DNA from: an uncultured virus (IMG/VR IMGVR_UViG_3300024358_000470)
Taxonomy: Duplodnaviria > Heunggongvirae > Uroviricota > Caudoviricetes
Length of the DNA stretch: 20,000 bases
IMG/VR virus record: IMGVR_UViG_3300024358_000470
Strand: one strand, 5' to 3'
The position numbers were made by a program, and so were the translations under genes. The number at the start of each line of letters is the position of its first letter. The first letter of the stretch is position 1. This document shows, in pieces, positions 1 through 20,000 of the stretch. The notes beneath the pieces were generated by a model, which did not search any database, was not told where the DNA came from, and was given only the letters and a program-made list of their open reading frames with translations.

Positions 1-28
1 ACTTTCTGATAAACTGAAAGTGTGATAA

Positions 29-1321
<1,293 letters not shown>

Positions 1322-1323
1322 AC

Positions 1324-1368
1324 CTTAACCTTCTCTTAGTGGACTTTAATTTTCATTTCCTTTAGAAT
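1324..1368 (+). promoter_or_regulatory. Pho-box-like repeats overlapping a sigma70-type promoter for pstS
   Basis: CTTAACCT (1324), CTTAGTGG (1335), TTTAATTT (1345) resemble the cyanobacterial PyTTAAPyPy(T/A) Pho box; TGGACT (1340)-17 nt-TAGAAT (1363). Confidence 0.6.
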
Positions 1369-1391
1369 TTCTTTGTAGTTATTCACTTTTT

Positions 1392-2354
1392 ATGAAACTC
1401 AAAAACTTTATTTCTATTAGTCTTGCTCTTGCTCCTGCTGCTGCATTTGCTGGGACTACTTTGAACGGTGCAGGTGCCACCTTCCCAGCACCTCTTTATC
1501 AACGATGGTTCCAAGATTATGCACGAACTTCTGGGAGTAGGGTTAATTATCAGTCCGTTGGTTCTGGTGCTGGTGTTCGTCAATTCCTTGCGGGAACGGT
1601 TGATTTCGCAGCAAGTGACGAACCCATCAAACCCGCAGAAGCGGCAAAAGTGAAGCGTGGTGTTGTCCAGATCCCTATGATTGGTGGAACGATTGCTGTT
1701 GCTTACAACAATCCTAGTTGCACTCTGAAACTCACTCAAAAGCAAACTGTTGATATTTTTGCTGGTCGTATTAAAGACTGGAAGCAAGTCGGATGTGCTG
1801 CTGGTCCGATGAAAGTTGTTCATCGTTCTGATGGTTCTGGAACTACTTTTGCATTCACCAACTCTTTGGAAGCATTTGGTGGTTGGACTTATGGTGTAGG
1901 TAAGTCTATTAATTGGCCTACTGGTGTTGGTTCAAAAGGTAACGAAGGTGTTTCTGGTACTATCAAAAACACTCCTGGTGCTATTGGTTATGTGAATACT
2001 GGATTTGTTCGTGCCAACAAACTTAAAGCAGCAGTTATTCAAAACAAGGCAGGTAAGTTTGTCGGTCCTTCCGCTGTGACTGGTGCTGCTGCTCTGAATA
2101 GCATTACTCTGGATGCAAACCTTGCTGGCGAAAATCCCAATCCCTCTGGAACAAATGCATATCCAATTTCTACTCTGACTTGGATCCTTGCATATAAGAA
2201 AGGTAATGGTGCTAAGACTGATGATATCCGTGCTGCTCTGAACTATGCTTTGAGCACAAAAGCACAGATGATTGCTGATGATTTGGGTTATGTTCCTCTT
2301 GCAGGTTCGGTTCTCAACAAATCACGCATTGCTGTTGGGCGTATTGGTCAGTAA
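1392..2354 (+). CDS. pstS: Phosphate ABC transporter substrate-binding protein PstS
   Basis: Signal peptide, GAGATFPAPLY, YQSVGSGAG, DFAASD, HRSDGSGTT, YPISTLTW. Confidence 0.97.
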   Translation: MKLKNFISISLALAPAAAFAGTTLNGAGATFPAPLYQRWFQDYARTSGSRVNYQSVGSGAGVRQFLAGTVDFAASDEPIKPAEAAKVKRGVVQIPMIGGTIAVAYNNPSCTLKLTQKQTVDIFAGRIKDWKQVGCAAGPMKVVHRSDGSGTTFAFTNSLEAFGGWTYGVGKSINWPTGVGSKGNEGVSGTIKNTPGAIGYVNTGFVRANKLKAAVIQNKAGKFVGPSAVTGAAALNSITLDANLAGENPNPSGTNAYPISTLTWILAYKKGNGAKTDDIRAALNYALSTKAQMIADDLGYVPLAGSVLNKSRIAVGRIGQ

Positions 2355-2385
2355 TTCCTAACAAAACTAGGTATAAATGACTACG

Positions 2386-2412
2386 AGGGGTGCTTGACAC
2401 CCCTTTATTTTT
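2386..2412 (+). terminator. Terminator-like hairpin after pstS, overlapping the next -35 box
   Basis: AGGGGTG-CTTGA-CACCCCT then a T-rich tract. Confidence 0.55.
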
Positions 2413-2422
2413 GCTATATAAT
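2394..2422 (+). promoter_or_regulatory. Consensus sigma70-type promoter for the hli-petF cluster
   Basis: TTGACA (2394)-17 nt-TATAAT (2417). Confidence 0.8.
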
Positions 2423-2450
2423 TGTGTAACAATTCGTAATAAAACGAAAA

Positions 2451-2660
2451 ATGACTGTAACAAAAAACGAGTTTGGGCAAATGAATATGTTTGCCAAAGA
2501 ACCCGCGATGTATATGACCAAGGAAGACCTTGAGCGTTATGGCATCGAACCCTATGCAGAAAAAGCGGAGAAAATGAATGGACGCTGGGCTATGGTCGGC
2601 ATTGTTGCTGGCGCTATTTCTTATGCTCTCACTGGGCACCTCTTCTTTGGAGTAGTTTGA
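2451..2660 (+). CDS. hli: High-light-inducible protein
   Basis: AEKMNGRWAMVG chlorophyll-binding motif with one TM helix; N-terminal EFGQMNMFAKEP typical of long HLIPs. Confidence 0.93.
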   Translation: MTVTKNEFGQMNMFAKEPAMYMTKEDLERYGIEPYAEKAEKMNGRWAMVGIVAGAISYALTGHLFFGVV

Positions 2661-2669
2661 GACTTGACA

Positions 2670-2756
2670 ATGACTTCAACTATCTTTACAATAACATCAG
2701 TTGCCTTTTTTGTTTTACTGGCAGCATCCGTTGAAAAAATTTGCGAGACTTACTAA
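2670..2756 (+). CDS. Small single-TM hypothetical protein (28 aa, [28 protein letters not shown])
   Basis: Read by hand; fills the hli-petF gap, and its TAA overlaps the petF ATG (TAATG). Confidence 0.55.
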
Positions 2757-3049
2757 TGACCGTTTTTAATGTCACTCTCCAATCCCCTGATGGCACCGAA
2801 ACTACTATCAAATGTCCTGATGACCAGTACATCCTTGAAGCAGCAGAAGAGGCAGGTGTTGACCTCCCTTCATCGTGTAAGGCAGGCGCTTGCTCTGCCT
2901 GTGCTGGCAAACTCATTTCTGGCACCGTTGACAACGAAGAACAATCGTTCCTTGATGATGATCAACAAGCAGAAGGTTGGGTTCTCACTTGCGTTGCTTA
3001 TCCCACAAGTGATTGTGTAATTCTTACTGAACAGGAAGAGAATCTGTGA
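2756..3049 (+). CDS. petF: Plant-type [2Fe-2S] ferredoxin
   Basis: [13 protein letters not shown]...[11 protein letters not shown] at 2756 preferred over TTG at 2741. Confidence 0.96.
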
Positions 3050-3324
3050 GCACTGCTGGTATGCTAGGGCAGTTCGCAATTGCCCTTCAAGAACTTGGGT
3101 GGAATGCTGATGATGAAATCTCGGTGGAGATTGGAGGAGTAGCAGTAACAGGAACTGCTACCAGTCCAAATGCAAATCCAAAATGGGCAAAACCATTTGG
3201 AACTGTATCCTACCAAAACGATGCTTTCATCGTAATTAAAAACAAATCGAGGAACCCAGTTGTTCCTTCACAACCAAATCCTGAACTTAAACAACACCAC
3301 CTTTATCAAGGAGAAAACAAATGA
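3046..3324 (+). CDS. Hypothetical protein (92 aa)
   Basis: ORF overlaps the petF stop (GTGA) and the next ATG (ATGA); no recognisable motif. Confidence 0.7.
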
Positions 3325-3440
3325 AAAATCTTTTTACTGAAAAAGCTGAGCGTATTAATGGTTGGTTTGCAATGATTGGTTTTGTTGCAGCCGCTGGTTC
3401 TTATCTTACTACCGGTCAAATTATCCCCGGTGTGTTTTGA
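3321..3440 (+). CDS. hli: High-light-inducible protein (39 aa), absent from the ORF track
   Basis: [39 protein letters not shown]; AExxNGxxAMIGF and TGQIIPG motifs; AGGAG RBS. Confidence 0.93.
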   Translation: MKNLFTEKAERINGWFAMIGFVAAAGSYLTTGQIIPGVF

Positions 3441-3451
3441 TAGAGGTCAAA

Positions 3452-3979
3452 ATGCGTAAAGAGCAATATCAAGTTCCACAAGTACAATTTGTATTCCGTG
3501 AGAATAGTGAGTTTGTAAATCGTACATCCGCAGAACTATTCAATGGAAAGCGTGTGGTCATTTTTAGCCTGCCTGGTGCTTTCACTCCTACTTGCAGTGC
3601 CTATCAGCTACCTGGATTCGAAGAGAAATACGACGACTTTATTGGTAGTGGCATCGACGCTATTTACTGCATCTCTGTTAATGATGGGTTTGTGATGAAT
3701 GCCTGGGCACAAGACCAGAACATTGAGAAAGTAAAACTCATTCCAGATGGAAATGCATATTTCACACGCTCTATGGGAATGCTTGTTAGTAAGTCCAACC
3801 TTGGTTTCGGTGATCGCTCTTGGCGTTATGCTGCAGTCGTGGATAACGGAATCATCGAGAAACTGTTTGTTGAACCAGGACAGCGCGATAATGCCCCTGA
3901 AGATCCTTATGTTGAGACTACTCCAGAAAATGTTTTTGAATATGTAAAATCTACGGTTCGAGAAACTGTTACTGCCTGA
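3452..3979 (+). CDS. Peroxiredoxin (Prx5/type II, redoxin family)
   Basis: LPGAFTPTCS, SVNDGFVMNAW, DGN..FT..MGM, RSWRYA; start moved to ATG 3452 with GAGG RBS. Confidence 0.93.
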   Translation: MRKEQYQVPQVQFVFRENSEFVNRTSAELFNGKRVVIFSLPGAFTPTCSAYQLPGFEEKYDDFIGSGIDAIYCISVNDGFVMNAWAQDQNIEKVKLIPDGNAYFTRSMGMLVSKSNLGFGDRSWRYAAVVDNGIIEKLFVEPGQRDNAPEDPYVETTPENVFEYVKSTVRETVTA

Positions 3980-3987
3980 AGATAATC

Positions 3988-4012
3988 AAGCGCCCAAAAA
4001 GGCGCTTTTTTT
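3988..4012 (+). terminator. Rho-independent terminator
   Basis: AAGCGCC-CAAAAA-GGCGCTT plus T-run. Confidence 0.8.
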
Positions 4013-4019
4013 ATAAATA
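4012..4019 (+). promoter_or_regulatory. T4-type late promoter
   Basis: TATAAATA 25 nt upstream of the peptidase ATG. Confidence 0.75.
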
Positions 4020-4044
4020 TCTTCAGTGTTTATAGAGATAATCC

Positions 4045-4716
4045 ATGACCCTAGATCTTCATAACTTTTTTAAGTTTTATGATGATAGCAATTCAAATCA
4101 TGTTGCAGCGGTTCAGTGGTTAGAAGATAATCTTCCTCCCCAATTTTTAGACGATGCGGAGACAGATTGGATTGGAATTTTTAGAACCAAACCCCCTACA
4201 CCAGCGGTTCTAAACGTTCCATATTTCAATCAAGTAGATAACTACAGAGATGCACATAGAACTTGCAACTCTTCATCGTGCGCTATGTGTCTTGCGTTCC
4301 TCAAGCCAGGAAGCATTAAAGGTGACGATGAATACGTCAAGAAAGTATTTGCGATTGGTGATACAACGGACCATGCCGTACAGACGAAGGTTCTGGCAGG
4401 TTATGGCGTTAAGTCACACTTTAGTTACAATCTATCTTTTGCTGATATTGATAAAAGTTTGGACGCTGGGAAGCCCGTTGTTATTGGCATACTCCATAGG
4501 GGTTCTCTTTCTGCACCTACTGGTGGGCACATGTGCGTTGTAATTGGTAAGACTCCAGACGGAAAAGGATATTACGTTAATGACCCATATGGATCATTGA
4601 ATGATAACTATACTGGTCCTGTAACTAACGGTAAGAAAACAATCTATACCAAAGCAGTTCTTAAGCACCGTTGGTGTCCAGGAGGCAATGATGGGTGGGG
4701 CAGAATCTTCGATTAG
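4045..4716 (+). CDS. Peptidase C39-like cysteine peptidase with an N-terminal accessory domain
   Basis: VPYFNQ..CNSSSCAM (Cys), GGHMCVVIG (His), YYVNDP (Asp). Confidence 0.8.
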   Translation: MTLDLHNFFKFYDDSNSNHVAAVQWLEDNLPPQFLDDAETDWIGIFRTKPPTPAVLNVPYFNQVDNYRDAHRTCNSSSCAMCLAFLKPGSIKGDDEYVKKVFAIGDTTDHAVQTKVLAGYGVKSHFSYNLSFADIDKSLDAGKPVVIGILHRGSLSAPTGGHMCVVIGKTPDGKGYYVNDPYGSLNDNYTGPVTNGKKTIYTKAVLKHRWCPGGNDGWGRIFD

Positions 4717-4729
4717 ATTTAAGGCAAAA

Positions 4730-4837
4730 ATGCTTAAAGTGATCAAAGAACTTACAAATCATGGAAAGCACGTAGAAGCAAACGAACTTTATCAACGGTA
4801 TTTCGGAGAAAACAATGGCAAGAATCGATTTACATAA
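4730..4837 (+). CDS. Possible small protein (35 aa, MLKVIKELTNHGKHVEANELYQRYFGENNGKNRFT)
   Basis: Open frame filling the gap; overlaps the lysozyme start by 23 nt. Confidence 0.3.
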   Translation: MLKVIKELTNHGKHVEANELYQRYFGENNGKNRFT

Positions 4838-5483
4838 CTTCTTCAAGTTTTATGACGAGAAGAACCCCAACCACGTTAAAGCAGTGCAGTGGTTGGAAGA
4901 TAACCTCCCAGTCAAATATCTAGAAGATAATATTGATTGGGCGGAGATTTATAGAGGAAAAAAGACTAGTGCTGCACCAGCAACCACTGCTGCTGCAGCT
5001 CCTGTAACAGGTGGTGATGATGTTCCTCAAATGGGCATCAAGTTAATCAAAGAGTTTGAGGGATGTCATCTGAAGGCATACCCAGACCCCTTGACTGGTG
5101 GACTTCCAATCACTATTGGTTGGGGATCTACTCGCAAGAAGGATGGATCACCCTTCAAAATGGGTGATACCCTAACACAGGCAGAAGCAGATGAACTTCT
5201 TATCGAACAATGTAAGAAAGAGTTCCTTCCTGCTCTGCGTAAAATCCCTCATTGGAATGAAATGTCAGATGGAAAAAGAGGCGCTCTGCTCAGCTTTGCT
5301 TATAATCTTGGTGCCGGTTTTTACGGTGGCGATAACTTTAATACTATTACTAAACGCTTGAAAAATAAGGAGTGGGATTTAGTTCCTGATGCTCTTTATC
5401 TCTATCGCAATCCTGGTTCTAATGTAGAAGCAGGACTTGCACGTAGAAGAAAAGCAGAGGGTGAATCCTGGAAGAAGGGATAA
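4815..5483 (+). CDS. Phage lysozyme / endolysin (GH24)
   Basis: LIKEFEGCHLKAYPD..TIGWG catalytic E/D/T motif, ALLSFAYNLG, GLARRRKAE. Confidence 0.92.
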   Translation: MARIDLHNFFKFYDEKNPNHVKAVQWLEDNLPVKYLEDNIDWAEIYRGKKTSAAPATTAAAAPVTGGDDVPQMGIKLIKEFEGCHLKAYPDPLTGGLPITIGWGSTRKKDGSPFKMGDTLTQAEADELLIEQCKKEFLPALRKIPHWNEMSDGKRGALLSFAYNLGAGFYGGDNFNTITKRLKNKEWDLVPDALYLYRNPGSNVEAGLARRRKAEGESWKKG

Positions 5484-5486
5484 ATA
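5480..5486 (+). promoter_or_regulatory. Late-promoter-like element
   Basis: ATAAATA overlapping the lysozyme stop, ahead of a 145-nt intergenic leader. Confidence 0.5.
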
Positions 5487-5501
5487 GTTACAATCATAAC
5501 T

Positions 5502-5631
5502 GATTCTTGATCTTAAATGGTCTGAATCTACATAGTCCGAATCCTCTGTGATTCGGTGATTACTTTACTTTTAAACATAACTTCGGTTTGTTTTGTTTAG
5601 TACACACTGAACTCACAGAGGACTTTCTATG
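5502..5631 (+). promoter_or_regulatory. Structured 5' leader RNA with anti-Shine-Dalgarno pairing
   Basis: Three hairpins (one with a cUUCGg tetraloop) and a 10-bp complement TCCTCTGTGA/TCACAGAGGA covering the RBS. Confidence 0.55.
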
Positions 5632-7755
5632 TCTTACGCTACAAGGGCGCTTGCTGTAGCGTCTGCTCTTTTAATGGGGGCATCAACAGCAGCATTAGCA
5701 GAAACAATATCTGGAACAGATTTCGAGACTGGAGATACTTCAGGATGGAATACTGGAACTCAAACAGGAACATTAGATGCCACAATCGACGGAGGAGGAA
5801 CTGGTGTTAGTGTCGTAGATAATCCAGTTATCTTTAATGCCGGTTCTTTCCCAGCACAAGGAAGTCCAACATTACAAGATGGTTCTCCTAATCCATATTA
5901 CGCACCCGCAGTAACACCAACCACTTGGGAGTTTGCTCCTTACGGAACCGCAGGTGCAGCACTACAACCAAATGGACAGCAAACATTCGACCAGGCAACA
6001 GAAGCACTTGGTTTAACCGCAGAACAAAATCAAGCAATAAGAGACCTTCTTATTCAACAGCAACAAGCATCTGGACTTGGAAATCCAAATCCTACTGATG
6101 CTGCTTGGATTACAAAATCAGTCACTTTGGAGACTGGAAAAGTTTATACAATGTCTTGGAACTACATTGGAACGGACTATGTTCCTTTCAATGATGGTTC
6201 TATTACTTCACTTGTTTATCAAGGAACTGGAACTTCTCCATCAGTAACAGTTAATAACCAACTTCAAAACTATGCATTACTTGGATTTACTAATCCAGGA
6301 ACTGGTGATTATTCAACAGGTTCTTTTGGTTCTACTGGATGGCAGTATTCAACTTATCAAGTAGGTGCTAATGGTGATTATCTCTTGGGATTTGCAGTAT
6401 TCAACCTTGGAGATACCGCACTATCACCAGTTCTTTTAGTTGATAGTCAACCTGGAACTACAACAGCAAATGGTGAAGAATTCACTCCTGTTGCTCCAAA
6501 TAATCCAGATGCTCCATCTGTTGATGAGGTAGCACCAACTCCAACTCCTACACCAGAGCCAACTCCTGAACCTACACCAGAGCCAACTCCCGAACCAACT
6601 CCTGAACCTACACCAGAGCCAACTCCCGAACCAACTCCTGAACCTACACCAGAACCAGAACCAACACCAGAGCCAACTCCTGAACCCACTCCTGCTCCTG
6701 CTCCTGAACCTACACCAGAGCCAACTCCTGAACCACAACCACCAACATTATTAAACTCTGTGACTGTTCCTGCACCAGGACTTCCAGTTGTTGTTACCAC
6801 AGAAGTAACTCATAAGGCATCTGAGAAGGATGGAGTTCAAAAGATTAGAAGAGACTTTGCAACCACAACTCAAACTCCTTTATTAAGACAGGATACTTAT
6901 AGTGATGGAACCGTTGTAGCATCATTACTTCTTTCTGTTGATATTGAAAATAATCATGATGTTCTTTCTGGACGCACTGACCAGCATGAAGTTTTAGATA
7001 AGATTGGTGGTGGATTACAAAATCTGTTTATTTACGAACCAACTGAACCAACCACAGACAGAGTAAGAGTATTCAATAACAACTATTATGCCTGGTCTTC
7101 TGGTGATTATGGATACAATGGTAAGACTTTAATCATTGGTGGTGGATTAGAGATTGATATTAAACCAACCTGGACTATAGGTGGTCAATATAATAATATG
7201 AACATTGATTTGGGTGGTGTTGATAGTACTTCTAAACTCCTCAAAAATCATTATGGAATATTCAATATGTTCCGTGGAAATACATTCTCACTCTTAACAA
7301 ATGCTGGATACTCCCAGAACAAATATAATGTATCCAGAAATGTTCAGAGTGTCTTCAATAATGAAAGTTCAACAGAAGGAAAAGAGTGGTTTGTAAATAA
7401 CAGACTATTCTGGCATCTCAATAAGAATGTAACTCCATTTGTTGGATACACTGTTGGTAACTATCAGAGAGATGGATTTACTGAGAAAGGTTCTATTCAA
7501 TCCAGAAGAACTGTTGATGCTATAAACAAAACTTCACATTCTGGTGAGGTAGGTCTAAATATTTCACACCGTTTTGGTGGAAAGAAAAAGGATTTATTTG
7601 GAGTAACTATTGGTGGTTCTTATGAAACCAGTGGAATGATTGAAGCATCTGCTTCTGTTGATTATAAGGAAATGGTTATTATTGAAGGAATACATCAAAT
7701 TAATGATGGAGTTTCTAACACAGCAGTATCTGCAAAACTTAAATTTAAGTTCTGA
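5629..7755 (+). CDS. Autotransporter-like outer-membrane protein: signal peptide, beta-rich N-terminal domain, Pro-Thr-Pro-Glu linker, C-terminal beta-barrel
   Basis: Sec signal ending ALA-E; (PTPE)n linker; C-terminal ~250 aa of amphipathic strands (e.g. VTPFVGYT..YQRDGFTEKG) ending in KLKFKF. Confidence 0.7.
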   Translation: MSYATRALAVASALLMGASTAALAETISGTDFETGDTSGWNTGTQTGTLDATIDGGGTGVSVVDNPVIFNAGSFPAQGSPTLQDGSPNPYYAPAVTPTTWEFAPYGTAGAALQPNGQQTFDQATEALGLTAEQNQAIRDLLIQQQQASGLGNPNPTDAAWITKSVTLETGKVYTMSWNYIGTDYVPFNDGSITSLVYQGTGTSPSVTVNNQLQNYALLGFTNPGTGDYSTGSFGSTGWQYSTYQVGANGDYLLGFAVFNLGDTALSPVLLVDSQPGTTTANGEEFTPVAPNNPDAPSVDEVAPTPTPTPEPTPEPTPEPTPEPTPEPTPEPTPEPTPEPTPEPEPTPEPTPEPTPAPAPEPTPEPTPEPQPPTLLNSVTVPAPGLPVVVTTEVTHKASEKDGVQKIRRDFATTTQTPLLRQDTYSDGTVVASLLLSVDIENNHDVLSGRTDQHEVLDKIGGGLQNLFIYEPTEPTTDRVRVFNNNYYAWSSGDYGYNGKTLIIGGGLEIDIKPTWTIGGQYNNMNIDLGGVDSTSKLLKNHYGIFNMFRGNTFSLLTNAGYSQNKYNVSRNVQSVFNNESSTEGKEWFVNNRLFWHLNKNVTPFVGYTVGNYQRDGFTEKGSIQSRRTVDAINKTSHSGEVGLNISHRFGGKKKDLFGVTIGGSYETSGMIEASASVDYKEMVIIEGIHQINDGVSNTAVSAKLKFKF
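6535..6743 (+). repeat. Tandem 12-bp-unit coding repeat (PTPE/PEPT linker)
   Basis: Recurrent CCAACTCCTGAA / CCTACACCAGAG units. Confidence 0.95.
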
Positions 7756-7791
7756 AATCCTAAATAACAAAGACACTTCATCAAAAGACTG

Positions 7792-8136
7792 ATGGATAAT
7801 CCAAATAAAAGAGAAAAGTGTATGAGTACTGTTATTCGTATAGCGATTTTGGGTTGGTCCGCTGCTCTTCTTACTGCCAGTTATGCTGGGGCTCTATCTA
7901 AGATGGATCCTACTTTTATTGCTACTGTATTCACAGCATCTGCTGCAACTTTCGGTATTAATACAATGAAGAAGGGTGGCGATGAAGATGAGAAGAAAGA
8001 AGAACCACGCAGAGAAGTTGTAGTAGAACCTACTCCAGAACCACCAGCACCAGAAGTTGCTGCTGAACCAACTCTTGAAGAAAGAGTTGAAGCACTTGAA
8101 GAAGGTCAAGTACAACCTCGCACAGGTGGCGCATAA
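7792..8136 (+). CDS. Two-TM membrane protein with an acidic tail (holin-like candidate); start may be ATG 7822
   Basis: Two hydrophobic segments, then a charged Glu/Pro-rich C-terminus; CTAAATA late-like element near 7760. Confidence 0.7.
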   Translation: MDNPNKREKCMSTVIRIAILGWSAALLTASYAGALSKMDPTFIATVFTASAATFGINTMKKGGDEDEKKEEPRREVVVEPTPEPPAPEVAAEPTLEERVEALEEGQVQPRTGGA

Positions 8137-8252
8137 TGGCAAAGTCAGCAAACAAAGGTAAGAAAGGTTCGGCAGGTTCTGCTAATAACAAAAAGCAGAA
8201 TTCTGGCAATGCGAACGCCAAAAAGGCAAAGAATGGTGGAAAGAAAAAATGA
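8136..8252 (+). CDS. Small Lys-rich basic protein (38 aa)
   Basis: MAKSANKGKKGSAGSANNKKQNSGNANAKKAKNGGKKK; TAATG and ATGA coupling on both sides. Confidence 0.65.
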   Translation: MAKSANKGKKGSAGSANNKKQNSGNANAKKAKNGGKKK

Positions 8253-8428
8253 TTGAATTTGTTACTTTGGTGGTTGTTGGTCATGTGTTAGTTGGACCTA
8301 ACTTATGTCAAACTGATTTTTTAAGTGATAATCAAATTTACACATTTATATACCAATGCCAAGAGAATGGAACACTCCAAAACGAGAGTGTTGGAATGCT
8401 CCCATCCACCAAATACTCAAAGCTATAG
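8249..8428 (+). CDS. Hypothetical protein (59 aa) with a hydrophobic N-terminus
   Basis: MIEFVTLVVVGHVLVGPNLCQTDF...; ATGA overlap with the upstream ORF. Confidence 0.45.
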   Translation: MIEFVTLVVVGHVLVGPNLCQTDFLSDNQIYTFIYQCQENGTLQNESVGMLPSTKYSKL

Positions 8429-8556
8429 ATAATCACACCCGTCTTCATATGGAGACGGGTGATTTTTGGCATGAAGAACAGGCCCAGATCTTGAGAAAAT
8501 ATGTCAAAGATTTGAAAATCTGGATTCATAAACAAGAAGGATGGTGGGATGAATGA
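8356..8556 (+). CDS. Hypothetical phage protein (66 aa)
   Basis: ORF coupled to the next gene by an ATGA overlap. Confidence 0.7.
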   Translation: MPREWNTPKRECWNAPIHQILKAIDNHTRLHMETGDFWHEEQAQILRKYVKDLKIWIHKQEGWWDE

Positions 8557-9299
8557 AAAAAATTCTCACAGCAATTAGTTTATCATTAGCATTGATTTCT
8601 CCAGTAGCAGCAGAATCAATAATTAAAACACAACCAACTGTAAAACCTTATAGTTTATCAGCAATGGGTTGTATGATACTTTTGGAATGTACTGAAGGAG
8701 TAGAAAGACTTACAGTAGATTCTGAATTACTAAAAGATCCAGACTTTGATCCATTTAGAGAAGAACTAAAAGCAATCATTGCAGGACTTGATAAACTTGG
8801 AGTTCCTGTTTATGTTGCACCAGAAAGATATTTCACACCAAGGACAGTAGGATTATATAAACCAGAATATAATCGTTTCTTTGTAAATGAAACTCTTCTT
8901 AAAGATCCTAGAGAGTTTCTAGGAACAATGAGACACGAAGGATGGCATACAGTTCAAGACTGTATGGGTGGTGGATTAAAAACATCTTTTATGGCACAGG
9001 TTCATCAAGATAGTGAGATCCCTGCCTGGGTTATGAAATCTACAAGATTGACTTATGAAACGATGGGTCAAGGTCGTGCAGTTCCTTGGGAAGCAGATGC
9101 TAACTGGGCAGAAGAACAATCAAATGTCACTGCAGAAAAGTTAGAAATGTGTGCTAAGGGTCCACTGTGGGAACAGATGAGACCAACTCCAATGACAATG
9201 GATTGGCTGATTGGTTGTGGATGGATGAAACCACAAGAGGGTAAGTATCCATATTATCCAAACAAGAAAGCAGAATATTGTGTAGAAGGTAAGTTTTAA
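8553..9299 (+). CDS. Exported zincin-like metallopeptidase
   Basis: Signal peptide (..SPVAA-E); HEGWH (HEXXH) and a downstream WEADA Glu motif. Confidence 0.7.
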   Translation: MKKILTAISLSLALISPVAAESIIKTQPTVKPYSLSAMGCMILLECTEGVERLTVDSELLKDPDFDPFREELKAIIAGLDKLGVPVYVAPERYFTPRTVGLYKPEYNRFFVNETLLKDPREFLGTMRHEGWHTVQDCMGGGLKTSFMAQVHQDSEIPAWVMKSTRLTYETMGQGRAVPWEADANWAEEQSNVTAEKLEMCAKGPLWEQMRPTPMTMDWLIGCGWMKPQEGKYPYYPNKKAEYCVEGKF

Positions 9300-9451
9300 T
9301 GAGCGACTTTCCTTGGGGAGTAATTATAATATTGGGGTCTGGTCTTATCTTTACTTTATATGTAATCTACTACATATTACGATTAGCACACGAGGAAATG
9401 AAAAATGAAGAACCTAGCAATCATTCTGTCAACAACAAGTCTTCTCATTAG
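9299..9451 (+). CDS. Small single-TM protein (50 aa, MSDFPWGVIIILGSGLIFTLYVIYYILRLAHEE...)
   Basis: Read by hand; TAATG coupling to the upstream gene. Confidence 0.55.
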   Translation: MSDFPWGVIIILGSGLIFTLYVIYYILRLAHEEMKNEEPSNHSVNNKSSH

Positions 9452-9617
9452 TGGAGCACTTTGCTATGGTGCTTATGTGACTTATAAAAAAGCGGAAGCA
9501 ATTTTAAACAACCCAGAACAGTTCGTTGGTAAGGTTGTGGAGAATCAAGTGAATAAAGCATTTGAGAAACTACCAATTCCCAAACTAAATACTGGGAGTA
9601 TTAAGTTTCCTTTCTAA
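9405..9617 (+). CDS. Membrane-anchored hypothetical protein (70 aa)
   Basis: N-terminal TM helix; GAGG upstream; TAATG coupling to the nuclease. Confidence 0.7.
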   Translation: MKNLAIILSTTSLLISGALCYGAYVTYKKAEAILNNPEQFVGKVVENQVNKAFEKLPIPKLNTGSIKFPF

Positions 9618-10057
9618 TGGCAGACAAAGACCCGTATATCTATAGAATCAAATCAGTATATAAGGTAGTAGATGGCGACACTATTGATGCTGCTATTGAC
9701 CTTGGGTTTGATATCTCCCTTACTAAACGAATTCGTCTTGCTGGTGTCGATACCCCAGAGAGCAGAACAACTGATGCTAAAGAAAAGGCACTTGGTCTTG
9801 AAGTTAAAGAATGGCTCAAGAAAAAGTTAGAAGGTCAAACTGACATTATTGTCAAAACAGAACTCCCAGATTCTACCGAAAAGTACGGAAGAATTCTTGG
9901 ACATTTGTTTATTGGGGATGCTGAAGTATCCGCAGTCAATAAAAAGAAATCAGTCAATCAAATGATGATTGATGAAGGATTTGCTTGGGAATATTCTGGT
10001 GGCACTAAAAAGAAAGATTTTGCTCTATTAGAATCAAAAAGACAAGCGAGCAGATAA
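9617..10057 (+). CDS. Thermonuclease (staphylococcal nuclease-like)
   Basis: KVVDGDTID, RIRLAGVDTPE, KYGRILG, VNQMMIDEGFA. Confidence 0.9.
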   Translation: MADKDPYIYRIKSVYKVVDGDTIDAAIDLGFDISLTKRIRLAGVDTPESRTTDAKEKALGLEVKEWLKKKLEGQTDIIVKTELPDSTEKYGRILGHLFIGDAEVSAVNKKKSVNQMMIDEGFAWEYSGGTKKKDFALLESKRQASR

Positions 10058-10918
10058 TTTCTTAGCAATCTTTTTAGGAGGGGCATAGAGAGACTTAAAT
10101 CTTTCTTGCCCCTCTTTTGTGAATTTATCTTTTACTGGTTCATCAATAATCACTTTATTCTCAATTTCATATAGGGTATTCTTTTCAATCTCATCACGGA
10201 TATATTGTTCTACATTATCTGTTTGTGCAACAAGTCTTGTTCCCTCTGATGAATATTCAAAAATATCAATATGACCTGCTTCTGCCATCACATAATGGAG
10301 AACAGGTTTAACTTGTTTGATTTTAATTTTAAACTTATTCTTTGTTGCTTCTTTGATAAATGGTTCAGCAGCATTCTTCAATACATTTAAAACTGCTGTG
10401 GATGCCATTGTAGCAGCAGTTGTGACTACTGCGACAGCACCAGCCGTAGCAACAAGAGAAGGGTCAGGTAAATTAATATCGACACCATAAACAGAAAATG
10501 TTGGTTGTGGTTTATCTGCTGGAACTTCTGCAACTGGAGTAACAACAGGAGTTTGAGTAGGGGGGGTTTGAGCAACCTGAGGCAGTTGAGGTGGGGGGGT
10601 AGTATCAGGCAACCCCCTTGTTTTTTCTTGTTGTTCTGTTGCTTGTTTTTCACGCTCTGCTTTTACAGCAGCATCAAACTCTGCTTGAGTTGGAACATTA
10701 ATAACTGGATATTTAATCGTAGTATTTGGGGCATCAATAACAGGAACTTCAAGACCACGAACAACAGGTGCTTCTACAGAACGAACATTTGGTCTATCTA
10801 TAGTTGAGATTATAGATGGACCAGATATTCTGTTGATACTTGCACTCGGTATGTTAATCGGATTATTTCCGATTATTTGCCTTAAGTTTGGATTATCAAT
10901 AGGTTGTATTGGTTCCAT
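10034..10918 (-). CDS. Pro-rich hypothetical membrane protein
   Basis: Long ORF with a Pro-rich N-terminal half and a hydrophobic segment LVATAGAVAVVTTAATMASTAV; ATG 10918 is the likely start. Confidence 0.8.
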   Translation of the reverse strand: MEPIQPIDNPNLRQIIGNNPINIPSASINRISGPSIISTIDRPNVRSVEAPVVRGLEVPVIDAPNTTIKYPVINVPTQAEFDAAVKAEREKQATEQQEKTRGLPDTTPPPQLPQVAQTPPTQTPVVTPVAEVPADKPQPTFSVYGVDINLPDPSLVATAGAVAVVTTAATMASTAVLNVLKNAAEPFIKEATKNKFKIKIKQVKPVLHYVMAEAGHIDIFEYSSEGTRLVAQTDNVEQYIRDEIEKNTLYEIENKVIIDEPVKDKFTKEGQERFKSLYAPPKKIAKKLSARLSF

Positions 10919-11474
10919 TGACCACATCCTCAACTCTTGGGTACTTCACAACAATATCTTCACAAACTTTGTAGTAAGGACTATCAGGATGGAACATAAT
11001 TCCTGCTTTGTATGCTTCACCACATTTTAATAATCTTACAAGTTCAAAATCTAATCTTGCTTTATCAGCTTCGGCTTGTTGTCTTGAGATTTCAACTCTT
11101 GCTCTTGATTTGCAGAGTTCTTGTAAAGAACCATCTAAGGGAATATTAAATCCCATAGATAATCCAGCATTTCCAGAATAAGATGAAAACTGTTCTGGAT
11201 CTTGACTAGCATTACCATTACCAATAATAAATGGTGCCAGGGAAAATGTTGGTCCTTGACAAGAAACACCAGCACCAAATGTATTCATAGCATAAGGGCC
11301 CTGAAGCACTTGAACTGCCTGGTTTGTTACATTACCAGTAGCAGATGCTGAAGGTCCTGCGATGTTTGTATTTGATGGAGCTTGCTGAGCAAATGCAGTC
11401 CCTGTTGAAATTATTGCGTAAAGACAGAGATTGATGTAGTAGTTGATTGAGTTTCTGTGGTGCGATCTATCCAT
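10896..11474 (-). CDS. Exported hypothetical protein (beta-hairpin plus coiled coil, paired Cys)
   Basis: AFA-Q cleavage site; GLSMGFNIPL strand followed by a long helix. Confidence 0.75.
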   Translation of the reverse strand: MDRSHHRNSINYYINLCLYAIISTGTAFAQQAPSNTNIAGPSASATGNVTNQAVQVLQGPYAMNTFGAGVSCQGPTFSLAPFIIGNGNASQDPEQFSSYSGNAGLSMGFNIPLDGSLQELCKSRARVEISRQQAEADKARLDFELVRLLKCGEAYKAGIMFHPDSPYYKVCEDIVVKYPRVEDVVNGTNTTY

Positions 11475-11776
11475 GTTTCTTTTGCCACTCCAGGTCCGAG
11501 ATAGGTTTCACTGAACTGGAATGGAGCACCAGGAGTTGTAATACTATAATTTGTATCCTTAGTAGGATTTCCAGGAATGTTGATGTTCGTACCAGTTACA
11601 GTATAAGATTCACCAGTTGTATATTCAACTTGGCGGATTGCTTCTACAATTCTTGTTGTAGATTCTGTTGTTGCATTGATTGTGCCTCTAGTAAAATTAG
11701 GCACAACGCTCTCAGCATAAACGGGAGTACAAATGACTCCCGTTGCTAAAAGCAAAACGGGAGTTAAATGTCTCAT
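11411..11776 (-). CDS. Exported Thr-rich beta-strand hypothetical protein
   Basis: Signal peptide ..PVYA-E; ATGA coupling with the upstream gene. Confidence 0.8.
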   Translation of the reverse strand: MRHLTPVLLLATGVICTPVYAESVVPNFTRGTINATTESTTRIVEAIRQVEYTTGESYTVTGTNINIPGNPTKDTNYSITTPGAPFQFSETYLGPGVAKETWIDRTTETQSTTTSISVFTQ

Positions 11777-12234
11777 TTGAATACACTCAGTTCAATGGAC
11801 CTTTGAGCAGTAGCACTTGTTCCAGCACCACCAGCAGTAACAGTAGGAACACCAGTTGGTGAAAGAGTACCTGCAAGAGTTCCTTTCTCACCACCAACTT
11901 GAGTTACACTATCTCCGTAGAGATTTGGTGTTCCAATAACACCGTTAGTAACTGTTTGAGTATTAACTGGAGTATCAGCAGCATTGAAACTTTCAGAGAA
12001 AGTAAATGCTTGACCTGGAGTATTAATGTCATAGGTTCCAGCACCACCAACACCTCCAAAGGATGTTGCTTGGATATTGGTTCCTGACGCCGAATAGGAA
12101 GCACCAATTCGAGTTGATTGAACTGCGGCACCATCAACTTTCAATTGAACGGAATCAGTGATTTTTGATGTAATTTCAGCAGCATTAACTGGGATTGCGA
12201 AGAATAACGAAAAGGCTAATAGAAGTCTTTTCAT
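11773..12234 (-). CDS. Exported Gly/Thr-rich beta-strand hypothetical protein
   Basis: Signal peptide MKRLLLAFSLFFAIPVNA-A; ends IELSVFK. Confidence 0.82.
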   Translation of the reverse strand: MKRLLLAFSLFFAIPVNAAEITSKITDSVQLKVDGAAVQSTRIGASYSASGTNIQATSFGGVGGAGTYDINTPGQAFTFSESFNAADTPVNTQTVTNGVIGTPNLYGDSVTQVGGEKGTLAGTLSPTGVPTVTAGGAGTSATAQRSIELSVFK

Positions 12235-12263
12235 TTTCTTATTGTTGTGATAAACACTATGAG

Positions 12264-12270
12264 TATTTAG
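12264..12270 (-). promoter_or_regulatory. Late-promoter-like element for the minus-strand operon
   Basis: CTAAATA on the minus strand about 30 nt upstream of ATG 12234. Confidence 0.45.
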
Positions 12271-12297
12271 GAGAGTGTCCCCATTTGGGGAGGGGGG

Positions 12298-12331
12298 TTG
12301 ACACAGGCGGCAAACCGTAGTATGATAAATA
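12298..12331 (+). promoter_or_regulatory. psbA promoter: sigma70 boxes with an overlapping late-like element
   Basis: TTGACA (12298)-17 nt-TATGAT (12321); ATAAATA at 12325. Confidence 0.75.
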
Positions 12332-12384
12332 GGTAAACAAATGTTACGGAACGCAACGTTCCCTTAACATTGTTAGACACCCGA

Positions 12385-12480
12385 TAACCGAGACCTATGG
12401 GTGTATAAATTACGTCTCTCATATCCCCGCTAAGGGTGCGGGGAGCATAGTATCTCCACCATTTCCCTGATGGTCTTACT
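12385..12480 (+). ncRNA. Structured psbA 5'-UTR RNA, probably the PhotoRC-II-like motif
   Basis: GAGAC/GTCTC stem; TCCCCGC-TAAGGGT-GCGGGGA and ACCAT-TTCCCTG-ATGGT hairpins with complementary loops; lies directly upstream of a phage psbA. Confidence 0.6.
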
Positions 12481-12494
12481 AACTGCTTAAAACA

Positions 12495-13574
12495 ATGACT
12501 GCTACAATTTCACGTCAACGACAATCGAATACTTGGGAACAATTCTGCAACTGGGTCACATCAACCGATAATCGTCTTTATGTCGGTTGGTTCGGAGTCC
12601 TCATGATTCCTTGCCTGCTTGCTGCTACGACTTGTTTCATCATCGCATTCATCGGTGCTCCCCCAGTGGACATTGATGGTATCCGTGAACCCGTTGCTGG
12701 TTCACTCATGTACGGAAACAACATCATCTCTGGTGCTGTTATTCCTTCGTCCAACGCGATTGGACTGCACTTTTATCCCATCTGGGAAGCTGCTTCGCTT
12801 GATGAGTGGCTTTACAACGGTGGTCCTTTCCAACTTGTAGTGTTCCACTTCCTTATCGGTATCTACGCTTACATGGGTCGTGAATGGGAACTTTCATACC
12901 GTCTTGGTATGCGTCCTTGGATCTGTGTTGCTTACTCTGCACCTGTGGCTGCTGCTTCTGCTGTGTTCCTGGTGTATCCTTTCGGTCAAGGTTCTTTCTC
13001 TGATGCGATGCCTCTGGGTATCTCTGGTACGTTCAACTATATGCTTGTGTTCCAGGCAGAGCACAACATCCTGATGCACCCCTTCCACATGCTTGGTGTG
13101 GCTGGTGTCTTTGGAGGTTCTCTGTTCAGTGCTATGCACGGTTCTCTGGTTACTTCCTCACTGGTTCGTGAAACCACTGAGAACGAGTCACAGAACTATG
13201 GTTACAAGTTTGGTCAAGAAGAAGAGACCTATAACATCGTTGCTGCTCACGGTTATTTCGGACGCCTTATTTTCCAATATGCTTCCTTTAATAACTCACG
13301 TTCGCTGCACTTCTTCCTTGCTGCATGGCCTGTAGTTGGTATCTGGTTCACTGCTCTTGGTGTTAGCACCATGGCATTCAACCTCAACGGTTTCAACTTT
13401 AACCAGTCCATCATTGATTCACAGGGTCGTGTCCTCAACACTTGGGCAGATGTTCTGAACCGTGCTGGACTCGGGCTCGAGGTGATGCACGAAAGGAATG
13501 CACACAATTTCCCTCTGGATCTTGCTGCTGCTAGCAACACTCCTGTTGCCCTTACTGCACCCGCAATCGGTTGA
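12495..13574 (+). CDS. psbA: Photosystem II D1 protein, intronless, Glu130 (high-light-type) form
   Basis: [50 protein letters not shown]. Confidence 0.99.
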
Positions 13575-13599
13575 GTTTTATAAAAACTGAATAAGAATG

Positions 13600-13627
13600 A
13601 AGAGACCTTTACAGGTCTCTTTTTTTA
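13600..13627 (+). terminator. psbA terminator
   Basis: AAGAGACCT-TTAC-AGGTCTCTT plus T-run. Confidence 0.85.
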
Positions 13628-13671
13628 TGGTATTATTCATAAATAGTTCCATACCAAACTTCCATACCATA

Positions 13672-14034
13672 ATGAAAACTTGTAGTAGATGTGGAGAAAC
13701 AAAAGAACTTGATAGTTTCTCTAAAAGAAGTAGTAGACCTTCTGGGGTTCAATCAAAGTGTAAGGATTGTGAACGGGAAGTTCGTAGGCAATATTATAAG
13801 ACTCACGAATATGCTAGACGCAGATTTAAACTTACAGAAGACCAATATAATGACCTAATGAAGAATGAGAACTGCCAAATATGTGATGTGGAACTAACCA
13901 AGAAGTGTATAGACCACTGCCACTCTACAAATAAGGTTCGTGGTGTTCTCTGTAACAACTGCAACACTGCATTAGGTCTTGTAGGAGACAACATCAGCAC
14001 TCTTCAAAAGATGATAGAATACCTAAATAACTAA
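13672..14034 (+). CDS. Free-standing Endo VII-family homing endonuclease, F-CphI-like
   Basis: CSRC..CKDC zinc module, then CQIC...CIDHCHSTNKVRGVLCNNCNTALG (DHCH...RGxLCxxCN); directly downstream of psbA; ATG 13672 follows CATAAATA. Confidence 0.85.
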   Translation: MKTCSRCGETKELDSFSKRSSRPSGVQSKCKDCEREVRRQYYKTHEYARRRFKLTEDQYNDLMKNENCQICDVELTKKCIDHCHSTNKVRGVLCNNCNTALGLVGDNISTLQKMIEYLNN

Positions 14035-14049
14035 AAAGTATTCATAAAA

Positions 14050-14784
14050 ATGGACGCACAAGAACTTCGCAATCTTCAAGAAGCATATATGGAAGTTGTT
14101 GAAAATCAGCAACTGGATGAAATCTCTGATAGAAAAGTCAAAGGAATGTTAAGAAAGAGAGATGCACAAGATGTAGATAGTGGTGGTATAAGTGGTGCTT
14201 GGATGGCAAGACGCCGCGCTCATCAGGCAGCAGCAAGAAGAAATGTAAGAACAGGTTCAAATGTTCGTGTCGATTCTGATTTAGCAAAAGAAGAAGTAGA
14301 TGTTTACGATCTAATTCTTTCACACTTACTTGATGAAGGATATGCTGATACTCAACAAGCAGCAGAAGCAATTATGGTGAATATGAGTGAAGAGTGGAGA
14401 GACAATATTATAGAAAGAGAGGATAGTCCTTATGAGAAAGCATCTGATGCTGCATTAGATAAAAGATATGGATATGGTAGAGCATCTGGTGATAAGCGTT
14501 CTTTCGGTAGAGCAGCAAATCGTTCATCTGCTGCCGCTGCCCTTCGTGCTATTAGAAGAGGTGAAAGAAGTGGTAGTGGAACTTCAAGAGAAGCAGGTGC
14601 TGATGCAGTTCATCAGGGTTGGGCAAGAACTGCTAAAACAAGTACAGACCAAACACCAGAAAAGAAACAAAGAAGAGCAAAACTTGCTAATACATCATAT
14701 TCAAATCTTCCCGATGATGAAAAGGAAAAGGATAGAGTATCTTTTGATGCTGTAAGAGCAACTTATAATAGAAACAAAAGATAA
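14050..14784 (+). CDS. Hypothetical protein, probably virion-internal, with a RyR-domain-like C-terminus
   Basis: LQEAYMEV and YDLILSHLLDEGYADT..AEAIMVNMSEEW acidic modules; AVHQGWA...YSNLPDDEKEKDR; CTAAATA upstream. Confidence 0.75.
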   Translation: MDAQELRNLQEAYMEVVENQQLDEISDRKVKGMLRKRDAQDVDSGGISGAWMARRRAHQAAARRNVRTGSNVRVDSDLAKEEVDVYDLILSHLLDEGYADTQQAAEAIMVNMSEEWRDNIIEREDSPYEKASDAALDKRYGYGRASGDKRSFGRAANRSSAAAALRAIRRGERSGSGTSREAGADAVHQGWARTAKTSTDQTPEKKQRRAKLANTSYSNLPDDEKEKDRVSFDAVRATYNRNKR

Positions 14785-14785
14785 T

Positions 14786-14812
14786 AAAAAAGGAGGGATA
14801 AAACCCTCCTTT
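14786..14812. terminator. Hairpin between convergent genes, probably a bidirectional terminator
   Basis: AAAGGAGGG-ATAAAA-CCCTCCTTT preceded by an A-run. Confidence 0.75.
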
Positions 14813-14816
14813 AACT

Positions 14817-15020
14817 TTATTTGGAACTTACAAAATCATTAATGATTTCTGCTTGTTCTAGAACTTGATTAAGTGTTGGAAACTCTGGATAATCCATTGC
14901 TACTTTTTTGTTCTCATCTTCATTCCAACGAACAGCAGTATCATATTCCATGCTAAACTGGTCATTAAGCATATTATATGCTTGCTTAAAGATTTCAAAT
15001 CGAAGTTCATAAGGTGTCAT
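14817..15020 (-). CDS. Hypothetical phage protein (67 aa, MTPYELRFEIFKQAY...)
   Basis: AGGAG RBS upstream of ATG 15020; TTGACT-16 nt-TATAGT promoter at 15090-15063. Confidence 0.75.
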   Translation of the reverse strand: MTPYELRFEIFKQAYNMLNDQFSMEYDTAVRWNEDENKKVAMDYPEFPTLNQVLEQAEIINDFVSSK

Positions 15021-15118
15021 AGATATTCTCCTAATGTGTGTGATGTGTGTTTCCACTAAGAAACTATATCATAAATTATCAAAAAGTCAAGTAATAATAA
15101 AAACCTATCCTCAGTTTT

Positions 15119-15162
15119 CTGAAGCAACTCCTGTTGCTCTCACTGCACCTTCAATTGGTTGA
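15119..15162 (+). pseudogene. psbA: Orphan remnant of a psbA 3' end ([17 protein letters not shown])
   Basis: 31 of 36 nt identical to psbA 13539-13574; no start codon and no upstream psbA sequence. Confidence 0.88.
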
Positions 15163-15187
15163 TAACAACTGAATAACTGATATAATT

Positions 15188-15213
15188 AGAGGGTGTAACA
15201 ACCCTCTTTTTTT
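15188..15213 (+). terminator. Terminator following the psbA remnant
   Basis: AGAGGGT-GTAACA-ACCCTCT plus T-run. Confidence 0.8.
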
Positions 15214-15336
15214 ATGTCTCATAATAATCAACATCATCCTATGGAACCCTGGATCATCTGGGCAGGTGTAGGTATGATGGTATTTACAGTTCTTGTATTT
15301 GTCTTATTCACTCTCGGTCAGATGTATTGGGGATAA
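15214..15336 (+). CDS. Small single-TM protein (40 aa, MSHNNQHHPMEPWIIWAGVGMMVFTVLVFVLFTLGQMYWG)
   Basis: Read by hand; clear TM helix; fills the gap before the psbD promoter. Confidence 0.6.
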   Translation: MSHNNQHHPMEPWIIWAGVGMMVFTVLVFVLFTLGQMYWG

Positions 15337-15349
15337 GCACAAACACTCA

Positions 15350-15383
15350 TTGACTACTTTGTTAAGGAATGTTAAGATAAATA
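15350..15383 (+). promoter_or_regulatory. psbD promoter: sigma70-like boxes, TGTTAAG direct repeat and a late-like element
   Basis: TTGACT-17 nt-TAAGAT; TGTTAAG at 15360 and 15370; ATAAATA at 15377; AAGGAGG RBS downstream. Confidence 0.65.
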
Positions 15384-15404
15384 TGAGAAATAACTAAGGA
15401 GGTT

Positions 15405-16466
15405 ATGACTTCTTCTACACTTTCACAACCTATTCAACAACGAGGATGGTTTGATGTACTCGATGACTGGCTTAAAAGAGACCGTTTCGTTTTTGTTGGC
15501 TGGTCTGGACTTCTTCTTTTTCCCACTGCTTATCTTGCTCTTGGTGGTTGGATTACTGGGACAACTTTCGTCACGAGTTGGTATACTCACGGGCTTGCGA
15601 GTTCCTATCTTGAGGGTGCAAACTTTCTTACTGCAGCAGTTAGTACTCCAGCAGATTCTATGGGTCATTCTCTTCTTCTGCTCTGGGGTCCTGAGGCTCA
15701 AGGGGATATCGTCAGGTGGTTCCAACTTGGGGGACTATGGACTTTTGTGGCGCTCCACGGGGCCTTTAGTCTGATCGGATTTATGCTTCGCCAGTTTGAG
15801 ATCTCACGACTGGTAGGCATCCGTCCTTACAACGCAATTGCATTCTCTGGTCCCATCGCAGTGTTTGTGAGCGTCTTCCTGATGTACCCTCTGGGTCAAT
15901 CCAGTTGGTTCTTTGCACCTTCCTTTGGTGTTGCTGCTATCTTCAGGTTCCTTCTGTTCCTTCAGGGTTTTCACAACTGGACTCTTAACCCATTTCATAT
16001 GATGGGTGTTGCTGGTATACTGGGTGGAGCACTGCTCTGTGCTATTCACGGAGCAACTGTAGAAAACACACTATTTGAAGATAGTGATCAAGCAAATACA
16101 TTCAAGGCATTCGAACCAACACAAGAGGAAGAAACCTATTCAATGGTTACTGCTAACCGTTTCTGGTCGCAAATCTTTGGAATTGCTTTTAGTAACAAGC
16201 GTTGGTTACATTTCTTTATGCTCTTTGTTCCCGTCATGGGTCTCTGGACATCTTCTATCGGGATTATCGGTCTTGCTCTCAATCTTCGTGCTTACGACTT
16301 TGTTAGTCAGGAGATTGAAGCAGCCGTCAATCCGGAATACGAAACTTTCTACACGAAGAATATACTTCTTAACGAAGGGCTTCGTGCTTGGATGGCTCCC
16401 GTAGACCAACCACATGAAAATTTTGTTTTTCCAGAGGAAGTTTTGCCTCGGGGCAACGCACTTTGA
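15405..16466 (+). CDS. psbD: Photosystem II D2 protein
   Basis: [54 protein letters not shown]. Confidence 0.99.
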
Positions 16467-16470
16467 TTTT

Positions 16471-16498
16471 AAAGACCTCATTGTTGGGGTCTTTTTTA
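16471..16498 (+). terminator. psbD terminator
   Basis: AAAGACCTCA-TTGT-TGGGGTCTTT plus T-run. Confidence 0.8.
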
Positions 16499-16526
16499 TT
16501 TACATAAGACCCAAAGTATGATAAAA

Positions 16527-16534
16527 TATAAATA
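16527..16534 (+). promoter_or_regulatory. T4-type late promoter for the endonuclease gene
   Basis: TATAAATA 25 nt upstream of ATG 16560. Confidence 0.75.
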
Positions 16535-16559
16535 ATAATAGATATTCAAAGTTAGGATA

Positions 16560-17129
16560 ATGCCCTTAAATAATAAATCAAAACCTTGTGGTGCTTTGAT
16601 TGGTAAAAAATTTGGAAAACTTACTGTCCTGAAAGAAGAAGTAGTCTTTAAGAGTGGGAAGAATAGAGTTTATTCAACTTGTAAATGTGAATGTGGTGGA
16701 GAAAAAACTTGCGAGAGATATGGTCTTATGAATGGTTCAACTACTAGTTGTGGGTGTGTTAGGAGAGAAACTACTATTGCTTTTAATAAAACTAAAAAGA
16801 AACCAGAAGGTGAATTAAAAAAAGACGATAGAAGATATAGTATGTTTCATAATGCTCAACATAGGGCAAAAAGAAAGGGTATTCCATTTAGTATAACTAT
16901 AGATGATATTATTATTCCAGAAACTTGTCCTTTACTTGGAATACCTCTTGTATCTACTAATGATAAAAGAGATCCAAGAAATCCTAGTTTAGATCAAAAG
17001 GTTCCTGGTAAAGGATATACCCCCGATAATATTTGGGTTATATCTTCAAGAGCGAATGCCCTAAAATGGGACGCATCCCTACAAGAATTAGAACTCCTAG
17101 TAGAAAACCTCAAATGCTTCTCATCTTAG
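16560..17129 (+). CDS. Putative free-standing homing endonuclease (His-Me-finger/HNH-like)
   Basis: GKKFGKLTV..CKCECG..SCGC module typical of phage HNH/AP2 endonucleases; CPLLG..PSLDQKVPGKGYTPDNIWVISSRAN beta-beta-alpha-like core. Confidence 0.75.
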   Translation: MPLNNKSKPCGALIGKKFGKLTVLKEEVVFKSGKNRVYSTCKCECGGEKTCERYGLMNGSTTSCGCVRRETTIAFNKTKKKPEGELKKDDRRYSMFHNAQHRAKRKGIPFSITIDDIIIPETCPLLGIPLVSTNDKRDPRNPSLDQKVPGKGYTPDNIWVISSRANALKWDASLQELELLVENLKCFSS

Positions 17130-17188
17130 TTCTCTTCCAACTTTTTGGAATCCTAATGTTTATATTATCTGTTATGCAGGACTTATGA
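17114..17188 (+). CDS. Possible hydrophobic micro-protein (24 aa, MLLILVLFQLFGILMFILSVMQDL)
   Basis: ATGA coupling to the next ORF. Confidence 0.35.
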   Translation: MLLILVLFQLFGILMFILSVMQDL

Positions 17189-17316
17189 TAACTTCTACAA
17201 CACCATACAAACTCGCAGAAATTATTCGTGATACATGGCCTGGACTTTACAGACCACCAGTAAAGACTTATAATAAATCTTCTATAAATATTCCACAAAA
17301 TTGCAGAAAAAAATGA
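17185..17316 (+). CDS. Small hypothetical protein (43 aa, MITSTTPYKLAEIIRDTWPGLYRPP...)
   Basis: ATGA overlaps at both ends. Confidence 0.5.
   Translation: MITSTTPYKLAEIIRDTWPGLYRPPVKTYNKSSINIPQNCRKK
17283..17290 (+). promoter_or_regulatory. T4-type late promoter
   Basis: TATAAATA upstream of glutaredoxin. Confidence 0.65.
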
Positions 17317-17549
17317 AGTTCACAGTTTATTCAAAAGATGGTTGCCCATATTGCACAAAAGTTCAACAGGTGCTAGAGTTGGCACAACTGCAACATGTAG
17401 TCTACAAATTGAATAGTGATTTTAGTAGAGAAGAATTTTATTCAGAATTCGGAGAGGGATCTACCTTTCCTCAAGTGATTGTAAATGACCAACACATTGG
17501 TGGATGCACCGATACTGTTCAATATCTAAAGGAGCAAAATCTAGTTTAA
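17313..17549 (+). CDS. Glutaredoxin (NrdC-like)
   Basis: CPYC active site, TFPQV, IGGCTD. Confidence 0.92.
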   Translation: MKFTVYSKDGCPYCTKVQQVLELAQLQHVVYKLNSDFSREEFYSEFGEGSTFPQVIVNDQHIGGCTDTVQYLKEQNLV

Positions 17550-17908
17550 TGGAAAACACCATTCACGAAGTTTGTAACGATGTAGAAAAAGCAATTGATT
17601 ATGCTTTCAATGGTCAATTTGTTTTGAGTTTTTATGATTATCTAAAAGTTCGTGGAACTAAAAAAGTAGAGGTTGAACAATTTATTGAAAGTAATACAGC
17701 ACACGAGCTGAGTAATCTTGTAATGGATTTGGATGATTATCTTGAGGGTGGATCAGATGAGATTCATAAACAACTTCGTGAAGGATATGGACATATTCCA
17801 AAACCACAAGCAAGAAAAATAAGAAATTACCTTTACGGTATTCTTGAAGATGCCTGGAGATATAATCATGACAAAAGACCAGGAAGGAGAAAGAAGCAAA
17901 CTAAATAA
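17549..17908 (+). CDS. Hypothetical phage protein (119 aa)
   Basis: TAATG coupling to glutaredoxin. Confidence 0.8.
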   Translation: MENTIHEVCNDVEKAIDYAFNGQFVLSFYDYLKVRGTKKVEVEQFIESNTAHELSNLVMDLDDYLEGGSDEIHKQLREGYGHIPKPQARKIRNYLYGILEDAWRYNHDKRPGRRKKQTK

Positions 17909-18074
17909 GTCAGAACCTCAAATTAATAGGGGTGTTGAATTATTACTACGCAATAGGAGGAGAAAATCATCAACGCCAAAGACTTTTCAAGTGAAGTTTG
18001 GTAAAATGATTTCTCTCTTCCGTAGAGAGTTTCATTTCTTTATAGAATTTCATTTTGATATTAGGAAAAAATAA
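17844..18074 (+). CDS. Basic hypothetical protein; start uncertain
   Basis: ORF fills the 17908-18093 gap (INRGVELLLRNRRRK). Confidence 0.55.
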   Translation: MKMPGDIIMTKDQEGERSKLNKSEPQINRGVELLLRNRRRKSSTPKTFQVKFGKMISLFRREFHFFIEFHFDIRKK

Positions 18075-18092
18075 ACTCTCTGGAGAAGAAAA

Positions 18093-18326
18093 ATGGAAAC
18101 AGCATATGTAATAACATTCGTTACAATGTTCACATTGCTCTTTTTTATGGTAGGAGGTATAATAGGTTGGTTAACTTATAGGCATTTGTTGGAGTCAAAA
18201 CCTCCATATTTACATCCAGAGTTCTTTGATGAAAATGGGCAGGTGATTCCTGACGAAATAGTATCTGTACGATTTGAAAACGATTACGATTATGACTACG
18301 ACGAAGACGAAGAAAGCGACGACTGA
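18093..18326 (+). CDS. Single-TM hypothetical protein with an acidic tail
   Basis: GGAG RBS; TM helix; LHPEFFDENG. Confidence 0.8.
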   Translation: METAYVITFVTMFTLLFFMVGGIIGWLTYRHLLESKPPYLHPEFFDENGQVIPDEIVSVRFENDYDYDYDEDEESDD

Positions 18327-18867
18327 AAAACCGATTGAAACTCTTCCCACAAATCCTTTTATATTTGAGATTTTAGAGCTTACATCAAAGCAAAGAAGTA
18401 ATGCAAAGAAAGTGGAAGTTCTTAAAACTTATGAACATGATTCCCTAAAAGCAATTTTTATTTGGAATTTTGATGATACTGTGATTTCACTGCTTCCTGA
18501 AGGTGATGTTCCATATGCAAGCACTGGAGAACAAACCTCTTACAGTGGAACTCTAAGTGGAAAAATTAATGATGCAGTTTCTAAAATGGATGAGTTAGAC
18601 TCCAATTCTCTTGGATCTATGGACCAAGGGAAGTCTTCTATCCGAAGAGAGTATCATATGTTCTATAACTTTGTAAAAGGTGGCAATGATACACTAAGTT
18701 CTCTTCGTAGAGAAACCATGTTCATTAATATTTTGGAGGGACTTCATCCTAAAGAAGCGGAAGTTTTAGTTCTAACAAAAGATAAAAGACTTGAAACTAA
18801 ATATAAAATAACTAAAGAAATTGTTTCCGAAGCCTACTCCGATATTCAATGGGGGGGTCGTTCATGA
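18274..18867 (+). CDS. Hypothetical T4-like phage protein; start possibly at 18292
   Basis: 197-aa ORF; LLPEGDVPY, RRETMFINILEGLHPKEAEVL. Confidence 0.85.
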   Translation: MKTITIMTTTKTKKATTEKPIETLPTNPFIFEILELTSKQRSNAKKVEVLKTYEHDSLKAIFIWNFDDTVISLLPEGDVPYASTGEQTSYSGTLSGKINDAVSKMDELDSNSLGSMDQGKSSIRREYHMFYNFVKGGNDTLSSLRRETMFINILEGLHPKEAEVLVLTKDKRLETKYKITKEIVSEAYSDIQWGGRS

Positions 18868-19202
18868 GTACAGCGGTAGGAGAAAAAAGTAAAATGGCAG
18901 AAAATAAGACTAAGATTAATAAAGTTCTGCCATATGAATATGGATGCGAAATTATTTTAGAAAAAACTACTGTAGAAAAAGCAAAAGATTCTTCTCTACC
19001 CAATGATGCATATTTAATTTGGTATCTTGTTGATGGTGAAGAATATATTGATTTGACTCGTTGCCCTAAACGAGTAAATCTTTTTGATATGTACTATGAC
19101 AAGTATGGTCCAGGTGCTGTTAAAAAGATTGATTTTGGATATGGTAGAACCAATCCAAAACTTTGGGGATACAAACAACCTGAGAAAAAGAAGAAAAAAT
19201 GA
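18864..19202 (+). CDS. Hypothetical phage protein
   Basis: ATGA coupling at both ends. Confidence 0.8.
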   Translation: MSTAVGEKSKMAENKTKINKVLPYEYGCEIILEKTTVEKAKDSSLPNDAYLIWYLVDGEEYIDLTRCPKRVNLFDMYYDKYGPGAVKKIDFGYGRTNPKLWGYKQPEKKKKK

Positions 19203-19411
19203 GCGCAGGATTTGGTGGTCAAGGAAAAGAAAATAGAATTGGTAAAGATGCCAAAATTACTATTGACTTAGATAATATAGACATAGTTTTAAAACAATAT
19301 AAGAAAATTAAAAAATATAAGAAATCATCTCTGTATGCTATCAAAACAATGGATGGCACAGAAGATATTGTGAGTTCATTAATTAAAGAAGCAGAGGAGA
19401 ATCCGTTGTAA
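19199..19411 (+). CDS. Hypothetical protein (70 aa)
   Basis: Coupled ORF (ATGA, TAATG). Confidence 0.7.
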   Translation: MSAGFGGQGKENRIGKDAKITIDLDNIDIVLKQYKKIKKYKKSSLYAIKTMDGTEDIVSSLIKEAEENPL

Positions 19412-19737
19412 TGGGGAAGCATTACCTACTTAATTTGTATGGATGCTCGTTTGTCCTTTTGGACGACGAGCGTTGTCTTATAGACTTATTGGAAAACGCG
19501 GCAGCAGCGAGCGGCGCTACTGTGGTTCAAACAATTTCAAAAAAGTTTGAACCACAAGGAGTTACTGTAATATGCTTGTTGTCCGAAAGTCACATCAGCA
19601 TTCATACATGGCCAGAAGAAGGTAAGGCAGCAGTTGATGTTTATACTTGTGGTGATTGTAATCCAAAGATTGGATGTGATATTATTATCCAACAACTTTA
19701 TGCTACCAATCATACATTAAGTTATATTGAGAGATAG
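19411..19737 (+). CDS. speD: S-adenosylmethionine decarboxylase proenzyme (class 1B fold)
   Basis: MGKH, FEPQGVT, LLSESHISIHTWPE (ES self-cleavage site), DVYTCG. Confidence 0.93.
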   Translation: MGKHYLLNLYGCSFVLLDDERCLIDLLENAAAASGATVVQTISKKFEPQGVTVICLLSESHISIHTWPEEGKAAVDVYTCGDCNPKIGCDIIIQQLYATNHTLSYIER

Positions 19738-19742
19738 AAAAC

Positions 19743-19758
19743 TGTATCAGGAAATACA
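19743..19758 (+). promoter_or_regulatory. NtcA-binding-site consensus
   Basis: TGTA-TCAGGAAA-TACA (GTA-N8-TAC), intergenic. Confidence 0.5.
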
Positions 19759-19815
19759 CACAAAACTTCCTATATAAGTTGAATAGAGGTATAATAATCC
19801 TCTACCGTTCATCCT

Positions 19816-20000
19816 ATGACTAAAGCACTCTTGCTTTTAGCATGGGTTCCTTTCCTCTTCGTTTCAGCGCCACAAGCATCTAGCATCCAACAGGTTGCAG
19901 TTTCTTGCGACACCGCGATGGAACTAATGGACATCGTTAAAAACGACGATGTAGTAATTCAAAAGATAGAGGACCGATTGTTATTAGAACTCCGAAAGGA
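19816..20000 (+). CDS. Exported hypothetical protein, truncated by the window end
   Basis: MTKALLLLAWVPFLFVSAPQASS... open to the end of the window. Confidence 0.6.
   Translation, partial: MTKALLLLAWVPFLFVSAPQASSIQQVAVSCDTAMELMDIVKNDDVVIQKIEDRLLLELRK

Follow-up and report, generated by a model that had tools for sequence, protein, structure and literature searches.

The 145-nt gap (5484-5628) that separates a lysozyme gene (4815-5483) from a 708-aa open reading frame (ORF; 5629-7755) in the window, the 20,000-nt stretch of DNA analyzed here, encodes a real and conserved structure, and the data support a two-state leader that masks the ribosome-binding site (RBS). The balance tips modestly in favor of a ~136-nt 5′ untranslated region of a late mRNA, in which the RBS would be masked at equilibrium and a small hairpin, hairpin 2, would fold first to give a transient or stabilizable ON state. 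The gene is probably translated only briefly or upon some signal, and our best guess for the trigger, made by analogy, is a folding timer of the MS2 maturation-gene type. The family of leaders has not been described previously; the principle was known already.

The window comes from a T4-like cyanomyovirus and encodes psbA (12495-13574), with a PhotoRC-II RNA ahead of it, as well as pstS-like, peroxiredoxin and AdoHcy-hydrolase genes. Its closest relatives in culture are two freshwater Synechococcus phages of the family Kyanoviridae, DSL-LC02 and DSL-LC03. The elements in and around the gap, with the evidence for each, are as follows.

Positions 4815-5483, plus strand: upstream gene, a phage lysozyme/endolysin (Pfam PF00959, 1.9e-22; PHROG endolysin families).
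Positions 5479-5486, plus strand: T4-type late-promoter-like motif GATAAATA (motif counts in the contig; kept in relatives).
Positions 5502-5528, plus strand: hairpin 1, 5′-proximal, 5 + 4 bp (GATTC at 5502-5506 with GAATC at 5524-5528; GATC at 5509-5512 with GGTC at 5519-5522).
Positions 5530-5535, plus strand: 5′ strand of the outer helix, ACAUAG (minimum free energy (MFE) fold; partner CUAUGU over the start codon).
Positions 5537-5556, plus strand: hairpin 2, a competitor that ties up the anti-RBS strand, the putative ON-state or transient fold (CCGAATC at 5537-5543 with GATTCGG at 5550-5556; 6-nt loop).
Positions 5542-5558, plus strand: 5′ arm of the long helix, the anti-RBS strand (MFE fold, covariation).
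Positions 5561-5602, plus strand: distal part of the long hairpin, including hairpin 3 at 5573-5593 (MFE fold; dispensable in LC03-type leaders).
Positions 5605-5622, plus strand: 3′ arm of the long helix, with the Shine-Dalgarno (SD) sequence AGAGGA at 5617-5622 (sequence, MFE fold, covariation).
Positions 5623-5628, plus strand: U-rich spacer from the helix to the AUG (U counts in leaders).
Positions 5627-5632, plus strand: 3′ strand of the outer helix, CUAUGU, over the start codon at 5629-5631 (MFE fold).
Positions 5629-7755, plus strand: putative regulated gene, a 708-aa secreted autotransporter (PF03797 profile match and AF2 fold match).

The downstream gene had been labeled autotransporter-like in the initial annotation, and profile and fold searches bore this out. 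A signal-peptide-like N-terminus is followed by a passenger without known family, a PT-rich linker and a C-terminal beta-barrel; the C-terminal 310 aa match Pfam PF03797 (Autotransporter, 1e-14), and the protein ends in ...KFKF. The AF2 model of the C-terminal domain (pLDDT 75.6) has as its top matches the translocator domains of NalP, EstA and BrkA (E = 2e-10, TM 0.65-0.72), and the EspP barrel also matches. Judged by Pfam and by this modeled fold, the ORF is a true type Va autotransporter.

The initial annotation placed three hairpins in the gap, identified TCCTCTGTGA (5542-5551) as the exact reverse complement of TCACAGAGGA (5613-5622), and noted that CATAG (5531-5535) is complementary to CTATG (5627-5631). 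All three hairpins and both complementarities can be read from the sequence, including hairpin 3, which is capped by C5581(UUCG)G5586. The MFE fold of 5484-5640 is larger than the pairing proposed there: hairpin 1 is followed by a single ~100-nt hairpin (5530-5632) in which ACAUAG (5530-5535) pairs with CUAUGU (5627-5632), GA pairs with UU, and 17 bp join 5542-5558 to 5605-5622 with C5612 bulged, the distal stems including hairpin 3. The end of AGAGGA lies 6 nt from the ATG at 5629, so placed that the SD is paired within the long helix and the start codon within the outer one.

This fold is far more stable than expected from composition. Its MFE is -47.6 kcal/mol, compared with -25.4 +/- 3.6 kcal/mol in 200 dinucleotide shuffles (z = -6.1), none of which was as good (0/200). 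The autotransporter leader (-120 to +12) has the lowest MFE (-40.5) among the 133 predicted genes of the 99-kb contig, and its mean pairing probability over -15 to +3, 0.85, is the highest among the 25 lowest-MFE leaders listed; by raw MFE it ranks 129th of 13,200 when 120-nt windows on both strands of the contig are compared. The MFE, the pairing probability and the conservation of the helix described below all agree with the earlier proposal that the SD and AUG are buried in a structured plus-strand leader. An RNA thermometer was considered and rejected: the RBS remains paired throughout 10-65 °C, its calculated mean pairing probability (5615-5631) going from 0.885 at 10 °C to 0.846 at 37 °C and 0.75 at 65 °C.

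Relatives of the leader were collected in three sets. A search of viral contigs with the N-terminal passenger of the window's protein yielded 80 loci, a 21-nt leader pattern yielded 110 loci, and the passengers of the LC03 and LC02 proteins, used as queries, yielded 45 and 80 loci. At 109 of the 110 pattern loci, the ATG of an MSY... signal peptide or a close variant lies 69-73 nt downstream. Removal of duplicates, and of 6 loci at which an internal Met had been chosen, left 118 distinct leaders. In 115 of these, the MFE fold contains a long helix that ends at the AUG or extends across it. The exceptions are L213, which has a late motif 25 nt before the ATG and no hairpin; L237, which also lacks the hairpin and has a different signal peptide and a GGAGG SD; and L202, which has a weak hairpin.

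The 115 hairpin leaders fall into two groups. The type A scaffold, to which the window belongs, comprises several classes with entirely different arms. Type B is unrelated in sequence and alike in layout, with a late motif, a small hairpin, a ~22-bp hairpin, a U-run and the AUG following one another. Many relatives have 20 contiguous helix pairs, compared with 17 bp in the window. Conservation is strong in hairpin 1 and in the GGUGA(A/U)UAC junction; the UUCG loop of hairpin 3 shows no such conservation, being UUUA in many relatives, and LC03 lacks hairpin 3. The SD is paired in the window, as the initial annotation had it, but conservation does not target it: an SD cannot be recognized in type B or the L205 class, where the helix nonetheless ends at the AUG or extends across it. 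The term ‘SD sequestration’ is thus too narrow for a set that includes SD-less classes, and comparison of the leader sequences indicates that the conserved property is masking of the landing site and AUG rather than of the SD sequence. A U-run before the AUG is also conserved, with at least four U in -9 to -1 in 115/115 hairpin leaders (mean 5.16) versus a mean of 2.67 in 132 other contig genes; it is consistent with a terminator tail and equally with a landing pad for ribosomes at SD-poor starts.

Conservation and covariation in relatives had been set as a test by the initial annotation, and both were found for the long helix. Among 59 distinct type A leaders, 97.3% of its cells are paired, and 3 pairs and 19 cells have changed on both sides; this covariation score was reached by 0/500 shuffles, and slid controls were only 28-44% paired. 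Five of the six outer-helix pairs are paired in at least 55 of the 59 leaders, with no double-sided changes, and hairpin 1 is paired in 100% of cells with one-sided changes only. In the L205 class, its inner stem has gone from GAUC/GGUC to GAAC/GUUC (by eye).

Comparison between classes extends this picture to whole arms. Orthologous genes carry the arm pairs UACUUCGGUACUUGGUG/CACCAAUUACCGAAGUA, UUCCGUGAUUUGGUG/CAUCAAGUCACGGAA and AUCCGUGACUAGGUG/CACUUAGUCACGGAU, and in type B AAGGUGAGUUG../..CAACUCACCUU. Helix segments have been exchanged whole between classes with their complementarity preserved (..CCUCUGUGA../..UCACAGAGG.., ..UACUUCGGUA../..UACCGAAGUA.. and ..UUCCGUGA../..UCACGGAA..), and in type B the exchanged segments are ACGGUG/CACCGU, AAGGUG/CACCUU and ACAGUG/CACUGU. 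The long helix is also rich in G-U pairs (columns 75:165 in 50, 84:155 in 40 and 91:147 in 57 of the 59 leaders), which points to a structure of the plus-strand RNA. A DNA-level inverted repeat or cruciform is disfavored because the helix relies on many G-U pairs, which become mismatches in DNA as well as on the opposite strand.

The strand that masks the RBS can also fold on itself. Hairpin 2 is paired in 411/413 cells (99.5%) of the 59 type A leaders; a single cell has changed on both sides and 10/500 shuffles reach the observed covariation score, such that the support for hairpin 2 within type A comes mostly from sequence conservation. In other classes the 5′ arm forms hairpins of other sequences: AGUAC(UUCG)GUACU, UCACG..CGUGA, AGUCA(UCCG)UGACU and GUCC(UCU)GGAC. 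When the two arms were folded alone, the 5′ arm had a mean of -7.8 kcal/mol and the 3′ arm of -2.3 kcal/mol, and the 5′ arm was the more stable in 114/115 leaders; the wobble pairs are so placed that self-complementarity is kept by the 5′ arm alone. Because the long helix does not require self-complementary arms, and only the 5′ arm is of this kind, these sequence comparisons suggest selection for the competitor hairpin and for an RBS that stays unstructured in the alternative state. No strong local 5′-arm hairpin is seen in type B (z about 0), and the only possible swap there is with the 3′ strand of the first hairpin.

The initial annotation had proposed that hairpin 2 and a helix with the RBS are mutually exclusive, and this holds for the long helix: the two share a strand, and both folds are kept in relatives. 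It had also offered a pseudoknot between the hairpin 2 loop and the RBS. The 10-nt complement exists in the window, but the pseudoknot is not general, as the loop in relatives has 3-4 nt (UUCG in L205; CUC or UCU in L033 and LC03) and is thus too small for RBS pairing.

Thermodynamic calculation on the nascent chain indicates that hairpin 2 is the MFE fold from 5558 to about 5606 and is displaced once at least position 5610 is out. At full length, the closed fold is at -46.1 kcal/mol, versus -30.6 kcal/mol for the best fold containing hairpin 2. The direct-path barrier between them is ~10 kcal/mol in the window, a value that is a heuristic upper bound; over 86 leaders, the closed and hairpin 2 folds differ by a median of 17.5 kcal/mol, with a median barrier of 9.5 kcal/mol. 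A barrier of ~10 kcal/mol suggests refolding within seconds, so any timer would be short.

Whether both arms enter the same transcript depends on where the mRNA starts. ATAAATA is the core of the T4-type late promoter, as described in PMC3014915. At 5480-5486 this motif is overlapped by the lysozyme stop codon, and it is retained in relatives (GATGATAAATAG, GATGACTAAATAG, TTAAGATAAATAC) despite a shifted lysozyme stop codon. It occurs 27 times in the 99-kb contig, 20 of them no more than 200 nt upstream of a predicted start on the same strand; 15 of the 27 copies sit 16-33 nt before an ATG, and the copy ahead of the autotransporter gene lies 142 nt before it. From the position of the motif, the late transcript most likely starts near 5493 (about 5492-5494), which would put hairpin 1 ~10 nt from the 5′ end. 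The motif (5479-5486) precedes hairpin 1, and 44 nt separate it from the 5′ end of the long hairpin downstream; both arms of the helix are therefore probably contained in the late mRNA. There is no further ATAAATA within 5487-5628; the closest look-alike, TTTAAACA in the loop, has 2 mismatches relative to TATAAATA.

Sequence from RNA libraries spans the region. The stretch is contained, as assembled contigs, in 24 riverine metatranscriptome runs, of which we examined 4. Contigs bridge 5484-5632 in three of these (X19, 3056-5843; X20, 3250-6071; X22, 4066-5704) and, being contigs, are silent on start, end, strand and level. The fourth run, X23, has a low-depth contig that ends at 5612. In X22, the contig changes at ~5690-5704, with a lower depth figure downstream.

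Together, these observations suggest the following course of events. The gap would encode a ~136-nt 5′ untranslated leader of the late autotransporter mRNA of this cyanomyovirus. At equilibrium, the leader would form one long hairpin, with a 17-20-bp helix between the anti-RBS strand and the SD region and a 6-bp helix over the AUG; because SD region and AUG would then both be paired, a ribosome would be unable to land, giving an OFF state. During transcription, the self-complementary anti-RBS strand would fold first into hairpin 2, leaving the later-made, U-rich and unstructured RBS free in an ON state that is either short-lived or open to stabilization. Translation would accordingly be confined to nascent or fresh mRNA, or to occasions when a factor either keeps hairpin 2 in place or pries the long helix open. 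The presumed outcome is that output of the outer-membrane protein is kept low or is timed late in infection.

The closest mechanistic precedent for this proposal, by analogy, is the maturation-gene leader of MS2, where, as PMC4615214 describes it, the SD pairs with an upstream strand initially held in a metastable hairpin. The likeness lies in the long-distance pairing of the SD with an upstream strand that is itself first caught co-transcriptionally in a small metastable hairpin, in the hairpins located between the two strands, and in a protein that may suffice in low amounts. Of the features that mark such levivirus-type leaders, the pairing of the RBS to an upstream strand is found here with covariation (5542-5558 with 5605-5622), and the metastable upstream-strand hairpin that forms first is found by calculation only and is weak or absent in type B. 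The differences are also clear. MS2 is an RNA phage whose genome is copied by a replicase, whereas the leader studied here would be part of an mRNA that host RNA polymerase makes from the genome of a T4-like DNA phage. The two are unrelated in sequence and in Rfam; the AUG is also paired here and a U-run follows the helix, and refolding slow enough for ribosomes to load, with a yield set by the delay, would be a prediction here, to be set beside a heuristic barrier of ~10 kcal/mol. The cyanophage leader is thus likened to the MS2 leader in mechanism and does not appear to be a member of its family.

A bolder version of the timer proposal would have a widespread new family of two-state timer leaders in T4-like cyanophages, in which MS2-type co-transcriptional folding rations an autotransporter encoded beside lysis enzymes, the architecture has arisen anew or been reassembled from sequences that are unrelated (as in type A, type B and the UUCG-hairpin classes), and the leader may double as an attenuator that reads the state of the infected cell. 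We put this forward tentatively, as a possibility that has the odds against it.

The same two folds could instead respond to a trans-acting RNA, a protein or a small ligand that turns translation on, either by binding to the 5′ arm or hairpin 2 or by melting the helix, in the manner of sRNA activation at the rpoS leader or of a riboswitch expression platform. Both mutually exclusive folds are conserved, as such a switch would have it, and so, strongly, are hairpin 1 and the GGUGA(A/U)UAC junction; moreover, with the closed state favored by about 15-17 kcal/mol, translation would need assistance to be steady. We nevertheless consider this reading rather unlikely, as a conserved aptamer-like core is lacking, and arms, distal part and even whole leaders have been replaced between orthologues. 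A scan of the 99-kb contig for a complementary partner gave none that stood out: RNAduplex comparison of both arms with 24,768 windows each returned best non-self duplexes of -25.8 kcal/mol for the 5′ arm, antisense in a coding region, and -28.3 kcal/mol for the 3′ arm, none of them convincing. Rfam offers no family match either. With Rfam 15, the sole gathering-score hit in the window is PhotoRC-II (12365-12458) and there is none for the leader; over 5300-5800 mir-4637 matches best by E-value, its 21.4 bits falling short of the gathering score of 89, and the loci of 8 relatives gave 0 hits. The Rfam check suggested in the initial annotation, which could not assign the leader to a known RNA family, thus yields none either. 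Its comparison with a riboswitch does not extend to a ligand sensor: type B leaders are unrelated, the L205, L226 and L256 classes have both arms and distal part replaced, and because nothing like a conserved aptamer survives between classes, a ligand riboswitch seems unlikely on these sequences. What the leader does share with riboswitch and attenuator platforms is a pair of mutually exclusive helices with one shared strand and a U-run after the RBS-masking helix; it differs from them in that no conserved ligand-binding domain, leader peptide, T-box, known protein site or Rfam match was found.

That U-run also raises the prospect of a transcription attenuator, which could coexist with RBS masking: the long helix and U-run would form an intrinsic terminator with hairpin 2 as antiterminator, and most late transcripts would end near the AUG, except where hairpin 2 lasts or becomes stabilized. 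The U-rich run follows the helix in all 115 hairpin leaders, of both unrelated types, whereas other contig genes are A-rich at this position; promoter, competitor hairpin, long hairpin and U-run come in the classic attenuator order; and type B displays a chain of alternative pairings resembling 1:2, 2:3 and 3:4. The hairpin, however, is ~100 nt long, branched and with internal loops, and the U-run is partly paired in the MFE fold. A consensus terminator scan flagged hairpin 2 only, with a poor tail, and not the long helix, and the RNA-library contigs cross the leader into the ORF in 3/4 runs, indicating that read-through sequence exists and giving no measure of its amount. Nor is a leader peptide conserved: the candidate, a 2-codon ORF at 5517, was rejected because its ATG is missing in most relatives. 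Attenuation as the main role is, in our judgment, unlikely.

Two further readings concern the fate and the origin of the RNA. The 17-20-bp helix could be an RNase III-type site whose cleavage frees the RBS or splits the lysozyme and autotransporter messages, or the hairpins could protect the 5′ end of the mRNA. About two turns of double-stranded RNA would fit the near-perfect 17-bp helix of the window and the 20 contiguous pairs of many relatives, the helix lies between two genes that RNA-library contigs bridge, and hairpin 1 is placed close to the presumed 5′ end. Neither role accounts for a 5′ arm, and not a 3′ arm, that is self-complementary in 114/115 leaders, or for a helix that ends at the AUG in all classes, and we regard processing or stability as a decidedly improbable main function.

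The other reading comes from T4, in which, according to PMC3014915, the genes e, soc, 49 and I-TevI have inhibitory hairpins where translation initiates, and late transcripts escape the block through a late promoter within the DNA that encodes the 5′ strand. By this scheme, the inhibitory 5′ arm would be present on upstream read-through RNA only, and late transcripts would start inside the structure and be translated freely. The phage is T4-like, the principle is documented in that source for the four T4 genes, and RNA-library contigs bridge the lysozyme gene and the leader. As in the T4 hairpins there described, SD and AUG are paired in a helix here. The sole late-promoter-type motif, however, lies upstream of the whole structure, ATAAATA does not occur inside it, and a conserved competitor hairpin is found instead; a promoter of the T4 e type inside the hairpin was accordingly rejected. 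This position of the motif rules out the classic e/soc layout, with its late promoter inside the structure, and leaves the dual-transcript scheme very hard to credit. We continue to favor a late leader that contains both arms and in which hairpin 2 would precede the long helix.

To our knowledge, post-transcriptional control in cyanophages is almost unexplored, and candidate cis-acting RNAs such as PhotoRC-II have no known mechanism. The leader is abundant in lake and river viromes, with 110 exact-motif loci in addition to the other classes, and is tied to one type of gene, a phage autotransporter beside endolysins, with evolutionary support for two alternative folds. It could reveal how T4-like phages ration a potentially harmful envelope protein, and could show whether control by delayed folding, known from RNA phages, works on the mRNAs of DNA phages. 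Because the cultured phages DSL-LC02 and DSL-LC03 carry the leader, a tractable model is at hand.

Only two genes of the contig have a long structured leader behind ATAAATA: the autotransporter gene (142 nt) and psbA (163 nt). The latter leader is PhotoRC-II (Rfam RF01717, 12365-12458), itself a candidate cis-regulatory RNA of cyanophages. The two are alike in standing behind a late-type motif and differ in that their sequences and structures are unrelated and they precede different genes.

Comparison of window 5479-5700 with the corresponding loci and leaders of relatives (L001, L002 and L193-L317) shows that the leader of the autotransporter gene stays together with its signal peptide (MSY..ALLMGA..) as a single conserved module that precedes unrelated passenger domains. 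Two passenger types lie behind this shared leader and signal peptide, the type found in the window and an 'HTNS' type found in DSL-LC02 and DSL-LC03, the nearest cultured relatives, which are freshwater Synechococcus phages. Constancy of the module ahead of unrelated passengers suggests that domains of autotransporter genes have been shuffled downstream of a regulatory and secretion module that itself stays fixed. The gene order around the autotransporter, C39-like peptidase ('endolysin'), lysozyme, autotransporter, is as follows.

Window, 4045-7755: peptidase-lysozyme-autotransporter
L001 (relative), 1971-5673: peptidase-lysozyme-autotransporter
L002 (relative), 2992-6184: peptidase-lysozyme-autotransporter

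Conservation of this order in DSL-LC02 and DSL-LC03 makes the autotransporter a possible member of a lysis- or envelope-related late cassette.

An ATAAATA late-promoter-like motif also occurs at window 12325, 5′ of the PhotoRC-II RNA (12365-12458) and psbA. Leaving aside three further motif copies 90-127 nt before an ATG, the PhotoRC-II/psbA and autotransporter leaders are the only long structured leaders behind ATAAATA in the 99-kb contig. Upstream of the peptidase gene, at window ~3985-4044, a GC-rich hairpin that carries a T-run (AAGCGCCC..GGCGCTTTTTTT) is directly followed by TATAAATA, which lies 25 nt 5′ of that gene; the arrangement is a putative terminator/late-promoter pair. Outside the window, on the minus strand of the contig, the gene starting at ~97713 is preceded by ATAAATA and, immediately after that motif, by a GAGGAG..CUCCUC hairpin and a 7-U run that leads into the ATG. 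The predicted late start would fall within the 5′ arm of this hairpin and, if that start holds, the arrangement would be like that of T4 e.

In the autotransporter leader, the long helix is separated from the AUG by a U-rich run (window 5620-5628), which is conserved in all 115 leaders with a long helix at or across the AUG, whereas the same position in other genes of the contig is A-rich. Its role may be that of a terminator tail or of a landing pad for ribosomes. Within the coding region, one riverine metatranscriptome contig (X19) lacks 36 nt in the PT-rich (PEPT) repeat linker (window 6558-6595), a between-strain repeat-length variant.

Follow-up and report, generated by a model that had tools for sequence, protein, structure and literature searches.

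How does a phage genome come to carry the 3′ end of its psbA gene twice, with a putative homing endonuclease gene and a block of unrelated genes between the two copies? The case considered here was found in the window, a 20,000-nt stretch of DNA from an uncultured virus (IMG/VR IMGVR_UViG_3300024358_000470), which derives from a T4-like cyanophage (Kyanoviridae-like).

Two copies of the psbA 3′ end

The psbA gene, encoding D1, occupies positions 12495–13574 (+ strand; ORF list; Pfam PF00124, E 1.7e-89) as a single, uninterrupted ORF of 359 codons; no intron was found in it, and an Rfam search over 12000–17600 gave no intron family. A PhotoRC-II RNA motif (12365–12458, +; Rfam RF01717, 84.1 bits, E 3e-14), mentioned as context only, is located upstream of the gene and outside the insertion. 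The functional 3′ tail of psbA as read in the sequence, including the stop codon, is copy 1 (13539–13574, +). It is identical at 31 of 36 bases to copy 2, found at 15127–15162. Of the five differences, four (GCC/GCT, CTT/CTC, CCC/CCT and ATC/ATT) are silent when read in the psbA frame, and the fifth, GCA/TCA, changes Ala to Ser. Apart from itself, copy 1 has its best match in the window at 15127, where 31 bases agree, a value reached in none of 500 mononucleotide shuffles (largest match 24, mean of maxima 19.8). The duplication proposed in the original prediction is therefore borne out, as is the similarity claimed for the DNA behind the copies: the box TAAnAACTGAATAA is found downstream of both (13581–13594 and 15163–15176), followed in each case by a terminator-like hairpin, a T-run and an ATG (13599–13622 and 15188–15207).

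Behind its stop codon, copy 1 is 62% identical to copy 2, against 85% to the endonuclease-linked allele that phage S-SKS1 carries; the DNA downstream of copy 1 is a different allele from that downstream of copy 2. A motif scan delineated both units. The endonuclease-linked unit behind copy 1 (13581–13636, +) contains the box TAAAAACTGAATAA (13581–13594, +), a terminator hairpin GAGACC..GGTCTC (13599–13622, +) and a promoter-like site TTTACA-17-TATTAT (13608–13636, +). It matches S-SKS1 at 88 of 103 aligned positions and was also seen in the loci L255, L260 and L262. The empty-site unit behind copy 2 (15159–15207, +) comprises a promoter-like TTGATA-16-TATAAT (11 of 12 positions), whose −35 box overlaps the last codon and stop of copy 2, the box TAACAACTGAATAA and a terminator hairpin GAGGGT..ACCCTC.

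When copy 2 is compared with functional psbA alleles, the homology extends 8 nt leftward, to 15119; the remnant proper (15125–15162, +) comprises the end of codon 348, codons 349–359 and the stop. The diversity of the 36 coding bases alone is too high to place copy 1 or copy 2 with any allele group, whereas the remnant together with its downstream DNA is identical to the empty-site locus L106 at 95 of 102 positions (93%). Copy 2 is the stranded psbA 3′ end of an empty-site haplotype, in agreement with the earlier suggestion that an old tail had been left behind.

Relatives with an empty site, reading psbA–terminator–orf40–psbD, had also been anticipated, and they were found in number. The exact 20-mer at 15167–15186, just after the remnant, was used as a probe and is present in 68 viral contigs, 53 of which, L106 among them, read psbA tail, box, terminator, orf40 and psbD. 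Six of the others carry the remnant, six are occupied without a recognisable tail, one is cut by the contig end and two lie away from psbA. In the window, orf40, a small membrane-like ORF (15214–15336, +; phrog_7358, E 5e-17) found directly after psbA in the layouts of the empty sites, is followed by psbD, encoding D2 (15405–16466, +; Pfam PF00124).

Assembly support and related lineages

An assembly artefact, or a tandem duplication made in place, might be suspected, given that the repeats are short and that metagenome unitigs break inside orf244, one of the genes between the copies. Either is scarcely credible. Four other IMG/VR contigs (L007–L010), from other samples, encode nine proteins, from psbA to the glutaredoxin gene, that are 100% identical to those of the window, and both of their tail regions (131 and 126 nt) are letter-for-letter identical to it; two more contigs carry the joint. 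The read support asked of the junctions by the original prediction is provided by contigs assembled from single runs, two of DNA and the RNA-library run X5, which bridge both junctions with no mismatch (X1 records 2 and 7; X20 records 9 and 13; X5 records 29 and 32). Together with the differing ancestry of the alleles downstream of the two copies, which speaks against tandem duplication, the identical and the bridging contigs led us to rule out both explanations. In X23, a further RNA-library run, the right junction is spanned by a contig and the left by none. One X23 contig ends at 13587 with adapter letters; since X5 reads through this position, no claim is made on termination or expression, and the depths of RNA-library contigs are unable to rank genes.

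The two further contigs, L017 and L018, retain the C-terminal part of orf244, orf79, the truncated orf65′ (see below) and the remnant, with 6 mismatches to the window in 550 nt (14329–14878), whereas psbD differs by about 12% (an estimate) and psbA, near flanks included, by 16%. Their Endo VII protein is only 32% identical to that of the window. In L011, orf244 is present without orf79 or the remnant, and only the last codons of the endonuclease gene are kept.

The comparison with L017 bears on a reading in which copy 2 persists as a functional element, either within a chimeric 42-aa ORF (15034–15162) or by supplying the −35 region for the promoter of orf40/psbD. The frame 15034–15162 is open by eye in the window and L017, the promoter-like site is close to consensus at the 11 positions given above, and 105 nt flanking the remnant are identical between the two (15090–15215 outside 15141–15156). 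But the upstream part of this frame is closed, also by eye, in L059, the start codon of orf65 reads ATA in both lineages, the L017 remnant has Ser in place of a Pro found in the functional tails that were looked at, and the promoter would need only the last 6–9 nt of the 44. A functional second copy is very unlikely, and it is compatible with homing, as it would explain the retention of the copy and leave its origin unexplained. The five differences between the window and L017 within the remnant region are clustered at 15141–15156; gene conversion was considered for this cluster, for which a rough scan estimate, set against 31 differences in 640 nt nearby, was only marginal, and no claim is made. 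The short “remnants” that precede the box in L111, L124 and L136 (...GGTTGA) were likewise dismissed as proof, because short genes of the orf244 family end in ...SI(I/L)G, TGA TAA at many sites away from psbA.

A psbA-linked endonuclease of the F-CphI type

The gene that follows the endonuclease-linked unit (13672–14034, +) encodes a predicted free-standing homing endonuclease of 120 aa with an Endo VII motif (DHHRN, F-CphI-type; Pfam PF02945, E 5.7e-18; phrog_2633, E 7e-37). Its full length aligns with F-CphI at 36% identity (BLASTP, E 1e-22). The residues aligned to C84, D101, H102, H104, R110 and N118 of F-CphI are conserved, and CQIC, DHCH, KVR and NCN align between both proteins, as in the Endo VII catalytic motif; the roles of these residues in F-CphI (zinc CX2C, D, H, H, R, N) have been described (PMC6083498).

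Homing endonucleases are expected to be patchy, and this one is directly behind psbA in most relatives and missing from the 53 empty loci. Among 41 loci with endonucleases at least 52% identical, psbA lies about 100 nt upstream on the same strand in 36; four of the other five are cut by the contig end and one has a convergent psbA. The gene travels with the psbA 3′ part, the GAGACC-type terminator and its own promoter-like site. This linked unit is present even in S-SKS1, a phage of another genus, with an enzyme 88% identical, and there the homology stops at the 3′ end of the enzyme gene. In the lineage as a whole, allele homology ends at (E/Q)YL and the right flank varies (the orf40 ATG, the psbD leader, box B with terminator B, or other ORFs). 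In the window it stops at ...EYL when 3′ ends are compared, and the last two codons and the stop would therefore stem from the DNA upstream of orf244. The comparisons establish the anatomy of the locus, its empty site and its joint, the F-CphI family of the predicted enzyme, the strict link of its gene to psbA and the association with recoding described below. That it cuts psbA, that such a cut set the event in motion, and in which order the steps given below took place, are inferred. Beside the second endonuclease gene, no duplicate of the psbD tail was seen by eye at 17080–17330.

The putative target in psbA

The equivalent of the 60-bp F-CphI substrate was located at 13466–13525 (+) by comparing the SBM4-60Top oligonucleotide by eye (PMC6083498, supplementary file 6), and, judged from the S-PM2 exon ends, the intron of that phage is inserted at the equivalent of 13496|13497; the placement of the F-CphI site is defined by these two elements only. 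The cleavable S-BM4 substrate has CGC at the Arg334 codon (PMC6083498), where the window has AGG. Among distinct intron-less site alleles, AGR is found at Arg334 in 24 of 27 endonuclease-linked and in 11 of 37 unlinked ones (Fisher p 2.5e-6, kinship being ignored; rows L258 and L259 were dropped as intron artefacts). The three linked alleles with CGN are L087, L272 and L291. In the relatives L256, L257, L277, L285 and L286, there is a break at psbA codons 334–337. Endonuclease-linked psbA alleles thus appear synonymously recoded at the F-CphI target.

The original prediction held that the incoming module had brought a cut-resistant psbA tail. The recoding of linked alleles agrees with its idea of resistance, which would likely be determined at the intron insertion site (about 13488–13505), outside the 36-nt tail to which it had been assigned. 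The tail itself tells a different story: the segment 13515–13574 is only 75–78% identical to the closest endonuclease alleles compared there (L260, L262, L273 and L253), while its flanks are 88–96% identical to L260, L262 and L273. By these identities the functional tail is a mosaic patch, which need not have arrived with the endonuclease. Comparison of the window psbA with S-SKS1 and nine endonuclease-linked alleles also gave a mosaic without a clean tract. Nor was a left breakpoint of an imported tract callable from segment identities to 35 other distinct alleles: identity drops in the last 180 nt of psbA, a stretch that is more variable among all phages.

The locus raises two possibilities: that this endonuclease lineage may cut intron-less psbA genes at the S-PM2 intron site, and that synonymous recoding (AGR at Arg334 and neighbouring changes) may act as immunity without an intron. 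The latter is relevant to the way in which mobile introns and endonucleases arrive at a common target within a gene of worldwide ecological importance.

Cargo genes and the right junction

Between the endonuclease gene and the remnant lie orf244 (14050–14784, +), a putative cargo gene of a large cyanophage family with 460 relatives in viral contigs, and the cargo gene orf79 (14817–15056, −; 184 relatives in viral contigs), both from the ORF list. The two are convergent and separated by a bidirectional terminator-like hairpin (14789–14812; motif scan). The true start of orf79 is likely the ATG at 15020, preceded by AGGAG, which gives a protein of 67 aa, and a promoter-like site of the gene is found at 15090–15063. 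The original prediction named the Endo VII gene and these two genes and overlooked a third, orf65′ (15097–15124, +), the first nine codons of a 65-aa gene, with the start codon changed to ATA and the frame broken at the joint. The intact orf65 was found in L059 (2605–2802), where the first 28 nt match 15097–15124 of the window and the gene follows orf79 and a divergent spacer. No Pfam match was obtained for orf244 or orf65. The cargo as a whole gave no Pfam assignment, PHROG matches only to families of unknown function (weak ones for orf244), and Atlas scores of 0.77, below the lead level. In cultured phages the cargo has partial matches only, in six records for orf244 and one for orf79.

The neighbourhood of orf65 elsewhere points to the source of this block. 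Twelve intact orf65 loci were aligned with the window and L017, nine of them with an MKTY/MKTF-type 5′ end. The arrangement of orf79 (−) followed by orf65 (+) occurs away from psbA in L157/L186, L161/L173, L168/L178, L175, L176, L179 and L198; an orf244-like gene lies on the far side of orf79 in L168/L178, L175, L176, L179 and L198, and downstream of orf65 in L157/L186. In a metagenome scan of 32 of the 64 parts of the collection, 7 of 44 orf65 loci contain the orf79–orf65 pair. A donor reading psbA, endonuclease, orf244, orf79 and intact orf65 is absent from the 12 viral-contig loci and from the 44 metagenome loci, many of the latter on contigs of only 1–4 kb.

The right junction (15119–15124, +; alleles compared) is the microhomology CTGAAG, common to orf65 (tCTGAAGat) and psbA codons 346–348 (gCTGAAGca, for example in L106), and it fuses orf65 codon 9 to psbA codon 347. 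Eight of the 12 orf65 loci read ...TTCTCTGAAGA, and the psbA alleles L106 and L121 read GCTGCTGAAGCAACTCCT. The equivalent of the joint in functional psbA, 13531–13536, is 35–40 nt downstream of the S-PM2 intron insertion site, where F-CphI cuts psbA (PMC6083498). The joint is a less reliable guide to where the cut was made because TTGATA is the −35 element of the promoter-like orf40/psbD site, and joints upstream of it may simply be the viable ones.

The original prediction also saw the cargo as a regular part of a mobile cassette, and this part fails, as none of the 36 other kept relatives of the endonuclease lineage carries it. Judging from the alleles compared, the cargo is no regular part of the mobile unit and would have been captured once, through a 6-nt microhomology within the third gene. 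Given the 0 of 36 relatives and a one-off illegitimate capture, no general role as a gene-delivery cassette is claimed; the enzyme family proposed for the element holds, and what is documented is one event, inherited by two lineages.

Origin of the locus

The joint could also have arisen by ordinary illegitimate recombination of two co-infecting, collinear genomes at CTGAAG, the endonuclease being an uninvolved neighbour that came earlier or later. T4-type phages recombine constantly, the joint is a plain 6-nt microhomology, and viability alone would keep joints between a complete psbA and the orf40/psbD promoter-like site; the mosaic tail patch and a donor not found in viral or metagenome orf65 loci fit this explanation too. 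We nevertheless consider it unlikely, since in 36 of 41 contigs the endonuclease lineage occupies precisely this site, the linked alleles are recoded there, the related enzyme F-CphI cuts psbA 35–40 nt from the joint (PMC6083498), and the left side of the insertion is a complete endonuclease-linked haplotype, as in S-SKS1, L260 and L262.

In a second alternative, a circular or excised module would have entered by Campbell-type integration within about 60 nt of psbA tail-plus-box homology, leaving direct repeats, as in the shuffling of PeSL-type cassettes. Behind both copies there is indeed a box with a hairpin and promoter-like hexamers, composite promoter–terminator motifs are reported to mediate indels in T4-like phages (PMC4122927), and in L274 the endonuclease gene alone is bracketed by two box-plus-terminator copies. 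This route is improbable nonetheless: the right joint lies in coding DNA, outside any regulatory motif, the post-stop units are only 62% alike and a poor substrate for homologous exchange, and circle formation would still need the illegitimate step at CTGAAG.

We favour, as the probable reading of these alleles, that the locus is a natural fossil of one-sided, microhomology-joined homing with cargo capture. An empty-site genome (psbA, box, terminator, orf40, psbD) would have been broken in psbA near the equivalent of 13496|13497, and the left end would have invaded the psbA of a co-infecting, endonuclease-bearing donor. Copying would have run from the donor psbA 3′ end through the endonuclease gene and into about 1.1 kb of the DNA behind it (orf244, orf79 and the start of orf65). 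As the right side offered no homology, the new strand would have been joined through the 6 nt of CTGAAG to the resected right end of the break, stranding the last 12–14 psbA codons of the recipient, with their promoter and terminator, before orf40. AGG at Arg334 and the neighbouring synonymous changes would shield the new psbA from the enzyme. The L017/L018 lineage would later have swapped the endonuclease for a distant allele, and in that of L011 a deletion would have removed this type of endonuclease.

Free-standing homing endonucleases are known at boundaries of genetic exchange in phages, where the import of unrelated genes is mostly inferred. The locus is a base-resolved natural example, in which the site can be read both empty and occupied, along with the microhomology joint and the block from which the cargo stems, and to which the related contigs add a lineage with the endonuclease replaced and another without the remnant and with the endonuclease type deleted. 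Full-text literature searches returned no prior report of a psbA remnant beside a phage endonuclease. A wider reading, which we put forward tentatively, is that psbA might provide cyanophages with a portable homology arm through which genes flow. Endonucleases cutting its conserved 3′ region would set off one-sided repair time and again, dragging the DNA behind the donor enzyme gene into the psbA–psbD spacer of unrelated phages, also across genera (S-SKS1 and Kyanoviridae-like phages), and would be swapped or lost later while the cargo is kept. If so, homing endonucleases, rather than integrases or the shuffling of regulatory motifs, would be a major driver of accessory-gene turnover at this hotspot, and the locus would be, within the literature searched, the first natural phage fossil to reveal the mechanism at base resolution.

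Comparison with known systems

The order functional 3′ end, endonuclease gene and stranded native 3′ end is shared by the window and the fungal mitochondrial mORFs, whose endonucleases belong to other families. In the mORFs (Allomyces macrogynus atp6; Glomus atp6, atp9, cox2 and nad3) the C-terminal part of the host gene is duplicated as in the window, and the native copy is nearer to relatives without the element (PMC3630166). They are organellar, often in frame with the host gene and without cargo, whereas the window element has cargo, and a terminator and a promoter separate its enzyme gene from psbA.

Among phages, the closest enzyme is F-CphI of S-PM2 (ORF177; Fang et al. 2018, PMC6083498), whose gene, like that of the window, comes immediately behind the psbA terminator; the two enzymes share their catalytic motif, and psbA is the presumed target. 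S-PM2 is protected by a group I intron, in what has been called ‘collaborative homing’, whereas the window has no group I intron at the psbA target site, and any protection would come from recoding instead. S-PM2 carries no psbA remnant, and the gene that follows there, S-PM2p178, is unrelated to orf244 in a direct comparison. The intron-less homing of T4 SegF and MobE (PMC2790892, PMC3037559) offers free-standing genes between conserved ones, a patchy distribution and co-conversion of the flanks, as here; normal homing of the T4 enzymes uses homology on both sides and, unlike the event in the window, leaves no duplication. The PeSL motifs of T4-like phages (PMC4122927) are hairpin-plus-promoter units that flank small optional genes, as in the window, where the joint itself falls between orf65 codon 9 and psbA codon 347 instead of within such a motif. 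A mechanistic parallel is a laboratory construct of 1999 with an intron endonuclease. There, homology was one-sided, the joint was formed at a microhomology and resection proceeded from the cut, and the predicted product has the architecture seen in the window; the locus described here differs in being natural, in having a free-standing endonuclease and in about 1.1 kb of unrelated genes carried in.

Gene order around psbA and psbD

The window, which is part of a 99-kb IMG/VR virus record, comes from a T4-like cyanophage. Matches to its psbA–psbD region occur in 389 phage records, almost exclusively from cyanophages of Synechococcus or Prochlorococcus, and the four that were checked for taxonomy belong to the Kyanoviridae. 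psbA is a single 359-codon ORF (12495–13574, plus strand), and psbD follows on the same strand (15405–16466). Upstream of psbA there is a PhotoRC-II RNA motif (12365–12458; Rfam RF01717, 84 bits), a known cis-regulatory motif expected at this place. Between the two genes lie an Endo VII-motif gene (13672–14034), orf244 (14050–14784) and the small orf40 (15214–15336), all on the plus strand, together with orf79 (14817–15056), which is on the strand opposite to psbA and probably starts at an ATG at 15020.

The repeated psbA 3′ end

The functional psbA tail (copy 1, 13539–13574) has 31 of its 36 bases in common with a second psbA 3′ end at 15127–15162 (copy 2, or the remnant), whereas the best match to copy 1 in 500 shuffles of the window never exceeded 24; the repeat originally described is real. 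Each copy is followed by the TAAnAACTGAATAA box and then by a terminator-like hairpin with a T-run and an ATG at its end.

The gene layout, from psbA as far as the glutaredoxin gene, is kept in four other IMG/VR contigs from other samples (L007–L010), with nine of nine proteins 100% identical and both compared tail regions identical too, and the remnant and its joint are also found in two further contigs, L017 and L018. Each of the 24 listed public runs contains over nine tenths of the words sampled from the stretch. In the four runs compared, the orf79–remnant–orf40 junction is bridged without mismatch by per-run contigs in all four and the psbA–terminator–endonuclease junction in three, no per-run contig crossing the latter in the RNA-library run X23. 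Breaks in these contigs are confined to the inside of orf244, where it has sequence in common with paralogues in the same genome. Both junctions are thus spanned, except for the first one in X23, and these contigs, together with L007–L010 and L017/L018, rule out an assembly artefact.

Origin of the second copy

Empty sites, with the order psbA–box–terminator–orf40–psbD and no insert, were searched for in IMG/VR using the exact 20-mer directly after the remnant (15167–15186), which yielded 68 loci. In 53 of them the tail is contiguous with a full psbA and is followed by the box, the terminator, orf40 and usually psbD, so the empty-site relatives foreseen in the original prediction do exist. A stranded remnant is present in six loci (the four window-identical contigs and L088/L148, which correspond to L017/L018), six are occupied by other inserts and have no recognisable tail, psbA does not adjoin in two, and one is interrupted by the contig end. 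One empty-site locus, L106, agrees with window 15116–15216 in 95 of 102 aligned positions. Downstream of copy 1 the DNA is only 62% identical to that after copy 2, but 85% identical to the unit preceding the endonuclease gene in phage S-SKS1, and this unit is also present in L255, L260 and L262. Since the DNA behind the two copies represents different alleles, their ancestries differ, which excludes an in-place duplication. As judged from these comparisons, copy 2 is the old end of psbA.

A promoter-like site, TTGATA-16-TATAAT (11/12), takes its −35 hexamer from the last codon and stop of the remnant, so that selection for orf40/psbD expression could also account for joints located no further than the psbA stop. 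Both at 15159–15207 and in the 53 empty-site loci, the sequence around the stop (GGTTGATAA) is at once the −35 box of such a promoter-like site. The −10 box directly adjoins the terminator hairpin; transcripts from this site would therefore start within the hairpin and escape termination, an arrangement similar to the composite promoter-terminator motifs in T4-like phages. Over the 126 nt surrounding the remnant, the window and L017 lineages differ at five positions, all of them in a 16-nt stretch of the remnant (window 15141–15156, L017 4828–4843), and four of these changes are synonymous in the psbA frame; the cluster, which is not statistically secure, may have arisen by patchy conversion, with functional psbA tails as the source.

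The endonuclease and its putative target site

The 120-aa product of the Endo VII-motif gene matches Pfam Endonuclease_7 (E 5.7e-18) and phrog_2633 (E 7e-37), and across its whole length it is 36% identical to F-CphI, the free-standing homing endonuclease of phage S-PM2 (E 1e-22). The residues aligned to F-CphI C84, D101, H102, H104, R110 and N118 are all kept. The mutant data of Fang et al. (2018; PMC6083498) indicate that C84, D101, H102, R110 and N118 are needed, and H104 is part of the DHHRN consensus named there. According to the cleavage results in that paper, the intron-less psbA of phage S-BM4 is cut by F-CphI and the S-PM2 intron blocks cutting. The 60-bp substrate in its supplementary file 6 corresponds to window 13466–13525, and, judged by the S-PM2 exon ends, the point of intron insertion falls between 13496 and 13497.

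Next to this site, the window and most intron-less psbA alleles with an Endo VII-type gene beside them (linked alleles) read CAC GAA AGR AAY GCN CAY, whereas the sequence in most unlinked alleles, as in the cleavable S-BM4 substrate, is CAC GAG CGY AAY GCT CAC. AGR is found at Arg334 in 24 of 27 linked versus 11 of 37 unlinked alleles (Fisher p 2.5e-6, with relatedness ignored), counting distinct 60-nt site alleles after removal of L258 and L259, in which the “site” is intron sequence. The linked alleles span several distant endonuclease lineages, 32–100% identical to the window's enzyme. Such an association is as expected if putatively resistant targets travel with the enzyme. The psbA tail at 13515–13574 is only 75–78% identical to the closest endonuclease alleles compared there, and its flanks are 88–96% identical to L260, L262 and L273; by this measure the tail is a mosaic patch. 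A cut-resistant psbA tail had been proposed, but the putative determinant of immunity probably lies outside the tail, at the intron site.

Interruption at codons 334–337, the S-PM2 intron site, is seen in the psbA of L124, L152, L256, L257, L277–L280, L285, L286, L293 and L299, often with an endonuclease gene right behind, and psbA is in at least three pieces in L102, L138, L147, L278 and L284. In the intron-containing L152, the ~770 nt from the psbA stop to the Endo VII gene (41% identical to the window's) hold an extra ORF, nuclease-like by eye.

Linkage to psbA and turnover of the locus

A search of viral contigs with the enzyme gave 101 relatives, and among the best 80 of these 41 are at least 52% identical. 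psbA lies ~100 nt upstream on the same strand in 36 of the 41, four being cut by a contig end and one having a convergent psbA; two psbA tails occur, among these 41, only in the window-identical contigs. The left context of the endonuclease is constant (box, GAGACC hairpin, promoter-like TATAAT, endonuclease). On the right there may be the orf40 start codon (L253, L255, L260, L272), the psbD leader (L254, L257), a second box and terminator (L274) or other ORFs (L267, L270). Phage S-SKS1, from another genus (Llyrvirus), has the same box–hairpin–endonuclease unit with an 88% identical enzyme, and its homology to the window stops where the enzyme gene ends.

In L274/L275 (~4360–4470) the endonuclease alone (75% identical), without cargo, stands between two TTGATA–box–terminator copies; this is a further duplication footprint at this site, smaller than the first. 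L017/L018 keep the C-terminal part of orf244, orf79, a truncated orf65 (orf65′) and the remnant, with 6 mismatches in 550 nt relative to window 14329–14878, and have an extra partial orf244; their psbD differs by ~12% (an estimate from a binned comparison), psbA and its near flanks by 16%, and their Endo VII protein is only 32% identical to the window's. In L011, orf244 is present and the endonuclease gene is reduced to its last codons, with orf79 and the remnant both absent. Compared in this way, the contigs together look like stages of invasion, replacement and loss of a homing endonuclease gene.

Between psbD and a small ORF at 17185–17316 there is another free-standing, endonuclease-like gene (16560–17129; phrog_3322 “endonuclease”, E 1.8e-31; no Pfam match). 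Relatives 39–70% identical are found after psbD in L017, L050, L101, L130, L274 and L289, S-SKS1 also has an “endonuclease” there, and no duplicated psbD tail was seen beside the window's gene. A short conserved coding motif, ...KLAEIIRDTWP.LY..., is downstream of psbD in the window (17185–17316) and most IMG/VR loci, and just upstream of psbD in the cultured phages S-B05, S-SM1 and WH25-B; it was located at 1932–2003 in L002, 1726–1791 in L003 and 1527–1592 in L004, and it may be another recurrent rearrangement boundary.

The right-hand joint and the cargo

In L059, a contig without psbA within 4 kb of the locus, an orf79 relative (86% identical) and the same divergent spacer as in the window are followed by an intact 65-aa ORF, orf65 (MKTYQQFSEDIEQRR...). 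Window 15097–15124 is the 5′ start of orf65, with ATA as start codon; the match reaches TCTGAAG, after which the window goes on as psbA (CAACTCCT...). Eight of 12 orf65 loci read ...TTCTCTGAAGA, and in psbA alleles such as those of L106 and L121 the sequence is GCTGCTGAAGCAACTCCT; both thus carry CTGAAG, making the joint a 6-nt microhomology. On these alignments, the right joint is CTGAAG at 15119–15124, between orf65 codon 9 and psbA codons 346–348. Its equivalent in the functional psbA (13531–13536) is 35–40 nt 3′ of the intron insertion site.

At least seven viral contigs have the order orf79 (minus), orf65 (plus) at a place away from psbA, and five of them have an orf244-like gene on the far side of orf79 (in L059 such a gene comes after orf65), and the pair is present in 7 of 44 metagenome loci. 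The two unrelated genes originally described between the copies, orf244 and orf79, are indeed there but, because the orf65 start lies at the joint, belong to a three-gene piece with the truncated orf65. The left edge of the cargo is within the last codons of the endonuclease gene: enzyme alleles are alike until ...(E/Q)YL and then end as NN*, NVS*, STNTH*, QEH* etc., according to the following DNA. No donor genome was found among the 12 viral and 44 metagenome loci with intact orf65. Rather than a standing part of the element, as first thought, the cargo is a one-off capture.

The orf244 family (L012–L086, L329–L372) is a large one in cyanophages, and a contig often holds several of its members. 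Its short forms (~115–190 aa) end in ...MVNMSEEWRxSI(I/L)G, the window's 244-aa form has an extra C-terminal part, and L017 has two partial copies in tandem.

Proposed mechanism and comparison with known systems

We propose that an empty-site genome would be cut near 13496|13497 and repaired using a co-infecting genome that bears the endonuclease, the two being homologous on the psbA side only. Copying would take in the 3′ end of the donor psbA along with the endonuclease gene and the DNA behind it, and the resected right end would then have to be rejoined without homology. Two rival explanations have the CTGAAG step in common with this one and differ from it as to whether the event began with the enzyme: plain unequal recombination, and the entry of an excised cassette by Campbell-type insertion via tail-plus-box homology. 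In outline the original reading is largely borne out, with corrections concerning the truncated third gene at the joint, the immunity site and the status of the cargo.

The proposed repair is like the “one-sided”, microhomology-joined illegitimate repair that a review describes in its treatment of T4 intron homing (PMC2988022, citing Parker et al. 1999). The product would have the same order as an architecture long known in fungal mitochondria, as outlined in PMC3630166: a new C-terminus, an endonuclease ORF and the stranded native C-terminus. An F-CphI-type enzyme at psbA is of a known kind; here it occurs without the intron, and with cargo and a natural footprint of the proposed one-sided homing.

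Follow-up and report, generated by a model that had tools for sequence, protein, structure and literature searches.

Near the end of its psbD gene, the virus studied here carries a patch of four amino-acid changes in the photosystem II protein D2. As far as sequence comparisons can tell, this patch is most likely the cleavage-immune form of a homing-endonuclease target, spread by intronless homing in which the recoded target is co-converted with the nuclease gene. We call "the window" the whole stretch of 20,000 nucleotides that was analyzed, which is part of a 99-kb virus record (38% complete). The runs holding it are riverine. The gene order is psbA (12495-13574), an Endo VII-type ORF, psbD, an ORF of 189 amino acids, and a glutaredoxin-like gene, a layout that we take to be that of a T4-like cyanophage. 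The psbD region contains the following features:

15405..16466, + strand: psbD, photosystem II D2, 353 aa, intact, host gene of the cassette (ORF, alignment, TIGR01152)
16317..16340, + strand: the patch, codons 304-311, with R304E, E307V, D308N, and F311Y (sequence, alignment, consensus comparison)
16326..16355, + strand: inferred recognition/cleavage region, codons 307-316, here in a presumed immune form (position of the changes in 51/56 alleles)
16471..16494, + strand: terminator-like hairpin after psbD (consensus match only)
16499..16527, + strand: sigma-70-like promoter match, 10/12 (weak: 17 such sites against 10.7 by chance)
16527..16534, + strand: presumed T4-type late promoter TATAAATA, 5' of the nuclease gene (spacer counts)
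16545..16559, - strand: candidate operator, 15 nt resembling canonical psbD codons 308-312 reversed, between the late promoter and the start codon
16560..17129, + strand: putative free-standing nuclease gene, 189 aa (phrog_3322, fold model, invariant residues)

The four-residue patch is real

The first-pass annotation had described four clustered changes of D2 at 16311-16343, and both the bases and the translation are as it claimed, inside an intact psbD whose product scores 747.7 bits against TIGR01152 (cut-off 600.6). Alignment to Synechocystis D2 (6wj6_D) confirms the standard numbering, R304E, E307V, D308N, and F311Y, and shows that E310, E312, T316, and K317 are kept. Relative to the consensus of 34 nuclease-less phage D2 proteins, the window D2 differs at 14 sites (codons 18-352): 10 are in codons 49-227, four are the patch itself, and none is in codons 312-352. 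The motif had been called near-invariant, and rightly so: codons 307-312 are canonical in 115 of the 120 viral loci anchored on both flanks (93+13+6+2+1), a sample drawn from 5 of the 64 parts of the collection. Within the cyanobacterial phylum, 91 of 301 genomes have the canonical motif and none has R304E.

The same D2 protein is found on 38 contigs from three sources. A contig from a DNA run, possibly the window's own source, covers 15707-17266 at a depth of 320 with no deviating letter, and contigs from two RNA runs cover the patch, again with no deviating letter (run coverage was examined in 4 of the 23 listed runs). RNA-run contigs, which may contain DNA, extend over both patch and nuclease. 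An exact-pattern scan of IMG/VR returned the patch in five loci representing 2 distinct phages: four match the window over the printed part, and one is a different phage. The exact patch also occurs in the metagenome loci L291 and L318, and in L286 with an added A306S. The four patch alleles probably have one origin. No cultured phage with the patch was found, the best match having 79% identity over 81 nt. An error of sequencing or assembly, which had been named as a possible refutation, is ruled out by the 38 contigs and by the exact cover in DNA- and RNA-run contigs; the existence of five distinct combinations of patch and nuclease also speaks against an artefact. Nothing was found in favor of this explanation, and we give it next to no credence.

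The putative nuclease cassette behind psbD

The cassette consists of the psbD tail, a terminator-like hairpin, a presumed late promoter, and the gene of a putative His-Me (PacI-like) nuclease. The octamer TATAAATA, which we read as a T4-type late promoter, is present in 68 of 70 distinct spacers preceding the nuclease and in 0 of 69 nuclease-less spacers. The nuclease gene is optional, being found in 6 of 75 background alleles. Locus L046 represents the empty allele: its canonical psbD runs straight into the glutaredoxin gene, with no nuclease.

The product of the 189-aa ORF has a match to phrog_3322 (endonuclease, E 2e-31) and weaker ones to HNH and Endo VII phage families, while searches of Pfam, NCBIfam, and PDB profiles gave zero matches. 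The Endo VII profile PF02945 in particular finds no match in 16560-17129, which has only a weaker match to phrog_1035. The nearest ESM Atlas clusters are unnamed or HNH-labelled viral proteins. The structure model (pLDDT 83) has an N-terminal SH3/Tudor-like barrel with Cys motifs and a C-terminal His-Me (beta-beta-alpha) domain that lacks the catalytic His. For this C-terminal domain, both fold searches put PacI at the top (Z 6.8, rmsd 3.2 over 87 residues; Foldseek E 0.14), and Hpy99I also matches (Z 5.1), both Z scores being below the tool's caution line of 8. Among 28 relatives from psbD loci, Asp145, Tyr153, Asn157, and Asn166 are invariant, and the residue following D145 is Q, K, or R, never H. 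The subfamilies are called SLDQ, SLDK, and SLDR, and the window nuclease belongs to SLDQ. In PacI a loop Tyr stands in place of the His, according to the available part of PMC5714182. From the model, we infer that the product of 16560-17129 is a site-specific His-Me nuclease. Within 3 mismatches, the 99-kb record contains no second canonical target besides the patch itself. Local RNA structure offered no further feature: a hairpin lock over the ribosome site of the nuclease is unsupported in this window (z 0.9, -0.6, -0.45), and no RNA structure was found within the patch (z 0.85).

The 15 nt at 16545-16559 may be an operator copy of the nuclease target, a lead whose chances of being right we put at about even. 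When all psbD positions on both strands are compared, the 19 spacers of the window type match best at codon 308. Shuffled spacers matched the psbD 3' region equally well in 0 of 60 cases with 14-mers and 2 of 60 with 12-mers; relative to matches anywhere in psbD, the similarity is only about 1.8 sd up. Variation of this segment among relatives is largely at third positions and at the Phe/Tyr base. Of the other spacer types, two match other parts of the psbD tail and two do not; the latter, types D and R342, have no match to the psbD 3' end (16 and 22-33 of 60 shuffles were equally good). In the available text of PMC2988022, I-TevI represses itself by means of a homing-site copy located at its late promoter. 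The spacers of L171, L203, L546, and L551-L558, and those of type B (e.g. L202), resemble psbD codons 346-351 or 320-324. Which part of the tail they resemble follows the N-terminal type of the nuclease, and they could be operators or insertion relics.

Related genes occur elsewhere. In Synechococcus phage S-SKS1 (L239, NC_020851.1), the gene annotated as D1 at 1867-3522 is psbD (TIGR01152). The tail of this psbD is strongly altered, and the gene after it encodes an SLDK-type nuclease of the same family. Loci L174, L182, L186, L195, L197, and L199 have a phrog_314 homing-endonuclease-like gene behind psbD (TIGR01453 below cut-off), and the psbD alleles before it carry E310S/F311Y and further changes. 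SLDR-type relatives away from psbD (L544-L550, L556) indicate that the family has other insertion sites; by eye, these are near high-light-inducible, phosphate-binding, porin, or glycosyltransferase-like genes.

The psbA gene of the window has a cassette of its own. The block 13575-15176 contains an Endo VII-type ORF at 13597-14034 (PF02945, E 8e-18) and two more ORFs. After that cassette, a relic of the last psbA codons is found at 15121-15162, an 86% repeat of 13539-13574. Contigs from three RNA runs lack the psbA-side block and connect 13530 directly with 15120. The block has the appearance of an insertion that supplied psbA with a new tail, the old tail remaining as the relic. Codon 328 of the window D1 (psbA, 12495-13574) is Leu and lies inside the 60-bp substrate of F-CphI, as given in the part of PMC6083498 available (table S3). 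In a non-random sample, an F-CphI-like gene follows psbA in 10 of 27 alleles with Leu, 1 of 22 with Met, and 2 of 43 with Phe at codon 328, possibly by the same recoding principle as in psbD. Other psbA genes appear to be interrupted by introns, near the HERNAH motif or in mid-gene (L253 1-400; L367, L419; L149).

Association, confinement, and mobility of recoded alleles

A check on the co-occurrence of patch and endonuclease, suggested in the first-pass annotation, revealed a link in both directions, from motif to nuclease and from nuclease to motif. Starting from the motif, the nuclease adjoins the patch in all five IMG/VR exact-patch loci (2 distinct phages). A full scan of IMG/VR gave 36 loci with a Tyr/Trp-class codon at 311, where the downstream gene belongs to this nuclease family in 26, is the phrog_314 homing-endonuclease-like gene in 6, and is neither in 4. 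After dereplication, 13 of 19 F311Y/W alleles have the nuclease versus 5 of 73 canonical alleles (P 7e-8), as do 11 of 13 T316S/L alleles (P 1e-8); a nuclease-like gene is absent beside 4/19 and 2/13 of these alleles, respectively. Loci with less than 700 nt of flank were dropped from these counts (1 in each motif set, 3/80 in the background). In the reverse direction, the nuclease protein and its alignments served as queries and gathered 103 SLDQ loci with a full psbD tail, corresponding to 56 distinct psbD 3' alleles. Codons 307-316 are altered in 51 of them, in 20 different patterns, and are canonical despite the SLDQ nuclease in five (L303, L309, L322, L323, L341). Codons 307-312, which were fixed by no search anchor, are altered in 35/59 nuclease-linked versus 2/69 nuclease-less alleles (P 5e-13). 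Because the alleles share ancestry, all these P values overstate independence and are indicative only. The stronger argument lies in how many chemically unrelated patterns occur.

Two further groups have changes at codon 311. Locus L165 has a psbD with F311Y and no nuclease, and the gene after it is presumably that of a podovirus capsid protein, judging from its appearance. Loci L217-L238 are 22 cellular psbD copies with a Tyr/Trp-class codon 311, mostly divergent paralogues of Leptolyngbyaceae-type genomes. Several of them have a different C-terminal end, and two are from Acaryochloris sp.

The excess of changes is confined to the 3' end of the gene. Measured against the nearest nuclease-less allele (24 SLDQ-linked and 34 nuclease-less full-length alleles), pN over codons 304-316 is 0.118 in SLDQ-linked versus 0.012 in nuclease-less alleles, and over codons 18-290 it is 0.031 versus 0.033, so that the 5' part is not more changed. 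The ratio pN/pS is 0.12, below 1, and thus gives no sign of positive selection, although this simple pairwise count is a weak test. The best 24-nt segment, codons 309-316, picks out 52/57 SLDQ alleles versus 2/69 in the background, when scored by the bases permitted in nuclease-less alleles and with a 57-allele set that includes loci found via the motif. The location depends on the subfamily: 51/56 SLDQ versus 10/23 SLDK/SLDR alleles are changed at 307-316 (P 2e-5), and changes at 334-345 are found in 18/23 SLDK/SLDR and also in 34/56 SLDQ alleles. Many alleles are altered at both places, a pattern that a series of homing events would be expected to produce. Neither indels nor stops were seen in the last 60 codons of the tabulated alleles. 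Third codon positions vary freely among nuclease-less alleles, so an enzyme reading this target could presumably be escaped only via first and second positions.

The patch sits on unrelated psbD backgrounds. The window has 81% identity with L291 over codons 18-290 and 97% over codons 303-313, and the corresponding values for L175 are 82% and 94%. Between L286 and the window, identity is 80-90% in the upstream part of psbD and 97-98% in its final 180 nt. When relatives are ranked on the 5' part of the gene, the closest is L046 (90%), which has a canonical motif and no nuclease. A tree of 76 alleles built on codons 18-290, with rough support, has the nuclease-linked alleles interspersed among the nuclease-less ones. 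An AU test rejects the grouping of the three full-length carriers of the patch in a single clade (p-AU 1e-14); when two other motif groups were tested as clades, one was rejected (p 4e-4) and one was not (p 0.17). Locus L175 combines the patch with T316L and with a nuclease whose N-terminal module is different. Because psbD recombines widely, the tree conflict is no proof that the nuclease moved the patch; the identity steps and the AU test are consistent with co-conversion of flanking DNA, short of proving nuclease-driven transfer. There is no psbD intron in the window, where the gene is one uninterrupted ORF, nor in the aligned nuclease-linked loci, and the two candidates for a protecting intron, L253 and L254, turned out to have an uninterrupted psbD. 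A left-over psbD tail behind the nuclease was not found in the window; other loci, e.g. L072, have one.

We propose the following mechanism. The site-specific His-Me nuclease encoded at 16560-17129 would be produced late in infection. In a cell infected by two phages, it would nick or cut the other phage's canonical psbD in the region of codons 307-316, and repair off the carrier would copy the nuclease gene together with the carrier's psbD 3' end into the recipient, by intronless homing with co-conversion. The enzyme would have to read first and second codon positions, so immunity would need amino-acid changes, and selection on D2 would allow these on peripheral residues, where photosystem II should tolerate them, and not at E312, K317, or N318. 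In the window allele, immunity would come from F311Y and probably from E307V/D308N, and R304E may restore the local charge. The escape from the adjacent endonuclease that had been put forward in the first-pass annotation, with cleavage as its presumed cause, is well supported: motif and nuclease co-occur in both directions, the excess changes are confined to a short stretch close to the 3' end, and the patch is mobile.

The same data can be read in other ways. Repeated cutting, followed by error-prone or recombinational repair near the end of psbD, might leave a scar of tolerated damage that was never selected. Nuclease-linked alleles do show more synonymous divergence at their 3' end as well (pS 0.96 versus 0.73), and many alleles are altered at several sites along codons 307-345, including the 34/56 SLDQ alleles also changed at 334-345. 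This explanation is nevertheless improbable, given that identical multi-base patches recur on unrelated backgrounds, that the tabulated alleles are free of indels and stops in their last 60 codons, and that the position of change tracks the nuclease subfamily. The patch might also have come from a divergent cellular psbD paralogue by recombination, the link to the nuclease reflecting shared ancestry, and cellular paralogues with F311Y, E307V/A/K/Q, or E310S do exist. However, R304E or D308N is found in 0/22 cellular F311Y/W loci, R304E is missing from all 301 genomes mentioned above, and nuclease-linked alleles are scattered over the psbD 5' tree, which leaves this origin very improbable.

A different possibility is that the patch is adaptive, retuning the donor side (PsbO/Ycf48 binding, proton exit) for the benefit of the phage, while the nuclease hitchhikes or helps it spread. 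The contact of the D308 loop with Ycf48 and later PsbO (bioRxiv 10.1101/2022.10.16.512410, in the part available) would fit such a role, as would the abundance of the phage in river samples (depth ~320), the presence of F311Y/W in 22 cellular loci, mostly divergent D2 copies and one of them with E307V, and the fact that R304E and D308N are seen only together. Yet one would then have to account for 20 patterns of unrelated chemistry (307 S/Y/V; 309 A/S/V; 311 Y/W; 316 S/L) beside a single nuclease subfamily, and such changes are nearly absent in nuclease-less phages (2/69). An altered donor side, the other alternative of the first-pass annotation, therefore found little support, all the more as E312 and K317 never change, and we judge it to have only a slight chance of being correct. 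The cleavage-immune target spread by homing remains our preferred reading. It could be part of a larger picture, which we advance as speculation and think rather unlikely as a whole: His-less PacI-like homing nucleases with swappable DNA-binding modules would tile the psbD 3' end, repress themselves via an operator copy of the target, and drive an arms race that would be the main source of amino-acid change in viral D2 on its water-oxidising side. As the canonical target is also present in host psbD (91/301 genomes), these enzymes may cut the host gene too. The version made in infection would then be the recoded phage D2, whose assembly or donor-side behavior would differ measurably.

Consequences for D2 and relation to known systems

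Residues E302, E312, K317, N318, and R326 are unchanged in 59/59 alleles found via the nuclease, and the window keeps a full-length psbD with E312, K317, and N318, as expected of a functional D2. In the available part of bioRxiv 10.1101/2021.01.29.428861, E312 and K317 are placed in the broad channel and K317 mutants have lowered O2 evolution; mutations of E307, D308, E310, and E323 reportedly leave FTIR spectra unaltered. The D308 loop meets Lys93 of Ycf48 and later binds PsbO (bioRxiv 10.1101/2022.10.16.512410, available text). For D2-R304 or F311, no mutant data were found in the literature searched. By simple arithmetic, the net charge of codons 304-308 stays at -1 with the patch. Substitutions R304E and D308N are seen only together, and E307S/E307Y occur without them in 10 alleles. 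R304E may compensate charge, a guess resting on what is probably one origin. As F311Y alone or milder changes seem to suffice elsewhere, R304E and D308N are left unexplained by immunity alone. To judge from its sequence, the variant D2 probably works, perhaps with a slight impairment, and a side effect of the patch on assembly or PsbO binding is possible. An AlphaFold model of the variant D2 had a mean pLDDT of 38 and was set aside.

It appears, then, that a selfish element, and not photosynthesis, reshapes a viral photosystem protein. Unusual sequence features in phage photosystem genes tend to be interpreted as adaptations of photosynthesis; in this case, a selfish nuclease is the better explanation. 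This calls for caution in selection scans and in the use of psbD as a marker gene. Taken together, the presumed immune alleles also chart which residues of the D2 lumenal loop, next to the proton-exit channel, tolerate change in nature: positions 304, 307-311, and 313-316 are changeable, and 302, 312, 317, 318, and 326 are unchanged. Finally, the cassette supplies a testable candidate, a homing endonuclease with a PacI-like histidine-free active site and a predicted target, and the cultured phage S-SKS1, on Synechococcus WH7803, offers a related cassette.

The mechanism itself is already known from T4 MobE and SegF, from F-CphI, and from the WHO elements of yeast. We found no description of a psbD-targeting nuclease or of these D2 variants in the literature searched, which included few subscription papers. 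The sources compared below were available in part. Intronless homing by free-standing endonucleases of T4 involves the pairs SegF/gene 56, SegG/gene 32, and MobE/nrdB (PMC2988022, PMC2790892). As in T4 SegF, SegG, and MobE, an optional nuclease gene is found here beside a conserved gene, the presumed target is hundreds of bases from the insertion, carriers differ at target codons, and there is a late promoter and possibly an I-TevI-like operator. For MobE, nrdB codon 42 is Lys versus a Lys/Arg polymorphism at the nick site, which is proposed to protect the carrier (PMC2790892). Unlike in T4, the target is the photosystem II gene psbD, the nuclease resembles a His-less PacI rather than GIY-YIG or classical HNH enzymes, and many radical changes (20 patterns) stand against one conservative codon; nuclease activity is, in our case, predicted from sequence. 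In cyanophage S-PM2, F-CphI is likewise a free-standing nuclease just 3' of a photosystem II core gene and aimed at its 3' end, but it targets psbA, contains an Endo VII motif, and leaves the protection of its carrier to a group I intron (PMC6083498). The psbD described here is intronless and apparently protected by recoding, and its nuclease has no Endonuclease_7 match.

PacI and Hpy99I (PDB 3m7k/3ldy and 3fc3) are the best fold matches of the C-terminal domain, and the absence of His together with an invariant Tyr recalls the description of PacI, whose loop Tyr may have its equivalent in Y153 (PMC5714182, where PacI-like His-Me nucleases form group 20). The similarity to these enzymes is limited to 17-20% identity and Z below 8, with no PDB sequence match, and the context is that of a homing element, not of a restriction system. 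Judged by analogy, the WHO elements of the yeast Torulaspora are the closest system in logic: their nuclease gene, 3' of an essential gene, moves with its own 3' part of that gene, and there is amino-acid diversity at the target and an apparent arms race among several nucleases (bioRxiv 10.64898/2026.08.13.744650). They differ in being LAGLIDADG enzymes of a eukaryote, and positive selection and allele-specific cleavage have been shown for WHO elements (same source). New here are the inferred target region, the possible operator copy, and the cultured phage S-SKS1 with its related cassette.
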